From the IMG/VR virus record IMGVR_UViG_3300012936_000004, positions 25,415-89,414 of that record: DNA of 64,000 nucleotides; one strand, written 5' to 3'. The position numbers were made by a program, and so were the translations under genes. This document shows positions 1-64,000 of the stretch, piece after piece (positions within the stretch are counted from its first letter, which is position 1; every line of letters starts with the position of its first letter). The notes under the pieces are model-generated. The model searched no databases. It saw nothing but the letters and a program-made list of their open reading frames with translations, and had not been told where the DNA came from. The stretch comes from a virus.

Positions 1-45
1 CAGTATGTGTCCACGTTGCTTCAACGTCAACAGTTTATTTATACG

Positions 46-162
46 TTATTTGGAAAGTTTTGTCAAGTAATTTTGAGCAATAGTTTTCTTATGGGTAATT
101 AATAAAATTTTACTATTCTCATCTAAGACAATATACTTACCATCTCTATGTTCTATACTCAT
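46..162 (-). CDS. small hypothetical protein (38 aa, MSIEHRDGKYIVLDENSK...), probably leaderless
   Basis: ORF read manually; TTGACA-N17-TATACT promoter ends 6 nt before the ATG. Confidence 0.55.
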   Translation of the reverse strand: MSIEHRDGKYIVLDENSKILLITHKKTIAQNYLTKLSK

Positions 163-199
163 AGTTTAAGTATACAATAATATACAAAGATTGTCAATA

Positions 200-745
200 T
201 TAAAAATTAAGGAATTTTTCTGTTAAATTTTCAGCGGCAGTTTGTATTGCTGTGTCCCACTGCCTTGGAGGTAATGTGTTCCACATTAACTTATCACTAT
301 ACGGACAATTAGTCCAACTACTATGTCCTTTTTTATGTAACCCTACTATTTCGTCTTCAAGTTGTCCAGCACCCCATTGACTATGTCCAATTATAATACG
401 CCAATATTCTGGAAATTGTCCTAAGTTAAAAACGTTAATAATTGCTTTATCTCTAGTAACACTTAGCGTATTATTCAACTGTACTGTACTTGGAATCTTA
501 AAATCATTTGTGTGTAATACATATGCATGATTTACTTCTACTGGACCTCCGTAGTATAACGGAACGTTCTTTTGTAAGTTCATGCCTTTACGTAGCCGTT
601 CACTTACTTGTTGATCTAATTGACGATTAACCACCCAGCCACTAGCACCATTCATTGAGAATTCGTTCATATAAATCACAGTTTTATTAAAACTGAGATC
701 TCTTAATGTTGGCATACTGATTAAAAATCTATTAGATAAATCCAT
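200..745 (-). CDS. YqgE/AlgH (DUF179) family protein
   Basis: FLISMP..D..F.KTVIY, GWVVNR, YYGGPV, GHSQWGAGQLEDEI motifs. Confidence 0.9.
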   Translation of the reverse strand: MDLSNRFLISMPTLRDLSFNKTVIYMNEFSMNGASGWVVNRQLDQQVSERLRKGMNLQKNVPLYYGGPVEVNHAYVLHTNDFKIPSTVQLNNTLSVTRDKAIINVFNLGQFPEYWRIIIGHSQWGAGQLEDEIVGLHKKGHSSWTNCPYSDKLMWNTLPPRQWDTAIQTAAENLTEKFLNF

Positions 746-918
746 TATTGAGTTTCCAATATTTCTCCGATTCGCTTATAACTGAGTTGTAAAAGTTCTT
801 GTAATTCTTTAACATTATCTTTTAAAATTTTATTTTCTTCAGTTACTGCTAATAGTTCACGACGATATAATTCGTTACCAGAAGGGTCTAAGTTTAAACC
901 TTCGTCTATTTTATGCAT
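745..918 (-). CDS. small coiled-coil hypothetical protein (57 aa, MHKIDEGLNLDPSG...)
   Basis: manual ORF with GGAGG SD; stop overlaps the next ATG. Confidence 0.65.
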   Translation of the reverse strand: MHKIDEGLNLDPSGNELYRRELLAVTEENKILKDNVKELQELLQLSYKRIGEILETQ

Positions 919-966
919 GTTGATGCCTCCGTGTTCTATTATATTTATCTGTATTTAAAAGTCAAG

Positions 967-991
967 AAAAAAGGCCCTTGCGAGCCTTTTT
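967..991. terminator. intrinsic terminator, potentially bidirectional
   Basis: aaaaaaggc-ccttgcga-gccttttt hairpin flanked by A/T runs. Confidence 0.7.
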
Positions 992-1028
992 AGTTTTTTG
1001 TTATGTGCCGAATTGTCTCGATTCTTTT

Positions 1029-1205
1029 TTATGTTTTATTTAACTTTTTGATTTCCATCATGCACTGTTTAGCTTCATTATGGTAACCTAATCGTGTTAA
1101 TTCACTTGCGGCTCTTGAGTAACCTACGATTTCGCAGGTTGCTGTAATTCCACTCCAAATTCCTGAGAGCGGTGAGAATACGTAATTCATTACTGCTGTA
1201 GTCAT
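1029..1205 (-). CDS. small hypothetical protein, possibly a distant DUF1127-like paralog
   Basis: MTTAVMN... start overlapping the upstream stop; RAASELTRLG resembles ARNTVKELSRLT of the neighbour. Confidence 0.6.
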   Translation of the reverse strand: MTTAVMNYVFSPLSGIWSGITATCEIVGYSRAASELTRLGYHNEAKQCMMEIKKLNKT

Positions 1206-1429
1206 TACACCCACCCTTTCAGATTCTCATTAAGAATATCATTGTAGTGTTTATTTGCTATATGGCGAATCTCGCCACGTGACATACCAATGTCATTTAG
1301 CTCATAGTCTGTTAATCTACTTAACTCTTTTACAGTATTTCTTGCAGCCTTTCTAGCTTGCATTTTTACTCTTAATGTTCTTAACCAGTTCGAAGACCAG
1401 CCGAACGTATTTGCAACTAATGTAGTCAT
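1205..1429 (-). CDS. DUF1127 (YjiS-like) small RNA-binding protein
   Basis: signature R.T..ELSRLTDYELNDIGMSRGEI. Confidence 0.9.
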   Translation of the reverse strand: MTTLVANTFGWSSNWLRTLRVKMQARKAARNTVKELSRLTDYELNDIGMSRGEIRHIANKHYNDILNENLKGWV

Positions 1430-1577
1430 TTTCTTCTTCTTTCTATGTATATGTATATGTGTGATCCGAGTCTAACTAAGTTAGTTTTACTCCTTGTACA
1501 TCTATATTTAACACGAAAAACCTAGAAAAACAATCAAGAATTATGCATTCTCGATATGCGTTTAGTGCATAGCTAAA

Positions 1578-2369
1578 TTATTGATTGAATAATGTACGGA
1601 TACTTTCAGCGTTATCTAATGTATAAGGTGATTTGGATTTTGTTTTCATTCTTGCAATGCAACGATATTCTGCTCTACGTGCAGTTGTATCATCTCTACC
1701 TGGTATTCTCATTTTAGTACCTGCAAATCCAATACGCATTTCGACATTAACTGTACCTTTAAACATAGGTACATTTAAGCCTAGAGGATCTTCGCCTAAA
1801 TAGAATAAACCAGCACCTCCAACTTGAATATAAAAAACATTTTTCTTATTGTATAGATTACTGATATAACGATCATCTAATGTTACAATTTGATTAAGTG
1901 CTTTATGGTGACCACTTGCTTTTAATTCTTCACGTGCATTTACTTCCGCTACAAACGGAATACCTGTGTTACGTGCATGAAAGTCTATAGGGTCTTTTGT
2001 TTTTAATTCTTCGATATAAGCCTCTAGAGCAGGTTGTGCATCTTCGGCCGCTTTTAAAATAAGAGCAAGATCATCTGGTTCTGTGCCTGCTTTTAGCTTT
2101 GGACTTGCGTACCACATACCATCACCAAAGCCGACACTACCGCCGCCCATTTGATCATTCATACTTGCTTTAACTTCAATGTTAAACTTTTGACCATTAT
2201 AGTTTGCTTCGATGTCACCTTCTCCAGTGTTACTAAATCCTGCACTAGTATCTGCTTTAAATTTTAAACCAGGTACTTCTGCTTGTGCTAGTGCTGAAAG
2301 AACAGCGGCCTCATATTCAAGACCACCGTCATTTCTACCTTCGACAGTTAATAATTCTTTTGCTCTCAT
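1578..2369 (-). CDS. PD-(D/E)XK restriction-endonuclease-like protein with putative capsid-targeting leader
   Basis: YE helix and GD...NIEVK catalytic motif; N-terminus MRAKELLTVE; TAAATA-N5-ATG. Confidence 0.6.
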   Translation of the reverse strand: MRAKELLTVEGRNDGGLEYEAAVLSALAQAEVPGLKFKADTSAGFSNTGEGDIEANYNGQKFNIEVKASMNDQMGGGSVGFGDGMWYASPKLKAGTEPDDLALILKAAEDAQPALEAYIEELKTKDPIDFHARNTGIPFVAEVNAREELKASGHHKALNQIVTLDDRYISNLYNKKNVFYIQVGGAGLFYLGEDPLGLNVPMFKGTVNVEMRIGFAGTKMRIPGRDDTTARRAEYRCIARMKTKSKSPYTLDNAESIRTLFNQ

Positions 2370-2380
2370 ACAGCTATTTA

Positions 2381-3580
2381 TTAATTTCCAGTAGTTGATG
2401 CTTCGTAAGTTTTATTATACTGATTATTAACACGAATAAATGTTGTACACTTACTCAATTGTTTTAGCGATGGAGCACCAACATACGTACAAGTACTTCT
2501 AATGCCTCCCAGAATGTTCTGTATTGTATTTGCTACAGGTCCTCTGTATGGTACTAATGCTGTACGTCCTTCGCTACTACGATAATCTTTAAGTCCATCA
2601 AAGTGCTTATTATTTGCAGTAGCTGAACTCATGCCATAAAACTGTACAAATTTCTTATGCTCGAATATTGGTTGCATTGGAGGTTCATCAAGTTCTCCAG
2701 ACGCTATTTTTTCTTTAATGTTACGTACTTCTTCTTCTGGCAAATGGGTAGGAAAAGGTACTTGTTCAGCTCTGCCTGTTTCAAGTACTTCGATTATTAC
2801 CTCGCCGCCCCCTTCATCGTGCCCAGCAAGCATACCACCAAGCATAACAAAATCTGCTCCACCTGCAAAGGCTTTAGCGACATCTCCAGGGCAATTACAC
2901 CCACCGTCAGCAATAATGTGACCGCCAAGTCCGTGTGCGGCATCTGCACACTCAATGACTGCCGATAATTGCGGATATCCAACACCAGTTTGTATCCTAG
3001 TAGTGCAAACAGACCCGGGACCAATACCCACTTTAACAATATCTGCTCCATTTAGTATTAACTCCTGTGTTTGATCTGCGGTAACTACATTACCTGCAAT
3101 AATCACTATGTTCGGATATTCGTTACGAAAATCTCTTACATAGTTTACGAATCGTTCGCTGTAACCGTTTGCAACATCAATACAAACATATTTTAAACGT
3201 TCACCAACGGCTTTATACACTTTGTAAAATTTATTTTTGTCACTATCTTGAATACCAATACTCATTGCAACATGTGAAGTTCGCTCCATCATGCCTTCAG
3301 AAAAATAAGTAATAAGTTCATCTGCACTATATGTTTTTACTAGACAAGTAAAGATATCACCTTCTGCAAGTTTATCTGCTTGTTCAAATGTACCAACACC
3401 ATCCATGTTACTTGCCATAATAGGTACACCAAAGTAATGAATATTCTCAGAATCATTATTGTAATTTACAAAGTTAAATTCTCTGTTTAAGTTTACTTCT
3501 TTACGTGAGCCTAATGTACTCCGTTTTGGTCGGATTAAGACATCGCTATAATCCAATAGTATTTCGTTTTCAATTCTCAT
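2381..3580 (-). CDS. guaC: GMP reductase (type 1)
   Basis: [47 protein letters not shown]. Confidence 0.95.
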
Positions 3581-3583
3581 TGT

Positions 3584-3883
3584 TTACTCTTCTTCTATTT
3601 TAAATGTCAATGGATAGCCGTTGCTACGACTTACTATTGTTGCTTCGTGAACTTTTTGTTCTGCAATTTCATAGAAATAAATTCCTGCAATTCCTTGTCC
3701 TTTTGCATGTACTTCCATTGTAACTTGTTCAGCTTGTGCTGTGGTTTTATTAAAAATATGAACCAACAGTTCGATAACAAACGGCATTGGAGTTTGATCA
3801 TCATTTAATAATATAACTTTGTACTTACTTGGAATAGTAAAGTCAATTGATATATCTTCATCTACTGCTAATTCTGTGCTCAT
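3584..3883 (-). CDS. clpS: ATP-dependent Clp protease adaptor ClpS
   Basis: YKVILLNDDQTPMPFV, MEVHAKGQGIAGIY, AEQK, YPL. Confidence 0.95.
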   Translation of the reverse strand: MSTELAVDEDISIDFTIPSKYKVILLNDDQTPMPFVIELLVHIFNKTTAQAEQVTMEVHAKGQGIAGIYFYEIAEQKVHEATIVSRSNGYPLTFKIEEE

Positions 3884-3900
3884 ATTAAAACCTTAGATAA

Positions 3901-3924
3901 GAGGGACAAGATAACTTGCCCCTC
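3901..3924 (-). terminator. stem-loop downstream of hsp20
   Basis: gagggacaag-ataa-cttgcccctc inverted repeat. Confidence 0.55.
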
Positions 3925-3932
3925 GAATGATA

Positions 3933-4367
3933 TTACTTTGCATATTCAATTTCGATTTTACGTGGTTTTTTCTCATCTGGAATAATGCGCTCTAATTCAA
4001 TATAAAGCATACCGTTTTCCATACGAGCACCATGTACAACTACGTCATCCGCAAGTGTAAATTTACGTTCAAATCTACGTTGTGCTACGCCTTTATGGAC
4101 ATATGTCCAATCTTCTGATTCTACGTCTTGTGGATTATAACTAATTGTTAATGCCCCATCTGCAACTTCAATATTTAAATCTTCCATACGTACTCCGGCA
4201 ACTGCCATTTCAATTTGGAAGTTTTCTTCCTGTTGGATAATATTGTAAGGGGGATATCCTGTATTATTTGAATGTTCTACATATCTGAACATATCATCAA
4301 ATATTCTGTCAAATCCAACGCTGTGTGGGGTAAGTTTATTCAAATCGAATGTTGTTAGTCTTGTCAT
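3933..4367 (-). CDS. small heat shock protein (Hsp20/IbpA-like)
   Basis: GFDR.FD, YPPYNI, IEMAVAG, HKGVAQRRFERKF.LAD, GMLYIELERIIP. Confidence 0.95.
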   Translation of the reverse strand: MTRLTTFDLNKLTPHSVGFDRIFDDMFRYVEHSNNTGYPPYNIIQQEENFQIEMAVAGVRMEDLNIEVADGALTISYNPQDVESEDWTYVHKGVAQRRFERKFTLADDVVVHGARMENGMLYIELERIIPDEKKPRKIEIEYAK

Positions 4368-4423
4368 TTTGTTTCTCCTTATAAAAGCAAGATTAATGTT
4401 GTGGACCCATAATTGGCATCCAC
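4365..4423 (-). promoter_or_regulatory. ROSE-like RNA thermometer in the hsp20 5' UTR
   Basis: mRNA UCUUGCU-UUUAUA-AGGAGA pairs the U(U/C)GCU motif with the SD; upstream GUGGA..UCCAC hairpin. Confidence 0.75.
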
Positions 4424-4596
4424 TTGTATTTATGTTTAGAGGGCTAACCGTGACCCTCTACGTGCTTATTAGGTAGCAACCCCTGTCTTATTAAATTTGG
4501 TCATATAGTTTGTTTTATGTATTTCTTATCGTGTCTTGGGGCATGTTTCAGCGCCATCTTCTTATGTAATTAATATAGTGTTGATACCACTAAATG

Positions 4597-4713
4597 TCAA
4601 GAGATTTTCTTTACTAAATTTTTAATTTTTGCTTTTGCAGATATCCAGCCCATAGCAAAACCTACTGCCATAACGCTTATAAGAGCAATTGAGTGCCATA
4701 TTAAAAAACTCAT
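4597..4713 (-). CDS. small membrane protein (38 aa)
   Basis: manual ORF MSFLIWHSIALISVMAVGFAMGWISAK...; GAGGAG SD. Confidence 0.6.
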   Translation of the reverse strand: MSFLIWHSIALISVMAVGFAMGWISAKAKIKNLVKKIS

Positions 4714-4714
4714 T

Positions 4715-4864
4715 TTATTCTCCTCTTTTAATATAATGATGCGGATACGCCTTAGGACGTTCACTTTTAATCATTTCCATGTGAGCTTCCGCTTCAGCTT
4801 CTGTATTGAAACGTGCCACTGCAACTTCGTCTTCCATACGTGGAATATAGATTACTTCAAACAT
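4715..4864 (-). CDS. small hypothetical protein (49 aa)
   Basis: manual ORF MFEVIYIPRMEDEVAVARF...; AGGAG SD. Confidence 0.6.
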   Translation of the reverse strand: MFEVIYIPRMEDEVAVARFNTEAEAEAHMEMIKSERPKAYPHHYIKRGE

Positions 4865-4875
4865 TATTTACTCCT

Positions 4876-5112
4876 TTAGTAACCGAATTTTTCTTTATTT
4901 TTTTCTACTTGTTTTAACCAACGCTTACGTGCCGCCGCCTTTTCTTTTTTCTTCTTTAGACTAGGCTTCTCAAAAAATTCTTTATCACGCATATCTTTAA
5001 AAAGGCCTTCATTGTTACACATTTTTTTTAGTTTACGCATAGCTCTTGCAACATCATTATTACGGACTTCTACATAAAGACCTTTACCTTCTTGTTCTCT
5101 TCTTCTAGCCAT
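4876..5112 (-). CDS. rpsU: 30S ribosomal protein bS21
   Basis: VEVRNNDVARAMRKLKK...REFFEKPS-like...AARKR pattern. Confidence 0.92.
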   Translation of the reverse strand: MARRREQEGKGLYVEVRNNDVARAMRKLKKMCNNEGLFKDMRDKEFFEKPSLKKKKEKAAARKRWLKQVEKNKEKFGY

Positions 5113-5650
5113 TCTTTCCTCTTCTTATTATTCCAATTAATCTATTTCCGTTTAGGGATGGTTTACTATCCCATTCTACTTCATTAAATGATTCATATAC
5201 ACGTGTCAGTATGTCAAAGCCCAATTGCTTATTAGCATTTTCTCTGCCACGAAAGCGTACCATAAGTTTAACTTTATTTCCTTTTGCAAGAAACTTGTCA
5301 ATATGATTTAACTTTGTTTCAAAATCATGATCACCAATTCCTGGACGGAATTGTACTTCTTTAACTTCAACTCGACTTTCACGTTGTCGTTTTGCCGCAT
5401 CTTTTTCTCGACGCTTTTGTTCGTAGAAGTATTTATTAGCATCTAAAATCTTTGCTACAGGAGGGTCAGACGATTCTGTAATTACTACTAAATCAAGTCC
5501 TTTGCTCTCTGCGATTCGAAGTGCTTCTATCTTACTAATAACACCTAGCTGAGCCGAGTCATCTATAACTCGCAAAGTGTTGTATCTTATATGTCCATTG
5601 ATTGCTGGTTTTGAATCTTGCTTTCTAAACTTTGACATCTTTACCCGCAC
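5105..5650 (-). CDS. infC: translation initiation factor IF-3 (start GTG 5650 or ATD-frame ATG 5638)
   Basis: INGHIR, LDLVVI...PPVAKILD, VKEVQFRPGIGDHDFETK, FRGRE. Confidence 0.93.
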   Translation of the reverse strand: MRVKMSKFRKQDSKPAINGHIRYNTLRVIDDSAQLGVISKIEALRIAESKGLDLVVITESSDPPVAKILDANKYFYEQKRREKDAAKRQRESRVEVKEVQFRPGIGDHDFETKLNHIDKFLAKGNKVKLMVRFRGRENANKQLGFDILTRVYESFNEVEWDSKPSLNGNRLIGIIRRGKNG

Positions 5651-5666
5651 GTATCATTTAATCTCC

Positions 5667-6083
5667 TTATACAAATTGAGAAACTACCATATCCATGTAG
5701 TCCTCGGGTGACTTATAAATTGTGTACTCATGTACAGAATTTAATAACTTAACAAGTGTTGACTTTTTATTTTTTTCACTAATAAGTACTAAATTAGCCT
5801 CAGACAGCATTGCCGCAATAATACTAGTTTCACTAGCAGTATCTAAGTCAACAAAAACATTATCGCTTAATCTCATTACACTTAGAGTCCAAGCAACATT
5901 ATCATCTTTAATATTACTATTCGGTTTATATAAATTTATAGGAACCGTTTTAAATAAATTTTCATGAACTGCTTCAACTGAGTCGAAAAATTTATTGTTT
6001 GTACTTAAAACAGTGACACTGGGCCCTGACTCAAGTAATTGCATTTCAGGGGGTGTTATAACATAAACACTATTTTCATTCAT
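5667..6083 (-). CDS. hypothetical protein
   Basis: 138-aa ORF in operon context. Confidence 0.7.
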   Translation of the reverse strand: MNENSVYVITPPEMQLLESGPSVTVLSTNNKFFDSVEAVHENLFKTVPINLYKPNSNIKDDNVAWTLSVMRLSDNVFVDLDTASETSIIAAMLSEANLVLISEKNKKSTLVKLLNSVHEYTIYKSPEDYMDMVVSQFV

Positions 6084-6094
6084 TGTTTTAATTT

Positions 6095-8287
6095 TTAGTC
6101 CTCTTTGAAAGGTTTAGTAGGGGTTAATTTACCTGTATATCCAGGTGACCAAATATCGTGACGTAATTTTAATTCATCGTCAGTTAATTCTGCATCTGAT
6201 CTACTATCAGTATAAGGGTTATAATTGTCTTTGTCAACTACTTTTGGTTGCAATACTTCCTTAATACTTTCCTCTTTCATATCACTATAGCTTTGTGTAG
6301 GTTCATCAACTACAGGTGTTTCTTCAATCTCTGCTTCTTCCCATTTGCTTACTACAGGCTCTGGCTTTGGCTCAGGCTTTTTAGGCTCAGGTTTCTTTTT
6401 CTTCGGAGCAGGCGGAGTTGGAGGTGTATAAGGTTTATTTCCTTCACGTCTCCACTCAAAGGTATATTGTGCGGCAATTAGTAGTGCAACTGCTAGTGGA
6501 TCAAATACAAAGATAATAATAAGTATTACCCAACGTACTGCCTCTTCTAATGTATCTCTGTCAGCATCTTCATATATAAATTCTGCAAGATACTTAACTG
6601 GACCTACTTCAGCTTCTAGTTTACGTGCTTCTGCTTGTAGTGCAAACTTACGTTCTGTAATAGAATCTATTTCATCATTTGCCGCTTTGATACGATTATT
6701 TTGTGCATCTACAATAGCATCTAAATCTGCATTTTCACCAACTTGAATTTTTGCTCTTAGTCTTTCAATTACAGCTTGTGCATTTAAAATTTCATCTTCT
6801 GCAAGTTTACGTATTTTTGCAATCTCTGCACGTGCTTTTTCAATTACAGAATCTTCTGTATTTTGTAACTTACTAATAGTAGATTGTGCAACTGTACGAG
6901 CTTGTCTGTTAGCAGGAATATCCGATTTTAACACACCATTAATTTTTTCTTCAATAACTTCTCTAGAACCTGCTAATGCGCTTTGTGCATCTTTTCTAAT
7001 ACGACTAATAGTATCTAACAAATCCTTCTTACGGTTTTGTATACTTGTTGTTTGGTCGCCTCTAATACTTTCAATTAATCCTGTTAAACGCTCACGTTCT
7101 GCATTTACATTTAATTGTGCATTATCACGTATAGTGCTTGATTGGGCTTGTAAGTCTTTAATAAGACCACCTAAACGTTCACGCTCTTTATCTACAACTG
7201 TTTGTGCTTGTGTACGTAGTACTGTTTCTTGTGCTTGTAGTTCGCTTATACGGGCTCTCTGTGCTTCTAACCAAGCATTGTATGCTCTTGTAGTATTACT
7301 ACCAAACAACCCATCACTAGTAACACCAATTACAGCCTGGCCTTCTTGTATCTTAGCACGTTCTTTACTTTGTAATTTATTTGTTGTTACAATAATATTT
7401 TCTTCTATTGTAGCAATTTGTGCTTTTAATGTATCAACTGCGCTATAGTCTGGTTGTAAATTTGCAATACGTTCTTCAAGTTCACTTATTTGTGACTTTA
7501 ATGTTTCAATAGCACCTAACTCTGGTTGCAATTTAGCAATAATATTTTCGTATTCTGAGGCTTGTTCATTTAACTTAACTAAATCGTTATCTAACTGTGC
7601 AATTTGATCTTTATACGGTTGTACTTGTGCTTCTACACTCGCAACACTTGTATTAGAAAGTTCAGTTCTATACTGTTCAACTAGTTTGTTTAGTCTTTGT
7701 AATTCGGTATCCAAACTAGTAATTTCATCTTCGTAAACTGCAATACGATTTTGTAGTGCTTGTTCCTGTGCAGTAATAATACCTTGTTGTTCGTCTATAC
7801 TTGGCTGACGTCTACTGTATGCATTATCAATACGTGATTGTTCAGCATCAATTTTGTCTTGAATACCTACGTCTTGTTTATCAGCATCTTGTTCTGCTTT
7901 TATTATACGTTGTTCGGCACGTAGGATAATATCTTTTTGTCGTCCTACTTCTTCATCCATTCTGGATAATTGTGCTACTTGTTCCTTTGCCGCACTTGTT
8001 TGTTCAATGTGTGCTTTACTTAGGAAACCAAAAATACCCATACTTGTAATAAACATCAAGACAAGTACGGCTGTACCTAAATACAATCGCATCCACCATT
8101 TAGCTTTATCCCAATAACGGTGTAACCAAACTGCGGTTACTAACTTACCAATTTCTAATGCTCCGCCCATTATTATAATTGGGATAGCGGCAGCCGCAAA
8201 GATTGCTACCAGCCCTGCCACGCTATAATATATTGCAACGGCACTGATGGTTAAGGCTACTAATAATGTTAATATTCCAAAAAACAA
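6095..8287 (-). CDS. membrane-anchored long coiled-coil protein with a central peptidoglycan-binding-like motif
   Basis: 3 N-terminal TM helices, long heptad region, GVTSDGLFGSNT, C-terminal TM (IIFVFDPLAV), Pro/Lys-rich tail. Confidence 0.8.
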   Translation of the reverse strand: MFFGILTLLVALTISAVAIYYSVAGLVAIFAAAAIPIIIMGGALEIGKLVTAVWLHRYWDKAKWWMRLYLGTAVLVLMFITSMGIFGFLSKAHIEQTSAAKEQVAQLSRMDEEVGRQKDIILRAEQRIIKAEQDADKQDVGIQDKIDAEQSRIDNAYSRRQPSIDEQQGIITAQEQALQNRIAVYEDEITSLDTELQRLNKLVEQYRTELSNTSVASVEAQVQPYKDQIAQLDNDLVKLNEQASEYENIIAKLQPELGAIETLKSQISELEERIANLQPDYSAVDTLKAQIATIEENIIVTTNKLQSKERAKIQEGQAVIGVTSDGLFGSNTTRAYNAWLEAQRARISELQAQETVLRTQAQTVVDKERERLGGLIKDLQAQSSTIRDNAQLNVNAERERLTGLIESIRGDQTTSIQNRKKDLLDTISRIRKDAQSALAGSREVIEEKINGVLKSDIPANRQARTVAQSTISKLQNTEDSVIEKARAEIAKIRKLAEDEILNAQAVIERLRAKIQVGENADLDAIVDAQNNRIKAANDEIDSITERKFALQAEARKLEAEVGPVKYLAEFIYEDADRDTLEEAVRWVILIIIFVFDPLAVALLIAAQYTFEWRREGNKPYTPPTPPAPKKKKPEPKKPEPKPEPVVSKWEEAEIEETPVVDEPTQSYSDMKEESIKEVLQPKVVDKDNYNPYTDSRSDAELTDDELKLRHDIWSPGYTGKLTPTKPFKED

Positions 8288-8289
8288 AT

Positions 8290-8637
8290 TTACTCTCCGT
8301 ATTGCGAAGCGAGTCCTTCGCTAACTAATACTTTGTTTACGTCAACTTTGTTTCCGTTTTCATCAAGGACGTAAACATATCCTAATGTTCGTCCTGCTTT
8401 TCCACGTTTGTTCATAAGTGTATTACAAGTAAATTCTTTTCCTATTAATTCAATTAATCTATTTTTACAGCTTATAGCTTTTTCCTTTTCTGTAGGAGAA
8501 AAACTTTTCATATCTGGTGGATTAACACCAAATAGTTTTATGCGCTGGCGTACAAGAACATTAAATCCTAAATCAATTTCTGCATCAATTGTACTGCCAT
8601 CAATCACTCTTATTGTAAAACATTTATATTCGTACAT
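8290..8637 (-). CDS. SNase/thermonuclease-like protein
   Basis: MYEY...RVIDGSTIDAEIDLGF...RIKLFGVN.P, GKAGRTLG; start moved to MYEYK. Confidence 0.85.
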   Translation of the reverse strand: MYEYKCFTIRVIDGSTIDAEIDLGFNVLVRQRIKLFGVNPPDMKSFSPTEKEKAISCKNRLIELIGKEFTCNTLMNKRGKAGRTLGYVYVLDENGNKVDVNKVLVSEGLASQYGE

Positions 8638-8641
8638 TGGA

Positions 8642-9322
8642 TTATGACCCACTGTTACTCTGTTGATCAGCAATCCATTGTTTTGCAACTTGCTTAGTAG
8701 GTGGGGTAGTTAAAAACCTACGCATAGTTTTAGATACTTGATCAATTCTTTTTCGTACATCACTACCATCACTATTATCAATAATAAAAGTGTTCGATCC
8801 AAATGTTTGTTGAAAACGTCCGATATTTTGTTGTACACTTTTCCAACTATTTGTTGCTATGTCAACAGGTACGGTCCTATCTCGTTTTTCATTTCTGGCT
8901 AGAGCTGTTTCAATATCTGTATTCACAAATACCATTGCAGTGTCATAACCTAACGATAGGAGTCGTGTGTTCATTTTTGCAATTTTGTCGTACTCTCTAC
9001 CAGTTCCATCAATAACCATTCCAAGACGTCCATTTTGATAAAGTTCATCTTGTTTTGCTGTTATATTTTTTGCTGAAGCTCTTACACGATCACGTGGTTC
9101 TGCTTCATCATCTGGCATTTTCCAACTTAGGTTTGCTTTACTCATTAATATTTCAAATGCAGTATCACTGTTTAGCATTTTCATACCGCCAAACTGTCCA
9201 AACAGATTTCTAGCTACAAAACTCTTGCCACTGCCAGGACCGCCCGCCATGAACACTGCTTTAAAAATATAAGGATCATTAAGACCCTCTTCTACGGGTT
9301 GAACTACTTCACTAATTTTCAT
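8642..9322 (-). CDS. zeta-toxin/AAA_33-type P-loop kinase with putative capsid-targeting leader
   Basis: MAGGPGSGKS, NSD, VIDGTG, ALARNEKRDR; start MKISEVV after TAAATA-N5. Confidence 0.8.
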   Translation of the reverse strand: MKISEVVQPVEEGLNDPYIFKAVFMAGGPGSGKSFVARNLFGQFGGMKMLNSDTAFEILMSKANLSWKMPDDEAEPRDRVRASAKNITAKQDELYQNGRLGMVIDGTGREYDKIAKMNTRLLSLGYDTAMVFVNTDIETALARNEKRDRTVPVDIATNSWKSVQQNIGRFQQTFGSNTFIIDNSDGSDVRKRIDQVSKTMRRFLTTPPTKQVAKQWIADQQSNSGS

Positions 9323-9345
9323 ACATATATTTAGCTTAAATTTTA

Positions 9346-9879
9346 CTAATCCCACCTGTAATATATGTGAGATCCTATGCGTCCGACTAATTGTAGTTCT
9401 CTAGCCCACCGGGGGGACACATATGTAGCATGATAGTGTGTTGCACCTTCTGTTATGCCTTTAAATTGATCAAGGTATAGCATTAAATATGAAATTTGTT
9501 GTGCTTCTGCCCAAGCATCTTCATCCTGTGGTTCATCTTTTTTACCATCGCAATACCAACTAAACTGACAAGCATTTCGAATCATAACCATCTTGTTTGG
9601 ATCTTTCCAACTTGGTTTTTGTTTACCTTGTTTCACAACTGAACAAATCGAATCTGGATAACGACTGTCTTTTACACGATTGAGAACAACATCTGCAACT
9701 GCATATTTGTCTGCTAAATTACTACCACGTGCTTCATAGTAGATATTCAAAGCTAGACAATATAATTGCGGATGTGTTTCTTCAGTATAATATTCTAGTT
9801 TTGCATTTTTTGCATGAACGCTAGAAGTAAATATTACTGCTAATAGTACTAAAATTATACGAATCATATTTTGCCTCAT
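9346..9879 (-). CDS. SleB-like cell wall hydrolase (Hydrolase_2)
   Basis: signal peptide; CLALNIYYEARG, VVLNRV, CQFSWYCDG, GATHYHA, IGSHIYY. Confidence 0.92.
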   Translation of the reverse strand: MRQNMIRIILVLLAVIFTSSVHAKNAKLEYYTEETHPQLYCLALNIYYEARGSNLADKYAVADVVLNRVKDSRYPDSICSVVKQGKQKPSWKDPNKMVMIRNACQFSWYCDGKKDEPQDEDAWAEAQQISYLMLYLDQFKGITEGATHYHATYVSPRWARELQLVGRIGSHIYYRWD

Positions 9880-9888
9880 TATAAAAAT

Positions 9889-10110
9889 TTAAAGTTGTCC
9901 AAATTTTACTACTCTTCGGACTGTTCCACGATCATCGAAAAACTTAACTTCTCCGTCTTTAATTTGTCCTTGTTGTACAAGTCCGTTTCGTTCTTTAACT
10001 TTATTTTTCATATGTTGTATGGCTTCTTTTTTAGTACCAAACAACTCAAATTGTTTTTTTACACTGCCGTATGAATTGTATTCAATTGTTTCTATTTCAA
10101 ATGTTGCCAT
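9889..10110 (-). CDS. hypothetical protein
   Basis: MATFEIETIE start with GGAG SD, below a sigma70-type promoter. Confidence 0.65.
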   Translation of the reverse strand: MATFEIETIEYNSYGSVKKQFELFGTKKEAIQHMKNKVKERNGLVQQGQIKDGEVKFFDDRGTVRRVVKFGQL

Positions 10111-10134
10111 GGCTTTGCTCCTATCGTATATACA

Positions 10135-10163
10135 ATATAGTATAGATAGGAACAAATGTCAAG
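10135..10163 (-). promoter_or_regulatory. sigma70-like early promoter
   Basis: TTGACA-N17-TATATT. Confidence 0.7.
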
Positions 10164-10167
10164 GTAT

Positions 10168-10443
10168 TTACCATTCTTTTTTGTAACCATCTGCTTCGTT
10201 GTCGTTGTAACCTTTTGTGTAGGCTACAATCTGTTCAGCAGTCATATCTTTCATTTCGATACGTTGTCCTTTGCCAGTACCTAGTGGCCAATAGTGTGGA
10301 TCAAAATCTCGTCCATAATAACTATCAGCACCACCACGATCATAAGGACCACCGTGTATATCATCATACACGGTATCATTCTCTAGTTTAGCGGTAACGG
10401 TTAAAGGAAGTTCAGTTTCAATACTCATGCGTACTGACTCCAT
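10168..10443 (-). CDS. conserved phage hypothetical protein
   Basis: HGGPYDRGGADSYYGR...AYTKGY motif. Confidence 0.75.
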   Translation of the reverse strand: MESVRMSIETELPLTVTAKLENDTVYDDIHGGPYDRGGADSYYGRDFDPHYWPLGTGKGQRIEMKDMTAEQIVAYTKGYNDNEADGYKKEW

Positions 10444-10637
10444 TTTTCATTCCACATTTCACCGACGCCTTCGTCGATATCATCAACTGATAGGTAACCA
10501 ATCAATCCTGCTTGAGAAAAAATAGCACCAGCACGAGCTACTGCTTCTGAGATGTGTTCACATTCACCAATTATGTCTGCAACATCATCCCAGGCTTTTT
10601 CTTCAATATCCATAAGCCAACTTTTAGTAGCACTCAT
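10425..10637 (-). CDS. hypothetical protein (paralog of 39055..39261)
   Basis: SWLMD.EE.AW...IGECE shared with the 39055 ORF. Confidence 0.7.
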   Translation of the reverse strand: MSATKSWLMDIEEKAWDDVADIIGECEHISEAVARAGAIFSQAGLIGYLSVDDIDEGVGEMWNEKWSQYA

Positions 10638-10981
10638 TATTCAACCTCCTCAAAGCCAACCATTGCAACTTTATATTTCTTAGGACCACATACCATGTAG
10701 TCACCCATTGACGTAGACCGAAGTCCCATTTTCTTACCACCAACATCATGCAACGGAGCCATTACAGTAACGTTTTCATTATAATCACCATTTGGTTCCA
10801 TTGTACCATCTGGAAGTTCGAAGCTCTCTTGTTTGATGCTCCACGAACCCATTATATTATTAGTCCAACGATATGCATAACTCATTGCTTCTTCTGGAGT
10901 ACAATTTTCCATTGGAATGTCAACAAATGCTACTGTGTTTGATTGTTCTTCAAACGCTGAATGAATAACTGCTACTTGCAT
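10637..10981 (-). CDS. conserved phage early hypothetical protein
   Basis: AYRWTNNIMGSWS and GLRSTSMGD motifs; AAGGAG SD. Confidence 0.75.
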   Translation of the reverse strand: MQVAVIHSAFEEQSNTVAFVDIPMENCTPEEAMSYAYRWTNNIMGSWSIKQESFELPDGTMEPNGDYNENVTVMAPLHDVGGKKMGLRSTSMGDYMVCGPKKYKVAMVGFEEVE

Positions 10982-11036
10982 ATTTTTCTCCTTAAATTAC
11001 TCTTATACTTTACACTCAAGATATCTTGGTGTCAAC

Positions 11037-11351
11037 CTAAAAATGCAACTTTTTTAAACTTTTTTCTAACTGAAGTACATTGGTATCTGCACCCATAATG
11101 TACTCATGTCCAACAAGTTCGCTTTCAGATTTAATTAACGATTTGATAGTACTAACTAGTGTGTTCACACCTAGTATATCATATTGCTCAACATTGCTCC
11201 ATGCCTTCTTACGCCACTTAATGTCGTTCTCAGGATTAAGCATTTCTACAGTACGCAATATAGCAAGTACTTTCTCATTTACTGATTTACGTTCAGGATT
11301 AAAAGTCATCTCAATTGACTTTAGTGCTTTTTCCATTGCCGCATTAGCCAT
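11037..11351 (-). CDS. hypothetical protein
   Basis: GAGGAG SD, 104-aa ORF. Confidence 0.7.
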   Translation of the reverse strand: MANAAMEKALKSIEMTFNPERKSVNEKVLAILRTVEMLNPENDIKWRKKAWSNVEQYDILGVNTLVSTIKSLIKSESELVGHEYIMGADTNVLQLEKSLKKLHF

Positions 11352-11472
11352 TGTTGAGCTCCTCTTCTTGTTCTTTTAATGCATCCCAAAGATCTTCTGG
11401 AAATGCGCCATAGCCTCTAGCACGGTTGTATGCTACATAATCTGCATATGTTTTATGATCTATTGCTTGCAT
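11344..11472 (-). CDS. small hypothetical protein (42 aa, MQAIDHKTYADYVAYNRARG...)
   Basis: manual ORF with AAGGA SD directly below an early promoter. Confidence 0.6.
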   Translation of the reverse strand: MQAIDHKTYADYVAYNRARGYGAFPEDLWDALKEQEEELNNG

Positions 11473-11542
11473 TTCTAATCCTTTTTTTAACGCTTATACA
11501 TATAATATAATGGTTCTAGACCCAAGAGTCAACCGAAACCAC

Positions 11543-11584
11543 AAGAAAAGAAATGTGTGTTTTCAATAGGTTGTAATTTTTTTT
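11543..11584 (-). repeat. conserved ~42-bp element upstream of an early promoter, copy 1
   Basis: aagaaaagaaatgtgtgttttcaataggttgtaatttttttt, near-identical at 39539. Confidence 0.85.
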
Positions 11585-12113
11585 AAATTTTTTTTAAGTC
11601 AAGCCAGGTATTCCAACTAGGATGACGCACTTGTATTTCCATTTGTTTACGTTTTCTTACAAGTTCAAAGTAGCCAGGTCTATATGGTTTATGTTTAGGT
11701 AACCATTGTTTTCCTACTTTATTACCTTTGCGACTATTGCAAGGTGTACATGCACTTACACTATTCTCCCATGTAGTTTTTCCGCCTTTACTTAACGGTA
11801 ATACATGATCTAGTGTAAGCTGACTTTTAGGGAATAATTCCATGCAATACTGACAAGTATACATATCACGTAGATGCATGTTATGTCGTGAAAAACGCAC
11901 CTTTTTGGTGCGTCTCAGATAATCTTTAAGCATAATAACTGCGGGTACCCGTGTTTCCCAGGATACACTCCGGACCATCCAATCGTCATACCATTCTAAT
12001 ACTGTACACTTATCATGATACATATACATGATAGCTTCTTTCCATTGAACAATACTCAAAGGAAGAAAACTTACGGGCTGTGCATCAGCATTTAGAACTA
12101 AAGTATCGCTCAT
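11583..12113 (-). CDS. HNH endonuclease (McrA-like)
   Basis: LVLNAD, RD.YTCQYC, TLDHVLP.SKGG.TTWEN...C.PCN.RKG. Confidence 0.92.
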   Translation of the reverse strand: MSDTLVLNADAQPVSFLPLSIVQWKEAIMYMYHDKCTVLEWYDDWMVRSVSWETRVPAVIMLKDYLRRTKKVRFSRHNMHLRDMYTCQYCMELFPKSQLTLDHVLPLSKGGKTTWENSVSACTPCNSRKGNKVGKQWLPKHKPYRPGYFELVRKRKQMEIQVRHPSWNTWLDLKKI

Positions 12114-12121
12114 ACTAATAT

Positions 12122-12460
12122 TTATTTTTCATCGTCAAAGAACTTACTAAAATCGGGTACATAGATAAATTCTTCATCTTTACTTGTATCATATGAGACT
12201 GTAACTGTATAGTTTTCGTTTTCGTCTACTGTTTGAATATCATCCCAAAGTCTACTTAATGCATCATCTGTCCATGTTGAAGCTTCATTATCAGTAGTTT
12301 GAACAATATCTTTAAATCTCATCCAATCGTGATATTGATTTACATCATCCGAATTACAAGGATTATAACCTTCACTAATCATATGTTTAATTAAACTACG
12401 GTCTTTAATTCCGCTTTTACGATACGCTCGTTCAACTTGTAAATCTATTATGTCTGACAT
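12122..12460 (-). CDS. hypothetical protein
   Basis: 112-aa ORF translationally coupled to the upstream gene. Confidence 0.7.
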   Translation of the reverse strand: MSDIIDLQVERAYRKSGIKDRSLIKHMISEGYNPCNSDDVNQYHDWMRFKDIVQTTDNEASTWTDDALSRLWDDIQTVDENENYTVTVSYDTSKDEEFIYVPDFSKFFDDEK

Positions 12461-12750
12461 TAATCACACTCCGGAAATTTGTATTCTACAATTTTCTTAA
12501 TTGGATTAAATGCACCGTTAAGTTTTTCCTTAACGTATGTTTTTGGTTCTTCTGTACCATAACGATATATTGCTTGTTTAGCGAAACCAAAGATTTCTCT
12601 TTTATTACTAGATAAAATTGTTTCACGCATATCGCTATCACCTAAATCATCTAAGTATCTTAGTGCATAGGTTGTTATGTCGTTTACGCTTAGTGGGACC
12701 TCTACTTTTGCCAATATTTTACGCCCATCGCCAGTGTCTTTACTTCTCAT
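12460..12750 (-). CDS. hypothetical protein with GGCA-repeat leader
   Basis: 96-aa ORF with its own TTGACA promoter at ~12825-12853. Confidence 0.7.
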   Translation of the reverse strand: MRSKDTGDGRKILAKVEVPLSVNDITTYALRYLDDLGDSDMRETILSSNKREIFGFAKQAIYRYGTEEPKTYVKEKLNGAFNPIKKIVEYKFPECD

Positions 12751-12882
12751 TTTTGTGCCTTTCAGTGCCTATAATATAATATGATGTGCCATGACATCTC
12801 TCCATTATTTCTTACATTAGTAAGATATTATGGCAAGATGACTTGCTTGTCAACCAGAAAAGACTGGTTATAGTAATATTTA

Positions 12883-15378
12883 TTAGATAATATTTAAGAT
12901 TTCTAAATTTATAGCCCAGTTAACGTCAGTTACAGTGTCTCCTTTTGCTGTAACTTTAAATGCTCCGGCAAATACACTTGCTGTTACATTCCATCCATCG
13001 TATTCTAATACAAATTTACTATTATTTGGAGGATCACTTTCGAGTGGACTAACAGTTTGTCCTGTATCTACACGCCATAATTTATAATCATATTCAACAA
13101 TATCTCCTGCATTATATGTAGTTCCGGCGTTCCATAAATCGTAACTGGACTCTTGTGTGCTTCGTTGATAATCAGTTCTAACTGTTGGTTCTACTAAACT
13201 AATAGTACCGCTTACATTTTGTACTGTACCTTCAATTTTAAAAGTTCTAACTTGGTTTGTTGAAGGACTTTTGCCAATTGCTTTAACAGTAAAAAACCAT
13301 GCTTCGTTTGTTGCTGGTTGAGGCATAACACCATCAAATGTTATATCTGTAGTAGAGCTTGCTGTAGTTGTACTAGCTGTTGTTTTATATAATCCACTAT
13401 CTGATATTTCAATTGTGTTGTTACCTGAATCAGTAACACTTAATGTTCCTGCGCCTTTTAATGTTTTAAACTGAAAATTATTAACATTTCTACCAGCAAA
13501 TACTTCTACTTCGCCGCCAACATTTGTAGCCGTAAGATTCTCAGATATTTGAATTTCATTTGCATTTTGTGTAACAGTAATTCCAGTACTTGCAGTAATT
13601 GAACGTAATTCACTTTCATTTGTTGTTACATTATTTTGTTTGAATACTTCAGCACCAGTTCCAATATTTGCTAAATCAGCGGCTCCTCCCGATCCACCTC
13701 CCGAACCTGTTCCGATGTTTAGCCATTGATTAACATCTCCAAAGTATGCTTCTACTTTATGTGTATCTGTATTATAGCGTATTCTACCTGCTTCGTTTGG
13801 ACTACGTTCTAATGTATCTCCAACTGGTAATTTAATACTTCCTGTGCCTGGAATTACAGTGTTATTTTCTAATCCAATAACTGTATTACCACCAAGTCCT
13901 TGATTATTAAATGCAAATACTTGATTTGTAGTACCATATATTCCACGTGTAATTACACTATCGCCATTTTTAACAACATAGCCATCCGATGTTAAGTTAT
14001 TAAGATTTTCTAAGAAAGTAGTAAATATCCGACTCATTAGTTGGAAATCAGACATTGTTCCTGTAGTGCCATTATTTTTTACATAACTTGTTAATTGATC
14101 ACTTCTGACTATAATATCACCTGGGCTAGTTGTTAATGCAAGCATACCCGATTCACTACCAACAATATGAACACTACTAGCAGATCCACTTGATGTATTA
14201 TTATAAACAATTGTTGTTGTTCCTGATGTAGTACTGCCTCCGCTACCAGTAGCAAATGTACTAAATCCTCCTGCATTGTAACCTGGATTATTTGCTTCAT
14301 CAACTGGTGTCGATCCAGCACTTGTTTGTGTATCTCTTTGTTCGTATACTTCTCTATAACCTTTAATATTACCACAGTAATCAAATACAGGTACTTGATT
14401 GCTTACTGTTGGTAAAGGATCATCTTCTCTTTTTAGAATATCTAAGAGTTCATCATCAAATAATAATTCAAAGATATTATCGTATTCTTCTATCTCTCCC
14501 GTCTCAGGGTCAGTATACTGAACTGGATAACCTGCTAGATTATCATACAATCCTTTCATACTATTAGCAAGTCCTGCATTACCTGCAACGTTTCCACTAC
14601 CCGGATTGTGCATTACACCAACACGACCTGTGTTGTCATATGTACCCGATACATTTTGAGTAAAGTTACTACCGCCTAAGTCATGTGCGCCTGAGATATT
14701 ATTTTCAAATGCAATTAAACTTGAGACTTCATTACGTAATGACTCTGCTTGTGAAACTAAACTTGCAATTTCATTTAATGGTAATGAACCTGCAATAACA
14801 TCATCAATTCTGTTAGCAATAGATCCTAAAAATCCGCCAACAAATGCATTTGGATTGAAACTTGCACCGCATAAACTATAATTAATATCAGGTGCTAGTT
14901 GACCCATATTGTTCATGATTGCTTGACCTGGGCCTAAAAAACTACCAAAACTTCTTTCAAGCATATTTGGAATAGCAACTGGATCAATTGGTTTTGCACA
15001 AAAGTTTAGTAGACTTGCTACTTGTTGTGCTTCTGCTAAAATTGTATTAGCACGACCTAATACTGCATCTAGTTTTGTATGATCCATAAATGCATTTAAT
15101 GAATCACCTGCTTGCGTAATAGCATCTAAAAGTTCTTGTTGAATATTAGGTAACTGTAGTAGTCCATCTATACTACAACGTAAGTTAAGTTGTAAGTTTG
15201 GAAGTTTAACACCGTTACCACTAAGTATACCACACATAATTTCACGCATAGTAAAACTATACTCAGCCATACCGACAATTCTACCGGCTTCACTACCTAG
15301 TGTTCCACTTAGGTGATGTTTGGCGTCCAAATACTCATTGACATTTTGCAGTCCTGATTTGAAATCTGTATAACTCAT
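12883..15378 (-). CDS. virion structural protein (baseplate/tail-associated)
   Basis: follows the PAAR gene; Gly/Thr/Asn-rich; LPVGDTLERSP..GRIRYNT fibre motif; WNAGTTYNAGDIV carbohydrate-binding-like motif. Confidence 0.7.
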   Translation of the reverse strand: MSYTDFKSGLQNVNEYLDAKHHLSGTLGSEAGRIVGMAEYSFTMREIMCGILSGNGVKLPNLQLNLRCSIDGLLQLPNIQQELLDAITQAGDSLNAFMDHTKLDAVLGRANTILAEAQQVASLLNFCAKPIDPVAIPNMLERSFGSFLGPGQAIMNNMGQLAPDINYSLCGASFNPNAFVGGFLGSIANRIDDVIAGSLPLNEIASLVSQAESLRNEVSSLIAFENNISGAHDLGGSNFTQNVSGTYDNTGRVGVMHNPGSGNVAGNAGLANSMKGLYDNLAGYPVQYTDPETGEIEEYDNIFELLFDDELLDILKREDDPLPTVSNQVPVFDYCGNIKGYREVYEQRDTQTSAGSTPVDEANNPGYNAGGFSTFATGSGGSTTSGTTTIVYNNTSSGSASSVHIVGSESGMLALTTSPGDIIVRSDQLTSYVKNNGTTGTMSDFQLMSRIFTTFLENLNNLTSDGYVVKNGDSVITRGIYGTTNQVFAFNNQGLGGNTVIGLENNTVIPGTGSIKLPVGDTLERSPNEAGRIRYNTDTHKVEAYFGDVNQWLNIGTGSGGGSGGAADLANIGTGAEVFKQNNVTTNESELRSITASTGITVTQNANEIQISENLTATNVGGEVEVFAGRNVNNFQFKTLKGAGTLSVTDSGNNTIEISDSGLYKTTASTTTASSTTDITFDGVMPQPATNEAWFFTVKAIGKSPSTNQVRTFKIEGTVQNVSGTISLVEPTVRTDYQRSTQESSYDLWNAGTTYNAGDIVEYDYKLWRVDTGQTVSPLESDPPNNSKFVLEYDGWNVTASVFAGAFKVTAKGDTVTDVNWAINLEILNII

Positions 15379-15680
15379 ATTCCGTTTCCTGCACGAACAT
15401 TCGGGCTGGCTGTTGCCGCTTTAGGATTACAATGTGGTCCACCTGGTATCGGACATAATCTATCCGGTTTAGCTGGATCACGTAAAAGTATTACAGGAGT
15501 ACTTTCAGCATGTACTTTTCCTGGTGTAATACTTGCAATTAAACCTCCATTGCCGTGACTATTAGGATCATTGTTTATACTAATCCACCGATAGTTCACA
15601 CGTACACTTCTACTACGAGCAATAGTACTTGCGCTACAATCTCTTTTGTCTTGATCTCTATGAACAGGTCTGTGTGCCAT
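15375..15680 (-). CDS. PAAR-like spike tip protein (T4 gp5.4-like)
   Basis: PVHR..D...C, SHG, HC.P.AATASPNV.AG. Confidence 0.75.
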   Translation of the reverse strand: MAHRPVHRDQDKRDCSASTIARSRSVRVNYRWISINNDPNSHGNGGLIASITPGKVHAESTPVILLRDPAKPDRLCPIPGGPHCNPKAATASPNVRAGNGI

Positions 15681-15698
15681 ACTACTATTTATTAGTAG

Positions 15699-15998
15699 TT
15701 AAATTGCAATTCCTGTAGTTTCTTTCATATAACCTTCAGCAATACCTTTGTGTGGTTTACTAATTGCTACTACTTGTTGTTTACCAATTATTACAGGATC
15801 ACTACTACTCGTATCAATGCTCATTAACCATGGAATAAGCATTGCTTTACCATCAGTTGGATTAAGTGTTAGCACTGTTGGCTTAATTACTTTTAGTTCA
15901 TCTCCCGTATCGGCATCAAAACGTGCAACTATTTCTTCACCTGTGCTAAGTTTAACTGTTATTACATCGCTTTTTTTAAAGTTTGAAATCACCAACAT
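15699..15998 (-). CDS. hypothetical protein (Sm-like fold, T4-like conserved)
   Basis: VKLSTGEEIVAR...PWL pattern. Confidence 0.7.
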   Translation of the reverse strand: MLVISNFKKSDVITVKLSTGEEIVARFDADTGDELKVIKPTVLTLNPTDGKAMLIPWLMSIDTSSSDPVIIGKQQVVAISKPHKGIAEGYMKETTGIAI

Positions 15999-16254
15999 CT
16001 AAATTTATATCTCCAATAAGTTCACGTACGGTATCTGGTTGCATTCTACTCAACGCCATACCGCCGCCTTCTACTAATAATTTGCCTTTATGATAGATTT
16101 GAGGCATAGTTCTATGTCCTTCTTTTATTAAAAACTCACGAGCTTCTTCGTTCTCTGCAATATTAATTGTTTCAAACTCGAAGCCGTGCTTTTTTAAATA
16201 CTGCTTTGCAACATCACAGTAAGGACAAAATGGTTTAGTATATACTGTAATCAC
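15976..16254 (-). CDS. nrdC: glutaredoxin
   Basis: CPYC and TMPQI motifs; adjacent to nrdB. Confidence 0.92.
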   Translation of the reverse strand: MITVYTKPFCPYCDVAKQYLKKHGFEFETINIAENEEAREFLIKEGHRTMPQIYHKGKLLVEGGGMALSRMQPDTVRELIGDINLDVGDFKL

Positions 16255-17381
16255 AAAGCAAACCCTTTAAAGGTATCTTTGCTTACATCTTGTTTCGTAC
16301 CACCGTTAATATAACTTGTAATTTCTGTTTCTTGTGGTGCTACTTGTACATCACTTCCTGCAATCCATTTTTGTGTCCAAGGTAACGGATTAGTTGTTAC
16401 GTTATAAACTTTAGGAAGCCCTGCATTATTCATTCTCTTCATTGCAATATGCTCAATATATTCACTGAGTAGATCTCTATTAAGACCTAACATACTACCA
16501 TCTTTAAACAAATAGTCTGCCCATGCTTTTTCTTGGTCTACTGCATCTGTAAACATTTTAATAGATTCTTCTTCAGTTTCTTTTGCAATTTCTGCAAATA
16601 CTGGATCATCTTTTTTAAGTGTTTTAAGAAGTAACTGTGTACTACCTAAATGTAAGTTTTCATCACGTGCAATAAACTTAATAATTTTGGCATTACCTTC
16701 CATCTTTTTAAGTTCTGCAAATGCCCATGAGCAAGCAAAACTTACATAAAAACGAACGCCTTCTAGTATGTTCACACTCATAATAGCAAGCCATAATTTC
16801 TTTTTAAGTTCACGTAAATCAACTACAACTTTTTTACCATTAACTGTATGTGTGCCTTCACCTAATAAATTGTAATACATTGCACCTTCGATAAGATCAT
16901 CATAATACTTGGAAATGTCTCCTGCACAATCAACAATTTCTGGAATATCCATTAGTTCATCAAAAATAATACTTGGATTATTATATACATTACGAATAAT
17001 ATGTGTATATGAACGACTGTGAATTGTTTCACTAAAAGTCCAAGTAATAATCCAGTTTTCTAATTCTGGTAAACTTACAATGCTTCCAAAACTTTCTGCT
17101 GGCGCACGACCTTGCACACTATCAAGCAAAATTTGTCTTTTCAAATTACTTGTAAAAATATGCTTTTCGTGTTCTGTTAAATTTTTAAAGTCTTTACCAT
17201 CACGGTATGTGTCAACTTCTTCTGGTCTCCAGAAGAATCCTAATTGTTTGTCTGTAAATTTATCAAAACTAGGATACTTCATTGTATCATAGCGTTGAAT
17301 TGTAACGCCTCCAGACGGATCTAGGAACGCTAAATTTTCTACATGATTACTTTTGTTTGTTACATCAAATACTGAACTCAT
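16251..17381 (-). CDS. nrdB: ribonucleotide reductase class Ia beta subunit
   Basis: FFWRPEEV, ETIHSRSY, EGVRFYVSF, RDENLH, VAPQETEI. Confidence 0.97.
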   Translation of the reverse strand: MSSVFDVTNKSNHVENLAFLDPSGGVTIQRYDTMKYPSFDKFTDKQLGFFWRPEEVDTYRDGKDFKNLTEHEKHIFTSNLKRQILLDSVQGRAPAESFGSIVSLPELENWIITWTFSETIHSRSYTHIIRNVYNNPSIIFDELMDIPEIVDCAGDISKYYDDLIEGAMYYNLLGEGTHTVNGKKVVVDLRELKKKLWLAIMSVNILEGVRFYVSFACSWAFAELKKMEGNAKIIKFIARDENLHLGSTQLLLKTLKKDDPVFAEIAKETEEESIKMFTDAVDQEKAWADYLFKDGSMLGLNRDLLSEYIEHIAMKRMNNAGLPKVYNVTTNPLPWTQKWIAGSDVQVAPQETEITSYINGGTKQDVSKDTFKGFAL

Positions 17382-17390
17382 TTTCTTTCC

Positions 17391-19697
17391 TTATATTACA
17401 CAACTTTCGCAGGCTTCTTCTTCTTCGATAATAATATCGCTGTTCTCTATATTAGTAGATTCTTCTAGTTTGTCAATATCTATTTCACCTGCGCCATCAA
17501 ATGTATTGAAATAGTACAATTGCTTACCACCATACTTATAGAACATCATTAAGTGTTGTAACATTGTACTCATTGGAATCTTTTCATCTTCATAAAATGT
17601 TGGATTATAACTTGTGTTTACGCTGATGCCTTGGTCAATATACTTTTGTAGTACTGCCATAATTTTTAGATAACCTTCAGGACTTGATTGATCCCAAAGC
17701 AATTCATACTTGTTTTTCAAATGATGGATACCGGGTACAACTTGTTTTAGAACACCATGTTTACTTTGTTTAACACTTACTAAACTACGTGGCGGCTCAA
17801 TGCCGTTTGTAGCATTACTAATTTGTGCTGATGTTTCAGCTGGCATTAGTGCCATTAGTGTACTGTTACGGATGCCTGTTTCTTGCAACATGCTACGTAA
17901 ACTATTCCAATCCATGCGTTCTACATGTGGTACTAGTTCGTCTACATCTTGCTTGTAGGTGTCTATTGGTAGTAAACCATTATGATATTTTGTTTGATCA
18001 CTCCATAAGCAAGCACCTTGCTCTTGTGCAATTTCTGCACTTGCTTTAATAAGATAATAACTCCATGCTTCAGCATATTCGTCGATCATTTCTAAATTTG
18101 GATCACTGTATGTCATCCCATTTTTAGCCATCCAATATGCTAGATTAATAATTCCAACACCTAGTGGACGTCTACCCATTGTTGCCATTTGTGCGGCAAT
18201 TACAGGATAATCTTGGTATGTTAATAATGCATCAAGTCCACGTACTGCTAATTTGCAAATCTTTTCAAAGTCTTGTGGCTTTTTAACATTACCCCAATTA
18301 ATAGCACTTAATGTACATAATGCAATCTCTCCACTTTCATCATTAAAATCATTTAATGGCTTTGTGGGTAGATTAATCTCGCAACATAAGTTACTCATAC
18401 GTACAGGTGCTACGTTTTCATTAAAACTACTATGACTGTTAGCATTGTCTACATTCATTAGATAAATGCGTCCAGTGTCTTTACGTTCACCCATAAAATG
18501 ACTGAACAATTCAATAGCACTAATTGTTTTTTTACGTAGTCTTGTGTTACGTTCTGCACGTTCGTATAGTTCTTTAAATTCGTCTTGGTCTGCAAAGAAC
18601 GCTTCATACAAGCCTGGTACATCACTAGGCGAAAATAATGTAATGTCTCCACCAGAAATCAATCTTTCGTACATTAACTTATTAAATTGTACACCATAGT
18701 CCATATGACGTACACGGTTATCTTCTACACCTTTGTTGTTTTTTAGTACCAACAAGTCTTCAACTTCGTAATGCCAAATTGGATAGTAAAGTGTTGCCGC
18801 ACCATTACGTACACCACCTTGACTACAGCTACGTGTTGCCGCTTGAAACATTTTATAGAATGGAATAACACCTGTATGATATGCATCGCCTTTACGAATC
18901 GGCGAACCAATAGCACGAACACTTCCTGCACCAATACCAATTCCTGCTTTTTGACTTACATATTTTACAATACTGCTAGTAGTAGCATTAATGCTATCAA
19001 GACTATCACCAGTCTCAATAAGAACACAACTACTAAACTGACGCTGAGGAGTACGAACTCCGGCCATAACAGGAGTAGGCAAACTAATATCAAAGTTACT
19101 AACAGCATCATAATAATCCTTAATCCATCGCATACGTGTTTCTTTTGGATAACTGTTAAACAATGTTGCCGCAATTAACATATATGCTACTTGTGGTGTT
19201 TCTTTAATTATACCTGTGACACGATTTTGTACAAGATACTTACCACGCCATTGCTCCATAGCCGCATAGGTAAAATTTTCATCTCTATCATGTTTGATGT
19301 AATCATTCATTTCGTTGATTTCATCGTCATTAAATTGATCTAGTAAGTCTTGTGTATAAAATCCTTCGTCAATATTTTTTACAATAATATCTTTAAGATG
19401 GGGAGGTTCGAATTGTCCGTATACCATTTTACGTAGATGATATACAATAAGACGACCTGCTACCCATTGGTAGTTTGGTGTATCTTCATCAATAAGTTCA
19501 CTTGCACTTTTAATAAGAGTTTCTTGAATATCTTCACTAGTAATACCGTTATAGAAATGTAAGTTACTTTTCATTTCAACCTGACTCGGACTAACTCCGT
19601 TAATACCTTCACATGCATAAAATACAACTTTGTGAATTTTATCCAGGTCGATTCCTTCTTTATTTCCATTACGTTTAGTTACTAGAATATTGCTCAT
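17391..19697 (-). CDS. nrdA: ribonucleotide reductase class Ia alpha subunit
   Basis: ATP cone, QFSSCVL, SNLCCEI, NGIEP, C-terminal CESC. Confidence 0.97.
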   Translation of the reverse strand: MSNILVTKRNGNKEGIDLDKIHKVVFYACEGINGVSPSQVEMKSNLHFYNGITSEDIQETLIKSASELIDEDTPNYQWVAGRLIVYHLRKMVYGQFEPPHLKDIIVKNIDEGFYTQDLLDQFNDDEINEMNDYIKHDRDENFTYAAMEQWRGKYLVQNRVTGIIKETPQVAYMLIAATLFNSYPKETRMRWIKDYYDAVSNFDISLPTPVMAGVRTPQRQFSSCVLIETGDSLDSINATTSSIVKYVSQKAGIGIGAGSVRAIGSPIRKGDAYHTGVIPFYKMFQAATRSCSQGGVRNGAATLYYPIWHYEVEDLLVLKNNKGVEDNRVRHMDYGVQFNKLMYERLISGGDITLFSPSDVPGLYEAFFADQDEFKELYERAERNTRLRKKTISAIELFSHFMGERKDTGRIYLMNVDNANSHSSFNENVAPVRMSNLCCEINLPTKPLNDFNDESGEIALCTLSAINWGNVKKPQDFEKICKLAVRGLDALLTYQDYPVIAAQMATMGRRPLGVGIINLAYWMAKNGMTYSDPNLEMIDEYAEAWSYYLIKASAEIAQEQGACLWSDQTKYHNGLLPIDTYKQDVDELVPHVERMDWNSLRSMLQETGIRNSTLMALMPAETSAQISNATNGIEPPRSLVSVKQSKHGVLKQVVPGIHHLKNKYELLWDQSSPEGYLKIMAVLQKYIDQGISVNTSYNPTFYEDEKIPMSTMLQHLMMFYKYGGKQLYYFNTFDGAGEIDIDKLEESTNIENSDIIIEEEEACESCVI

Positions 19698-19713
19698 GTG
19701 TCTCTGTCCTTTA

Positions 19714-20169
19714 TTACTGTTTGATTATATTTTTTACTTCGTCACTGTTTTCAACAATGCACGTGCCATCGGTTGGTAATGTACTTATAACATCACGCTC
19801 GTAGTTAAGCAAGTACTTATCATCGATTAATGCACATAATCTTTGTAGGCTATGCTCCCTACAAGTTATGTACAGTAGTTCATTTTTTATATTTGGATTA
19901 GCATAGTATATCGTGTAACTCATTCCTAATGCCAAACTGTTTTCACAAAAATCTCCTTGATGTAGCATTTCCCAAGGGGTAGGCCATTGAGAAGAATTAA
20001 CTGGATCAATGGCAATGCGAATCAAAGGAGCGGTTTGCCACCATTTAATTACTGTATCACATACATCGATTATATTGTTCGTATCGAGGCTTTTACGGAA
20101 ATCTCTCCACATACTTAAACGTTTGCTAGGAGATTCAAACCACGCCCCGTGGTTTAGTTGCTGTTCCAA
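19714..20169 (-). CDS. hypothetical protein
   Basis: WPTPWE and C/H residues suggest a transglutaminase-like fold (tentative). Confidence 0.7.
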   Translation of the reverse strand: MEQQLNHGAWFESPSKRLSMWRDFRKSLDTNNIIDVCDTVIKWWQTAPLIRIAIDPVNSSQWPTPWEMLHQGDFCENSLALGMSYTIYYANPNIKNELLYITCREHSLQRLCALIDDKYLLNYERDVISTLPTDGTCIVENSDEVKNIIKQ

Positions 20170-20822
20170 AGTTTATATGTATACTTAAATTTACTAATTA
20201 AATTATCATTGTCTGTATAAAGAAGTTTCAATCTACCTGCTGTTTGAATATCAACACTAAACACAATATCAATTGTGCCAGTTTCTGTATAGTTATCGTC
20301 AATTGTCGTAGTTGAATTTACTGTATCTGTACCAAATCTTAGTTGCCCAATACGTACACCATTTGTACTGCTTAGTGTATAATCTAAAATAACTACATCT
20401 GATTCTGTTGTATCAATACTAAAACCTGTTTCTGCTAAGTTACCATTTGCTGGTAATGATAATGAAGGAACAACTGAAGAAAATCTATCAATTTCAATTT
20501 CTGAATTGTATTTGGCAGTAATAGCTGTACCATTAGCTGGTGCTGTTGCAAATGTAAGTCCTGTTCCTGATATAGTATAATCGCCTGTGTTAACTTGATT
20601 ACCATCTACTAACACTGCAATAATATTATTAGGATTACTTAGTGCAATAGGAACAAAAAACTCAATAACATTTCCATCACCTGTACCAATATCAACAATT
20701 GTATTACCAATGAATAGCCTATGCTGATCTGTAGCATATCCTAGTTCACCTGAATCTAATAAAGGTAAATCTGTAAAGTCACCTTGTCTAATTTGAATTT
20801 TACTAATACGTGTATCTGCCAT
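20154..20822 (-). CDS. virion structural protein (fibre-like N-terminus)
   Basis: ISKIQIRQG...LP.L.SGELGYATD..RLFIGN. Confidence 0.75.
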   Translation of the reverse strand: MADTRISKIQIRQGDFTDLPLLDSGELGYATDQHRLFIGNTIVDIGTGDGNVIEFFVPIALSNPNNIIAVLVDGNQVNTGDYTISGTGLTFATAPANGTAITAKYNSEIEIDRFSSVVPSLSLPANGNLAETGFSIDTTESDVVILDYTLSSTNGVRIGQLRFGTDTVNSTTTIDDNYTETGTIDIVFSVDIQTAGRLKLLYTDNDNLISKFKYTYKLWNSN

Positions 20823-20844
20823 TTTATTTTCCTCTATAACATAT

Positions 20845-21519
20845 TTATGCTATATTATAGAACTCCTCAACTCTTTTAGCCCACTTACTTTCCCATTCTT
20901 TAAACTCGTCTGGGCCAACTTCAAACAGTTGCCAATTGCATTCACGACTACACATAAAAATAGCAATGTTTTCTATTTTAGTTTCATATAGTTCGTTATG
21001 TGCTAATCCATAAGCGGCACCTTGCATAAAGTAATCATCAATCCATTCACGTTTCTTAGGCTTGTTGGTTTGTTTGAAGTCCATTATAGTAGGCTTACCT
21101 TTGTATACACCAACTAAGTCAGTTGTACCAGCATATAATCCAGGATAGCATAAGTTTACTTCGCTACCCCACACTTCTTGTAAATGCGGCTCTACATGCT
21201 TTTTAACAGTTTCTGCCATCATTTCTGCTTGTAGTATACGATCTCCTGTATAGTCTTCATTCTTTACCCAACTTTCTAATATGTTGTGCATAATGGTTCC
21301 GACATTAGCGGCTTCTGTAACTATTTTTTGAGCTTGTTTTTCACCAACTCTTTTTTTCCAGTTAGCAAGTGCTTCTCTTTTTTCTCTTGGTTTTGTTTTA
21401 TCCAATATAGTTGTAACACTAGGTACTGGCTCGCCAAAAGGATTTTCATACAAACGTTTACCGTTTACGCTTTTACGCTTGAATTCTTCATACTTGTAGG
21501 GTGAATTTATCTTTAACAT
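20845..21519 (-). CDS. PD-(D/E)XK exonuclease (RecB/Cas4-like)
   Basis: PSVTTIL, GT.MH..LE, AGTTD, IMDFKQ, YFMQGAAY. Confidence 0.9.
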   Translation of the reverse strand: MLKINSPYKYEEFKRKSVNGKRLYENPFGEPVPSVTTILDKTKPREKREALANWKKRVGEKQAQKIVTEAANVGTIMHNILESWVKNEDYTGDRILQAEMMAETVKKHVEPHLQEVWGSEVNLCYPGLYAGTTDLVGVYKGKPTIMDFKQTNKPKKREWIDDYFMQGAAYGLAHNELYETKIENIAIFMCSRECNWQLFEVGPDEFKEWESKWAKRVEEFYNIA

Positions 21520-21550
21520 TATATGAATATAACGTAGAAAGTATTATTTG

Positions 21551-22171
21551 TCAATAACTAATAATCCAACTAAATGTTTTATTTGTGTTAGTATTAATTT
21601 GTTGATCGACACTGTATCCGAGATTTTCAAAGTACTTGACCACTTGTTGCATTTGATCAGTTTTAGCACGATCATTTGTTGTTCCGTCCCATACTGTATA
21701 AAAACTAACACTGTCTGGATTTGTTGCTGTTATAGTTGTAGCTGTTAAACCTAAGTCAACGTTAGCAGTACCAGCACCAACTACCATATCCCAGGTTGTA
21801 CTTTGTGTTGTAGTATATGTAATGATTAAATGATCAGTTGTACTTTTACTTGCAACAATACCTGATAATCCTGCATCGTTGATATCTGCAATAACTGCAT
21901 TTAAGTTTGTGCCACTTGTACCTAATGTAATTGTAGCACCGTTTAAGATAAGTGTAGGTGTACCAGTAATAGTTGGATTTGCAATACTGCCATTTGCAAC
22001 AACATCTGGTGTGCTTTCCGTCATTGCTGTGCCATCATCGACAATTGTTTGATACAGACCTGAACCTGCATCAGTTAAAATTTTCTCCATGATGTGATTA
22101 ACTTCACGGAAAATTGTTAAGTCTTGTCTTGCTTTAGCACGAGCTTCAGCTCTATTAATGTAATATGTCAT
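21551..22171 (-). CDS. probable virion structural protein
   Basis: Thr/Gly-rich; L.LNG.TITL...VIADINDAG beta module. Confidence 0.65.
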   Translation of the reverse strand: MTYYINRAEARAKARQDLTIFREVNHIMEKILTDAGSGLYQTIVDDGTAMTESTPDVVANGSIANPTITGTPTLILNGATITLGTSGTNLNAVIADINDAGLSGIVASKSTTDHLIITYTTTQSTTWDMVVGAGTANVDLGLTATTITATNPDSVSFYTVWDGTTNDRAKTDQMQQVVKYFENLGYSVDQQINTNTNKTFSWIISY

Positions 22172-22479
22172 TTCTGAGCCTTTTTAATTTGTTTGGACGC
22201 TAATTTAGATACAGTCTGATCGTCTTTTTTATTGGGGGAACTTGGAATAGCTGTATCTAAAGTAACTTCTTGTTTGTTAGCACTACCTACACTATCTAGC
22301 TTGCCGAGTAAAGTTAATAAATTCTTCATATCAATAAGGTATCCAGATGCTTTTAACTTAGCTAAAAGAGTAGGAGTACTAATTTTAGTTAAGCCACGTG
22401 CTTTTGAACGAACAATAAGTTCTTCAATACCGTTAAGCACGTATCCTTGACCTTCGTATATGAATTCATTAATTAACAT
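22168..22479 (-). CDS. putative internal head protein
   Basis: MLINEFIYE leader. Confidence 0.6.
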   Translation of the reverse strand: MLINEFIYEGQGYVLNGIEELIVRSKARGLTKISTPTLLAKLKASGYLIDMKNLLTLLGKLDSVGSANKQEVTLDTAIPSSPNKKDDQTVSKLASKQIKKAQK

Positions 22480-22489
22480 TAAACTTTTA

Positions 22490-23329
22490 TTACCCGTCTA
22501 ATTCGTTAATAAGATTAATGAAATCTGCTTGAGACATTTGACCACTTTCTACCATTTTAAAGAGCTTGTCTTTACTCTCTAGAAACTTTTTTTTAGCTAG
22601 TGTCTCTTTTTCCATAGCATTAATTGCAGATTCTGCTTTCATTTCACGACCTACTGGATTTTCATCACCTGCGGCTGCCGGATCTGCATCAAAATCATCA
22701 TCCATATCTCCCATTGGCTCATCGCCCATGTCCATGTCTGGTTCCATACTCATATCTGTTGGAGCAGGAGCCGCACTTTGATCACCAGTTGCTACTAGTG
22801 TTGCATTTTCCATTGCCTCTTTTGCCGACTTAGCTTGTTCTAAGAATGCACCAAGAGCTGCCTCTGCCGCATTGTTATATGCTTCCGCAACATCAAAGCC
22901 GATTTGCTCTTTCATTGCATCTACAATTGGCATAAGTTCTTGTACTTGCATTTCTGCTAGGTCTTCGACCATTTTCTGTACTTTGTCAACCATTTCTTTA
23001 GCCGCCAACAATACTTCTGCTTGCTCTAAGTCTGCCGCTTCTTTTACTTTTGTTTTTACTGTGCCAGCACTTCTAGTTGGCGCAACTTCATTGATATATG
23101 TTCTCAATGAATGTGAAATTAAATGTAATTTATTATATTGTGGACTCTCCCAATATGTTGCATTACTTTCTTTAATTTCTATAATCTTTGCATCGGTAGC
23201 ATTTAACATGCGCTCCAATGAATTTGTACTCATTTCGCTAATATCGATTGTATGACCAAAAGTATTTGCTAAAATACCATTGATTTTATCAACGTTATGA
23301 GATGCTGAGTTTAAATCGTTTAAATACAT
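22490..23329 (-). CDS. putative prohead core/scaffold-like protein
   Basis: acidic, helical, with an Asp/Met-rich linker and x-x-E putative cleavage sites. Confidence 0.6.
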   Translation of the reverse strand: MYLNDLNSASHNVDKINGILANTFGHTIDISEMSTNSLERMLNATDAKIIEIKESNATYWESPQYNKLHLISHSLRTYINEVAPTRSAGTVKTKVKEAADLEQAEVLLAAKEMVDKVQKMVEDLAEMQVQELMPIVDAMKEQIGFDVAEAYNNAAEAALGAFLEQAKSAKEAMENATLVATGDQSAAPAPTDMSMEPDMDMGDEPMGDMDDDFDADPAAAGDENPVGREMKAESAINAMEKETLAKKKFLESKDKLFKMVESGQMSQADFINLINELDG

Positions 23330-23359
23330 TTTCCTAATTCCCTAGTTTATATAGTATAT

Positions 23360-23866
23360 TTATAGTCTTTTTAATATTTTTTGTTTCGCTTCGCTTACTT
23401 TGCGTTTTGCATCAGATGCTTTTGCTAATGCAACGTCTTCATTTATTCCACGCTTCGCTCTTGAGTTATGTGTCCATAGTTCATATAATGAATTAGCATA
23501 ATCATTATCAAATTTTTCCAATTCTGCAATCCCACCGAGCTTACCTGTCATTTGTTTTTTTACAATACCCATTGCTGTTTCAAACAATGCTAATTCACGA
23601 TGTATAATACGATCACCTTCTACAATATTGTAAAAACGTTTTTCTCTACCAGCAAATTCTTGCAATACGATATCGATTCGATAGTTTTGTACAGTAACAC
23701 TAGATTCATCTACACGACTGTTTAATGCAACTTTCAAATCTACGTCATGATCTGCGGCTTCAGACAAGTTATGATACACTGTATCTACTTTTTCTTTCAT
23801 TAATTTTGGATTAGCACGTTGTAACTTAGATAAGATGTCGTGCATTTGCTTTGTGTTGGGATCCAT
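23360..23866 (-). CDS. hypothetical (head cluster) protein
   Basis: 168-aa ORF in late operon. Confidence 0.7.
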   Translation of the reverse strand: MDPNTKQMHDILSKLQRANPKLMKEKVDTVYHNLSEAADHDVDLKVALNSRVDESSVTVQNYRIDIVLQEFAGREKRFYNIVEGDRIIHRELALFETAMGIVKKQMTGKLGGIAELEKFDNDYANSLYELWTHNSRAKRGINEDVALAKASDAKRKVSEAKQKILKRL

Positions 23867-23868
23867 GT

Positions 23869-24096
23869 TTATGCCTTTCCGTAATTATTGATATTAAGTT
23901 TATAACTAGCGTTGCCTTGATTAACTACTTTATCTAATACGCCTCGGTGAACTAAATTTTGTGCAATATAAGACTCACGTTCATTTAATTCTTTTCCCTC
24001 TAATAATTTATCTTCTGTAAAATGTGTTTCTAAAAATTTACTTTCTCTAGAATTGATAAATGTAGGGAATCCTCCTTTGGTGACTATTGCTTTCAT
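23869..24096 (-). CDS. hypothetical protein (winged-helix-like)
   Basis: LNERESYIAQNLVHRGVL. Confidence 0.65.
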   Translation of the reverse strand: MKAIVTKGGFPTFINSRESKFLETHFTEDKLLEGKELNERESYIAQNLVHRGVLDKVVNQGNASYKLNINNYGKA

Positions 24097-24359
24097 TGTT
24101 GTTGCTCCGGACTTCCAGGTGCTTGCGGTTGCATTGCTCTAATAGGAATACCTGTTGCAACTCGTTTTGAGACACGTTTTTGAGCTTGAAACTGTTGTTG
24201 TGCTTTGACATTTGCTTCGTCATTTGCATTTTTATTTTGATTGTTTACACGACGATTCATGTTTGCGTTAGTAGCACCTTGTTGACGTACTGCCGCACGG
24301 CTTGTTCCATATGCGGGTTCATCTTGTGTACTATATTCTACTATATCACGTATTCTCAT
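24093..24359 (-). CDS. putative internal head protein (Q/N-rich)
   Basis: MRIRDIVE leader. Confidence 0.6.
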   Translation of the reverse strand: MRIRDIVEYSTQDEPAYGTSRAAVRQQGATNANMNRRVNNQNKNANDEANVKAQQQFQAQKRVSKRVATGIPIRAMQPQAPGSPEQQQ

Positions 24360-24364
24360 AATTG

Positions 24365-24646
24365 TTACCTATTTAAACGTTTTAATGCTTTACTTGCTGG
24401 GTTAAACTTCTTAGTACGGTTTGCTTTTTTAGACATACGTGCGCCCATTTTTGCTTTTGTTTTTCTAAGATTCATACGTTTCTTAATATCAATTGGCGCA
24501 CTACACTGACTTGGATCAGCAACGATCCTTCCTTTACGTCTACCTACAGAACAACGATACTTGCGTACAAGTTTTCTGCCTTTTCTAGCCCAAACAAGTT
24601 GTGCTTCAACAACAGGTTCTTCTGATGTAAATTCGTTAAAGTTCAT
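24365..24646 (-). CDS. highly basic putative prohead core / DNA-binding protein
   Basis: MNFNEF..EE leader; K/R-rich; KYRC..G.RKGR; TAAATA-N5-ATG. Confidence 0.7.
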   Translation of the reverse strand: MNFNEFTSEEPVVEAQLVWARKGRKLVRKYRCSVGRRKGRIVADPSQCSAPIDIKKRMNLRKTKAKMGARMSKKANRTKKFNPASKALKRLNR

Positions 24647-24668
24647 ATTACTATTTATACGGAAAGTG

Positions 24669-24965
24669 TTAGGTCATTAACAGTGTAACTATTACTGTTA
24701 ATACACCTGCTATGATAGTACCGCCAGTACCCATCATTATTTTATTTGTTGTATTACCTGCTTTGATCATATCCTCACGGAGTCGACCAAATTCTCTTAT
24801 GCCGTCTTCACGCATTTGGAAAACGGTTTTTTCAATGCCTGTAAGGCGAGTGTCTATGTTGTTAACTTTTTCTTCCAATACACGATACCTCTCGGCACAC
24901 AGATCAACGTGTGCTTCCAGATTCTCCCGCTCGAGTTGCGTGGTTTGAATCGCTGAAACTGACAT
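24669..24965 (-). CDS. coiled-coil protein with C-terminal TM helix (XhlA/holin-like)
   Basis: LEAHVDLCAERY coiled coil plus hydrophobic C-terminus. Confidence 0.7.
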   Translation of the reverse strand: MSVSAIQTTQLERENLEAHVDLCAERYRVLEEKVNNIDTRLTGIEKTVFQMREDGIREFGRLREDMIKAGNTTNKIMMGTGGTIIAGVLTVIVTLLMT

Positions 24966-25127
24966 TAAATACGCTTTCTACGGCTTAAATGCTTCTTAGC
25001 ATCGTGTTAGTAGTAGCCTTTTGATAACGGAGGCTAGTGACTGACTCCGCATATGCCTAATATAGTGTGCCTTTTTTCTTTGCCTAGTAGAGTTCGCTTA
25101 CTGCTTTCTACAATAGTATTTATAATA

Positions 25128-25547
25128 TCATACCAATTTAATAAAGTATAGGTTAATGTATTCATCCGACTTTGTATTAAAAATATTGTTTAAAAAATTA
25201 ACAGTTTCGTCTAAGTACGGAGTAAATGCTATTCTATTACAGTCTTGTTTTAAAAAATAAACATTATTATCATCTTGAGTAAAAACGTTGCTATGTTCGC
25301 TACTAAAGTCAAATTTCCATACTGTATGTAGTCCTGAATATGCAGTTCCGAAGGCGTAATCAACTACATCTTGTGCTTCAAAACGCTCAACTCTAATGTC
25401 CAATGGTTGACTTCTCATGCCAATACACTGAACTAATGTGTTTAAATTTTGTTGTTGATTGTATCCGTGTATATTTTTACTTCTATAGTTTATTATGTTA
25501 CTATTTGTAATGTCCACTAACGTATACGCTGTGTATTTTTCTGACAA
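25128..25547 (-). CDS. hypothetical protein
   Basis: YTLVDIT...QQQN.NTL.Q.IG.RSQP. Confidence 0.7.
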   Translation of the reverse strand: MSEKYTAYTLVDITNSNIINYRSKNIHGYNQQQNLNTLVQCIGMRSQPLDIRVERFEAQDVVDYAFGTAYSGLHTVWKFDFSSEHSNVFTQDDNNVYFLKQDCNRIAFTPYLDETVNFLNNIFNTKSDEYINLYFIKLV

Positions 25548-25555
25548 GTGTCACC

Positions 25556-26353
25556 TTACTTAACTAGTGATCTGCCAAACGCTCTTCCTGCCGCAAAGCC
25601 GCCAACTGCCGCTGTAGCGCCTGCAACGGTTCTAAAAGCCGCTCGTTTCAATCTACCAGCACCTTTTTCTGCATTTCTTACATTTTTGATTTCTAGTCCG
25701 TTATTCTGTGTCATTGACTTAAAACTAGGATATAGTTCACTTTTAATTGCTTTAGTTCTATAAAACTGTAGCAATCTAGTACTTGCTAATCCACGTTGTG
25801 CAGTATCTGAACCTGACCAGTTACTAACAATACGTCTAACACTTCTGTAATTACTATTTTGTATATCCATTCCACGCTCTAACTGCATAAAATAGTTTTG
25901 TGCGCCAACAATTGGTCTACCGGCTGCCATTTGTTGCAAGTACTGTCTAATCTTTTGCTCTGGTAATTTAACTTTATTTGCTTGAATACCAGCGGCATCA
26001 CTACTAGCAAATTTGCCAGAACTAATACTGTGCAATGCTTGATAAAGATCAGTACCGTTGTTTCTATAGTTTTTAAATTGACCGCCACCTGCAAGTAAAG
26101 TGCGTTTAGCATACGCCTGGGCTTGTGGAGCAGTGGAATAATCTTGATACATTGTATGTAATGTTAACATATTTAAAAATGCAAAGTCTAAGTTACTGCG
26201 TAAATCGCTAGTCTCAAGTTGACGCTTAGTTCTAAATAGTTTACTTTCGTTTAGACCGCCAATAAAACTGTATCGAGATTCTGTTTCATCCTCAATTGAA
26301 TGTCCGCCTTGCATTGCCGCATATTGTTGTAATGTATATTTTTTCTGTTCCAT
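25556..26353 (-). CDS. putative internal head (ejected) protein
   Basis: LNES cleavage-like site; C-terminal Gly/Ala amphipathic segment; TAAATA-N5-ATG. Confidence 0.65.
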   Translation of the reverse strand: MEQKKYTLQQYAAMQGGHSIEDETESRYSFIGGLNESKLFRTKRQLETSDLRSNLDFAFLNMLTLHTMYQDYSTAPQAQAYAKRTLLAGGGQFKNYRNNGTDLYQALHSISSGKFASSDAAGIQANKVKLPEQKIRQYLQQMAAGRPIVGAQNYFMQLERGMDIQNSNYRSVRRIVSNWSGSDTAQRGLASTRLLQFYRTKAIKSELYPSFKSMTQNNGLEIKNVRNAEKGAGRLKRAAFRTVAGATAAVGGFAAGRAFGRSLVK

Positions 26354-26366
26354 AATAATATTTATC

Positions 26367-27440
26367 TTACAAATTAGGTTGCCATCTACTACGTGGTACT
26401 AGTTTAATTTTATCTCTACCAGCAACATAACCTTCTCCACCTTCTTCACCTTTTGTACTTGCTTTAATATCAGCAGGTGCTGAATCTAATTGTGCAATAA
26501 TAGAATCTTTAACTGTCATAATTTTTACAACCAATTGTAATATTGCATTTAAACCTTTTGTATCTGATGCTAATAATTTGGCTTGCTGTCCTGCACTTAC
26601 TTTACTAGTCTTAAGCCAATCAAAAAACCCACTACCTAGTTTGTCTAGTTTACGTTGTTTGGTCATTTGATTAACATATGTATAAACAATGCCGCCTTTA
26701 TTGCTTAATCCTTTTTCAGGTGTTAACCAAGCATCAATTATTGATCCATTTGTATTAGCTAATTGTACTATTTCTTCAACTGCGCTTGTATCAATACTTG
26801 GAGTATGAGAAACATATGTTTGTCCAAACACTACTACTTCGTTTGTGTTCAATCTTTTTGTATCTTTAAGAGGTGTACCTGTACGATCTCCAAACTCTCC
26901 AAATATACTGTGTGCGGCAATACCGATTCGACTACCACCAATACGTTTACCAATAGCACTATCAGCATCTACAGTGTATGTTACGTTATTTGGCTCAAAC
27001 ATGTAAGCACCATTATTAGTTGTAAAAGGTTTAGATGGACTGTACAATAAGTCTCCGTAAACAAATCCACGCATATCTAAAGCAGTATTTTGTTCCATCA
27101 AATCAAATACTGCACCCATATTATCAGCGAAGTCTTGTCTCCAATCTTCGCCTTTGCCTGTCCCCATAATGAATTGTTTAAGTTCGTCACTACTAGTACT
27201 TTTACTTTTACCCCAACCATTTTTACCAGTTAGTACAAATGTACCATTACTATCACGCCCCCAATAAATTGTAGGATTGCCGTCCCATTTAATGGCAACA
27301 TCACTTGAGTCTTGTCCTAGTCTTTGTAAAATAGTTGCCGCACGTTTAGCACCTTTACTACCTTCAGCAAATACTAAATCTTCTAAATGCTGATATTCAC
27401 GACCGACTGTGGCTTCTGTGAGTAATTCTCTTGCTCGCAT
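26367..27440 (-). CDS. RNA-ligase-fold (covalent nucleotidyltransferase) protein, DUF6267-like, putatively virion-packaged
   Basis: motif I KWDG, III GDLLY, IV GEGYV, V KIKLV; leader MRARELLTE. Confidence 0.7.
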   Translation of the reverse strand: MRARELLTEATVGREYQHLEDLVFAEGSKGAKRAATILQRLGQDSSDVAIKWDGNPTIYWGRDSNGTFVLTGKNGWGKSKSTSSDELKQFIMGTGKGEDWRQDFADNMGAVFDLMEQNTALDMRGFVYGDLLYSPSKPFTTNNGAYMFEPNNVTYTVDADSAIGKRIGGSRIGIAAHSIFGEFGDRTGTPLKDTKRLNTNEVVVFGQTYVSHTPSIDTSAVEEIVQLANTNGSIIDAWLTPEKGLSNKGGIVYTYVNQMTKQRKLDKLGSGFFDWLKTSKVSAGQQAKLLASDTKGLNAILQLVVKIMTVKDSIIAQLDSAPADIKASTKGEEGGEGYVAGRDKIKLVPRSRWQPNL

Positions 27441-28231
27441 TAATCAAGTTCTTTCCAATTTGGATCATTTGCTCTAATGTTTGCTAATAGCTCTTCGCCT
27501 TCTTTACCCAATATTGATACAATAGATTCAACACTGCCCATATCTTCTTTGCGGGCATTAGGGCCTAATAATAATTTAGCAATCTCATTAATGTCACGGC
27601 TAATAAGTCCGTTAGGATCTTTTTTACCATTTGGTAAACGCTTATAAAGTCCATCAAAGTTACTCCATAGCATACCTTTTTCTCGAGCAATAATACTCAA
27701 TAGTTGTTGCTTGTTTTTTCCTTTAAACTTACTTCCTTGCGGAATATTGTGTGTATGAAACTGTGCCGCATTTGCCGCATTTGGCACAACCATAATATCA
27801 ACTTGATGTGCATGGTCGCCCATTGGTACTTTAACGTGTACACTATTACCACTCTGAGCTGTATCAAATCCTGCTAAGTCATATAACTGACGTAGTTTTT
27901 GTCTAATAACTTTATCAGGTTCGTCTGGCATTTTAAAATGTTGTTTAAGTATATCAGTATCGACTATTAAATCTAAGTCACCACTAACTTTACCTTTAGT
28001 TGGAGTTGCACCTGATCCTATTGGAATTGCACTAGCACCTGTTTTAGAAAGTACAGTGTTTACACTTTTCATAATGCTTGGAATCATTGCATGATCAAAC
28101 GGTATCGCATCATCACCAAAGACCTTACCACCTTCGCTTAGATGTAAGTCGTTCTGTAAAATTCTTTTAATGCGGCTACCTCGTCTAATTTTACGTTTAA
28201 ACTTACCGCCTAGTATATCTTTAATTTTCAA
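27440..28231 (-). CDS. Pol-beta superfamily nucleotidyltransferase, putatively virion-packaged
   Basis: IGSG...SGDLDLIV...HQVDIM; leader ending LSE-GG. Confidence 0.75.
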   Translation of the reverse strand: MKIKDILGGKFKRKIRRGSRIKRILQNDLHLSEGGKVFGDDAIPFDHAMIPSIMKSVNTVLSKTGASAIPIGSGATPTKGKVSGDLDLIVDTDILKQHFKMPDEPDKVIRQKLRQLYDLAGFDTAQSGNSVHVKVPMGDHAHQVDIMVVPNAANAAQFHTHNIPQGSKFKGKNKQQLLSIIAREKGMLWSNFDGLYKRLPNGKKDPNGLISRDINEIAKLLLGPNARKEDMGSVESIVSILGKEGEELLANIRANDPNWKELD

Positions 28232-28463
28232 CTCGTTTGATCCCTCTTATAAACTTCTTAGGATCTTTAGTTCGGATTGAATTAATTAAGCGTTTATTTA
28301 AATCAGCGGCGGTTTCAACATCGAAACTTTCGTTGATTAAATTAATTAAGTTAATAGCAGTGACAATAACTTGCTCGGCATTAGACTCAACAATCTGCTT
28401 TTTGTCTCTCTTAGGAGCCATTGCATTAATTTCTTCCAAAATTGATCTTGTTTTTCTTTTCAT
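28221..28463 (-). CDS. hypothetical protein
   Basis: start MKRKTRSILEE after TATAAATA. Confidence 0.7.
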   Translation of the reverse strand: MKRKTRSILEEINAMAPKRDKKQIVESNAEQVIVTAINLINLINESFDVETAADLNKRLINSIRTKDPKKFIRGIKRVEN

Positions 28464-28471
28464 AACACTAC

Positions 28472-28483
28472 TATTTATAAATA
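28472..28483. promoter_or_regulatory. overlapping divergent T4-type late promoters (TATAAATA on both strands)
   Basis: palindrome tatttataaata. Confidence 0.7.
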
Positions 28484-28486
28484 TTG

Positions 28487-28712
28487 TTGCTGAAACATTG
28501 GTGGAAAGCACTTATGGCACTTTTGCATTTTCTGATTAAGAACTTAGGATCCATTGGAAAAATAAGAACTATAACATCAGTGGTAGCGGGCAAACAACAG
28601 GCTTACTTTTTGGCTCATACAGGCTCATACTTATTGACTCTTTAAGGCTAGCCCGTTGTTCGATATCATACATAGACTAGAATAAGGTCAACGGCATCAA
28701 TGTTTCAGCAAC
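28487..28712 (+). ncRNA. candidate ~226-nt structured ncRNA closed by an 18-bp terminal stem
   Basis: gttgctgaaacattggtg pairs with catcaatgtttcagcaac (one G-U on the + strand); inner agcgggc/gcccgtt stem; + strand TATAAATA immediately upstream. Confidence 0.65.
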
Positions 28713-30103
28713 TATTCCCTTCGTTTTAATAAGTTTTTTAATCTATCAGCATTATCAACTGCAACTGCGGCTGTTGGTGCAGTTTGTACACCTGCTGGGC
28801 TCACACTACTTTGAGCATTTGCTTTTAGGCTTTGATAGATACTTGCAACTTGTCCATCTTCACCCTGCTCATCTTCATCTAAATCTGTAATACGTAACGT
28901 TGACATATCATAACCTAAGTCTAGTTTAGTGCCAACTCCGCTACTACTACGTGTTTTCATAAATTGTATTTGTACTCTACCACGTTCACGCATTGCACGG
29001 CTACTAAAAATACCTATTAGGTTATCTGCTGTATTAATTTTACTAATACCGCCTGCAATGTGAGAATGATCAAACTCTACTTCATCAACAGCCGCACGAT
29101 TTAACTGCGATGCTGTAACAAACAATATGTTTAATTCTGTTGCTAAGTTACGTAACTCTTCAGATACAAATTTATCTTTAATAAATTGATCACTTGGATT
29201 AACTTTAACACTTACAGGCATCATTAAATCTAAGTAGTCAACAAATAGTGCATCTACTTTTAAGTTCTTTTGTATTTGAAATTCTTTTAAGTATGCTTTG
29301 ACATCATTGATTGTACTACCATTACTCATTTGTATAATTTGTAATACACCTGCTTTTTTACTTGCCATCTTAACTTTGAGCTCAACATCATCTGCATTTT
29401 TCATAACATCACGTGTACTCATATTAGTAAGCATAGCATCAAGTCGCATACTACAAAGTTCTTCACTAAGTTCTAAACTTACATAGACAACATTCTTACC
29501 TGCTAGTGCCCAGTTAAGTGCCATATTTTGCATAAACAAACTTTTACCACTACCACTACCACCTGCAAAAATGTTTAGTTCGCCTGGATTAAATCCGCCA
29601 TACAATACTTTATCTAAACTATCCCAACCTGTACTATTTTGTCCTCTATTATCTTTTATAGTTTGTATACGTCCTGCAGGATCTTCCCAATAGTTTAGTC
29701 CAAAGTCTTTAGCAAGTCCAATGCTCACTGCGTCTTTAATAATAGATTCAACACTTCCATACTCATGCCGTTCTAGTTTGTCTGCACTTTGTAATATTGC
29801 ACCTTCTAATGCTTTATGTCTACAAAACTTTTCGTATTCATCCATAAACCATTTCTTATGATCATCTGTAATTTTATCTTTTACGTCATCAAATTGTTGT
29901 TGTGTCTTTGCACCAATTTGTTCGTGTGTAGGTAAATCACCATATCCATCTACATGCTCTTGTATAAAGTCCATTACAGGCTGATACTTACGAGCAAAAT
30001 ATTTGCTTTGTGTAATAGCATTACATCTAACAAAAAGATCTTTTTCTGCTAGTAAAAATTCAATGTACAGTTTCTGTAAATCTTCTGTATACTCTTCACT
30101 CAT
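28712..30103 (-). CDS. gp41: replicative DNA helicase (T4 gp41/DnaB-like)
   Basis: AGGSGSGKS, SLELSE, VDYLDL, TASQLNR, MKTR. Confidence 0.93.
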   Translation of the reverse strand: MSEEYTEDLQKLYIEFLLAEKDLFVRCNAITQSKYFARKYQPVMDFIQEHVDGYGDLPTHEQIGAKTQQQFDDVKDKITDDHKKWFMDEYEKFCRHKALEGAILQSADKLERHEYGSVESIIKDAVSIGLAKDFGLNYWEDPAGRIQTIKDNRGQNSTGWDSLDKVLYGGFNPGELNIFAGGSGSGKSLFMQNMALNWALAGKNVVYVSLELSEELCSMRLDAMLTNMSTRDVMKNADDVELKVKMASKKAGVLQIIQMSNGSTINDVKAYLKEFQIQKNLKVDALFVDYLDLMMPVSVKVNPSDQFIKDKFVSEELRNLATELNILFVTASQLNRAAVDEVEFDHSHIAGGISKINTADNLIGIFSSRAMRERGRVQIQFMKTRSSSGVGTKLDLGYDMSTLRITDLDEDEQGEDGQVASIYQSLKANAQSSVSPAGVQTAPTAAVAVDNADRLKNLLKRRE

Positions 30104-30401
30104 CTAATTCGCCTGTTAACTTTTTTTGAATGTACTCACTACGAGTGTATATCATTCGCCAATCTCTTCCCTTTTTAGGAACTGCACCATTCATATCCAT
30201 TGTTATAACGTATTCATAGTAATATGTCAACCAAATCCATTGATTAGTTATATCACTACGTTTAGGCCACCAAGCAAACTGTTTAATCCATTCGCTTTGC
30301 AAATCTGTGTGTGCGCTTATATGTTTCATACCTGCATTATATACATCATCTACAGTAAGACTTTGCCAAGACTTGTATTTTTGTTTTGTTTTTGAATGCA
30401 C
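30096..30401 (-). CDS. hypothetical protein (start may be ATG 30329)
   Basis: FAWWP...IWL..Y motif common in small phage ORFs. Confidence 0.6.
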   Translation of the reverse strand: MHSKTKQKYKSWQSLTVDDVYNAGMKHISAHTDLQSEWIKQFAWWPKRSDITNQWIWLTYYYEYVITMDMNGAVPKKGRDWRMIYTRSEYIQKKLTGELDE

Positions 30402-31362
30402 TTTCTAATATACTCCTAACTGTAAATAATCTTCCGTATTTTTGTACTGCGTCAGCGGCATCTTTACAGTTTTCCCAAGGAGGAAAACTTACTTGCCAGT
30501 CTCGCCTTAAAGCCGCACGAACTAAATCGTTACCTGCTTTATCTGCATCTGGAACTACAATAACTTCTGTATCTAAACTATCTACTATATCACATTGTGT
30601 CATACTGGGTGTATTACCTTGCATAGCAACACCACCAACTAGTAATGCATCAAACTGTCCTTCAGTAACAATTGTATACTTATGTGACTTTTGCTTGTCT
30701 ATGTTATAAACAAAATGCTTTGGACTTTGCAAATAGTATTTAGGTATTTCTTTGTTTGGAGTTTTGCCAACCCAACGTGCAGTATATCCTACAACATTAT
30801 TGTTATGATAAAACGGAAGTATTACTCTATTACTAAAATGTTTAAATGGTGACCAATGCCAGTGTTTATAAAAACTTACACCACGCTCCTCAACATATTC
30901 ACATGCGGCAACAAACTTAGCAAGTTCTGTTTCTGTTAGTTTACTAGTATCCACATTGTGTAGAGGAACTGCATCTGGAGGCAATACAGAATCTGGCCAA
31001 TCTATTTTTACTTCACGCTGTTCTGCTTTTTGTATAAACTGATCTGCAATACTTGCTTCTTCTTGTTCTTTAAGTAGTTCAAAGTTAATACGCTGTATCT
31101 GTGCAGGATCTGCTCCCAACTGTTCTAATAGTTCTTTTAAACGTCCTGCTATTCTACGACCTTGTGACCATCCAGTTTTAAATCCACAGTTAAAACAATT
31201 GTACTGAAACTTTTCATCGTCAAACATAAAACCGCCACGTTTACGTTTGTCTGGACCATGCCCACGAGTATGACACATCGGACAGTTTCCACTAATCCAA
31301 CCACTAGGTGTTTGTTTCCACCCACCAGGCATATTTTGTCTTACAAAGTCGAGTACAATCAT
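30346..31362 (-). CDS. gp61: DNA primase (T4 gp61-like)
   Basis: CPMC...CFNC zinc finger; TOPRIM TEGQFDA, PDADKAG, KDAAD. Confidence 0.92.
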   Translation of the reverse strand: MIVLDFVRQNMPGGWKQTPSGWISGNCPMCHTRGHGPDKRKRGGFMFDDEKFQYNCFNCGFKTGWSQGRRIAGRLKELLEQLGADPAQIQRINFELLKEQEEASIADQFIQKAEQREVKIDWPDSVLPPDAVPLHNVDTSKLTETELAKFVAACEYVEERGVSFYKHWHWSPFKHFSNRVILPFYHNNNVVGYTARWVGKTPNKEIPKYYLQSPKHFVYNIDKQKSHKYTIVTEGQFDALLVGGVAMQGNTPSMTQCDIVDSLDTEVIVVPDADKAGNDLVRAALRRDWQVSFPPWENCKDAADAVQKYGRLFTVRSILESAFKNKTKIQVLAKSYCR

Positions 31363-31400
31363 AAGTTAATAATACAATTTATTTTGAGAAATGTCAATAG

Positions 31401-31844
31401 TTAGCCTTGTGTCATTAATTTACGAACTTCTAATACATAACTTGCTCGCATATTCTGATCACTATGAAGTGCATATTCACGCCCAAATTCATCTGTATAA
31501 GTAATAACAATATTATATAACCCAGGATCGGTATTTGCATTTAAGTCTTGGTTATCAAAACGTAAAACTGCAATACCACGATCATAATCAAAAGGAATTA
31601 AAGTCTTATTTAAGATAACTATTTTATTATTATTGAGAACATGAGCAGTAAAAGTTTTAGTTTGTAAATTTTCTGGCTTACGGTCAGTTGTTTGAACAAA
31701 AAATTCAATATCAGTATGCACACCTTGGTAATGTACCAATGGCTTATGATTGCTAACACCGTGATATGTTGTTCCCTTACGAGTAGGTACTAATATTTCA
31801 CTACGTTGGTTATAAATGTAACTGGTAGTTTGATAATTGTTCAT
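31401..31844 (-). CDS. hypothetical protein (Ig/BppU-like structural candidate)
   Basis: beta-rich; GGAG SD; late promoter. Confidence 0.6.
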   Translation of the reverse strand: MNNYQTTSYIYNQRSEILVPTRKGTTYHGVSNHKPLVHYQGVHTDIEFFVQTTDRKPENLQTKTFTAHVLNNNKIVILNKTLIPFDYDRGIAVLRFDNQDLNANTDPGLYNIVITYTDEFGREYALHSDQNMRASYVLEVRKLMTQG

Positions 31845-31886
31845 GTTAAATCTCCACTAGTATTTATTTGAATAAGTAATATTACA

Positions 31887-32267
31887 ATGACGTATATACC
31901 ACAAAAATACCAAAAACTTTTAAACGAGTTTCCGTTTTTAACACTAGTATCATACGGCGATAATGAATATGTTGGCATAATGCAAAATGTAGACCAATAC
32001 ATGGCTAGTATGTATAACTTCGATAGCATTAAATCTAACGATAACAAAATAGAATTTTTAGACTTAGGTGAAGAATGGTGGTGGGGAACAAATCGTATGA
32101 TTCCTATCAATATTATATTTAAAAGTCGTTGGGAAAAATTTAGACCAACACTTGTAACATTTAGTCAAAAGAATTTTCAAATTATTGCAGGGCCTAGCAT
32201 AAGTTTAAACAACATTATCCAAAAACGTGTTAAACGCAGAAACATTCAATTAGTAAGAAAACTCTAA
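31887..32267 (+). CDS. conserved phage hypothetical protein
   Basis: only + strand gene in the region; FPFLT, EYVGI.QN, WWW.TNRMIPI; ATAAGTA promoter upstream. Confidence 0.75.
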   Translation: MTYIPQKYQKLLNEFPFLTLVSYGDNEYVGIMQNVDQYMASMYNFDSIKSNDNKIEFLDLGEEWWWGTNRMIPINIIFKSRWEKFRPTLVTFSQKNFQIIAGPSISLNNIIQKRVKRRNIQLVRKL

Positions 32268-32821
32268 TATAATTGTTCGCAGATTAAGTTCATGTGTACT
32301 ACAATAGCAGTAGCATAAGCAACCGCATGTGCTTTCTTAAAGTAGTAAGCATCACTACCGGGAGGCTTAATCCAAACTTCTCGATTAATTGTTTCCCAGT
32401 CACTGGTCAATAAGTAGCGTTTAGCAGGACGAATAACTGCAATACTAGCCGCTAAATCTGAAATACTTCTCGGCTTTAAGTTTTTAATTACTTCATAATG
32501 GTTGCCAATATGAAATAGTTTTTCTACAAACTCTTTGTGTTCTAACAATTCCCAAAGTGGCTCTGTTGTCATTAATGTGTTTAGATGATCTTCATCACGC
32601 ACTTCTTTGTATATACTAACATTAAGCATATCTAATTTAAAGTATCCTACATCATCTGCTTCTTTATGATCTACTGTGCATAATCCTTTAAAAGGATCAC
32701 TTGGCACACGATGAAAATAAACACCTGTATTGTGTTTACGATTTTTTAAACGTGCAGGAACGTGTCGTAGTTTATTTAAAACTGTGTCTCTATTTGCAAA
32801 GTCTATATCAATATCTGGCAT
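32264..32821 (-). CDS. miniature DnaE-like (family C DNA polymerase catalytic core) protein
   Basis: PDIDIDF, KHNTGVY, FKLDML, AVIRP, FKKAHAVAYA in only 185 aa. Confidence 0.85.
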   Translation of the reverse strand: MPDIDIDFANRDTVLNKLRHVPARLKNRKHNTGVYFHRVPSDPFKGLCTVDHKEADDVGYFKLDMLNVSIYKEVRDEDHLNTLMTTEPLWELLEHKEFVEKLFHIGNHYEVIKNLKPRSISDLAASIAVIRPAKRYLLTSDWETINREVWIKPPGSDAYYFKKAHAVAYATAIVVHMNLICEQLY

Positions 32822-32829
32822 GTCTTTTC

Positions 32830-33108
32830 CTATAAAAATAATTGTACCATAGCAATACTATTCATTACTACAAACCAAGCACATAATACGATAGCAAATC
32901 CTGCTTTTCGAATTATTGTACTAATTACACCAAGTATACTACCAACTAGATATAATGGAATAAAAATCTTTGTTGCAGGATCTAATACTGTGTATGTTAG
33001 AATTGCACTTGCAGATACTAATAAAATAGTTTCTACTAGTTCACAATAAAAAGCAAATGGACTGAGTCTATAGCTTTCTTTAAAAAAGTTTACAACACCA
33101 TTAATCAT
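32830..33108 (-). CDS. small membrane protein (3 TM)
   Basis: hydrophobic; start MINGVVNFF. Confidence 0.7.
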   Translation of the reverse strand: MINGVVNFFKESYRLSPFAFYCELVETILLVSASAILTYTVLDPATKIFIPLYLVGSILGVISTIIRKAGFAIVLCAWFVVMNSIAMVQLFL

Positions 33109-33761
33109 TCTACTGGTTCTCCGTCTATAATGTGTCTCACCCAAGCGGCATCTTGTGGTGACTGTTCTGTTTTCTTCCCCCAATAGCCAGCATCAATAGT
33201 ATTTGCTATTCTATTAAAGCATTCATCTGGCATATCACGTAATGCATTTTGTGCCCTTGTACTACAAATAATAATCCAAGGACTTATCTTTCCAGACTCT
33301 ACCCAATCAGAAATTGTATATCCTCCAGCAGTTTCCCAGAAAGTTTCAAAGTAATCTACCTTACTAGCAGTTTCAATGAAGCGTTCTAATGCACGGTCTA
33401 CTGTTTCCTTTTTTAAATGATCTTTAACAAAAAGCATATACATTCTATCTGTAGGCCAGTCTTTTAGTTTTGCTTGTTTACGTACTAACCAACGAGTGTA
33501 TGCTTCTGCATCAATCACACGTGTATTAATACAGTAACTACCATACTTCACAAAAGCACTAAAGAACTGACTATCAACAAAGTCTTTATATTCCTTAGGC
33601 TTGTGTTGCATACTCAACCTATAAAACAAATCAAAAGAACTAAAACCTGCAACTGTTTCAGGAAATTCTTTTGCAAGCCAACGTCTCTTCTTTTCACAAG
33701 TATGAGCTACTAGTGAACTTTCACGTTTAAATTCTCTGTTACAGTATTCACACTTCATCAT
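33105..33761 (-). CDS. zinc-finger hypothetical protein
   Basis: N-terminal CEYC..F.RE.SL..H.C; G.ISPW. Confidence 0.75.
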   Translation of the reverse strand: MMKCEYCNREFKRESSLVAHTCEKKRRWLAKEFPETVAGFSSFDLFYRLSMQHKPKEYKDFVDSQFFSAFVKYGSYCINTRVIDAEAYTRWLVRKQAKLKDWPTDRMYMLFVKDHLKKETVDRALERFIETASKVDYFETFWETAGGYTISDWVESGKISPWIIICSTRAQNALRDMPDECFNRIANTIDAGYWGKKTEQSPQDAAWVRHIIDGEPVE

Positions 33762-33927
33762 CTGAGATTTCTAATATTGCTCTCGCTGTTCTATTTTTAA
33801 TAATCACATTAGCTTCTGGTTCAATATTATCATATTCACTGTCTGGTATTAATACAACAATTTTATAACTTTCGTCTGGCCAGACTAAATCCATTTGTAC
33901 TTCACCTTGTAAACATTTTACTTTCAT
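33748..33927 (-). CDS. small hypothetical protein (paralog of 33924..34121)
   Basis: MKVKCLQGEVQMDLVW vs MVYCHKGSLQLDLSW. Confidence 0.55.
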   Translation of the reverse strand: MKVKCLQGEVQMDLVWPDESYKIVVLIPDSEYDNIEPEANVIIKNRTARAILEISDDEV

Positions 33928-34121
33928 AGTATACCCGCTTCTTCTGTTACTTCGATTACTGTATCTTTTTCTAAGTATGAAAACTTTGCAATAATCCCAT
34001 CTTCCACTTTGTAGTATGTACCGCCATCTAGTATTTGTATTCGCCAACCGTGATCATTATCATCTTTTGGTATCCAACTCAAATCTAACTGTAGACTTCC
34101 TTTGTGACAATATACCATCAT
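33924..34121 (-). CDS. small hypothetical protein
   Basis: translationally coupled ORF; paralog of its neighbour. Confidence 0.55.
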   Translation of the reverse strand: MMVYCHKGSLQLDLSWIPKDDNDHGWRIQILDGGTYYKVEDGIIAKFSYLEKDTVIEVTEEAGIL

Positions 34122-34576
34122 TTGAATATATCCTTTATTTCTTTTTTATTCATACCTTGTTGCTCCATACGATCTACAAACACTTCTTTATCATTTGTTT
34201 GTGCAAACAACTCTAACTCATCTTCGTTGTAGTTAGGAAACTGTTCTGCAAGCCAAGTTAAAAATTTATTCTTTTTACCTGCTTTACCCGGAGGAACCCA
34301 TTCGTGATATTCTGTTTTACCTGTACCTGCAATTTGTAATAGTTGCAATTGTAATTGCGGATGACTTTTTAACGTATTAAAGTCAACATTAGCAAACTCA
34401 TTTACTAACATCAAATAATTAGGAGCGTTCGATCCACGTACACTACTAGCCCATCGCATTTGAATCCACATTTGTTTGTCATACTTTTCACGTTCTTCTT
34501 TTGTCAAACTTTTATACCAAGCACGATCTTTTGTGTCGATTGCTCTCATTTCATTTTTAATATCTAGTTTACTCAT
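34118..34576 (-). CDS. probable clamp-loader small subunit (T4 gp62-like)
   Basis: N...N..F..L..HP.LQ..LL...G.G....H.W..P pattern; start MSKLDIK. Confidence 0.5.
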   Translation of the reverse strand: MSKLDIKNEMRAIDTKDRAWYKSLTKEEREKYDKQMWIQMRWASSVRGSNAPNYLMLVNEFANVDFNTLKSHPQLQLQLLQIAGTGKTEYHEWVPPGKAGKKNKFLTWLAEQFPNYNEDELELFAQTNDKEVFVDRMEQQGMNKKEIKDIFK

Positions 34577-34671
34577 AACCCTAAACTCCACATCCAAATT
34601 GGAATAATAATAAAATGTAAAGCAATACAAATACCTAACATCAAATATACAATACGCTTTTGTGGATCCAT
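34573..34671 (-). CDS. small membrane peptide (32 aa)
   Basis: manual ORF MDPQKRIVYLMLGICIALHFIIIPIWMWSLGL overlapping the next start (ATGA). Confidence 0.5.
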   Translation of the reverse strand: MDPQKRIVYLMLGICIALHFIIIPIWMWSLGL

Positions 34672-34675
34672 ATGC

Positions 34676-34837
34676 TTAACTTTTTTTATTCTTTTTCCTT
34701 TGAGGACCGTTTGTATATACTAACTCATCAGGATCAGTTCGTAATCCAGCTTCACATATTGTTATTTTATTACCTTTAGCAAGCCATTCATTGATTGCAT
34801 TAGTTTCTTCTTCTTTAATAATTACTTTACTGTTCAT
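34676..34837 (-). CDS. small protein with SutA-like RNA-polymerase-binding motif (53 aa)
   Basis: manual ORF containing AINEWLAKGNKITIC. Confidence 0.55.
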   Translation of the reverse strand: MNSKVIIKEEETNAINEWLAKGNKITICEAGLRTDPDELVYTNGPQRKKNKKS

Positions 34838-34933
34838 CAAATTTACCTTTTCTTATATAGTTTATTAGATTGGGTAGTAATAAAAAGAAACTTACTACAA
34901 GACTTAAACCCAATATGTATACCCAGTCTGGCA

Positions 34934-35149
34934 TTACCACAATCCAATTGTTTTACCGTTACCTACTATTATAAAGCCACATGTTAAAATATGCAAGACA
35001 ATCCAGAACGTTCTGAACAATAATGCTTTATGAACATCACTTTGTGTAATAGGTAAAAACTCTGGCTTGTCGTCATCATTAAGACCAACAGGCATGCCTA
35101 CTGTTCTCGCCCACAATTTAAGCCATCTTCGTTGCCCACGCATTACCAT
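34934..35149 (-). CDS. small membrane protein
   Basis: W.R..G...G..D...D.....RT pattern plus one TM helix. Confidence 0.65.
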   Translation of the reverse strand: MVMRGQRRWLKLWARTVGMPVGLNDDDKPEFLPITQSDVHKALLFRTFWIVLHILTCGFIIVGNGKTIGLW

Positions 35150-35643
35150 AAATCCGCTGTACTAAGTACGTCTGGTATTTTACTTGTTTCTTTAACAATA
35201 AAAATGCAATCAGGATTTTCTTTTTCGTTTAGTGGTACTGTTAATATATGTCCGTACTTTAATTTTGGAAAGTACCATTTCACTTCTTGGAAAATATTAA
35301 CAATCTCGATTTCTGTAAATGTAGGAATAAATCCTGTAATAGGATTAAACACAAAACTTTTAAACCCACGATCATTCAAACTTGTAACAGGTAATACTTC
35401 CGGATCACCAATACTAGGGTCACAACATACTATACTCCAATCCAATGGAACTTTAAGTGTACGATTACCTATCTTTAAAACTGCGGCTGGGCTACTAAAA
35501 CTTTCTAAGAATACTAGTGGAACAAATATATAATCTGCATTATCTTTATCTGTATAATCTAATACACAATATCTTATATCGTCGATTTCTTCTGGAACGA
35601 AATCTAAATTATATCCATTATTTTCTACTGTTAATATTTTCAT
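35143..35643 (-). CDS. conserved hypothetical protein downstream of UvsW
   Basis: 166-aa ORF coupled to uvsW. Confidence 0.75.
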   Translation of the reverse strand: MKILTVENNGYNLDFVPEEIDDIRYCVLDYTDKDNADYIFVPLVFLESFSSPAAVLKIGNRTLKVPLDWSIVCCDPSIGDPEVLPVTSLNDRGFKSFVFNPITGFIPTFTEIEIVNIFQEVKWYFPKLKYGHILTVPLNEKENPDCIFIVKETSKIPDVLSTADLW

Positions 35644-37094
35644 TTGTAATTTACTTTCTCTACATGGAAAGGATAGTTGGCTTCCTTGTAATATTTTTTA
35701 CGTTCAGTTAAATGTCTTTTACTAAACTTTGCACTGCTTGTGACATCCCATATTTGCACATGGTCTTTATCCTGTGCTTTACGTATTCCTCGACCTATTG
35801 ATTGAATAACACGTACAAAAGATTTACCAGGTTCAATAAGAACAAGATTAAAGATGCGAGGAATATTAATCCCCACGGCGGCAACACCGTAGGTTGCAAT
35901 AATGATTTTATTGTTTGCATCGCTAACTTCATCGTATTCGTCCTTTCTGTCCTGTGTTTTCATTTTACCAGATATAAAAACTGTTTCTTCGCCAAGTCTT
36001 TCTAGCAATCCTTCACCAGCTTTTATTCTGTCAACTAATACTAATGTATTTCCGGACTCAGACATTCGTGAAATAATTTCACTCATATAGTCTAATCGAT
36101 TTCTATCAGTTGTTAAGTAAGTGAGCTCGCTCTGATAGTTACCATAATTAAGATCATCTTGTAATTGTAATATGTTCACTTGACATTGTGCTAATACACC
36201 TTGATCTTGTAACTCACTTGCCGCTAATTGATGTACAACTTCTCCTAAGCCTACTTCTAAACTTAAACGTTCATGATCTGCTTTAGGTATTGTACCTGTT
36301 AGTCCCCAACGAATAGGAACATTACGAAAACTTCCTGTGAGTAACTTTTTAAGTACATCTGCTTTTGCTTGGTGTACTTCGTCTACCATAATACATACTA
36401 CATCTTCAGCAAACTCATCTAAACTCATTTCGCTTTCGCCATCACGGAAACGTTTTTCAATTAAGTTTAAACTTTGCCAAGTACAAATAGTATGAGTTTT
36501 ACCAAACTCTTTACGGTCACCAAAGTACACACCAACGTCTAACCCTAAGTTAATATAGTCTGCTTCTGTTTGTGTTACTAGGTCTTTATTAGGTACAATA
36601 ACAATACTACGTCCGTATGGTTCTATTAAGTTACTAAGTGCGGCAGTCATTAATGTCTTACCAGCACCTGTTGCAATCTCTTGGATGCTTTGGTTGTTCT
36701 CTAAAAATTTATTAATAATGCTTACCTGATAATCTCTTAATACAACAGGCTCACCTCCTGCTGGATGTTTATCAGGCCATGTTTTATCGCTGAAGTGATC
36801 TTCTGTAACTTGTGGGAACTCAAACTTCCATGTCTTTCTAGTATCCTCTATTTCAAAATCATATTTTTGTTCTTGAAGTATTGGAATAATATGTGGCAAT
36901 GCATTAACAAATGTGTTGCCGCCCATTGTAAAAAAGCCTACACAACCGTCCCAACGTCCTAGTTTATAGGCGGGTACATGTCTTGCATAAGGTAAAAAGA
37001 ACTTTAGTTTTTGTTCACACTTACGACGAGTTTGTAAGTCGAGTCCTTCAACTTTACAATTAACTTCGTCTTTAAGGATAATTTTACACTTCAT
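35640..37094 (-). CDS. uvsW: SF2 DNA helicase UvsW
   Basis: LRDYQ, ATGAGKT, DEVH, GLTGT, QSIGRGIR. Confidence 0.93.
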   Translation of the reverse strand: MKCKIILKDEVNCKVEGLDLQTRRKCEQKLKFFLPYARHVPAYKLGRWDGCVGFFTMGGNTFVNALPHIIPILQEQKYDFEIEDTRKTWKFEFPQVTEDHFSDKTWPDKHPAGGEPVVLRDYQVSIINKFLENNQSIQEIATGAGKTLMTAALSNLIEPYGRSIVIVPNKDLVTQTEADYINLGLDVGVYFGDRKEFGKTHTICTWQSLNLIEKRFRDGESEMSLDEFAEDVVCIMVDEVHQAKADVLKKLLTGSFRNVPIRWGLTGTIPKADHERLSLEVGLGEVVHQLAASELQDQGVLAQCQVNILQLQDDLNYGNYQSELTYLTTDRNRLDYMSEIISRMSESGNTLVLVDRIKAGEGLLERLGEETVFISGKMKTQDRKDEYDEVSDANNKIIIATYGVAAVGINIPRIFNLVLIEPGKSFVRVIQSIGRGIRKAQDKDHVQIWDVTSSAKFSKRHLTERKKYYKEANYPFHVEKVNYK

Positions 37095-37157
37095 AAGTTT
37101 ACTATAACCTAAGATTGTTTTTTTGTCAAGAATTACATAAATACTTATATAAAAGAA

Positions 37158-37255
37158 GGGCTAGTAAGATGTCTTACCTTACTAGCCCCTAGTGAAAAAG
37201 CCCGGCGAGTGAGAGTGAGAGTGACGCAGACAGAGGAGTCCACTTCCGGGTTTTT
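37158..37255. ncRNA. two-hairpin structured element with GAGUGA repeats (sRNA/terminator candidate)
   Basis: gggctagtaag/cttactagccc and aaaaagcccgg/ccgggttttt stems; loop gagtgagagtgagagtga. Confidence 0.5.
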
Positions 37256-37261
37256 ATATTT

Positions 37262-38275
37262 CTAGCCACGTTTCATACAAGTCATTTCTACGTAACGTTG
37301 CCACTTATCGCCATTCATCCTTTTCAGGTCGGCAATTTTTAAAACCATACGCAAGCTCATTTCACGTAGCCTGTTTCGGTTATCATGAATATAAGTCATT
37401 AGCTTGCTTGTTTCAGCTTCACCAAACTTATATTCGTCTAGCATACCGTCTGAGACGATCTGCTTACAGCGCAAGAACTTGTCTCGCATTGTATCTAATG
37501 TTAAGTCCAAGTAGTGACAACGTGACATAATCGCATCTAAGTGATCTTTTAGTTTACCACGTGTTTTGTCAAACTTGAGATTCGTAATAAAGATGATCGA
37601 ACCTTTAAACTCAAATTTATCTGGAATACCTTCGTTAGCAAGCACTCGGCTTTCTGAACGCCAACTTAGGTAACGTTTAGGACTGCTATCAAGTGCCGCT
37701 TTGAGTAAGTTCAAACTTGTCTCATCATACAGTACACTATCACAGTCATCTAGTACAAGTACTGAACCGCTTTCGCTGTATTCATATAGTAACTTGTATA
37801 AACCTATTGCACTAGCGGCGCCTTTTTCCATACCATACTTACGTCCAGTATTACCAGCCCCACCGCTCATCTTATTCATCATTTCCGCTTCACGGATAAC
37901 TTTCTCAACTCCATAGGATTTACCAACACCTGGAGGTCCTGTTACTACCATTCCACGTACTACACCATCACAGGAAGCATAACTCATATCTTCTAAAATT
38001 TGAAATCGTTCACGCAATCTTTCGATAATTTCTGCGTCGGTTTCATTTTTTGTAGCATCAGCTTCTACTGTTTCGCCGTCTTTCATCACTTCAAAGAACT
38101 CCGGACTTTGTACTTTAATACGGACGTTACCGTCTGGCATGCCTGCATGGTCTAATCCATCTACAGTAATGTAGTTGCTTTTAGCACCTTCCGTATAACC
38201 TTTTACTAGTGTAAACACTGTGTCGGTTACTGGCATATTGCGGTAGCTTCCGTTTCTAATTAATACTTGTTTCAT
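37262..38275 (-). CDS. P-loop ATPase (AAA+-like)
   Basis: GPPGVGKS, VLDDCD, FITN, SRC arginine finger. Confidence 0.85.
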   Translation of the reverse strand: MKQVLIRNGSYRNMPVTDTVFTLVKGYTEGAKSNYITVDGLDHAGMPDGNVRIKVQSPEFFEVMKDGETVEADATKNETDAEIIERLRERFQILEDMSYASCDGVVRGMVVTGPPGVGKSYGVEKVIREAEMMNKMSGGAGNTGRKYGMEKGAASAIGLYKLLYEYSESGSVLVLDDCDSVLYDETSLNLLKAALDSSPKRYLSWRSESRVLANEGIPDKFEFKGSIIFITNLKFDKTRGKLKDHLDAIMSRCHYLDLTLDTMRDKFLRCKQIVSDGMLDEYKFGEAETSKLMTYIHDNRNRLREMSLRMVLKIADLKRMNGDKWQRYVEMTCMKRG

Positions 38276-38338
38276 GGTCTCTCACTCCAATTAACTGTTT
38301 CTATCTACAACTTAACAATAGCATCTATATATCTACTG

Positions 38339-39040
38339 TCAACCTTTTTCTTCAATTTTTACATAATTAAATACAGTTTCTTTACAATCACTGAACTTAC
38401 TTACGTCATGTTGTTTTACTTTACCAGTAATAACAACGTCTTTATTTTCAATAATACCAGAGATGTCTGGCTCTTTGCTGAAGAAGAACTTTATAATATT
38501 TTCTTCTTTAGTAACACAGGTTACCAAATGGATACCATATTTTGCAATAAATTTGACATCTTTAATTAATGCTTGGAACCGCATACGTTCTCCAGGCTTA
38601 CCAACAAAATCACTCTTAGGACGCATGTCAGTGAACCAATCGTCTAACGTTTGGCGTTTCTCTTGAACACGAGCACTATTTGGTAAACTAGCAAGAACAC
38701 TAACACCAAAGTTATCAGTTTGCTCACTACTAATAGTTTTTAATACGCCTTCCTCAAATGAGTTCATTGTGTTCATTAGTTTTTTACCAACTAACGTGTC
38801 ACGAAACGAATTAACAATATTGGTAGCTTCTTCTTTAACTTCGTCTGTAATTGTAGGCATTTCAAAATCTTCAATACCATTTAGATAATTACTAATTGTG
38901 GTTTTATTATCATAAACATTTTTGTCTTGTTCATGATCATAATATCCATAACCACTTTTAATAAAACCTTGTTCTGCATCTACAATAATAGCAAGCTGAA
39001 GAACTTGTTCTGTATTATACATTGAACGATGTTTAGCCAT
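38339..39040 (-). CDS. hypothetical protein with C-terminal OB-fold-like region
   Basis: FVG..GER...ITGKVK.H...ET..NYVK. Confidence 0.7.
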   Translation of the reverse strand: MAKHRSMYNTEQVLQLAIIVDAEQGFIKSGYGYYDHEQDKNVYDNKTTISNYLNGIEDFEMPTITDEVKEEATNIVNSFRDTLVGKKLMNTMNSFEEGVLKTISSEQTDNFGVSVLASLPNSARVQEKRQTLDDWFTDMRPKSDFVGKPGERMRFQALIKDVKFIAKYGIHLVTCVTKEENIIKFFFSKEPDISGIIENKDVVITGKVKQHDVSKFSDCKETVFNYVKIEEKG

Positions 39041-39054
39041 TTTTAAATGCTCCC

Positions 39055-39261
39055 TTAAACTGAGTCTGCCCAGTAGTCATTCCAAAGAGCTGTATAGCCA
39101 ACTTCTTTGATATGATTTGCGTCATCTGATCCTTGAAGTAAATGTTCGTGCCCTTTCATTACTTCTTCCCATTCAGCAACACATTCACATTCGCCAATGG
39201 TTTTATGAGCTCTACTCCAAAAAATTTCAACATTATCAAGTATCCAATTACTCATTCCCAT
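39055..39261 (-). CDS. hypothetical protein (paralog of 10425..10637)
   Basis: SNWILD...IGECE. Confidence 0.65.
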   Translation of the reverse strand: MGMSNWILDNVEIFWSRAHKTIGECECVAEWEEVMKGHEHLLQGSDDANHIKEVGYTALWNDYWADSV

Positions 39262-39272
39262 ATCTCACTCCT

Positions 39273-39473
39273 TTACACAAACTTTACTTCAACTATCTCT
39301 TTATCGTCCCATAAGATAATAGTTCTTCTACTTAATTGCTTGGACGATGTCCAAGTTTGAAACCAATGTCTTGCTTCTTCTTCTGTACATTCAACAATTG
39401 CATTCCACTCAGGAACAGTACCGCCTACCGCTTTACTTATCGTTCCAAATTGTGATGTAACTGACCAAGCCAT
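39273..39473 (-). CDS. hypothetical early protein
   Basis: AAGGA SD; first gene after an early promoter. Confidence 0.65.
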   Translation of the reverse strand: MAWSVTSQFGTISKAVGGTVPEWNAIVECTEEEARHWFQTWTSSKQLSRRTIILWDDKEIVEVKFV

Positions 39474-39538
39474 TGTGTTTCCTTTTTACCTTCATATTAA
39501 ATATAGTGATTTTTAAACCGAATGTCAACAGAAATCGT

Positions 39539-39580
39539 AAGAAAAGAAATGTGTGTTTTCAATGAGTTGTAATTTTTTTT
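39539..39580 (-). repeat. conserved ~42-bp element upstream of an early promoter, copy 2
   Basis: aagaaaagaaatgtgtgttttcaatgagttgtaatttttttt. Confidence 0.85.
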
Positions 39581-39788
39581 AAGCGGCGTAACGCTTAACA
39601 GTATCGTAAGTCATTACTCCATTAAGCCAATTTTCAGCGGCATCTTGAACATAATGATAACTTTTATTAGGATATTCAATTTCACCAACTAATCTATTAT
39701 TTGAATAAAATGAACAATATAAAACTTCTTTGTGGAGGGATATGGTTGCCAATTTATCTTGGCTTTCGAACTTCTTAAGAATTTTCAT
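39579..39788 (-). CDS. hypothetical protein
   Basis: KS.HYVQDAAENW..G motif. Confidence 0.7.
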   Translation of the reverse strand: MKILKKFESQDKLATISLHKEVLYCSFYSNNRLVGEIEYPNKSYHYVQDAAENWLNGVMTYDTVKRYAA

Positions 39789-39947
39789 TGGGATAATCTT
39801 TCTTTAGGTTTTTTGCTTCGTTGCGAAGCTGTTTAGTAGTACTACGTTTTATTTTTTGCTTTTTTATCTTTTGCTTTTTTGGATCAGTCGTGTAATCCTG
39901 TACTGTTTCATCAACAGTATTGTTCATAGGATAAAGAGTTTGTTTTT

Positions 39948-40115
39948 TCATTTGTCCGAATCATCTTTACTTACACGGCATTTTTTACCACAACTAGGGC
40001 AATGCAAAGACGCTCGGTCTATACAGTATTTTTCTTCCATAGTTGGGTAGGACCAGTAGTAATTGCATGAACTGCAAGTGAGATGCCAGATAATTTCTTT
40101 CTGAGCTCTTATCAT
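39948..40115 (-). CDS. small zinc-ribbon protein
   Basis: WHLTCSSC...CPSCG; probable start MIRAQKE. Confidence 0.6.
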   Translation of the reverse strand: MIRAQKEIIWHLTCSSCNYYWSYPTMEEKYCIDRASLHCPSCGKKCRVSKDDSDK

Positions 40116-40123
40116 AAGTTTAT

Positions 40124-40315
40124 TTATGTTTGGGGTGAATCTCGATAGACACAAATACCTTGCATACCAGGAGGAAAATATCCTTGTTCACCTCCGGCGG
40201 TTACTGCTAACTGTTCTCTGTCTGCAAAGCATTTGTACATTGTTCTATAATTTCCGACATCTGTGGCTTGAAGTTCTCCATTATCTAAAAATATAATAAA
40301 AACTAATGTCCACAT
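40124..40315 (-). CDS. small hypothetical protein
   Basis: MWTLVFI...Y.TM..CF..RE.L...C pattern. Confidence 0.65.
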   Translation of the reverse strand: MWTLVFIIFLDNGELQATDVGNYRTMYKCFADREQLAVTAGGEQGYFPPGMQGICVYRDSPQT

Positions 40316-40336
40316 GATGTATCCTGAAAATAATAT

Positions 40337-40488
40337 GTGTGGGGAGGGTTAGGATCCTCCAATGAGCCACTGCCAGTACTACCTGTGCTATCCTGGACTC
40401 ATACATGCCTGCATCTGCTAAGACGAACCGCTAAGTTCCTTTGGCATTACCTTAGCCCCATACTGTAAGGGCTTATTCAGTCACCACG
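40337..40488 (-). ncRNA. manA-like RNA motif (tRNA-cluster-associated phage ncRNA)
   Basis: GUGGUGACUGAAUAA...UAAGGUAAUG...CAGGC...GUAGUA...AACCCUCCC matches recalled manA consensus blocks; sits at the end of the tRNA operon. Confidence 0.6.
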
Positions 40489-40515
40489 ATCCATGACCCG
40501 TCGGTCTGGAAATTC

Positions 40516-40605
40516 TGGCGGACAGTCAGGGATTCGAACCCTGGGAAGGCGTTAACCTTCGTCGGTTTAGTAGACCGGTGCTTTAAACCTCTCAGCCAAC
40601 TGTCC
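40516..40605 (-). tRNA. tRNA-Ser with unusual anticodon ACU
   Basis: GGACAGU acceptor, loop CU-ACU-AA, long variable arm, G73, encoded CCA. Confidence 0.9.
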
Positions 40606-40611
40606 AACAAC

Positions 40612-40698
40612 TTAAAAATGTACACTCACTTGTAACCTTTCGGGCTCTCGTCCCATACACTGGAAAGTAGGTGTATCTACTCTGGTGTACATTTTTAA
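40612..40698 (-). ncRNA. unknown structured RNA inside the tRNA cluster
   Basis: 14-bp terminal stem ttaaaaatgtacac/gtgtacatttttaa; internal auacac/guguau and cc-GAAA-gg hairpins. Confidence 0.55.
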
Positions 40699-40747
40699 AT
40701 TGTTAAGTTTAAATTAACATCTATTCTTTTGTTGTCAACCTTTTTTT

Positions 40748-40824
40748 TGGAGTGGGTGACTGGACTCGAACCAGCATAACACGGATTTGCAATCCGGTCC
40801 GTAACCAATTCCGGACACACCCAC
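40748..40824 (-). tRNA. tRNA-Cys(GCA)
   Basis: cloverleaf, loop UU-GCA-AA, U73, CCA. Confidence 0.92.
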
Positions 40825-40829
40825 TTAAT

Positions 40830-40916
40830 TGGTACCTCCTGCCAGACTCGAACTGGCACGCTATATTCAGCGACAGATTTTAAGTCTGTTGTGTCTACCT
40901 ATTCCACCAAGGAGGC
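40830..40916 (-). tRNA. tRNA-Leu(UAA)
   Basis: loop CU-UAA-AA, long variable arm, A73, CCA. Confidence 0.95.
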
Positions 40917-40917
40917 T

Positions 40918-41002
40918 TGGCACAGGTGGCGAGATTCGAACTCGCTCAGCTTACGCACTGGTTTTGGAGACCAGCATACCTCTCCAACTGTATCGCACCT
41001 GC
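40918..41002 (-). tRNA. tRNA-Trp(CCA) with enlarged variable arm
   Basis: loop CU-CCA-AA; 12-nt variable region UGCGUAAGCUGA; G73, CCA. Confidence 0.85.
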
Positions 41003-41009
41003 ATTATTA

Positions 41010-41084
41010 TGGTAGCCCGTAGGGGAATCGAACCCCTCTTTCAAGGTTGAAAACCTTGCGTCCTAACCGATAGACGAACGGGCC
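41010..41084 (-). tRNA. tRNA-Glu(UUC)
   Basis: loop UU-UUC-AA, standard cloverleaf, CCA. Confidence 0.93.
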
Positions 41085-41248
41085 ATAGAATTATAAGTTT
41101 CCTCTAGTTCTTGTTTACGTTGTGTCATCCAACTAATCGCTGTATGAATGTGTCCAGTGTCGTGAGGTTGTAATTGGCTCTTAGCAAACTCAATCTCTTT
41201 ATCAATTACATCTATAACAAATGCAAGTTCTACTTCACTATCATACAT
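41063..41248 (-). CDS. hypothetical protein (3' end overlaps tRNA-Glu)
   Basis: LQPHDTGHIHTAISW motif. Confidence 0.65.
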   Translation of the reverse strand: MYDSEVELAFVIDVIDKEIEFAKSQLQPHDTGHIHTAISWMTQRKQELEETYNSMARSSIG

Positions 41249-41534
41249 TCGATTGTACCGGATCCTCTTTTGTTATTGTATATAACTTTTTAATGATACT
41301 GTCAACATCTTTTTCACTTAGAAATCCTTTTACAGTATCACCTTCTTCAGTGATCCCAGGTAACTCTATCATGTTATCATTTTTGAATACACCAATTTCA
41401 TACAGCCCTTTTTTACCGCCATATGAAAATTGATGGCTAACAACACTGAGTTCATATTGGTCGCCAAACTTTAACAACACCTGAGTGCCTCCATAATCTC
41501 TCAGAGGCTGTTGTTTAAAATTTCCTAGTTTCAT
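41241..41534 (-). CDS. conserved phage hypothetical protein
   Basis: F...YELSVV....SYGG..GLYEIGV...D.V.GFL. Confidence 0.75.
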   Translation of the reverse strand: MKLGNFKQQPLRDYGGTQVLLKFGDQYELSVVSHQFSYGGKKGLYEIGVFKNDNMIELPGITEEGDTVKGFLSEKDVDSIIKKLYTITKEDPVQSNV

Positions 41535-41824
41535 GCCGCTACCTTTCCGACGATCATTGAGGTTGGTACACGTGTTACGGTACGACCAAACGGAGTAGCG
41601 CCGCCGGCTACAACTTCAACTGTTTTTTGATTCATCTTAGTAATTGTACCAGTATGAACAAGCCCACGTGATTCCCATTGGATAGTATCACCTTTTTTCA
41701 AACCACGTTTGGCTTGAGAACCAATATAGTTCATTTGGCGTTTCCACTCTTGTGCAAGAACATTAAGATCGGATTGAGATGAAATTTTACGAATTGCATC
41801 AATTGCATTTTGAAGATTTGACAT
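41531..41824 (-). CDS. hypothetical protein (SH3/KOW-like C-terminus)
   Basis: LKKGDTIQW...GTITKMNQKTVEV. Confidence 0.7.
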   Translation of the reverse strand: MSNLQNAIDAIRKISSQSDLNVLAQEWKRQMNYIGSQAKRGLKKGDTIQWESRGLVHTGTITKMNQKTVEVVAGGATPFGRTVTRVPTSMIVGKVAA

Positions 41825-42015
41825 TAGTTTATAAACTCCAATACTTGTTCATGAACGAACATTTGATTTTCATTAATGGCTTCCAATTCTTCCATTGTAG
41901 CTTCTACGCCATCAATTTCAGCCTCTGCGATAAAAGCATCACAAAATTTTGGATAGTCCGCCATGTCGACCTGATCGACACATATTACATTTACTTTATC
42001 AAAATCTATTTTCAT
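41824..42015 (-). CDS. hypothetical protein
   Basis: D..DYP.FCDAFI..A..DG..AT.EELE. Confidence 0.7.
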   Translation of the reverse strand: MKIDFDKVNVICVDQVDMADYPKFCDAFIAEAEIDGVEATMEELEAINENQMFVHEQVLEFIN

Positions 42016-42437
42016 TACGCCGCCTCCTCAACGGTGTTACATATATAAGGTTTATTCCACTGACCAACATTGATATCAAGATAATATGCAGTATCAAAAT
42101 AGTCAGTCATTGCATCAGAATTATCGTACCACTTTGTACCTTTCATAGCTTGAACAAGTTCTGCAATGAACGGTTCTGCTTCGCCATAAAACTCTGGATA
42201 AAACTGGTTAACTTGAACATATCCATCATTTGGATGATAATTGGTACCTCGCCGCTCTGCAATTTCTTTATTGCGAGCATTTGCCATGCTAATAAAATCA
42301 GCAGTACCTTCTTTAATATTAACAACAAGTGTGCTATGATTATGTACAGCTACGGAACCTTTATATCCGTGCTTTTTAAGAACTGCTTTAATACCTGGTG
42401 CTAGTTCTTTTTTCATTTCTTGTGATACATATGCCAT
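42015..42437 (-). CDS. conserved phage early hypothetical protein
   Basis: MAYVSQE.KKELAPGIK...DNSDAMTDYFD..YY..IN.G.W. Confidence 0.75.
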   Translation of the reverse strand: MAYVSQEMKKELAPGIKAVLKKHGYKGSVAVHNHSTLVVNIKEGTADFISMANARNKEIAERRGTNYHPNDGYVQVNQFYPEFYGEAEPFIAELVQAMKGTKWYDNSDAMTDYFDTAYYLDINVGQWNKPYICNTVEEAA

Positions 42438-42507
42438 TTGCTAACTCCTGTTTGCTTAACTTATACATATAATATAAGCATGATGTCTTGGTTTGTCAAT
42501 ACCTAAT

Positions 42508-42882
42508 TTAACTTTTTTTAAACTTTTTTAGCATTTTTTCTTGCTCTGCATACGCTTCAATCTCCCAAGGACGATCCATGTATGCAATATCGCTAACTTC
42601 AAACATAGGAAATTCTTTTAATACATCTTGTTTAACATGTACAAATTCATGAAAGATTGCTGTAACTAAATCTTCATAACTCAATCCACGTTTAACACGG
42701 ATTTCATATTCACGATCATCGTCACCTTCTAAACAATCAGCTTCTACATCTAAATGCTTGGTAATCTCTACGTCTATTGCTAGTTTACGATGCTTTGGTA
42801 ACCAGTACTTTTTAGCAAACCAAAGTGCTTCAGTAACTGCTTGTCTTTCTTTTTTAGTACCGCCGATTACACTATAAAGCAT
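42508..42882 (-). CDS. zincin-like metallopeptidase
   Basis: HEFVH.KQ and Y..RPWEIEAY. Confidence 0.8.
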   Translation of the reverse strand: MLYSVIGGTKKERQAVTEALWFAKKYWLPKHRKLAIDVEITKHLDVEADCLEGDDDREYEIRVKRGLSYEDLVTAIFHEFVHVKQDVLKEFPMFEVSDIAYMDRPWEIEAYAEQEKMLKKFKKS

Positions 42883-42944
42883 TAATGTCTCCTTCTACAT
42901 ATATAATATAGTGATTATAAATTCAGAAGTCAATAAAAAAGTGC

Positions 42945-42985
42945 AGAAAAGAATCCTGCACTTTCAATAGTTTGTAATTTTTTTT
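42945..42985 (-). repeat. degenerate copy 3 of the early-promoter upstream element
   Basis: agaaaagaa...ctttcaatagtttgtaatttttttt. Confidence 0.7.
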
Positions 42986-43298
42986 AGTAATAATCACCAT
43001 AACCAGCACCTGGACCGGCACTGTAGTAAGGATTATTATAGTTTGGATCATCCATACCGTCAACGGCAGTAACTTCAGGTACATAATGCTTGAGCATATT
43101 TTCTACACCCATTTTTAGTGTCATACTACTACTAGCACAGCCTGAACATCCTCCTTGTAATAGCACTAATACACGACCAGATTCTACATCAAAGTCTTGT
43201 AATTCGATCATACCACCATGTCCTGCAACTGCGGGGTTAATGTTTTCCTCGATAATAGTGCTTATTTGTTCAATGATTTCTTCTTTTGTACGTTCCAT
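42984..43298 (-). CDS. NifU C-terminal (NfuA-like) Fe-S carrier
   Basis: INPAVAGHGG.IEL, L.GGCSGC.SS..TLK.GVE; true start MERTKEE. Confidence 0.9.
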   Translation of the reverse strand: MERTKEEIIEQISTIIEENINPAVAGHGGMIELQDFDVESGRVLVLLQGGCSGCASSSMTLKMGVENMLKHYVPEVTAVDGMDDPNYNNPYYSAGPGAGYGDYY

Positions 43299-43312
43299 AA
43301 TACTATTTAGTT

Positions 43313-43414
43313 TGGCTCTGGGGGGAGGATTCGAACCTCCACGGTAAATATATTGCAGTATATTAAACCACACGATAAACAGTCGTGCGTGTCTACCATT
43401 TCCACCACCCCAGA
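43313..43414 (-). tRNA. atypical tRNA-Asn(GUU), 102 nt, with 30-nt variable arm and Leu-type D arm
   Basis: UCUGGGG/CCCCAGA acceptor, G73, CCA; anticodon arm CACGA-CUGUUUA-UCGUG; T arm GGAGG-UUCGAAU-CCUCC. Confidence 0.85.
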
Positions 43415-43422
43415 ATATTGGG

Positions 43423-44265
43423 TTAAGCCGCTATGGCTAACTCTTGTTTTTTATCTAATGCCGCAATCATACGTGTCATACCAATGCCACCGCCAACTCT
43501 TTGGAAGAAGTCAAACTCTAAGAACTTTTCTAGTTCTGCTTCTACTCTATCTTTACCAAATAGTTTGTAAAGTAGTTCAGCATATTCTCCGTCTACAATG
43601 CTATGAAATGTATCACGCATCATATCTACATCACAACTACGTTCTGCTGATCCTATAGTTTCCATGCCTCCTAATATAACATCCATCTTCTTGGCAGTTA
43701 TACCATCGTCATTTCTACTCATATTCCAGAACGGACTTGTCATTTCAGGAAAGTTTGTTATTAATGTTGAACCAAAACGTTCAAACATTTTAGTTTCATG
43801 GGTAGCATCCATTTCAATATTTTTGCCTATTTGAAAATGATCTTGCCATTCTGCATAAGTCTTTTCTGTAAGCGGATCAAAGCCTAAGTATTCACATAGT
43901 TCATACTCCATTGCTTTTAGATCATCTACACTACCTGGCATTTCAAATTCGAACATTGGAAATATTATATCGTGTCTGCCTGGAATAGCATTAGGCTCTT
44001 GTCTATAAGACGTTGACACACAAAAAAAGCCCTTCGAATCGGGCTTAGTAAGTAATTCATGTTCTAACCACATCTGTCCCGTTTGCGGTAGAGGCCATAC
44101 TTCGCCTGCATAATTGTATGTTGCTACATTGAACGGATCTTCACATGCGGCTAAGATACTTAAACGGTTTTGAGTATGTACTTCTTCAAATCCTTTGTCC
44201 AAAAAAAAGGACCTCAAAAGGCCTACTGTGTGTGTAAATTTTGTTGGTGATATTAATTGCGTCAT
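43423..44265 (-). CDS. class IIb aminoacyl-tRNA synthetase catalytic domain only (AsnRS-like)
   Basis: motif 1 RSFF..KGF.EV, LPQTGQMWLE, motif 2 YRQE...GRH..FPMFEFE, ETIGSAER, motif 3 GGGIGMTR; no N-terminal OB fold. Confidence 0.88.
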   Translation of the reverse strand: MTQLISPTKFTHTVGLLRSFFLDKGFEEVHTQNRLSILAACEDPFNVATYNYAGEVWPLPQTGQMWLEHELLTKPDSKGFFCVSTSYRQEPNAIPGRHDIIFPMFEFEMPGSVDDLKAMEYELCEYLGFDPLTEKTYAEWQDHFQIGKNIEMDATHETKMFERFGSTLITNFPEMTSPFWNMSRNDDGITAKKMDVILGGMETIGSAERSCDVDMMRDTFHSIVDGEYAELLYKLFGKDRVEAELEKFLEFDFFQRVGGGIGMTRMIAALDKKQELAIAA

Positions 44266-44392
44266 TTTTTTTCTCCTTTTAGTATTTTAGCCTAAAAAAA
44301 AATTACTACTGTCGTAGTTCTTTTGTTCAACCTAAAAAAAATATGCTCAAAAAAATTTGAGAGACGTTATGTCATCGAGTTATTTATCAAAG

Positions 44393-44815
44393 TTATAACT
44401 TTTTAATTCTATTTGTATGACGTCCGCCTTCAAACTCTGTGTTGAGAAATGTTTCAACAATATTAGTTATCCAAGATGGATCTGTTACTCTTGCTCCTAA
44501 GCATAATATATTTGCGTTATTATGTTTTCTAGTAAGCATTGCTGTCTGTGTATCTTTACAGAGTCCTGCTCGTATTGTTGAATAACGGTTAGCCGCTATA
44601 CTCATACCAATTCCTGTACCGCAAACAAGAATGCCAAAGTCAGCACTTGTATCGGATACCAAACTACATACATGTTTAGCGAAATCCGGATAATCACAAC
44701 TATCTTCACTATAACAACCACAGTCTACAATGATATGTTTTTGATCTTTTAACCAATCTACTATTGCTTGTTTTATTTTGTAACCTCCATGGTCACTTGC
44801 TATTGCTATATTCAT
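44393..44815 (-). CDS. rpiB: ribose-5-phosphate isomerase B
   Basis: SDHGG, DYPD, CGTGIG, HNNAN, FEGGRH. Confidence 0.96.
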   Translation of the reverse strand: MNIAIASDHGGYKIKQAIVDWLKDQKHIIVDCGCYSEDSCDYPDFAKHVCSLVSDTSADFGILVCGTGIGMSIAANRYSTIRAGLCKDTQTAMLTRKHNNANILCLGARVTDPSWITNIVETFLNTEFEGGRHTNRIKKL

Positions 44816-45270
44816 AATGATACATCCTCTAATCCTGCCGCACGTAGTTTTACAATATTATTAATTTGAAACTGTTTGGCATCTAACGCTTTAATAAGTC
44901 CCATATACTTATTTCGTATAAGTGCAAACTCATTACAAATATGCTGTTGGTCAACTACGTCTTGTTCACCTTCAGCATACTTGTCTGCATCTCTTGAACT
45001 TAATGCTCGATTATAATGTTCAAGAAACTTTTTATATTTTTCTGTTTTAACTTTTCGTAATTCAATGTTGAGGTATTCTAGTATAGCCTCAATTTCCTGC
45101 AACTGATTAAAACGATGTTCAACTATACCGGGCATGTTGCGTGAATGCTTTTCAACATTACCTTTTAAACTACACTCTACACGAGCTTCGTCTAGTTGCG
45201 TTTCGTAATAATTAATTGCAGGAATTATTTTATTAAAGTCCTTGCGGATTTCATTAAACCACTGTGACAT
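44812..45270 (-). CDS. uvsY: recombination mediator UvsY-like
   Basis: helical; ALD.KQFQI.NIVKLR.AG; adjacent to uvsX. Confidence 0.7.
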   Translation of the reverse strand: MSQWFNEIRKDFNKIIPAINYYETQLDEARVECSLKGNVEKHSRNMPGIVEHRFNQLQEIEAILEYLNIELRKVKTEKYKKFLEHYNRALSSRDADKYAEGEQDVVDQQHICNEFALIRNKYMGLIKALDAKQFQINNIVKLRAAGLEDVSL

Positions 45271-45516
45271 TTACCATTCATCATCTTCGTTGTACTCATC
45301 AAAGTCTACATGTTCAATATAGTTGTCTCTGATAATTTTGTCAATAGTTCCGTCAAATCCAACAAACTCGTCAGCCGCATCTTCGATATCAACACGTTCG
45401 CCTAGAGTCATTAGAAATTTTTGACACGCATCATACCGATCTTTGGCACTAATGTAAGGTTTCATAGCCATCCAAAGATCCATGTATGTTTCAATTTCGT
45501 CTTCACTCAGTCTCAT
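45271..45516 (-). CDS. acidic hypothetical protein
   Basis: 81-aa ORF coupled between uvsX and uvsY. Confidence 0.7.
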   Translation of the reverse strand: MRLSEDEIETYMDLWMAMKPYISAKDRYDACQKFLMTLGERVDIEDAADEFVGFDGTIDKIIRDNYIEHVDFDEYNEDDEW

Positions 45517-46621
45517 TAATAGTGGCTTCCTCAGATAGCTGTTCGTCGATATTTAGTTCATCTAATTCAATTACTGCATTATCTACTTCTTCATCATCCC
45601 ACTGTTTCATGATTAAGTCCAAACACCCATCTTCGTTGAGTTCCCACGCTTTACGAAACTTTAAAAGTTCTTCTCCAGTTTCTTTGTTAACATATTTTAG
45701 TCTGTTTCCAGTTTTTGTTAATACACTTTTACCTTCTGCTAAGTCTACTAATCCACTATATGGAGACATTCCTGTCTCATATGGAATCTTAACTTGTACA
45801 CTTTCAAAAGGTTTGCTGTAACGTGTTTTCATAACTTTACATGCGGCACGAATACCACGCACTTCTGAAATTTTATTACCAGCTTCATCTTCTTTTAGTT
45901 TTAATTTACGCATAGCGACAACAATACTACTAGCATAGATAAAGCCTTGTCCACCACTAATTTTATCATCAGGGTCAAACATATCTTGTGATGCATATGT
46001 ATGGTTAGTTGCTACTAGTCCTACATTATAATCACCAAACATGTTTACACAGTTTCTTACAAGTGCAGTAAGTGCTTTAGGTTTACGACCTAAGTCACCT
46101 TTTAAGTCACCTTTTTCAAACTGATTGATGTCTGTTGGTGTAAGCATCATTCCTAAACTATCAATTACAAATAATACTTTAGGACGATCTTCATCTTCTT
46201 TTTCAGCATATTGTGATTTGTAGTCTTTCATAAATTCATTAACGAGTTTTGCAACATCGTCAATCATTGCTACGTTTAGTTTAAGAAGTTTATCTTCTGC
46301 TGTATCTACATCTAATGCATGTAACCATTTTTCATCTAGTGCATTTTCTGTATCAATTAATACTACAAAAATACCTTGACGTTGTGCTTCACGTACTAAG
46401 TTACCTGAACAGATAAAACTTTTACCTGCGCCAGATTCACCTGCAAACACACTTACTTTACCTAACGGAATACCGCCATCAAAACGTCCACTAACTAGTT
46501 TGTTTAATGTATAATTGCCTGTCGAAATCCACGTATCTGGATCTCTAAATCCTGTACTAAGTCCAGGCACACTCTTAGTAATACTTTTGCGAAATTTCGC
46601 AATATCAAAAGGTCTTGCCAT
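45503..46621 (-). CDS. uvsX: RecA-like recombinase UvsX
   Basis: GESGAGKS, IDTENA, VIDSLG, TNHTY, SGGQG, KTR. Confidence 0.93.
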   Translation of the reverse strand: MARPFDIAKFRKSITKSVPGLSTGFRDPDTWISTGNYTLNKLVSGRFDGGIPLGKVSVFAGESGAGKSFICSGNLVREAQRQGIFVVLIDTENALDEKWLHALDVDTAEDKLLKLNVAMIDDVAKLVNEFMKDYKSQYAEKEDEDRPKVLFVIDSLGMMLTPTDINQFEKGDLKGDLGRKPKALTALVRNCVNMFGDYNVGLVATNHTYASQDMFDPDDKISGGQGFIYASSIVVAMRKLKLKEDEAGNKISEVRGIRAACKVMKTRYSKPFESVQVKIPYETGMSPYSGLVDLAEGKSVLTKTGNRLKYVNKETGEELLKFRKAWELNEDGCLDLIMKQWDDEEVDNAVIELDELNIDEQLSEEATINETE

Positions 46622-46637
46622 AATTATCTCCATGAAA

Positions 46638-46663
46638 GAACGGGGCGACTATGCCGCCCCTTC
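46638..46663 (-). terminator. GC-rich hairpin between ssb and uvsX
   Basis: ggggcg-actatgc-cgcccc. Confidence 0.55.
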
Positions 46664-46679
46664 GGTATGTTGTTAAGAA

Positions 46680-47717
46680 TTAATTACCACGAGCACGTAT
46701 TGCGGCTAAAATATCTTGTGCGCTTGGCTTTTCGCCATCTGCCGCTGGTGCTGTTGCCGCTACTGTTTCAGCAACTTGCTCTTGTTGAGCTGGTGGTGTT
46801 ACAGGTGCAGGCTCTGGTGCCGCTTCTGCTACAGGAGCAGGAGTTGGCGTAGCCGCAGGCTGTGGTGCAGGACTAGCCGATGGTGTACTATTACTATTTG
46901 GTACACTATTGCTAGTATCAATTTGTACGCCGGACGGACGATAAAAATTTCCCCATGCTACCGGATCATATAATTTTCCATCAACACTTGCTTCAAACAT
47001 TTGACCAATTACAGCTAATTCTGCTTCACTTGGTTGTTTAGGAAGATAGTCATTTAATGTATACAAACCATATGACTCAATTGCTGAACGCTCATCGCTG
47101 TTTAGCGAACGTTCTTTACGAGACCAACTAGAAGTTGAATAGTCTGAATATTGACCTTTTGTAGTTTTAGTAAGACGGAAGTCTGTACCTGCTTCGTAAT
47201 CCGTTGGAAGTTCTTCAAAATCACTATCCATAAGTGCGCCTTTAATAATATTAAAGATACTTGGATTAATAATGAATCTACGAATTGGATTCTCAGGTTT
47301 TTCTTCATCGAGGGATGATTCCGTTACAAAACCTTGGAATACGTAACTACGCTTTTTCCAGTACTTACGTCCCATGTCCTCAAGTGCAGGATCTTTAAAC
47401 CATTGCCGCACCTCAGACAGTACAGGGCAACTTCCTACTGGACCCCACATTTCGTTACAAGGTACATTAACTGTTACTCGACGAGAATCAGGTTGTCCTT
47501 CGACTCCTGCAAATTCTAATCGAATCATTTGACGCTCACGCCAAAAGAAAGTATTACTCGTATCTCCATCTGGAAGGAAACGAATTACACTAGTTGAATT
47601 TTCTGGGATATTCCAAAACGGATAGATTGCGTTATCGCCTCCTCCGCTTGATTGATTACCGCTACCACGATTATCTTGCTCTTGTAGTTTTGCACGAATT
47701 TCTGCCAATGATGCCAT
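46680..47717 (-). CDS. gp32: single-stranded DNA-binding protein (T4 gp32-like)
   Basis: IRFLPD, C...CPV, YWKKRSY, G.DF.L.KT.KG.Y.DY..S; Ala/Pro tail. Confidence 0.9.
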   Translation of the reverse strand: MASLAEIRAKLQEQDNRGSGNQSSGGGDNAIYPFWNIPENSTSVIRFLPDGDTSNTFFWRERQMIRLEFAGVEGQPDSRRVTVNVPCNEMWGPVGSCPVLSEVRQWFKDPALEDMGRKYWKKRSYVFQGFVTESSLDEEKPENPIRRFIINPSIFNIIKGALMDSDFEELPTDYEAGTDFRLTKTTKGQYSDYSTSSWSRKERSLNSDERSAIESYGLYTLNDYLPKQPSEAELAVIGQMFEASVDGKLYDPVAWGNFYRPSGVQIDTSNSVPNSNSTPSASPAPQPAATPTPAPVAEAAPEPAPVTPPAQQEQVAETVAATAPAADGEKPSAQDILAAIRARGN

Positions 47718-47813
47718 AGTTTTTCTCCTTATATATGCCTATGTTTTTGCCTAAGTTTTGCCTTTGTGACAATGTACTTATTGTCTTGATAATAATACGT
47801 TTTTTGCCAGTTG

Positions 47814-49160
47814 TCAATGAAAAAGTTTATCTATATCGTAATTTTCAAACTTTTTTTCAAACTCTTTTGACCAGTTAACTGACTCTGAACGTACCTCTTC
47901 TTTTTCAACGACACTTAGCTTGGGCATCAGCATTGTAATTGCTTTAGCTGACTTACCTAGCATAGCATCGTCTTGTATACTGTCAACTAAATTACTTGCT
48001 TTTTGTAATTTTTCTGACAATTCGTTCTCGCTTTCGTCTAATACGTTAGCGATGTATTCCATTACTGCACCTAATTGTGATCTTGCTGATTCCATTTTTG
48101 CTCTCATTGGATTTTCAGGATCTGCTTTTAAGTCAGTACCTTCACGTAAACCAAATGCGTCTTTCGATTCAACAAATGAAACTAAGTTACTAATTGCTTC
48201 TTCGACTGCCGATCTCTGTTCACGTATAAAATTCATTTCTTTTACTAGTGCTTGTACATATGGTAATGCACCTTCTACATTTTCATCAAAGTACGAAACT
48301 GTAAACTTATCTTTAATATCACTAAAATCATCTTCATCTAATTTTTCATCAGAAGTTGAAAATGCTTCTAATGCATTTGAATATGTTTTACTACCTTTTA
48401 GCTTATGGAGAGTTTCACGGATATTTGCAATACGTGAATTAACTGCTTCGACGATTTCAGTTGTATCTTCATTAACTAAATTATTTCTATCACTATATCT
48501 CTTAAACTCTTTTAGTTTTTTAAGCTCGATACATTGTTCAACAATATGTTTACCAAAGTCATCATACGGTGTACCACCTTCTTTAACATGACGTAACATA
48601 GCTCTACCACCTGCTAAGTTGTTACTTGGAAATTTATAGCGTTCACCTTCAGCGTTTTCAATATAGATAGCACTAATGTTTCTACTGCGTGATCCACGCT
48701 GTTCTTCATTGACTGGCTTATTATGTTTAATAATAAGTCTTGCGCTTTCTAATTTTTGGTAGCTACTTTTTGTGCTTCCATATGCTTGTCCGATTGCTTC
48801 GTTTACTTTATTCATGTCTCTTACCTTTTGTGCTTGGTAGTCAAAATCCTTTGGTTCTATTTCTTTAGTATAGCTTTTTAATGTATATTCGATAATACTT
48901 TGATTAGCTAACTTCTTGACTAGATATAATGTATCTTTAAGAACGTCCATATCTGTTGTTGCACCAACACTTACTTTAATTTCACGAGTGTTAGTAGTTT
49001 CGTCTAGACTAATCATCGTATCAGTATCATTTAGATAAAAACGTCTACTTGTTAAAGGATCGACCGTAGTTGCGCCTTCATCTGTAAACATTTGTAATTT
49101 GTGCCCGTTGCCTTTGAGTATCTTAAAAATCTTTTCTGCAACTGTTTCTGAACTCAACAT
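47814..49160 (-). CDS. conserved hypothetical protein (head-associated candidate)
   Basis: RSRNI.AIYIEN.EGERYKFP...L.G.RAM.RHV..GG.PYD. Confidence 0.75.
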   Translation of the reverse strand: MLSSETVAEKIFKILKGNGHKLQMFTDEGATTVDPLTSRRFYLNDTDTMISLDETTNTREIKVSVGATTDMDVLKDTLYLVKKLANQSIIEYTLKSYTKEIEPKDFDYQAQKVRDMNKVNEAIGQAYGSTKSSYQKLESARLIIKHNKPVNEEQRGSRSRNISAIYIENAEGERYKFPSNNLAGGRAMLRHVKEGGTPYDDFGKHIVEQCIELKKLKEFKRYSDRNNLVNEDTTEIVEAVNSRIANIRETLHKLKGSKTYSNALEAFSTSDEKLDEDDFSDIKDKFTVSYFDENVEGALPYVQALVKEMNFIREQRSAVEEAISNLVSFVESKDAFGLREGTDLKADPENPMRAKMESARSQLGAVMEYIANVLDESENELSEKLQKASNLVDSIQDDAMLGKSAKAITMLMPKLSVVEKEEVRSESVNWSKEFEKKFENYDIDKLFH

Positions 49161-49189
49161 TATTTAGAACTTTCTTTGTTATATTGTAT

Positions 49190-50746
49190 TTATACCAAAA
49201 AGGTAATCGGCATAGGTTCTATATTTTCTTCATCAGAGAAGCTATCTTTAAGTTCATTATATGTAGTTTCGTCATATTGTGCGACATGTTGTGCAATACG
49301 AACTACTAGTAATGCCGCCATTACCAAATCATCTGTTTCGCCATCTTTAGCGGCGTAACTACTACCACGTGCTATAAATGTTTTAGTTTCACGCAATAAT
49401 GTATTACTGGCAATTTCCATCTTATCAGTTTCAATCCAATTTTTAAATTTACTACATGCACTAAGTTTACTTTTATTAGTTGTAGTAAATCCACGTCTAA
49501 ATGATCTGTTACTACCTGCACGTTTAGGTTCACTTATAAATGTGCCTGGGATATTATCTTCTCCCATTTCGGCTATGACTACTAGTGCCGCTTCTCCAAG
49601 TGTATTATTTTCTACACTCCAATATATTTCACTTTCGGGTGCTTGTTCTTGTATTTCTGTTAACATAATACGTAGTATTTTTATTTGTTCTTGTACTGGT
49701 GTTTTATTATGCATCCATTCTGCAACTTGTTTCATGCCTGGTAACTCATATATTTGTATAGCACTATTATCACCGCCTGTTCCCAAACTTGGATCTAATC
49801 CTGCAATATATGTTTTACCTTTTTGTATAGGTCTATACCATCGTACTTGTCCAGACTTTTTATATACATCTTTGTATTCCATTAATGTTAATTTTAAACT
49901 ATCAATAAGTGTCTCATCAAACGCTATGAACTCATTCATATGTTCACGTCTAAATCTTTCTTCACCTATTTTTGCTTGTTCTTCATCTGCCCAAACTTGA
50001 TCTCTGTCCGGATGTGCTTTCCAGTCTGCACTATAAGCCTTAAAACCGTTCTTCCCCGTTTCTTTTTCATTTCCATATTCATCTTGAGTTTTGTTAGCTT
50101 CTCTCCAAATTTGTGCAAATTGATCATCATCTTGATTTGGTGTGCTTGTAATAATACATTTACCACCTGTACTAAGTGTTGGACTAAGTGCAGTCCAAAA
50201 CTCACGAGCAATGGTAGGACGTACAAATGCAAACTCGTCTAAGTATGCCATTGAAATACTTAAACCACGTCCAGTATTTTCTGTAGTTGCTTGTGCTATA
50301 ATACGTGAACCATTATCAAATTCAATTGATCCTTTATTATAACTTGTGACTCCTGCACGTATAAAGTTAGGCAATAGTTCGTAACCAAAACGAACACGTT
50401 GCATAATCTCTTGAGCACCACTATATTTGTGTGCGGCAATAAGAATTGTTTGATCTGGATTAAACATTGCATACCATAAAAGGTATGCGGCAGCCGCTGT
50501 AGACTTACCCATCTGTCTACTAATAAGTGCAATACTGTATTTGTGATTATGATAGGCTTCTAATAATCCTTCTTGAAAATCGAATAAATCAAACTTCATA
50601 CGTCCTTTAGTAGGATGCTGAATCCAAACATATTCTCTAATAAAATATTGAGGATCCAAAGCACATTTAGCCAATTCCTCAATTTGAGACTTGGTATACT
50701 TTTCACGCTGGTATGGTGACTTGATTAAGTCTGAATTTGCACTCAT
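49190..50746 (-). CDS. gp17: terminase large subunit (T4 gp17-like)
   Basis: SRQMGKST, YLDEFAF, ITSTPN, GLDPS.G.GGD.S, VENN, DDLVMA. Confidence 0.95.
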   Translation of the reverse strand: MSANSDLIKSPYQREKYTKSQIEELAKCALDPQYFIREYVWIQHPTKGRMKFDLFDFQEGLLEAYHNHKYSIALISRQMGKSTAAAAYLLWYAMFNPDQTILIAAHKYSGAQEIMQRVRFGYELLPNFIRAGVTSYNKGSIEFDNGSRIIAQATTENTGRGLSISMAYLDEFAFVRPTIAREFWTALSPTLSTGGKCIITSTPNQDDDQFAQIWREANKTQDEYGNEKETGKNGFKAYSADWKAHPDRDQVWADEEQAKIGEERFRREHMNEFIAFDETLIDSLKLTLMEYKDVYKKSGQVRWYRPIQKGKTYIAGLDPSLGTGGDNSAIQIYELPGMKQVAEWMHNKTPVQEQIKILRIMLTEIQEQAPESEIYWSVENNTLGEAALVVIAEMGEDNIPGTFISEPKRAGSNRSFRRGFTTTNKSKLSACSKFKNWIETDKMEIASNTLLRETKTFIARGSSYAAKDGETDDLVMAALLVVRIAQHVAQYDETTYNELKDSFSDEENIEPMPITFLV

Positions 50747-50759
50747 ACTAATACTTATC

Positions 50760-51185
50760 TCAGATTTCTTTAGCTTCTGCTTTTAATTGACTATAACTTT
50801 GCTCGTTACCTGTTGGTTCTTTTGTTACAAGAGGTGTTGGTTCAATTTCTTCAACTACTGCTGGCTTTACTTCAGTCCATGTAGTTTTTGGTTTTTTTGT
50901 TTCTTGTTGTTTACGAAGTGGCATCCTAATATTATAGTTTTCATCTTTAAAGTTTTTTAGTGCATCAAAATGTGAATCTTTAATATCGTCTGTTAATCTT
51001 CTTAGATTACGCCTTGTTGTTTCAAAATATTGAACTTGTCCACCAATTTTTCTAACTGCATTTGCAAAGTCACTATTTGATTCAAATGCTTTTTCAAGTT
51101 TTTCAATCATTGATAATGCTTGTAAGAATGTTTTGTTGACTTTTTGGTCTTCTGTTACTTTATCTGTCATACTATTACTTATCAT
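50760..51185 (-). CDS. hypothetical protein (paralog of the N-terminus of 51267..51824)
   Basis: KV.KTF..A...I..L.K.F......AV...GG...D.H.DA shared. Confidence 0.6.
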   Translation of the reverse strand: MISNSMTDKVTEDQKVNKTFLQALSMIEKLEKAFESNSDFANAVRKIGGQVQYFETTRRNLRRLTDDIKDSHFDALKNFKDENYNIRMPLRKQQETKKPKTTWTEVKPAVVEEIEPTPLVTKEPTGNEQSYSQLKAEAKEI

Positions 51186-51191
51186 TAAAAA

Positions 51192-51221
51192 AAAGAGCTA
51201 CATTTAAAATGTAGCCCTTTA
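51192..51221 (-). terminator. intrinsic terminator
   Basis: gctacatt-taa-aatgtagc stem followed by a U-run on the minus strand. Confidence 0.65.
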
Positions 51222-51266
51222 CTCGTAAACCTTAACGCCTGAATTTAAGGTTATAGTTCTAACTTT

Positions 51267-51824
51267 TTAAATACCTGCTAGTTTCTTTAGCAGTGTAAGA
51301 TCTTCTTTCATAGTGTCTGCTGTTTCTAGATGTGCTATACCATCTCTTTGCAGTCCTTGCTCACTAAAATCAACTTCGTGACCAACTATGTTGCTTATTG
51401 CTTTTTCAAAACCAGTATCTGTATAAATTGTCCACGGACCATCGTGCATTACGTGTAGGCTAATATCACCTTCTTCGTCTTTATCAAATTTATAATCAGT
51501 AACCATTACTGACTTTGGATTATCACCATCGTCCCACATGCTATCGCCTGCTAGTGGAACTTCAATTGGAAACTTTGGCTTGCTTGGATCTTCAGAAATT
51601 GATTCTACTTCAACATTACCCATTGCATCATAATGTGCATCTTCTAATGCTCCGTACAATGTATCGAATGCTTCTTGTATAGCACCAAAATTTTGATCAC
51701 CGCCAAGGTCAACTACTGCTTTAGCAAGCATACCTTCATCACGGAATACTTTTTGTAAGTTGTTTATTTGTTCCATTGCTTTATCAAATGTGCGTTGGAC
51801 TTTCATTTCTTGGCTAGTTGGCAT
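51267..51824 (-). CDS. putative internal head protein
   Basis: acidic; C-terminal LKKLAGI motif. Confidence 0.65.
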   Translation of the reverse strand: MPTSQEMKVQRTFDKAMEQINNLQKVFRDEGMLAKAVVDLGGDQNFGAIQEAFDTLYGALEDAHYDAMGNVEVESISEDPSKPKFPIEVPLAGDSMWDDGDNPKSVMVTDYKFDKDEEGDISLHVMHDGPWTIYTDTGFEKAISNIVGHEVDFSEQGLQRDGIAHLETADTMKEDLTLLKKLAGI

Positions 51825-52348
51825 TAGCTTCTCCTAATATTCTTCAGGTAGTCTCTAAGACTTGGTGATTTAATCACAGGATCATCAACCTTCTTTGGCA
51901 ATGCAGGCCCAGGTATCTTTTTTGGATCACGGAATTCATCCCATCCGTCCCAATCTGGTGGCGGCATATAAATCAGCTTGGTGCCATCGAAGTCTGGCAA
52001 GCCTCTCCTGCCAGGCGCTGTTGGTATTTTTGGTTGAGGCTTAGGTCTATCAGGTCTAGGACCGCCTGGACTAGGTTTAGGATTAGGTTTATCCGGAGTT
52101 GGCATTGGTGGTACTTGCGGAGCACCTGGGATAAATCCTCTGTCGCCTGGCTCCTGTCCTGGCTCTGGAGCACCTGGAGTCCAGCCTCTATCTTTTTTAA
52201 GTCTATCTGCTGGTTCTTGTACCCCTGGAGTCCAGCCTCTATCTTTTTTAAGTCTATCTGCTGGTTCTTGTACACCTGGAGTAAAGCCTCTGTCACCTGG
52301 ACGTTTTTCGTTTAATCCTGATAATTTTTTAAGCCTGTTGATATCCAT
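51824..52348 (-). CDS. Pro-rich putative internal head protein with tandem repeats
   Basis: MDINRLKKLSGLNE leader; DRG(W/F)TPG repeats. Confidence 0.65.
   Translation of the reverse strand: MDINRLKKLSGLNEKRPGDRGFTPGVQEPADRLKKDRGWTPGVQEPADRLKKDRGWTPGAPEPGQEPGDRGFIPGAPQVPPMPTPDKPNPKPSPGGPRPDRPKPQPKIPTAPGRRGLPDFDGTKLIYMPPPDWDGWDEFRDPKKIPGPALPKKVDDPVIKSPSLRDYLKNIRRS
52174..52285 (-). repeat. 48-bp tandem repeat (~2.3 copies) encoding TPGVQEPADRLKKDRGW
   Basis: direct repeat visible in DNA and protein. Confidence 0.85.
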
Positions 52349-52350
52349 TG

Positions 52351-53250
52351 TTAGATTCCTGCTAGTTGTTTTAGTGCATCGATGCTGTTATCTGGTGATT
52401 CATTTTTAGATTCCATGTAACCAAGCATATCATTAAAATCATTCTCGTCAATGCCATATTTTTTCATTATTGCATTGGCTTCATCATGCATACTACGTGT
52501 TATTGGGCTTTCAGCGAAGAACTTGTCCATATCGTCTTCTTCCCATTCCATGTCATCCTCATATCCATACTTTTTATTAAAAGCAATATATTCGTCTTGA
52601 TCATAGCTATCACTCATAATGCCTGAATTCAACATAGCTTGCATCCATCCGTTTGCAAGTTCGTCACCGTTAACACCTGTCTTTGTGTTATACTTTTCAG
52701 CCCATTCCTGTACTTCAATGTCGGCTTGTTTCATACTGCCTTCAGCAACACCAGAAAGTGATCTTAGTCTATTGATATCGTCATCTAATTTGTGTGCTAC
52801 ATCTTTTTTCATTGTAGTTTTGTGTGTTTTACCACCAAATTCAAATGTGTCTTTACCTGCACGAGCCGCTGCCGCTGCCGCTTGATTAAAAGCATTTTCA
52901 TCAATGTCTGCTTCGTCTACTGGTTCTTCGTTGTACTTTTTCTTTTTACCGTACTTGCCTTCTTTAAATTCAGCATATGCTTCTGTTACACTTTCTACTG
53001 TGTGATCAGGATAAATTTCTTCATCTACTGTAACATGGTCGCCTTTTGCTTTTAAATAACGTCTGAGGCTTGTATCTGCGGCACTACCCATTGTGGCTAG
53101 CGGATCATCCATCATTTCTTCTTGTGGTCTAGTTGTTGCATCTTCAAAACCCGCACTATCAGCTTCTTCAACTTCTGCTGTTGGCTCTAACTTGTTTAAA
53201 AGTTCTGGGTTTACGATGCCTGCTAATTTAACTAAGTCTCTTAAATCCAT
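52351..53250 (-). CDS. acidic putative prohead core protein
   Basis: three L..L(A/S)G(I/V) motifs; many x-x-E sites. Confidence 0.65.
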   Translation of the reverse strand: MDLRDLVKLAGIVNPELLNKLEPTAEVEEADSAGFEDATTRPQEEMMDDPLATMGSAADTSLRRYLKAKGDHVTVDEEIYPDHTVESVTEAYAEFKEGKYGKKKKYNEEPVDEADIDENAFNQAAAAAARAGKDTFEFGGKTHKTTMKKDVAHKLDDDINRLRSLSGVAEGSMKQADIEVQEWAEKYNTKTGVNGDELANGWMQAMLNSGIMSDSYDQDEYIAFNKKYGYEDDMEWEEDDMDKFFAESPITRSMHDEANAIMKKYGIDENDFNDMLGYMESKNESPDNSIDALKQLAGI

Positions 53251-53251
53251 T

Positions 53252-53752
53252 TTATTCTACCTTATACTCTGTCATGTTTTCTGATTTAGGTAAATTTTTA
53301 ACAAACTTTTCAACAAAGTCGTTTCCATAATTATCACTGTGATCTACTTTTTCTGACTCACTGTAATCTGCGTCTGCTAATACGCTTTTACCTTCTTCTG
53401 CGTCATCTTCATCTAGCGGATGAATTTCTTCAAACTCGCCTTCGTTATAAACACGGATCGTTCCGTAATGAATATTTGCCGCATTTGCTAATTCTTCTTG
53501 TAATGCAGGAGGTGTTGTTGGTAGTCTTACCTCAACCTCAAATGTAGTTACTGCACTAGGACCAATGTTACCAAAGCCAGCTGGGCTTTTTTGTATAATA
53601 CTTGTTTTTGGCGCACTAACGCTTTCTACATTATATCTTGCAAGATATGCTTCAATCTTGTCCATTGCTTCTTCTGTCATAGGTGCAACTGTTTGCACTT
53701 TAAACTTATATGATTTTTCAGATTCTGCAATATATTGTGCTAAACTTTTCAT
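53252..53752 (-). CDS. putative head protein
   Basis: MKSLAQYIAESE, similar to the T4 internal-protein capsid-targeting sequence. Confidence 0.65.
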   Translation of the reverse strand: MKSLAQYIAESEKSYKFKVQTVAPMTEEAMDKIEAYLARYNVESVSAPKTSIIQKSPAGFGNIGPSAVTTFEVEVRLPTTPPALQEELANAANIHYGTIRVYNEGEFEEIHPLDEDDAEEGKSVLADADYSESEKVDHSDNYGNDFVEKFVKNLPKSENMTEYKVE

Positions 53753-53772
53753 ATGATTAATCCTTACTAAAG

Positions 53773-54300
53773 TTATTTATCAGAATTATTAGATTTTATG
53801 CGGTCTACTAAGTCATTTAGTAAACTACTTCTATCAAAAAATTCTTCTGCTTCTCCTTCGATTGCTGTATCGCCTTTTGCGTTCTCTTTAGCAATCTGAT
53901 GTTCTAGTTTCTTTTCTTCTAAGTCAAGTTTACGTTTACGCATTTGCATTTCGATCATTTTGAGTTTTTTATCCATTTTTGCTGTTTTAGCAGTGATGGC
54001 ATTTGTCATCATTTTACTCGCACTATCAAATACAGGAGCCGCATGTCTATCTTCTACATTCTGTCCTAAGTCCATTAAATCCTGAAACGCTCCTATTGCT
54101 TGTGTTGCATAATCATCCATTTCGTGATCTAATGCTTCTAAATCTCGTACTGCTGGAAGTGCGGCATCAATTTTATCCACAGTTTCCATTGTTTCTTTTA
54201 ACTTGTCTAAATCAAAACCTGTTTCTTCTTCTTGTATAGGCTTTTCAATTTCTTCTTTCATTGGAGGTAAGTCAAATACTTCTTCGATTTTTCTACTCAT
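53773..54300 (-). CDS. probable terminase small subunit (T4 gp16-like)
   Basis: helical hairpin F.DLMDLG.NVE.RH...VF..AS.MM; location in packaging cluster. Confidence 0.6.
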   Translation of the reverse strand: MSRKIEEVFDLPPMKEEIEKPIQEEETGFDLDKLKETMETVDKIDAALPAVRDLEALDHEMDDYATQAIGAFQDLMDLGQNVEDRHAAPVFDSASKMMTNAITAKTAKMDKKLKMIEMQMRKRKLDLEEKKLEHQIAKENAKGDTAIEGEAEEFFDRSSLLNDLVDRIKSNNSDK

Positions 54301-54740
54301 TTTTTCTTCCTCTTTTTAGGATTATTGAATAACTCGTTTTCTGTAAGCACTCTAAATCCTACACCTTTTTGTTCTGCAAATACTTTTGCGGCTTGCCATT
54401 TAGCTTCATTTACTATAGCGGCGGCTTTTTGCGCTGTACCTTTAGCATTACCTAGTATTTGTCCAGCGGGTTTTATTTCTATAAATTCTGCTTGTCTATT
54501 TCCACTACGATCTTCGTATACTACAAAAAAATCAGGTACGTAATTACTTGCTTTTTGTGTTAAAGGATTGCGATATGGTATCCTGTGACTTTCACTAGCC
54601 CATGCAATAATGTTAGGATGATCATCACAAACTCGCATAAACTTTAATTCCCATCCACTTCGATAACGTGGACGATGTTTTCCTATATATTTGCTAGGAT
54701 TTTTAAGTTTATATATACCTTGTTGAAACTTTGTTGCCAT
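54297..54740 (-). CDS. gp4: head completion nuclease (T4 gp4-like, TnsA fold)
   Basis: NP.KY.G, YRSGWE..FM..CD, WASE, Y.PDF, IEIKP, N.AKW.AA. Confidence 0.9.
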   Translation of the reverse strand: MATKFQQGIYKLKNPSKYIGKHRPRYRSGWELKFMRVCDDHPNIIAWASESHRIPYRNPLTQKASNYVPDFFVVYEDRSGNRQAEFIEIKPAGQILGNAKGTAQKAAAIVNEAKWQAAKVFAEQKGVGFRVLTENELFNNPKKRKKK

Positions 54741-54754
54741 TATATAGGTATTTA

Positions 54755-55879
54755 TTAAAAAGCATCACCTATCTTATTTACAAAAGCAGGATATGCTTTT
54801 TTAACATCAAACCTTGGTGGATTTCTATTTGGATTATTATCATATCCACCTCCTTGATTAGATATCCCAACATCTTTGCCTGCTGGTCTTCCATCAATAT
54901 CATACATAGGCAACTCAGGCACAGGCGGTTCATTAGGAATATTAATTCCTACCGGTCTTCCATCAAATGCTTGACCTTCATCTTGAAAATTAGGAGTTCC
55001 TGATAAAACTGGATTCCCATTCTTATCTGTAACAACAGTTCCATCTGTGGATCTAACAAAGGGTTGTCCAAATTCTTTATTTGTTGGACCTCTATTATCT
55101 ACATTTCCTAGTGGAATAGCACGACCTACTCCATCTTTAATTACTTCGCCTGCGGCATTAACTAATACGCCTGCCGCCGCACTCTTTGCTACATTATATG
55201 CTTGTGTAGGAGCACCAATGCCGATACTTTGTGATCCGTTACTTTCATTTCCAGTTTCAAAATTAACTTGTTCTGGCATAAGTTGAACTTGCCATAGTAC
55301 AGGAGCACTATCACTATAGTCTAGTCTGTCGTGTTGTACTTGAGATATCATACAATTGTACATTGTAACACTTCTCTTAGAAGATCTTGTGTCATGACTT
55401 ATAATTTTAATTTTAGGAAAGAAGTATCTTTGTTCTGTAGGAACAGCATTTAGTCCAAATGTTCCATCAAATTCTGGTAGAACTGTGTCGTACTTTATAA
55501 TTGTACCTTGTGAAACACTATGTCCATGTCCGTAATGTTGTGCATAAGACTCCATTAAATACTGCCATTGGTTGTCAACAGTATCATAAAATGAAATCGC
55601 CGCCGCTGTTGGTTCTATACGAGTATGTACATGACGTAATCTGTTATACTGATTAACAGTTGTAGTGTTATAGCTATAATCCGGTAAGTTTACACCTTGC
55701 ACTCTGTGAAAGGTGAAACTTCTGCCATAGGATGAATCTTTTAAAATAACGCTTTCGTTTATAGTAATCTCAACGGAAAACTGAAACTTCTTGCGTGGGA
55801 TTTTTGACATTATAGAGTCATCAGCACCATAATGTTCTGCGGCTGCATTATAAGGGCCAGTATTAGCAGTTAATCCCAT
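54755..55879 (-). CDS. tail tube-like / baseplate tube initiator protein
   Basis: LP.Y......NQYNR, ISFYD, LDYSDS; follows tail tube gene. Confidence 0.7.
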   Translation of the reverse strand: MGLTANTGPYNAAAEHYGADDSIMSKIPRKKFQFSVEITINESVILKDSSYGRSFTFHRVQGVNLPDYSYNTTTVNQYNRLRHVHTRIEPTAAAISFYDTVDNQWQYLMESYAQHYGHGHSVSQGTIIKYDTVLPEFDGTFGLNAVPTEQRYFFPKIKIISHDTRSSKRSVTMYNCMISQVQHDRLDYSDSAPVLWQVQLMPEQVNFETGNESNGSQSIGIGAPTQAYNVAKSAAAGVLVNAAGEVIKDGVGRAIPLGNVDNRGPTNKEFGQPFVRSTDGTVVTDKNGNPVLSGTPNFQDEGQAFDGRPVGINIPNEPPVPELPMYDIDGRPAGKDVGISNQGGGYDNNPNRNPPRFDVKKAYPAFVNKIGDAF

Positions 55880-55891
55880 CTGTTAGCTACC

Positions 55892-56497
55892 TTATGAAGT
55901 TGTATTACCACCAGTAGCGTTACTGATTGTTTGGTCTTGTCCTGCGCCTGTTAGTGTTGCGTTTCCTGCCGCATCATAAATTTCAGCATTGTCGTAACGA
56001 ATTGTTACTGACATTTGTACTTGATCACTTGTTGAATAAGCCATATCACCGTATTGAATATTACTAATATAGCAACCTGCTAGTTCAAATTTATCTAGTA
56101 CACCTGGTGTTGGATTTGCACCGTCAAGTGTTTCGACTACTGTTTGGAACTTGTATGATGCACCTGCACGTGGTGCGCTTTGTGTTGCATGATCAACTTG
56201 TCTATTAAGCTGATTATTTAATTCTCTTAATACTGCACTATCTACATCATCACGCAATGTAATTGTTACTGGCTCCCAAGTATGCTTACCAGCAAGATAA
56301 ATTCTACTGTTATACATATCTAATGGAATCTCGTCATGTGTTAGTGCCGGCCTTGTTACAGTCATTACGCTACGTGTTGGTGTTGGTGAAAATCCGTCAC
56401 CGATAAATTGTACACGGAAGCGATACTGTAGTTTTGGCATAATTGTTGTAGTGTTACCTGCATTGTCTGGTACACCTAGTGTTGTTAAAACTGCCAT
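55892..56497 (-). CDS. gp19: tail tube protein
   Basis: PKLQYRFRV, YLAGKHTW, TLRDD, IRYDNA. Confidence 0.9.
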   Translation of the reverse strand: MAVLTTLGVPDNAGNTTTIMPKLQYRFRVQFIGDGFSPTPTRSVMTVTRPALTHDEIPLDMYNSRIYLAGKHTWEPVTITLRDDVDSAVLRELNNQLNRQVDHATQSAPRAGASYKFQTVVETLDGANPTPGVLDKFELAGCYISNIQYGDMAYSTSDQVQMSVTIRYDNAEIYDAAGNATLTGAGQDQTISNATGGNTTS

Positions 56498-56550
56498 AAT
56501 AATCTCCTCATAATACTGGCTCTATACGTATTTATTAAAATTAGTCAAAA

Positions 56551-56576
56551 AATTAGGCGCCCTTGAACGCCTAATT
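56551..56576 (-). terminator. intrinsic terminator after the sheath gene
   Basis: aattaggcg-cccttgaa-cgcctaatt followed by U-run on the minus strand. Confidence 0.7.
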
Positions 56577-56597
56577 AAGTTTATAGTTAATTTATTA

Positions 56598-59000
56598 TTA
56601 TATTTGTGCTGAAAGTGTGCCAGTATTTACAATTCTAATTGGAATGTAAATAAACTCTGCTACTTTAGCTGGCTCAATCGCAACATCAATGTATAATTCG
56701 TTACGATCAATTCTTGCTGGTGTATTGTTTGTTTCATCACATACAACTGCAAAGTCAAAAATTCCTCTGCGGCTTAAAATGTCTGCTAAGAAACGTTCAA
56801 ACACTAGTTTAGCTCTATCACGTGTTTGCTGGTCGTTAATCTCAAATAAGAATGGACGAGCAATATGATCAAAACGTTCACGCAAGTAAGCAACTAAACG
56901 TGCTACGTTTACACGATCTAATGCACTATCAAATTGATGTAGTGTTTTTTGTCCGAAAACAACTGTACCTTGTCCAATAAATGTTGTGATTGGATTTAGT
57001 TTCTTTTCGTACATTGCATCTCTTTGACCTTGTGTTAGTGCAATTGATTTAAATTCACCTTCGTCAGTTAAGAAACCTACACTTGATGCGTTTTGTACAA
57101 CACCTCGTGTAAGACCTGCTGGAGCAAACCACTGAAACGATACATTATCATTATATGCATATGTGTATAGTGCCATGTGCGATGGAGGAACAACAACTGT
57201 TTTGCCGTTTATTGGCTCAGTTCCTGCACCCGATGGATAATAAACTGCACTATATGTGTCATTTGTTACTAATCCGTCGTCACCATTTTCGCTTGCAATT
57301 GCTTGGTTTTGTACCCAATTAACTGCATCTGTTGGATTTTTACGCATTGGTGTGTCAATAATAATAAATCCTGTTTCGCCTCTATCACTGTTTAGTGCTA
57401 CTAGTTCATCTGTTAGTTCAGGAAAGTTAGGAGCCGCTAACAATGTGAATGAGTTTGACGGATCACGTAGATCTTCGCCAATTGCAACCGCTTGCATTTT
57501 TGCCGCAATATATTTGTGTTGTGCAAAACGTCCAAATGCGCCTGAGCCATCTGCATGGTTTGCTACTGCATTTCTCCATTCAGTTGCTGATCCATCATAT
57601 TCACGAACAGTATTTGAACTTTGACCCATGTTAACTGCAAGCATCCCATCTGGGAATACTAGTGGATCTGGTGCACCTGTAATTGTTGTTGCCGCACCGC
57701 TGTTAGATGTGTCGCCTGCTGTGTCAGTAATATTTCCAAACAATACACCACGTGCAGTTGTTTGATCTGTATTATCATGTTGTACCCAGTCGCCTACTGA
57801 ACTGTTATATACACGCATATCTGGATATGATCTTTCGTTTGGTTGATTTGTATCTGCTAACAATGTGTTAACCCATACATCACCTGCACTTGGATTTGAC
57901 GGAGCATTTGCACTATATGATACACTTGAAGCTGGAACAAATGTGCCTGAATCTAAAACATAAATGTCTAATTCATCTAATTCAGGTTTGAACCATACTT
58001 GACCGTCTGCCGCTGTAGCAGTTGGGAAAGCAATACTTGCTTTTAGTGAACTAATTGCACCTGCCGCACTTGAAGCATCTAATACTTTAAGTGTTAAAAT
58101 ACCGCCTGTTGTGTCAACAACTATTTTATCTTCTTGTGATGCGCTTGCTGTTAATGCACTTGAGCTTGTACCATTTGCTGGAACATAACCAGTTACACTA
58201 GCACCTGTGCCAACACCAAGTACTTCTCTTGATACCCATCCTGTTGTTATATATTCATATACAACTAAGTTAAGACCGTTACCTGGAGATGTTGTTTTGA
58301 CCCAAACATCACCGTTACTTGGTGCCGCTGGTGTACTAAAGTGTTCGTCGAATGTTGCTGAACCTGAAATTGCGGCCCATGCTCCTCCGGATTCTGCATA
58401 GTATTCAATTGTATTATCTGCTTCACTAATTACAACATGGAAGCCACCTGTTACAACTGTAGCTGATGGTGCTGTGCCTGCCGCACCAGCAATAACTTCT
58501 ACTGTTGGAATTTTATTTTGCCATACATCAAGTGTACTATTATATGTATGAATACCATATGTACTTGCGTCTGTGTCTAACCAGTTTGTATTTACTGTTG
58601 ACCATGCCGCTGTTGGTGTTGCTGTAGTTGGCTCTAGTGCGCCTAAGTCTACATCAGCACGAACGATGTATGCAGTGTTACCTTGACCTAAGTAGCTGTA
58701 AGCCGCCATTAGACCGTATTCATTTGTTTCGTCACCTTGGACCACAACGTCTGTACTATTTGTACGGAAAGTTGGGTTACCAAAGAACTGTGTTACTTCT
58801 CGTTGTGATGTAACACGTACTACTTCACCTGCATGAGTACTCTTCGTGTATTTTGCAATACCGTCTGAAGCACTACCTGTAGGATCTGCTTTGTTTTCTC
58901 TTGTAGCTAGAACAATCAACGGACTTGTGCCAGCGCCTGGAGCACCGTATGCACTTTCATCTGAGATTTGTACTTCTACACCTGGGGATACTAAAGCCAT
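56598..59000 (-). CDS. gp18: contractile tail sheath protein
   Basis: MALVSPGVEV, WFAPAG..RG, GQKT, LDRVNVARL, CDETNNTP.RIDRNE. Confidence 0.95.
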   Translation of the reverse strand: MALVSPGVEVQISDESAYGAPGAGTSPLIVLATRENKADPTGSASDGIAKYTKSTHAGEVVRVTSQREVTQFFGNPTFRTNSTDVVVQGDETNEYGLMAAYSYLGQGNTAYIVRADVDLGALEPTTATPTAAWSTVNTNWLDTDASTYGIHTYNSTLDVWQNKIPTVEVIAGAAGTAPSATVVTGGFHVVISEADNTIEYYAESGGAWAAISGSATFDEHFSTPAAPSNGDVWVKTTSPGNGLNLVVYEYITTGWVSREVLGVGTGASVTGYVPANGTSSSALTASASQEDKIVVDTTGGILTLKVLDASSAAGAISSLKASIAFPTATAADGQVWFKPELDELDIYVLDSGTFVPASSVSYSANAPSNPSAGDVWVNTLLADTNQPNERSYPDMRVYNSSVGDWVQHDNTDQTTARGVLFGNITDTAGDTSNSGAATTITGAPDPLVFPDGMLAVNMGQSSNTVREYDGSATEWRNAVANHADGSGAFGRFAQHKYIAAKMQAVAIGEDLRDPSNSFTLLAAPNFPELTDELVALNSDRGETGFIIIDTPMRKNPTDAVNWVQNQAIASENGDDGLVTNDTYSAVYYPSGAGTEPINGKTVVVPPSHMALYTYAYNDNVSFQWFAPAGLTRGVVQNASSVGFLTDEGEFKSIALTQGQRDAMYEKKLNPITTFIGQGTVVFGQKTLHQFDSALDRVNVARLVAYLRERFDHIARPFLFEINDQQTRDRAKLVFERFLADILSRRGIFDFAVVCDETNNTPARIDRNELYIDVAIEPAKVAEFIYIPIRIVNTGTLSAQI

Positions 59001-59090
59001 TATATTTCTCCTCTGGATTTGTATTTGATAATACTATTTACCAGAGTTGCTATATATTCAGGGTGAAACGGATGTTAACTACGTACTTAA

Positions 59091-59636
59091 TTAACTTACT
59101 CTTTCTAAATATGCCATATCTAAGTGTAAAGGTTCATCTCTTACATATTTTAAATCTATTACTGTGCTTATACCTAGTACACTTGCACCTGTTTGTTCTA
59201 ATAGATGTTTAGTTGCTAATACACTACCGCCAGTTGCTACTAAGTCATCTGCTATTATACAACGGTCTGTATGCCCTAGTAATCCTGTTTGTAGTGTTAG
59301 TGTTGCTTCTCCGTATTCAAGTTCATAACTTTGTTCTAATAGTTCTCCAGGATACTTTGCACCTTTTTTACGAACCATTATAAATGGCAAGTTCATTGAA
59401 TGTGCTAGTATACTACCTAGTACAAAACCTCTACTTTCAATACCAACTATATGTGTAGGAGTTCTATGTTCAAATCTACAACGTGTTTTAATTAATAGTT
59501 CTTCCATAGACTGATTAAAGTATGGGCCAGCAAACAAACTGTTTAGATCATAAAAGTTTACACCTTCTACAGGGTAATTAGGTATTGTTCTGATGTAATC
59601 TTTGATTGGAGTTTTTCTTAATTCTGTATTTGCCAT
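59091..59636 (-). CDS. apt: adenine phosphoribosyltransferase
   Basis: IPNYP.EGV.FYD, GIESRGF, RKKG, YELEYG, ADDLVATGG. Confidence 0.93.
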   Translation of the reverse strand: MANTELRKTPIKDYIRTIPNYPVEGVNFYDLNSLFAGPYFNQSMEELLIKTRCRFEHRTPTHIVGIESRGFVLGSILAHSMNLPFIMVRKKGAKYPGELLEQSYELEYGEATLTLQTGLLGHTDRCIIADDLVATGGSVLATKHLLEQTGASVLGISTVIDLKYVRDEPLHLDMAYLERVS

Positions 59637-59639
59637 TTT

Positions 59640-60161
59640 CTAACTTATATCCTTTACACTATAACTGTCGATGTGTGATATAAGTGCATTTACATTAAAT
59701 TCTAAATCTTCTAATGTACCGTTATTACAAATTGTATAGTCTGACATCCATTGTTCAAGGCTCATACTATTTTTATTTTCCGGTGGCAAATGATCACTAC
59801 GATCAACCCATATACAATAATCAAATACACCAGTATTACGCATTGCATGGAACTCTTTTTTGTTTCTTAATCCACAATAGATATCATATTCAGCAAACAT
59901 TTCTCTACCTAGTGTAGCAGGGTCAGGAATATTATAATCACAGATAGCATCATACCATTCTTGTCTATGGTTATGTCTATCGGCATAACATTCTTCTTCG
60001 CTAGTATAGTTATATTTGTCTTTTAGGTTGTTATAGATAAACAACTTACTACAAAACTTGCTACTACTTTCAAAAGTATAACCGTATTTGTCTCTGAGAA
60101 TTTCGCAAACAGTATCTTTGCCATGTCTGCCATGGCCAATCACAAGTAATTTTAATTTCAT
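59640..60161 (-). CDS. deoxynucleoside monophosphate kinase-like protein
   Basis: GHGRHGKDT P-loop, GLRN..E, I.NNGTLEDL; start MKLKLL. Confidence 0.75.
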   Translation of the reverse strand: MKLKLLVIGHGRHGKDTVCEILRDKYGYTFESSSKFCSKLFIYNNLKDKYNYTSEEECYADRHNHRQEWYDAICDYNIPDPATLGREMFAEYDIYCGLRNKKEFHAMRNTGVFDYCIWVDRSDHLPPENKNSMSLEQWMSDYTICNNGTLEDLEFNVNALISHIDSYSVKDIS

Positions 60162-60192
60162 GTTTAGATAATAATAGGATTTGGACTTTTTG

Positions 60193-60933
60193 TCAACCGA
60201 TAATAACACCCAAACCAGCTTGTCCGTCTGTATAAGTTTTTAATTCTTCGTCTAACTTATCTATTGCCGCTTGGGCATCCATACGTAACATGTCTGCATT
60301 TAAACTTGTACCACCTTGTGGTCCTGCGATTGTATTAAACTTACCACGAGCTTCTGCTAATATTAGTTTTGCATATGCAAGTGCAAGATCCTTAATCCAA
60401 GGAGCCGCATACGGATCGTCTAGTAGGTTTTCATCTGAACGCTCAATATAACAATGAACATAAACTGTATCGTTTACTTTTTGCTTACGATGGATTAACA
60501 ATTCTTTTGTTGTAGTATTCCATGTAAACAATAGTTCTTCACCGAACACACGACTTAGTGCTTCACGGTGTTGTGAAAGGAAATCAAACGTTGCAATTCC
60601 ACCTGCTCTACCACTGTTTAGCAAGTAGGTATTCAAATATGCTGTTTCAAATGGTTCAATGTCTCCTACACTACTAGCATTTAATGCACCAGTTGTACGT
60701 CTGTATACATCTTTAACTTCGATAATATTGTCTGGTAGTGTATAAAGAGGTTGTTCTTTCACAAGATTCAGAACATGGAAATGTTCTTCAACTGCATTTT
60801 CACTACGTTGCCTATATTTTTCAAACGACTTACGAACTGATAAGTCATAATGCTCTGGGTCAAGTTCTACATCAACCATTTGTCCGCCTAAACGGAGTTC
60901 AATTTCTTTTATTAGATCATCACGTTTTGCCAT
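60193..60933 (-). CDS. gp13: neck protein (T4 gp13-like)
   Basis: RLGG.MVDVELD, WIKD.ALA.AK..L.EARGKF..I.GP.GG..LN. Confidence 0.88.
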   Translation of the reverse strand: MAKRDDLIKEIELRLGGQMVDVELDPEHYDLSVRKSFEKYRQRSENAVEEHFHVLNLVKEQPLYTLPDNIIEVKDVYRRTTGALNASSVGDIEPFETAYLNTYLLNSGRAGGIATFDFLSQHREALSRVFGEELLFTWNTTTKELLIHRKQKVNDTVYVHCYIERSDENLLDDPYAAPWIKDLALAYAKLILAEARGKFNTIAGPQGGTSLNADMLRMDAQAAIDKLDEELKTYTDGQAGLGVIIG

Positions 60934-60947
60934 ACTACTATTTATGT

Positions 60948-62102
60948 TTATTTAAACACTTTGAGTATAATAGTCTCTTCGTTAAAACGTCCATTCATCT
61001 TAGTGTCCGTTGTTTTTAGGTATCCGAACTGTGATTTAAGTTTATGTTTAGTAACTTTTTTCCAATTTGGTAGAACTTCGTCTGGCTTACGCACTGTTTT
61101 TTGTCTACTTGTGTTCTCATTGAAAAACTGTAGTGTTGTACCTTTTACACTTAAAGTTGCATGGTCTTCTGCATAGTAAATTCCTAGCTTACGATTTTTA
61201 CAATTAAACACAACTACCGCAGATGCACCAATAACTTCTGCTGGATTAACACTTGCAATTCCATGATCTGCATCACTAGGCTTAAACTTGAGCTTCTTGA
61301 CAAGGTCTGCCGCACTTTTTTGTTTAGGCTTACGTACTGCACGTGTTTGTTTTTTCTCTGCACGTATAATATCTAATGCTTGAAAGATACGTTGGTAAAA
61401 ACTTTGTAGTTCTTTCTTTTCTTTTGTACTTAGGTGATTGTAACCTTCTGCTAACTGTTGTTGCATGTCATCCTGCTTCTTAGAAGTAGGTAGATTAATC
61501 AATTCAGTTAGTTCTTCATATGTACCTTCGTAAAACTTTTGTATAAAGCGAGCATGTCCTAAGTTAATTTCAAGTTTACGGAACAATTGTAGAGGATTTT
61601 TATCTTTAAGAGGATTCTTCTTAGGATCACGAATCCAATCATCACACCAATCGTCCAATTCTTCCATTTTATCAATAGTAGCTTCTTCTAGCCTTTCTTG
61701 AATGCTTGGAATATAGACTTGCTTCTTTTTCTTTTCTTCTGCCTTTTTAAGCTCAACAACTTTAGCGCCTTCATCTGCAAGTTCTCTGATCCACTTATCT
61801 AATTTGCCCACATATGCAGGATGAATCTTGTCAGGAGCATGTTCTTCAAAGTGTGCGGCAGTTGCGTAATGACTTTTTCCACCAACTTTCCAGTCTGGAA
61901 GTTTATTAATGTTAGCAATTATTTTTTTATCGTAATTATTTTTAATATAATTTTTAACTTTAGTAAGCCACTCTTTTGCTTCGATCATATAATGAATATC
62001 ATACTGTACAGCATTCCATCCTTTGTCTAATGGAAGCTGATCCCACGCATTTGTTCTACGTTGCGCTCTAGGTTTTTTACGTTTTGTAACACTCTTAGCC
62101 AT
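60948..62102 (-). CDS. conserved T4-like hypothetical protein
   Basis: SIQER, IIGA...VFN.K.RKLG.Y, VKGTTL, KT.RKP, NGRFNE. Confidence 0.8.
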   Translation of the reverse strand: MAKSVTKRKKPRAQRRTNAWDQLPLDKGWNAVQYDIHYMIEAKEWLTKVKNYIKNNYDKKIIANINKLPDWKVGGKSHYATAAHFEEHAPDKIHPAYVGKLDKWIRELADEGAKVVELKKAEEKKKKQVYIPSIQERLEEATIDKMEELDDWCDDWIRDPKKNPLKDKNPLQLFRKLEINLGHARFIQKFYEGTYEELTELINLPTSKKQDDMQQQLAEGYNHLSTKEKKELQSFYQRIFQALDIIRAEKKQTRAVRKPKQKSAADLVKKLKFKPSDADHGIASVNPAEVIGASAVVVFNCKNRKLGIYYAEDHATLSVKGTTLQFFNENTSRQKTVRKPDEVLPNWKKVTKHKLKSQFGYLKTTDTKMNGRFNEETIILKVFK

Positions 62103-62174
62103 ATAACTCTCCTGGACAATTCATACTTATAATAGCATCATTATATATGTTGTCAACCGATAAATACAAGTGTT

Positions 62175-63335
62175 ATGCCAAGATTAAGTTTATATAAACC
62201 AACAAAAACTAATGATTTTAACTTTATGGACCGCCAAATTCGAGAACAATTTTGGGTAGGCGGTACTGGTGTTCATGTACACAAGTACGTTGGACCAGCG
62301 GTTGTACCTACCGACGGAGATCCAAGCACACCAGATTACATAGATGGTAGAGAAATTGATCCACTAAGTGGAGATTTTATTAATATCGACGGTATTATTA
62401 ATGAAACTAAAATACAAGACTTATTGTTTATGGAAAACAGAGATCGTAAGTACGATTCAGACATATACGAATTGCGTGGTGTGTATAATGTAACAGATAA
62501 TGATTTTGAACTTACACAGTTTGGTTTATTTTTAAGTAATGATATGTTATACATGTCATTTCATATGAACGAAATGGTAGAAGTACTTGGCAGAAAACTA
62601 TTAGCAGGCGATGTACTAGAGCTACCACACTTACGTGATGACTTATTACTTAACGCAGATAAAAAAGCAATCAACAAATACTATGTTATTAGTGATGCTA
62701 ACAGAGGTGCTGAAGGTTTTTCACCTACATGGTATCCACATATTTGGAGAGTTAAACTAAGTCCACTAACAGACAGTCAAGAATACAACGATATACTTGG
62801 AGATGCAAAAGGTGAAGGTAGTCTTAAAGACGACATTAGTACATACATCACAGAATATAAAATTAATGATGCAGTTGTTGCTAGTGCAAATGCACAAGAC
62901 CCTGATGGTACTACAGATAGAGATCATCTATTTGGTTATGATTATGCAACAAGTGGAGGTATTGTAAACAAAGACAATACATATAATCACGGAGAAACTA
63001 TTCCAACAGGAACAGAATTTCCAAGTAGTCCTGCAAATGGAGACTATTTTATACGTACAGACTTCATTCCTAATAGAATGTTTGTAAGACGTGGATCAAA
63101 ATGGCATAGAGTAAACGATAACTTAACAGACCGTACATGGACAGATATTACATATAATGCAAGTGATTATATTAACAACAAAGATACTACTGTAGTAGGT
63201 AGTTCAGAATTTTTAGAAAGACAACCTATAAGTCAAGTGATTACACCTAAACCAGATAATGAAATAGAGTTTGAACCAAATTCTGCATTTTCAGTTGCTG
63301 GATATTATCAAAATGGGTATGTCGAGGACAACTAA
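62175..63335 (+). CDS. gp14: neck / head-closure protein (T4 gp14-like)
   Basis: MPRLSLY, IQDLLF.ENRDRKYD, L.QFGLFL, GDVLELPHL. Confidence 0.8.
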   Translation: MPRLSLYKPTKTNDFNFMDRQIREQFWVGGTGVHVHKYVGPAVVPTDGDPSTPDYIDGREIDPLSGDFINIDGIINETKIQDLLFMENRDRKYDSDIYELRGVYNVTDNDFELTQFGLFLSNDMLYMSFHMNEMVEVLGRKLLAGDVLELPHLRDDLLLNADKKAINKYYVISDANRGAEGFSPTWYPHIWRVKLSPLTDSQEYNDILGDAKGEGSLKDDISTYITEYKINDAVVASANAQDPDGTTDRDHLFGYDYATSGGIVNKDNTYNHGETIPTGTEFPSSPANGDYFIRTDFIPNRMFVRRGSKWHRVNDNLTDRTWTDITYNASDYINNKDTTVVGSSEFLERQPISQVITPKPDNEIEFEPNSAFSVAGYYQNGYVEDN

Positions 63336-63355
63336 GAGAGTAAGAGGAAAAGAAA

Positions 63356-64000
63356 ATGGCAATTGTTAAAAGATTGGTAAAAGGTAGTGCTCTAACACAC
63401 GCAGAATTAGATGGTAACTTTACTGACCTAGACACCCGTGTTGGTACACTAGAAAGCACAACAGACAGTGATAGTCAAACACTAACACTTGTTGGAACAG
63501 ATTTAAGTATTAGCGATGGTAATACAGTAGACCTAAGTGGATTAGGTGGCGGAGGCGGTGGCAGTGGACTATCAAGCGTAGTAGCTGACACAACTCCACA
63601 GTTAGGCGGTGACTTAGATGTAAACGGCAAAACTATCACAGCCGCAAGTTTAAATGTAGCAATAAATCCACCAGCTGGAGGTTTTTTACATTTAGGCTTT
63701 GGAACAGCAGATGCTCACAGTGTTAGAATGTATGATATGTACGCATTTCCAAAAGCAGTACCTAATACAGGTGATGTACTAACAGCTGGTGCGAATTCAT
63801 ATGAGCTTGAATGGGCGGCACCAACAGGCGGTGGAGCTCAAGGTCCACAAGGTCCACAAGGACCGGCAGGTGCAACAGGTGCAACGGGTCCACAAGGACC
63901 GGCAGGAACAGTTGATACAAATTCAGACTTAGACATGAACGGTAACAAAGTGTTGTTTGGTAATGTGTATTCGCAACTTGCAGACTTACCAAGTGCTTCA
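63356..64000 (+). CDS. tail fibre-like protein with collagen-like repeats (truncated by window end)
   Basis: MAIVKRLVKGSALTHAELDGNF, DTTPQLGGDLDVNG, GPQGPQGPAGATG. Confidence 0.8.
   Translation, partial: MAIVKRLVKGSALTHAELDGNFTDLDTRVGTLESTTDSDSQTLTLVGTDLSISDGNTVDLSGLGGGGGGSGLSSVVADTTPQLGGDLDVNGKTITAASLNVAINPPAGGFLHLGFGTADAHSVRMYDMYAFPKAVPNTGDVLTAGANSYELEWAAPTGGGAQGPQGPQGPAGATGATGPQGPAGTVDTNSDLDMNGNKVLFGNVYSQLADLPSAS

Follow-up and report, generated by a model that had tools for sequence, protein, structure and literature searches.

The window analysed here, a stretch of 64,000 nt from IMG/VR record IMGVR_UViG_3300012936_000004, belongs to an uncultured marine jumbo phage of a T4-type lineage, on a contig that amounts to about 25% of a genome. 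The gap that separates the helicase gene from the first virion gene holds a conserved RNA gene on the + strand, single-copy within the contig, whose RNA is compact and has several helices. The features at this boundary are as follows.

28224 to 28463, - strand: gene for an 80-aa virion structural protein, the first of the virion module (phrog_11854, E 2.5e-17)
28472 to 28479, - strand: back-to-back late-promoter motif TATAAATA; TAAATA, 8 nt, then the ATG (28463) of the 80-aa virion gene
28476 to 28483, + strand: T4-type late-promoter motif TATAAATA, 2 nt before 28486
28489 to 28709, + strand: predicted RNA of about 221 nt, from an invariant G (putative 5' end) to the last conserved pair of the terminal helix P1
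28715 to 30103, - strand: gene for a DnaB/gp41-like replicative helicase (PF03796, E 5.8e-24)

The 80-aa gene has homologues in PA5oct, Atu_ph07 and XaC1 that carry the annotation of virion structural protein, and the helicase shares 52% amino-acid identity with that of PA5oct; its stop codon (28712-28714) abuts the 3' arm of the RNA. The RNA is antisense to the replication genes that flank it and diverges from the virion genes at its other side. Genes near the RNA gave profile matches to DUF6267 and phrog_455 only, and no meaningful solved-structure relative was found for these neighbours. A scan for tRNA and tmRNA gave no match inside the gap.

The gap is bounded by two complementary arms of 18 nt each with one mismatch, GTTGCTGAAACATTGGTG at 28486-28503 and its complement at 28695-28712; these are the arms that an earlier note on this DNA had proposed to close an RNA, with their start at 28486 instead of one base further on at 28487. 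The sole mismatch is the pair G28501-U28697 on the + strand and an A-C opposition on the - strand, just as that note had observed. As many arm matches as observed were obtained in 0/100 window shuffles (expected number 0.06). In single-sequence folding both strands are more stable than shuffles (z -2.54 and -3.29), so that energy alone cannot tell the strand. The strand is told by the alignment of relatives, in which the 29 modelled pairs have 99.1% of cells paired and 16/29 show changes on both sides; 0/500 shuffles match the observed percentage paired, the number of double-change cells or the covariation score, and slid controls have 33-54% of cells paired. The strand test counted 137 G-U or U-G cells versus 2 A-C or C-A cells, which assigns the RNA to the + strand; paired cells make up 99.1% with the + strand read as RNA and 92.3% with the - strand. 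A covariance model matches 28474-28716 with 228.8 bits on the + strand versus 20.6 bits on the - strand. With compensatory changes and the G-U asymmetry both in evidence, the element is, as judged by comparative sequence analysis, a structured non-coding RNA gene. That it might act at the DNA level (a cruciform, a replication origin or a miniature mobile element) or encode a small protein has been largely refuted and is hardly credible: G-U asymmetry is meaningless for DNA, the supposed mobile element occurs once per contig (the window contig and five larger ones) and always in the same slot, and the 53-aa ORF of the window (28484-28645, + strand), which might have been taken for a gene, has neither a conserved start codon nor a conserved frame, the ATG within ACUUAUGGCA being AUA in several members and indels of 1-2 nt breaking any reading frame. 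The one feature pointing towards such a DNA element is the 18-bp inverted repeat beside the replication genes.

The RNA appears to possess a promoter of its own. The + strand TATAAATA, which the earlier note had also picked out upstream of the arms, is half of the palindrome TATTTATAAATA, so that a second TATAAATA faces the 80-aa virion gene; relatives have two separate motifs, the gene strand reading CTAAATA and the RNA strand GTAAATA. The core TAAATA (28478-28483) is invariant in the family (46/46 sequences), and the distance from TAAATA to the invariant G (28489) is 5 nt in 59/68 and 6 nt in 8/68, TAAATA being absent from the aligned upstream part of the 68th row. In the window the motif also stands upstream of the head-closure gene, the head-tail adaptor gene and two virion structural genes; nine window genes show TAAATA, 5 nt, then ATG, and 36 of 68 motif sites fall within the 11% that is intergenic. 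The published account of the related jumbo phage CBB (PMC5259590) describes ATAAATA before structural genes together with a gp55-like sigma factor. With its motif at a fixed short distance and in common with the morphogenesis genes, the RNA gene is, on sequence grounds, a putative T4-type late unit. We propose that TAAATA is a T4-type late promoter dedicated to the RNA, that the RNA is made late in infection, and that transcription starts at the invariant G28489, in which case the first base made would also be the first base of P1. Nothing is conserved beyond P1, so the 3' end is expected to be trimmed back to P1 (both ends of the RNA are placed by conservation); no terminator was found after P1 in the window. 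Trimming to P1 would protect both ends and yield a stable RNA of about 221 nt. Four metatranscriptome contig sets from the same sample or studies yielded no contig to align with 26500-30500, an outcome that counts neither for nor against transcription. That the gap encodes a late, non-coding + strand RNA, opposed in direction to its neighbours and closed by a terminal helix, was the central proposal of the earlier note; covariation, the G-U asymmetry and the invariant TAAATA of the T4-type late motif all speak for it.

The same orientation invites a reading in cis: late + strand transcription would run on into the early primase-helicase operon from its 3' end and silence or trim it, whether by transcriptional interference or through double-stranded RNA, with the folded part as only the stable 5' portion of the transcript. 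We regard this antisense or insulator role as distinctly improbable, because the strand asymmetry reflects selection on the RNA's own fold, not on complementarity alone, and because the 3' neighbour is often not the helicase: in many relatives a radical-SAM gene or a 140-aa gene lies directly against the 3' arm. Moreover, the sequence past the 3' arm is unrelated among relatives, so no specific antisense target is kept. In its favour, the unit lies precisely where the replication module gives way to the virion module and reads into the replication genes, the transcript meets no terminator after P1, the 3' end of the helicase mRNA would be fully complementary to it, and the complementary strand folds well in the window too (-62.1 kcal/mol).

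Altogether 91 distinct versions of the RNA were found in viral and metagenome contigs. Of 77 helicase-relative loci in which the downstream virion gene is present too, 76 keep the RNA, and it is present in 58/58 metagenome loci retrieved with an RNA-specific pattern; in the pattern searches, seven loci in one and two in another were chance matches without the RNA. Slot and orientation are constant, also in the five larger contigs, with the exception of L017, whose reverse orientation was traced to a fold-back assembly chimera in which two strains meet at the P1 arms and which is therefore left out of the orientation claims. The cultured relatives PA5oct, Atu_ph07 and XaC1 are without the RNA despite having the same virion genes, and so is a sister clade, where a 111-aa protein with no matching Pfam or PHROG family occupies the same slot; in the cultured cyanophage S-RIM2, mazG directly follows the helicase gene with no gap. 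DNA searches of the phage collection gave no match to the RNA. This distribution bears on the possibility that a late RNA helps to build or load capsids in the manner of the phi29 packaging RNA, or is itself packaged. Being absent from cultured relatives with the same virion genes and from the sister clade, the RNA is not part of a core assembly step, and it has no match to the Rfam family of phi29 packaging RNA; an assembly or virion role is thus very unlikely, even if the promoter region common to the first virion gene, the presumed late timing and a terminal helix that joins the 5' and 3' ends would all suit it.

A search of Rfam 15 with the window region 27500-29700 (E up to 10) returned chance-level matches only, the only one on the RNA itself being a 13.6-bit fragment, and no family matched any of 10 divergent members (E up to 5). 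The earlier note had named a match to a known family as the outcome by which the RNA would lose its novelty; none was found, for the window or for the divergent members, and our literature search found no description of such an RNA. As judged from these searches, the RNA family is new, absent among the families catalogued in Rfam 15. The Rfam search included GOLLD, ROOL and IMES, structured orphan RNAs that comparative genomics brought to light in phages and marine metagenomes. Like them, the present RNA has a conserved, covarying fold and is a stand-alone gene known from uncultured, mostly marine, viral sequence; unlike them, it is bound to a single genomic slot, flanked by helicase and first virion gene, and is accompanied by a late-promoter motif. 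It matches none of them in sequence or structure and is much smaller than GOLLD or ROOL.

The fold comprises four helices, P1 (joining both ends), P2, P3 and P4, to which P4b and two pseudoknots may be added, as follows.

28489 to 28503, + strand: 5' strand of P1, pairing with 28695-28709 in 15 continuous pairs in the window
28695 to 28709, + strand: 3' strand of P1, with covariation
28510 to 28519, + strand: invariant segment ACUUAUGGCA, which holds CUUAU (28511-28515, the 5' strand of P2) and UAUGGCA
28511 to 28515 and 28682 to 28686, + strand: modelled helix P2, CUUAU with AUAAG, without variation in 68/68
28534 to 28536, + strand: tentative candidate pseudoknot 2, GAU with AUC (28665-28667)
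28551 to 28583, + strand: hairpin P3, CCAUU(G) (28551-28556) with (C)AGUGG (28578-28583)
28566 to 28569, + strand: tentative candidate pseudoknot 1, GAAC in the P3 loop with GUUC (28658-28661)
28586 to 28656, + strand: P4 domain, GCGGGC (28586-28591) with GCCCGU (28651-28656)
28622 to 28640, + strand: tentative hairpin P4b, GGCUCA (28622-28627) with UGACUC (28635-28640)

Across the family P1 consists of 9-10 pairs, a small internal loop and then 3-4 pairs, and in the window three further pairs are possible, reaching 28486/28712. The terminal stem is well preserved among relatives, as the earlier note had required: 10/13 pairs are changed on both sides, with 97.5-99.1% of cells paired. P2 never varies, so covariation neither supports nor refutes it, and its CUUAU may instead pair with the AUAAG of the P3 loop. 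In P3, 2/5 pairs are changed on both sides, 98.8% of cells are paired, and the loop carries an invariant AAUAAGA (28561-28567). P4, in which we recognize the inner stem of the earlier note, has 4/6 pairs changed on both sides and a closing pair that is G-U in 51/68; it encloses an unpaired ACAGGCU (28597-28603; in 67/68) and a variable insert. P4b is almost invariant; the aligned sequence L040 retains the hairpin despite multiple changes, and L243, which MAFFT did not align there, keeps it as judged by eye. A further hairpin, P2a (CCUGA/UUAGG), was rejected, since it is broken in several clades. Candidate pseudoknot 1 has 98.5% of cells paired with one-sided changes only (G-U/A-U 37/31), and in candidate pseudoknot 2 one pair changes from G-C to U-A in 6/68; both were chosen after scanning all column pairs. 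A short-form clade is missing the variable P4 insert and has gained AUAGGCAA in P3.

Invariant junction segments plus pseudoknots are typical of ribozymes and aptamers. It is conceivable that the fold itself is the function, whether as a new ribozyme, as a new class of ligand sensor or as the RNA part of a particle; the GGC motifs discussed below would then be structural and incidental. The long invariant unpaired segments at a multi-helix junction and the two candidate pseudoknots, which would anchor both the P3 loop and J2/3 on the 3' strand, are consistent with such a role, and so is the placement of two of the four usual GGC sites merely as helix strands. Even so, we consider it unlikely: no ribozyme or riboswitch of Rfam resembles the RNA, a riboswitch would have no + strand gene downstream to control, and the pseudoknots exhibit mostly one-sided changes and were selected post hoc.

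Among known stable RNAs of similar build, 6S RNA was suggested by the earlier note as an alternative. 6S RNA is a rod-like helix with a large central bubble. The present RNA would share with it a stable form of about 200 nt with (predicted) paired ends, but it is branched, with four or five helices, and has no Rfam 6S match, which does not sustain a 6S-like shape. Y RNAs of the YrlA type act with Ro60/Rsr and include phage-encoded examples. They resemble the present RNA in a long terminal stem formed from both ends and a complex second domain; no Rfam match to a Y RNA was obtained, and a TROVE gene is found in 0/5 contig fragments, each only 19-37% complete. RNA C and RNA D are small stable RNAs of T4 with no assigned role, which a review of T4 (PMC3014915) derives from the tRNA region. 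The present RNA, likewise a small and presumably stable RNA of a T4-type phage, differs from them in lying elsewhere, in having its own late-type promoter and in being absent from cultured relatives.

The short motif (A/U)GGC(A/U) offers a possible lead to a function. It occurs 2-6 times per RNA (mode 4) versus 0.56 expected from shuffles, and the RNA of the window has 7 GGC(A/U), including the tandem GGCUCAUAC; the tandem copies of GGCTCATAC listed in the earlier note are indeed present (28612-28620 and 28622-28630), and the tandem repeat is restricted to part of the family. The earlier note had read these sites as a GGC(A/U) array. That array is only partly real: the motif is enriched, yet only UAUGGCA and ACAGGCU are both unpaired and conserved family-wide; two of the usual four GGC sites are inside helices (the 3' strand of P3 and P4b), and of the six sites named in that note one lies in the P4 stem, two are the strands of P4b and two are clade-specific. 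Most of the conserved sequence of the RNA bears no relation to the GGC motif.

The motif recurs in the mRNA leader of the single-stranded DNA-binding protein (SSB) gene of this phage (46683-47717), where a hairpin is followed by three AGGCA repeats just before the ribosome site. Among SSB relatives, the 90 nt ahead of the start contain at least three (A/U)GGC(A/U) motifs in 59/70 leaders, versus a same-sized coding control in which 60/70 hold zero such motifs. In the SSB leaders the motif reads AGGCA and is flanked by A-rich sequence, with 87% A ahead of the GGC core and 84% A behind it, and the sites in the RNA are UGGCA or AGGCU; AGGCA also occurs in one late leader besides that of SSB. More SSB relatives were retrieved than RNA-bearing contigs, and the 70 leaders span down to 55% SSB identity, so the leader operator may work without the RNA. 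The T4 review (PMC3014915) reports that gp32 represses its own mRNA via a structured element followed by repeats. The SSB leader with its hairpin and three repeats, in this phage and in 59/70 relatives, is akin to this gene 32 operator, and the RNA has the repeat core; the T4 repeats are UUAA(A) versus AGGCA here, the operator is an mRNA leader while the RNA is a separate gene, and binding by SSB would be an analogy.

CsrB/RsmZ sponges carry repeated hairpins whose loops display the binding motif many times over. The earlier note had likened the RNA to such decoys, and the likeness is partial: a short-motif RNA could draw a regulator away from mRNA leaders that bear its motif, and the enrichment and the triple repeat of the core in the SSB leader lend this some support, though the leader reads AGGCA and the RNA UGGCA or AGGCU. 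The repeated-module display, however, is missing: the CsrB/RsmZ motif is GGA as opposed to (A/U)GGC(A/U), the present RNA is mostly a unique, compact fold, and we know of no CsrA-like partner for it. A strict sponge, one that works through six arrayed GGC(A/U) sites, therefore has a very slender chance of being correct. The seven motifs of the window RNA and the family-wide enrichment would accord with it, against which stand just two unpaired sites family-wide, a total of 2-3 sites in the short form, the lack of repeated hairpin modules, a tandem repeat kept in part of the family only and the lack of any Rfam sponge match.

We propose as the most likely mode of action, with a probability of about 0.4, that the RNA is made late and acts in trans as a protein-binding RNA. 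The GGC enrichment and the motif shared with the SSB leader, together with only two conserved unpaired sites, make a decoy role possible though unproven. In the tentative model, ACUUAUGGCA, AAUAAGA, ACAGGCU and GAUAAGGUCAAC, all invariant and unpaired, would be displayed on a rigid scaffold; two of these four carry the (A/U)GGC(A/U) core that is thrice repeated in the SSB mRNA leader. The RNA may then compete with the SSB leader and the second AGGCA-bearing late leader for one binding protein, the candidate being SSB itself by analogy with the autoregulation of T4 gp32, and the net effect would be a retuning of late-infection translation. More speculatively, and rather improbably in our estimate, the compact, pseudoknotted late RNA may represent a new functional class rather than a simple decoy, either a catalyst or the RNA core of a phage particle that reprograms translation or SSB control, and is possibly loaded into the virion to serve in the next infection.

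The T4 review (PMC3014915) states that, as of 2010, no trans-acting small RNA from T4 had been functionally characterised; here a marine jumbo phage lineage of the T4 type keeps an elaborate RNA gene under an apparent late promoter. Should the RNA compete for the factor that recognizes the AGGCA leaders, it would be the first RNA-level regulator of the classic SSB autoregulatory circuit; if there is no such competition, it would be a new orphan fold of unknown chemistry. Although the phages are uncultured, synthesis, probing and binding tests are feasible, because at least 91 natural variants define most of the fold.

The helicase gene and the next gene are separated by a gap of 251 nt, bounded by an inverted repeat (28486-28503 / 28695-28712) whose single mismatch is a G-U on the + strand. 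The earlier note had described paired arms here, and they are present, the left arm starting at 28486, one base off its reading. Arm matches of this kind are expected by chance 0.06 times, and the observed count is reached in 0 of 100 shuffles. The GCGGGC/GCCCGU inner stem and the tandem GGCTCATAC that it also reported are both found in the window. Because the 80-aa gene belongs to a virion family, phrog_11854, shared with the ~80-aa virion protein of PA5oct, Atu_ph07 and XaC1, the gap marks the border between the replication and virion modules. These three phages have the gene order primase, helicase, ~80-aa virion structural protein and further virion proteins, with a helicase-virion spacing of just 3-40 nt in PA5oct and XaC1 and a 103-aa hypothetical gene between the two in Atu_ph07. 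The window helicase shares 52% identity with its counterpart in the Pseudomonas jumbo phage PA5oct and 37-50% with the helicases of Atu_ph07, XaC1 and RaK2-type phages. The window belongs to an 89-kb IMG/VR contig, an estimated ~25% of the genome. The features of the locus are as follows.

28224-28463, - strand: 80-aa virion gene (phrog_11854)
28489-28503 with 28695-28709, + strand: modelled helix P1, joining both ends of the RNA
28511-28515 with 28682-28686, + strand: helix P2, invariant, covariation uninformative
28551-28556 with 28578-28583, + strand: modelled helix P3
28586-28591 with 28651-28656, + strand: modelled helix P4
28622-28627 with 28635-28640, + strand: hairpin P4b inside P4, nearly invariant
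28715-30103, - strand: DnaB/gp41-like helicase gene (PF03796)

In a model-based alignment of 68 distinct sequences, 99.1% of cells across the 29 pairs of the five helices are standard pairs, a count that leans towards structure since this alignment was fitted to the model, and 16 of the 29 pairs change on both sides. None of 500 shuffles reaches the observed percentage paired, the number of double-change cells or the covariation score; when partners are slid by 1-3 columns as a control, pairing falls to 33-54%. The same helices emerged independently from the first alignment (MAFFT) and from RNAalifold. P4b is kept through compensatory changes in locus L040 and, by eye, in L243. Two candidate pseudoknots, the P3-loop GAAC with GUUC and GAU with AUC, pair in 98.5% of cells, having been picked after a scan of all column pairs and varying mostly on one side; we regard them as tentative. 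Helix cells include 137 G-U/U-G against 2 A-C/C-A combinations, and at the P4 closing pair 51 of the 68 sequences have G-U. On this sequence comparison we take the + strand as settled to be the RNA strand, and the same asymmetry of 137 versus 2 rules out a purely DNA-level hairpin. A protein gene was likewise rejected: the sole notable + frame (28484-28645) is not kept, its ATG being ATA in several members and 1-2-nt indels shifting the frame after ~15 codons. A DNA element or peptide gene is thus a most improbable account of the locus.

Searching viral contigs for the helicase yielded 80 loci, 77 of which also hold the downstream virion gene, with the element between both genes in all of these except L046 (76/77); the covariance model recovers all 45 distinct representatives. 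Two further loci end within the element. Locus L017 (4014-4934) is a fold-back chimera whose junction lies at the arms, and its tail repeats the contig's own helicase end in reverse at 86% identity; the 18-bp inverted repeat can mislead assemblers in this manner. An RNA-specific pattern search found the RNA in 28 more distinct viral sequences and in 58/58 metagenome loci found with that pattern, the IMG/VR and metagenome sequences partly sharing sources and so not being independent samples. The RNA also occurs on a 37.7-kb contig (L383, NZGL01000024.1, 5066-5302) placed in the Mediterranean Gammaproteobacteria MAG MED685; this may either point weakly to the host or reflect a binning error. In total there are 91 distinct RNA sequences, the aligned stretches, including a few flanking bases, spanning 202-245 nt; the short form of one clade is 185 nt. 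Five larger contigs (56-133 kb) have exactly one copy apiece.

The covariance model did not find the RNA in the PA5oct, Atu_ph07 and XaC1 loci, and it is missing from a sister clade whose virion protein is ~58% identical to that of the window. Among 24 further loci the RNA is present in 1, absent from 20 that could be assessed and cut off in 3. Of the 20 RNA-less loci, fifteen encode a small protein, also on the antisense strand, four have a 210-nt gap and one a 27-nt gap. By this distribution the RNA counts as accessory in a single lineage, and the slot it occupies takes up other accessory genes as well. An RNA serving assembly or carried in the virion, encoded beside a virion gene, is very unlikely, its absence from relatives sharing the virion genes counting against a core packaging role. 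The small sister-clade genes (L296, 3875-4210, - strand, and 14 similar loci) occupy the RNA's slot and orientation and have their own ribosome site; the L296 protein (111 aa), the one translated of the 15, matched no Pfam or PHROG family.

The late-promoter motif TATAAATA that the earlier note placed on the + strand upstream of the RNA lies at 28476-28483, as half of a palindrome whose second copy (28472-28479) faces the 80-aa virion gene. Its TAAATA is invariant and precedes an invariant G by 5 nt in 59/68 sequences and 6 nt in 8/68. This G is the exact start of conserved pairing; pairs outside it lack conservation, among them the three extra pairs of the window. Of the 68 TAAATA sites in the window, 36 fall in ~7 kb of intergenic sequence, and the motif precedes the head-closure, head-tail adaptor and two virion structural genes. 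In T4, TATAAATA is the late promoter, requiring gp55 and gp33 (PMC3014915), and ATAAATA precedes structural genes in the related jumbo phage CBB, which also has a gp55-like factor (PMC5259590). The conservation and spacing of TAAATA, its placement in the window and these two precedents lead us to infer a late transcript starting at G28489. No terminator was found 3' of P1. Relatives that have a radical-SAM/SPASM gene (381-390 aa) against the 3' arm, or instead a gene of 140 aa, show unrelated sequence past that arm, so the conserved unit ends at P1, to which the RNA 3' end would be trimmed back. The minus strand holds 86 of the 90 called genes, opposite to the RNA, and a unit acting in cis as antisense or insulator is improbable.

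In some relatives the radical-SAM/SPASM gene separates the RNA from the helicase gene (L002, 4395-5567; L025, 4386-5531), its last codons overlapping the 3' arm; in another clade the 140-aa gene takes its place (L057, 2662-3084), with weak GNAT-like matches below Pfam thresholds. Nine window genes have the arrangement TAAATA, 5 nt, ATG (including those at 2369, 9322, 12113, 15680, 24646, 26353, 43298 and 60933) and lack a ribosome-binding site; should the T4 spacing apply, these nine late mRNAs would be leaderless or nearly so. Intergenic TAAATA sites on the + strand at 16195, 24966, 37138, 39498 and 43345 oppose the gene direction and may be the starts of further antisense or non-coding RNAs; by the covariance model none of the five marks another copy of this RNA.

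Each RNA contains 2-6 copies of the motif (A/U)GGC(A/U) (mode 4) versus 0.56 in shuffles. The GGC(A/U) array proposed from the sequence is thus real as an enrichment; its sites are not equivalent, and only some are unpaired and conserved.

UAUGGCA site, + strand: unpaired and conserved, 61/68
ACAGGCU site, + strand: unpaired and conserved, 67/68
Third common GGC site, + strand: 5' strand of P4b
Fourth common GGC site, + strand: end of P3
Remaining GGC sites of the window: specific to one clade
46683-47717, - strand: single-strand-binding protein (SSB) gene (phrog_1192)

In the short-form clade the P4 insert is missing and P3 carries AUAGGCAA, a hint that the number of GGC sites matters. A strict six-site sponge is very doubtful, two sites being both unpaired and conserved across the family.

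The SSB leader, behind a sigma-70-like promoter, consists of a hairpin followed by three AGGCA repeats before the ribosome site (47736-47763, - strand, 11-12 nt apart). At least three (A/U)GGC(A/U) motifs lie in the 90 nt before the SSB start in 59 of 70 relatives, versus none in 60 of 70 coding controls, and the triple is probably a translational operator. A second triple AGGCA (25054-25085, - strand) lies ~30 nt downstream of TATAAATA (25117-25124), a late-type promoter, and is followed by a CGGAG/CUCCG hairpin in the ~150-nt leader of a 98-aa gene (24672-24965). The gp32 protein of T4 is a repressor of the mRNA that encodes it, acting via a pseudoknot and the repeats that follow (PMC3014915); by analogy, the AGGCA leader repeats may be read by SSB.

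We propose, with a probability of about 0.4, that the RNA is a trans-acting, protein-binding RNA made late that competes for a leader-binding factor; the partner protein, the promoter timing and both RNA ends are inferred. A small number of invariant single-stranded segments would be displayed on its rigid fold, and by mimicking the leader repeats two of these would let the RNA compete for that factor. The RNA and the leaders have the GGC core in common, with UGGCA or AGGCU in the former versus AGGCA in an A-rich context in the latter. A ribozyme, sensor or particle RNA in which the GGC sites are incidental is a less probable reading. What weight remains falls to something outside these explanations.

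No Rfam 15 family matches the RNA, and our literature search found no description of such an RNA. Five contig fragments showed no Ro60 gene, a weak test. The 6S-like alternative of the earlier note falls away, the fold differing from the rod-and-bubble of 6S RNA; its CsrB/RsmZ-type decoy survives in the motif enrichment and fails in the architecture, as the repeated hairpins of CsrB/RsmZ are lacking. Elsewhere in the window, ARAGORN calls six tRNA genes (40516-41084 and 43313-43414), one of them a tRNA-Ser (anticodon ACT) and another a 102-nt tRNA assigned as Asp(ATC).

Follow-up and report, generated by a model that had tools for sequence, protein, structure and literature searches.

Canonical AsnRS (class IIb; 2XTI/2XGT, 8TC7, 5XIX, 1X54) carries core motifs 1–3, a Leu-Glu pair after QxxQ and an E-x-E that ends motif 2. 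Class IIb-derived cores that do without an anticodon domain are found in AS-AR (3P8T, 1NNH) and bacterial AsnA, both of which work without tRNA. Other truncated synthetase paralogues (HisZ, EpmA/PoxA and GluQRS) have non-charging jobs, and one of them still acts on a single tRNA: GluQRS, a truncated GluRS paralogue, loads glutamate on queuosine-34 of tRNA-Asp. To our knowledge, none of these paralogues is welded to its own tRNA gene. Among tRNAs, an extra stem-loop arm occurs in the bacterial type II species (Leu, Ser, Tyr); in ordinary tRNA-Asn the variable loop is short and position 37 is a purine. A tRNA-Asn with such an additional arm is not known to us, and a literature search brought up no paper describing one.

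The window analyzed here (the whole stretch of 64,000 nucleotides) comes from a T4-related marine jumbo phage, as judged by UvsX. On its minus strand lies the gene for an AsnRS-derived enzyme of 280 aa, hereafter X (43423..44265), followed by a tRNA gene with a GUU anticodon, hereafter the captive tRNA (43313..43414). The first-pass annotation had correctly placed the 280-aa frame, the 8-nt spacer between the X stop codon and the tRNA 5′ end (43415..43422, minus strand), and the main tRNA cluster 2.2 kb away, which according to ARAGORN ends at 41084. It had read the two genes as a dedicated synthetase and its substrate, with the long variable arm replacing the anticodon as identity element. 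Our comparisons suggest that enzyme and tRNA probably form a module that is more than a means of private charging. X itself is a member of an undescribed family of AsnRS-derived enzymes.

X has a class II core with intact motifs 1–3, seen both with PF00152 and in an alignment with labelled AsnRS, AspRS and LysRS. The Pfam domain tRNA-synt_2 (PF00152; 56.1 bits, E 4e-15) aligns residues 14–274 to profile positions 29–296 of 308, and the protein thus starts at the catalytic core. The claimed absence of an OB-fold anticodon domain is confirmed, with PF01336 missing from longer X homologues too (0/12). A split synthetase served by a separate OB-fold protein was rejected because PF01336 was found in 0/5 phage records, including the complete P-SSM2 and P-SSM7. 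The active site is Asn-type, as had been proposed: QTGQMWLE and FPMFEFE align with SGQLxAE and E-x-E of AsnRS, and X has Leu-Glu and E-x-E where AspRS (QSPQLYKQ) has Lys-Gln and D-x-E. These residues do not prove charging, since an AS-AR-like reference carries the same Leu-Glu and E-x-E signature.

Canonical AsnRS is the best solved-structure match of the X-family profile (2xti, E 2.6e-15), followed by archaeal AspRS (3nel, 5.5e-13) and AS-AR (3p8t, 1.4e-6). X nonetheless differs from canonical AsnRS in more than the missing OB-fold. Its motif-2 loop (EPNPxPGRH) is proline-rich and without the basic residues found in AsnRS loops, PR takes the place of PH before motif 3, and the C-terminal segment is its own. 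Scores against the curated asnS models are below cut-off (TIGR00457, 29.3 bits, cut-off 342.6; NF003037, 27.7 bits, cut-off 414), and X reaches 430.7 bits against phrog_29758. The family signature (ACEDP, PLPQTGQMxLE, EPNPxPGRH, FPMFEFE, PFWNM, KxDVIL, ETIGSAERS and PRxGGGIG) is present throughout in the window’s X. No protein of the compared set is more acidic than phage X (net −20), which shows no phage-specific change; neither net charge nor pI sets it apart from its cellular counterparts or from genuine synthetases.

The captive tRNA is real. The Rfam tRNA model scores 47.9 bits over 43313–43414 (gathering 29), and ARAGORN detects the gene but miscalls it as tRNA-Asp(atc). Its 102 nt, a length that counts the encoded CCA (43313–43315), include U1-A72, G73 and a CUGUUUA anticodon loop that supplies the GUU anticodon (43378..43380; 43380 G, 43379 U, 43378 U) and U37 (43377). 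The first-pass annotation had read GUU, U37, U1-A72 and G73 correctly from the sequence, and also the tRNA-Leu-type D arm, which agrees with the window’s tRNA-Leu(UAA) at 18/20 positions (hand count from the alignment). For the extra arm (GGUUUAAUAUACUGCAAUAUAUUUACC; 43343..43369, minus strand), the described stems GGU/ACC and AAUAUA/UAUAUU are present around a CUGCAA loop, and the length is 27 nt. Across 50 distinct copies, compensatory changes occur at 18 of 24 pairs and 99.7% of alignment cells are paired, a level of covariation reached by 0/500 shuffles. All 50 copies have GUU, U1-A72 and G73, U33-G34-U35 is invariant, and the 7-nt anticodon loop, canonical T arm and elbow are kept. The captive tRNA shares its anticodon loop, first pair and discriminator with an ordinary phage tRNA-Asn (LR756508), and differs from ordinary tRNA-Asn in having an arm of 10–34 nt and mostly a pyrimidine at position 37 (U in 38 copies, A in nine, C in three), which is unusual for a decoding tRNA. 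There are 37 distinct arm sequences, with GCAA and UAUUUA kept among the long-arm copies.

X and the captive tRNA form a conserved unit. A search among homologues for an adjacent long-arm GUU tRNA, as the first-pass annotation had suggested, found the pair in 77 of 85 related loci and, in addition, one cut copy of it, a recurrence far beyond chance, with covarying cloverleaf pairs. When the search began from the tRNA, X lay upstream in 78/78 testable loci, with a spacer of 8–29 nt in 74 of them, and the captive tRNA was never met without X. Three genomic contexts (the window, P-SSM7 and P-SSM2) and two phage lineages hold the pair. The sampled loci are close relatives (80–92% identity), so their co-inheritance amounts to few independent events. 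X occurs without the captive tRNA in four close phage loci with an intact X, in two huge phages, in 14 further viral loci and in 80/80 cellular loci examined. Dependence is one-way, of the tRNA on X and not of X on the tRNA. The tRNA model, run on the two huge phages (LR756501 and LR756508), gave long-arm tRNAs only of the usual Leu, Ser and Pro kinds, together with a single ordinary tRNA-Asn, which lies far from the X gene.

The X family extends to at least 406 cellular loci, and also to giant viruses and huge phages, without such a tRNA; members from these three sources are at about 50% identity. Matches in the ESM Atlas were viral clusters of the X family only. In a quick tree, to be read with a long-branch warning, X forms one separate clade (SH-aLRT 100) on a long stem, apart from the AS-AR-like reference (L193). 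Within the same quick tree, the X proteins of the window, P-SSM2 and P-SSM7 sit on short branches beside copies from Saprospiraceae and Moheibacter and P0004/P0005. An origin of X as a phage invention for the tRNA is not borne out, as it nests inside a cellular family linked to pyrimidine genes.

That link sets the X family apart from canonical AsnRS. Dihydroorotate dehydrogenase (DHO_dh) is fused to X in 10 of 12 longer homologues (47–55% identity), and P0022 is a fusion of X with OMPdecase. In 23 of 80 cellular loci, an OMPdecase gene follows X as the first or second ORF or, in a few cases, precedes it; these loci belong to Rickettsiales, Pasteurellaceae, Coxiellaceae, Saprospiraceae and Dependentiae. 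Of the 80, 18 have PyrE, PyrF or DHODH no more than 2.3 kb from X. In a giant-virus bin, X adjoins a single 765-aa frame with OMPdecase and DHODH matches and a PyrE-like N-terminal part; pyrB was sought in this bin and was absent. Above cut-off, 30 X-bearing genomes yielded pyrB in five, pyrF in 22 and DHO_dh in 22. Within one family (G016), pyrB is found in 0/3 genomes with X and 9/10 without it.

Other genomes complicate the association. In a second family (G004, 121 genomes), pyrD occurs in 115 genomes and X in no more than four, with pyrB in none; here a late pathway lacking pyrB spans the whole family and does not need X. Both pyrB and pyrC are kept in five of the 30 X-bearing genomes. 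A rule confining X to genomes that lack the early pyrimidine enzymes is, on these two counts, rejected in its strict form. Convincing pyrD, pyrE or pyrF were found in none of at least six of the 30 (G008, G011, G014, G025, G028, G031), though MAGs may be incomplete. Searches for carB succeeded in two of the 30 and drew blanks even where pyrB is present, blanks that are unreliable given the long query and strict E limit. CPR bacteria carry X beside Dus, DnaX, SerRS and DprA, not beside pyr genes. On the viral side, pyrD (DHO_dh) and pyrF (OMPdecase) were sought in the window’s record, P-SSM2 and P-SSM7 and none was found; the host would have to supply them. A tblastn search with a few pyr references detected no pyr gene within 4 kb of the other 13 viral X loci.

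We hypothesize that the X family, which retains the ATP site and the Asn-type amino-acid site without an anticodon-binding domain, belongs to UMP synthesis in cells and giant viruses. Dihydroorotate is asparagine plus one carbonyl bridging both nitrogens. X would activate asparagine with ATP and, with CO2, close it to dihydroorotate, which would feed dihydroorotate dehydrogenase and bypass carbamoyl-phosphate synthetase, ATCase and dihydroorotase. We give this role of the enzyme slightly better than an even chance. The analysis establishes the anatomy of the pair, its co-inheritance and one-way dependence, the family to which X belongs and the link to pyr genes, whereas we infer the substrate of X, the reaction it runs and any passage of Asn to the tRNA. 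In the phage, X would add to the pyrimidine supply during infection. The captive tRNA would be functional and X-dependent, combining a Leu-type body with an Asn identity set (GUU, G73, U1-A72). It most likely takes Asn off the Asn-adenylate on X, because the extra arm is expected to hinder host AsnRS, and once charged it may keep AAY codons read while X uses up asparagine. Several observations speak against such a transfer: the motif-2 loop devoid of basic residues, the acidity of phage X and its lack of phage-specific change, and, for a tRNA meant to decode, U37. This complete two-part reading, a metabolic X with a dependent Asn-accepting tRNA, is tentative and falls somewhat short of an even chance.

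Should X convert asparagine to dihydroorotate, pyrimidine synthesis would have an undescribed entry, employed by reduced symbionts, by CPR bacteria and DPANN archaea, and by viruses as different as giant viruses and very abundant ocean phages. Genome-based prediction of auxotrophy would then change. A literature search found no paper on the X-tRNA pair or on an AsnRS-like pyrimidine enzyme; supplementary tables, which were outside the search, may list the gene. P-SSM2 and P-SSM7 may allow a direct test, because both carry the pair and their records give a Prochlorococcus host strain.

The proposal that X is a minimal true AsnRS which only charges the long-arm tRNA, the two being private to each other and possibly orthogonal and the anticodon giving way to the arm or acceptor end as handle, now appears unlikely. 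The Asn-type site and intact motifs would suit such an enzyme, as would a tRNA with invariant GUU, encoded CCA and a canonical elbow and T arm that is never found without X. Canonical AsnRS is moreover absent from 17 of the 30 X-bearing cellular genomes; however, it is present in the other 13, and in four close phage loci X persists where the tRNA is missing. Charging also fits poorly with family members at about 50% identity in cells, huge phages and giant viruses that lack the tRNA, with the fusions and clusters involving pyrimidine enzymes, and with the pyrimidine that 41 of 50 copies have at position 37. Of the earlier claim about tRNA identity, the Asn identity set carried by a long-arm tRNA and the matching Asn-type site stand, but the arm is unpromising as an identity element recognized by sequence, being variable in length and sequence and having a counterpart in a long-arm tRNA-Trp encoded by the same phage. 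Should X charge the tRNA after all, nature would have supplied a synthetase/tRNA pair blind to the anticodon, which would interest genetic-code engineers. Under either reading, it is unusual for a tRNA gene to exist solely behind one enzyme gene.

Transfer could also run in reverse, with host enzymes charging the tRNA by its GUU, G73 and U1-A72 and X taking Asn from its 3′ end for a pyrimidine precursor, so that the tRNA would be a metabolic cofactor held apart from translation. Several features would then make sense: an invariant anticodon, discriminator and first pair beside an enzyme that lacks an anticodon domain, a position 37 at liberty to become a pyrimidine, a tRNA of no use unless X is present, and cells that manage with no special tRNA. 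The idea is reached by inference only, a literature search gave no precedent for the reaction, and the tRNA retains the features that fit it for the ribosome (U33, a loop of 7 nt and a canonical T arm); we regard the idea as doubtful. Similarly doubtful is the general statement that the X family makes dihydroorotate from activated Asn and CO2 with the phage tRNA(GUU) as its dedicated carrier or acceptor. Were such a tRNA-linked route true, UMP synthesis would gain a new opening stage, and this would be the first case of a virus keeping a tRNA in the service of a metabolic enzyme.

X and the tRNA might not interact at all, X being metabolic, the tRNA an ordinary host-charged tRNA-Asn, and their adjacency a matter of common descent as a small cassette. 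The close relatedness of the sampled loci is consistent with this, as is the share of Asn, which accounts for 5.75% of codons in the window. The tRNA-Trp of this phage is long-armed as well, so that such arms may be a habit of the lineage, and phage tRNAs often adjoin mobile cassettes, according to PMC3037559. A spacing of 8–29 nt kept across three genome contexts and two phage lineages, and a tRNA that never stands alone in 78/78 testable loci, nevertheless make mere adjacency a rather poor prospect.

An asparagine-supply module, in which X would be a tRNA-independent asparagine synthetase like AS-AR accompanied by a tRNA-Asn, is improbable. The architecture is the same, a core without an anticodon domain, the Leu-Glu and E-x-E are common to the AS-AR-like reference, and NCBIfam gives weak matches to asparagine synthetase A. 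The score is nevertheless far under the cut-off (NF005055, 26.5 bits against 389), the profile match to AS-AR is weak, and E. coli AsnA was unmatched at E 0.01. X also forms a clade separate from the AS-AR-like reference, its associated genes differ (pyrD, pyrE and pyrF, with a tRNA in the phages), and the recurrent DHODH and OMPdecase fusions would be left unexplained. Modification of the captive tRNA by X in the manner of GluQRS, suggested by a truncated synthetase paralogue beside a GUN-anticodon tRNA with invariant U33-G34-U35, is very improbable, as it leaves the pyrimidine link of the family unexplained. X also comes from a different parent synthetase than HisZ, EpmA/PoxA and GluQRS, with a weak match to PoxA (3g1z, E 6.6e-5).

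Some minor observations concern earlier records and the surroundings of the pair. In passages of PMC3037559, T4-GC194 is entered as a ‘tRNA ligase’ in the columns of two phages but not analyzed, and the portions of PMC7824862 and PMC3532385 consulted add nothing on the X family. A promoter scan of the locus gave no excess over chance, and a predicted ‘terminator’ was rejected, as it is the anticodon stem of the captive tRNA. Upstream of X on the same strand is a gene for ribose-5-phosphate isomerase B (44393..44815; PF02502, 197.6 bits), which is context only, as other phages have a different neighbor in this place. Downstream, likewise as context only, a NifU-like ORF (42984..43298, minus strand; PF01106, 86.6 bits) begins 14 nt past the captive tRNA.

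The minus-strand ORF at 43423-44265 encodes a 280-residue protein, called X here together with its homologues, whose PHROGs family (phrog_29758) is annotated as unknown. The Pfam class II D/K/N synthetase core covers residues 14-274 (56.1 bits, profile positions 29-296 of 308), so X begins at the start of the catalytic domain, and no OB-fold domain is encoded in five phage records; the first-pass annotation had correctly described a class II core without an anticodon-binding domain. NCBIfam returned weak partial matches to asnS, archaeal asparagine synthetase A and aspS, all far under their cut-offs (top score 29.3 bits vs 342.6). Upstream on the same strand lies a gene for ribose-5-phosphate isomerase B (RpiB), and a NifU-like protein gene starts, also on that strand, 14 nt downstream of the tRNA that follows X. 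The top relatives of the window's UvsX (64-67% identity) are T4-related jumbo phages of proteobacteria, including Vibrio phage 2.275.O, Atu_ph07, CBB and GAP32, and the phage, represented in IMG/VR by an 89-kb fragment, is therefore taken to be a marine jumbo phage.

An exhaustive search with X yielded 674 clusters at 50% identity (E up to 0.001), the majority stand-alone proteins of 265-300 residues. Among solved structures the family profile matched AsnRS best (2xti, 2.6e-15; 8tc7, 1.2e-13), followed by archaeal-type AspRS (3nel, 5.5e-13), archaeal asparagine synthetase (3p8t, 1.4e-6) and PoxA (3g1z, 6.6e-5). X was aligned by motif with AsnRS, AspRS, LysRS and one AS-AR-like protein from cellular genomes, as labelled by NCBIfam. 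It carries Leu-Glu after QTGQ, where AsnRS has Ala, Leu or Met and then Glu and AspRS has Lys-Gln, and it ends motif 2 in E-x-E as opposed to the D-x-E of AspRS. These are the Asn-type residues reported on first pass, but the AS-AR-like protein has both, which makes them evidence of an Asn-shaped pocket but not of charging. The motif-2 loop of X is a proline-rich EPNPxPGRH lacking the basic residues found in the AsnRS loop, and before motif 3 an Arg stands in place of His. PFWNM and a Lys two residues ahead of a conserved Asp are further marks of the family. In a quick maximum-likelihood tree, for which the program issued a long-branch warning, X forms one clade (SH-aLRT 100) on a long stem, and the copies from the window, P-SSM2 and P-SSM7 sit on short branches inside the cellular members. 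Judged from sequence, the phage protein appears to be an ordinary member of this wider family and not a synthetase trimmed for its tRNA. Of 30 X-bearing genomes, 13 also encode a canonical AsnRS, so X is not simply the cell's AsnRS; it constitutes a new family of truncated synthetase paralogues, accompanied by a captive tRNA.

The wider family is linked to pyrimidine synthesis by both fusion and neighbourhood. One homologue (P0004) is a fusion of dihydroorotate dehydrogenase (DHODH) to X and another (P0022) of X to OMP decarboxylase; among 12 longer homologues (E up to 1e-20), DHO_dh occurs in 10, nine of which also have the synthetase domain annotated, and an OB fold in none. Scanning one genome per prokaryote species gave at least 406 X loci, 80 of which were retained; these span CPR bacteria, DPANN archaea, Rickettsiales, Coxiellaceae, Dependentiae, Pasteurellaceae, Flavobacteriia, Saprospiraceae, Kapabacteria and others. 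Neighbour clustering placed OMP decarboxylase at a distance of one or two ORFs from X, usually downstream and in a few cases upstream, in 23 of these 80 loci, across at least five lineages, and tblastn with a few references located PyrE, PyrF or DHODH no more than 2.3 kb from X in 18. The CPR copies lie in a block with Dus, DnaX, SerRS and DprA. In a giant-virus bin estimated complete (G253), X is followed by a 765-aa frame (C1, about 47.8-50.0 kb) that combines matches to OMP decarboxylase and DHODH with a PyrE-like N-terminal part; pyrB was not found in this bin. These clusters include PyrE, which X therefore does not replace, and the recurrent DHODH fusion points to X supplying DHODH's substrate. 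A Dependentiae MAG has a 791-792-residue open frame near X (L159 11624-13999, on G024:C14), with OMP decarboxylase and DHODH matches and a pyrE match over cut-off.

Dihydroorotate can be drawn as asparagine with one carbonyl bridging its alpha-amino and side-chain amide nitrogens. We hypothesize that X would bind Asn and ATP as AsnRS does and form Asn-adenylate, which would take up CO2; the amide nitrogen would then attack the carbamate carbonyl, giving dihydroorotate with release of the alpha-carboxylate. Aminoacyl adenylates and CO2 form N-carboxyanhydrides, and the t6A enzyme TsaC converts threonine, bicarbonate and ATP to a carbamoyl-adenylate, which makes such a ring closure plausible. 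Such a route would explain why the pocket is Asn-type, why the anticodon domain has been lost, why the family has polar residues of its own and why it is fused to DHODH. No pyrD or pyrF is encoded in the window record, P-SSM2 or P-SSM7, and in phage the product would feed host enzymes. The adjoining RpiB gene fits a nucleotide theme, although neighbours differ in other phages.

Evidence that X replaces the early pyrimidine steps is mixed. Per-gene models with cut-offs, applied to 30 X-bearing genomes, detected pyrB and multimeric-type pyrC in the same five, DHO_dh and OMPdecase in 22 each, and pyrE in 12 with five more just below; at least six of the 30 had no convincing pyrD, pyrE or pyrF. 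In the GTDB family of a Moheibacter MAG, where 3 of 101 genomes carry X, pyrB was present in 0/3 X-bearing vs 9/10 X-less genomes (hand-computed probability 4/286 = 0.014, with the three X-bearing genomes possibly close kin); it was also absent from both of two other X-bearing Bacteroidota. The 121-genome family of Phocoenobacter atlanticus has X in 4, pyrD in 115 and pyrB in none, so a pyrB-less late pathway is the rule there, X or no X. The sole pyrD adjoins X in all four X-bearing genomes of this family, and P. atlanticus itself has a second OMP decarboxylase gene, divergent from the other, whose end lies 5 nt from X. At two Pasteurellaceae loci (G004:C67:54512-57333, from P. atlanticus, and G005:C50:41888-44680) such a second OMP-decarboxylase-like gene, scoring 87-90 bits vs ~150 for the other copy, abuts X with the sole pyrD beside it; pyrE was under cut-off in both genomes.

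The captive tRNA (43313-43414, minus strand) begins 8 bases past the X stop codon and spans 102 nt, including an encoded 3' CCA. The Rfam tRNA model (47.9 bits) aligns a 7-base anticodon loop, CUGUUUA, and hence anticodon GUU and U37; ARAGORN detects the gene and misreads the anticodon. The acceptor stem opens with U1-A72, the discriminator is G73, the D arm equals that of the window's tRNA-Leu(UAA) at 18 of 20 positions (hand count on the alignment), and the extra arm is a 27-nt stem-loop. The anatomy described on first pass is thereby borne out, including the Leu-type D arm and the fold of the extra arm. With a covariance model built from 26 copies, statistics were taken over 78 copies representing 50 distinct sequences. 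U1-A72, G73 and GUU each occur in all 50 and encoded CCA in 48; at position 37, U (38 copies) outnumbers A (9) and C (3). With these 50 aligned to the model, 99.7% of cells are paired and 18 of 24 pairs show two-sided changes, a level of covariation reached by 0 of 500 shuffles, with slid controls far lower. The captive tRNA is thus evidently genuine and under selection. Its extra arm forms a stem-loop in every copy, of 10-34 nt over 37 distinct arm sequences; GCAA and UAUUUA are kept in the long forms and occur in neither P-SSM2, P-SSM7 nor the other short forms.

At least 595 IMG/VR stretches contain close relatives of X. Others are found, at 65-67% identity, in Prochlorococcus phages P-SSM2, P-SSM5 and P-SSM7, whose records label the gene 'tRNA ligase' and annotate a tRNA-Asn of 85-88 nt behind it. 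The linkage predicted by the first-pass annotation holds among phages, with a full-length covariance match of at least 78 bits downstream of X in the window and in 77 of 85 loci, and fails in cells, where all 80 X loci lack the captive tRNA (top score 63.8 bits; none of 41 ARAGORN tRNAs is tRNA-Asn; a 55.8-bit match in L163 coincides with an ARAGORN tRNA-Leu). The remaining eight phage loci comprise one tRNA copy cut by the locus end, one locus ending at the X gene, and six in which the model found no captive tRNA, namely two huge phages and four close phage loci (L008, L065, L066, L078) where the X gene is intact. The whole records of the huge phages (LR756501, LR756508) contain no captive tRNA: their long-arm tRNAs are of ordinary kinds, and a single tRNA-Asn, ordinary too, lies away from X. 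A further 14 viral loci have X without the captive tRNA. A reverse scan of IMG/VR, using a pattern from the tRNA alone (D-arm 3' half plus anticodon loop), matched 113 stretches, of which 80 were taken in and 78 were testable. X lay upstream on the same strand in 78/78 testable loci among the matches listed, a set that shares some contigs with the first sample. The spacer is 8-29 nt in 74 loci, 50-149 nt in three and ~309 nt in one (n=78). Dependence is one-way: X can do without the tRNA, but not the tRNA without X. The pair has been found in three differing contexts, namely that of the window, a site following gp23 in P-SSM7 and one next to a lipase gene in P-SSM2, and therefore moves as a unit.

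X has no anticodon reader, yet GUU, G73 and U1-A72 are invariant in its tRNA. AsnRS recognizes the anticodon and G73, the amidotransferase GatCAB recognizes U1-A72, and class II enzymes approach tRNA from the extra-arm side. We place slightly ahead the reading in which X loads the captive tRNA, which then serves AAY codons: lying on the class II approach side, the extra arm should hinder host AsnRS, and loading by X is the simplest account of the one-way dependence, requiring no new tRNA-side chemistry. Our confidence in it is nevertheless low, as position 37 is mostly a pyrimidine, phage X is very acidic and shows no phage-specific change, its motif-2 loop lacks the AsnRS basic residues, and some intact X genes have no tRNA behind them. 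Ranked slightly behind are a tRNA loaded by host enzymes and drawn on by X, and a pair that are neighbours through descent alone. The first-pass suggestion that the arm serves as a specific identity element is disfavoured by its variable length and sequence and by a long-arm tRNA-Trp in the same phage's cluster. The original observation is thus confirmed and its interpretation partly supported.

A full-text literature search, supplements aside, returned nothing on an X-tRNA pair or an AsnRS-like pyrimidine-synthesis enzyme; in Sullivan et al. 2010 (PMC3037559) the gene appears under two phages as T4-GC194, 'tRNA ligase', with no comment at that entry. Either outcome of interest, a new way into pyrimidine synthesis or a naturally occurring charging pair that is blind to the anticodon, is directly testable, as the P-SSM2 and P-SSM7 records name a cultured host strain (Prochlorococcus).

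The tRNA-Trp(CCA) at 40918-41002 (minus strand) has a length of 85 nt, and ~9 extra bases align as a variable-region insertion. It is thus the second tRNA of this phage whose variable region is long although such tRNAs normally have a short loop; at related loci tRNA-Trp has either the long form or an ordinary 74 nt. A tRNA-Ser at 40516-40605 (minus strand) is called with anticodon ACU in the loop CUACUAA; A34 is unusual in serine tRNA, GCU being more frequent. Beside the tRNA cluster, a manA RNA motif match at 40333-40510 (minus strand) scores 39.3 bits, under the gathering score of 55.2. Some X homologues, among them P0001 (360 aa), the nearest non-phage relative of the window's X in the tree, and P0137 (501 aa), bear an N-terminal extension resembling an organelle-targeting peptide or a long acidic tail, which suggests eukaryotic members of the family. 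Another longer homologue, P0287, combines LAGLIDADG_3 (PF14528) with the synthetase core, and its insert may be an intein or homing endonuclease.
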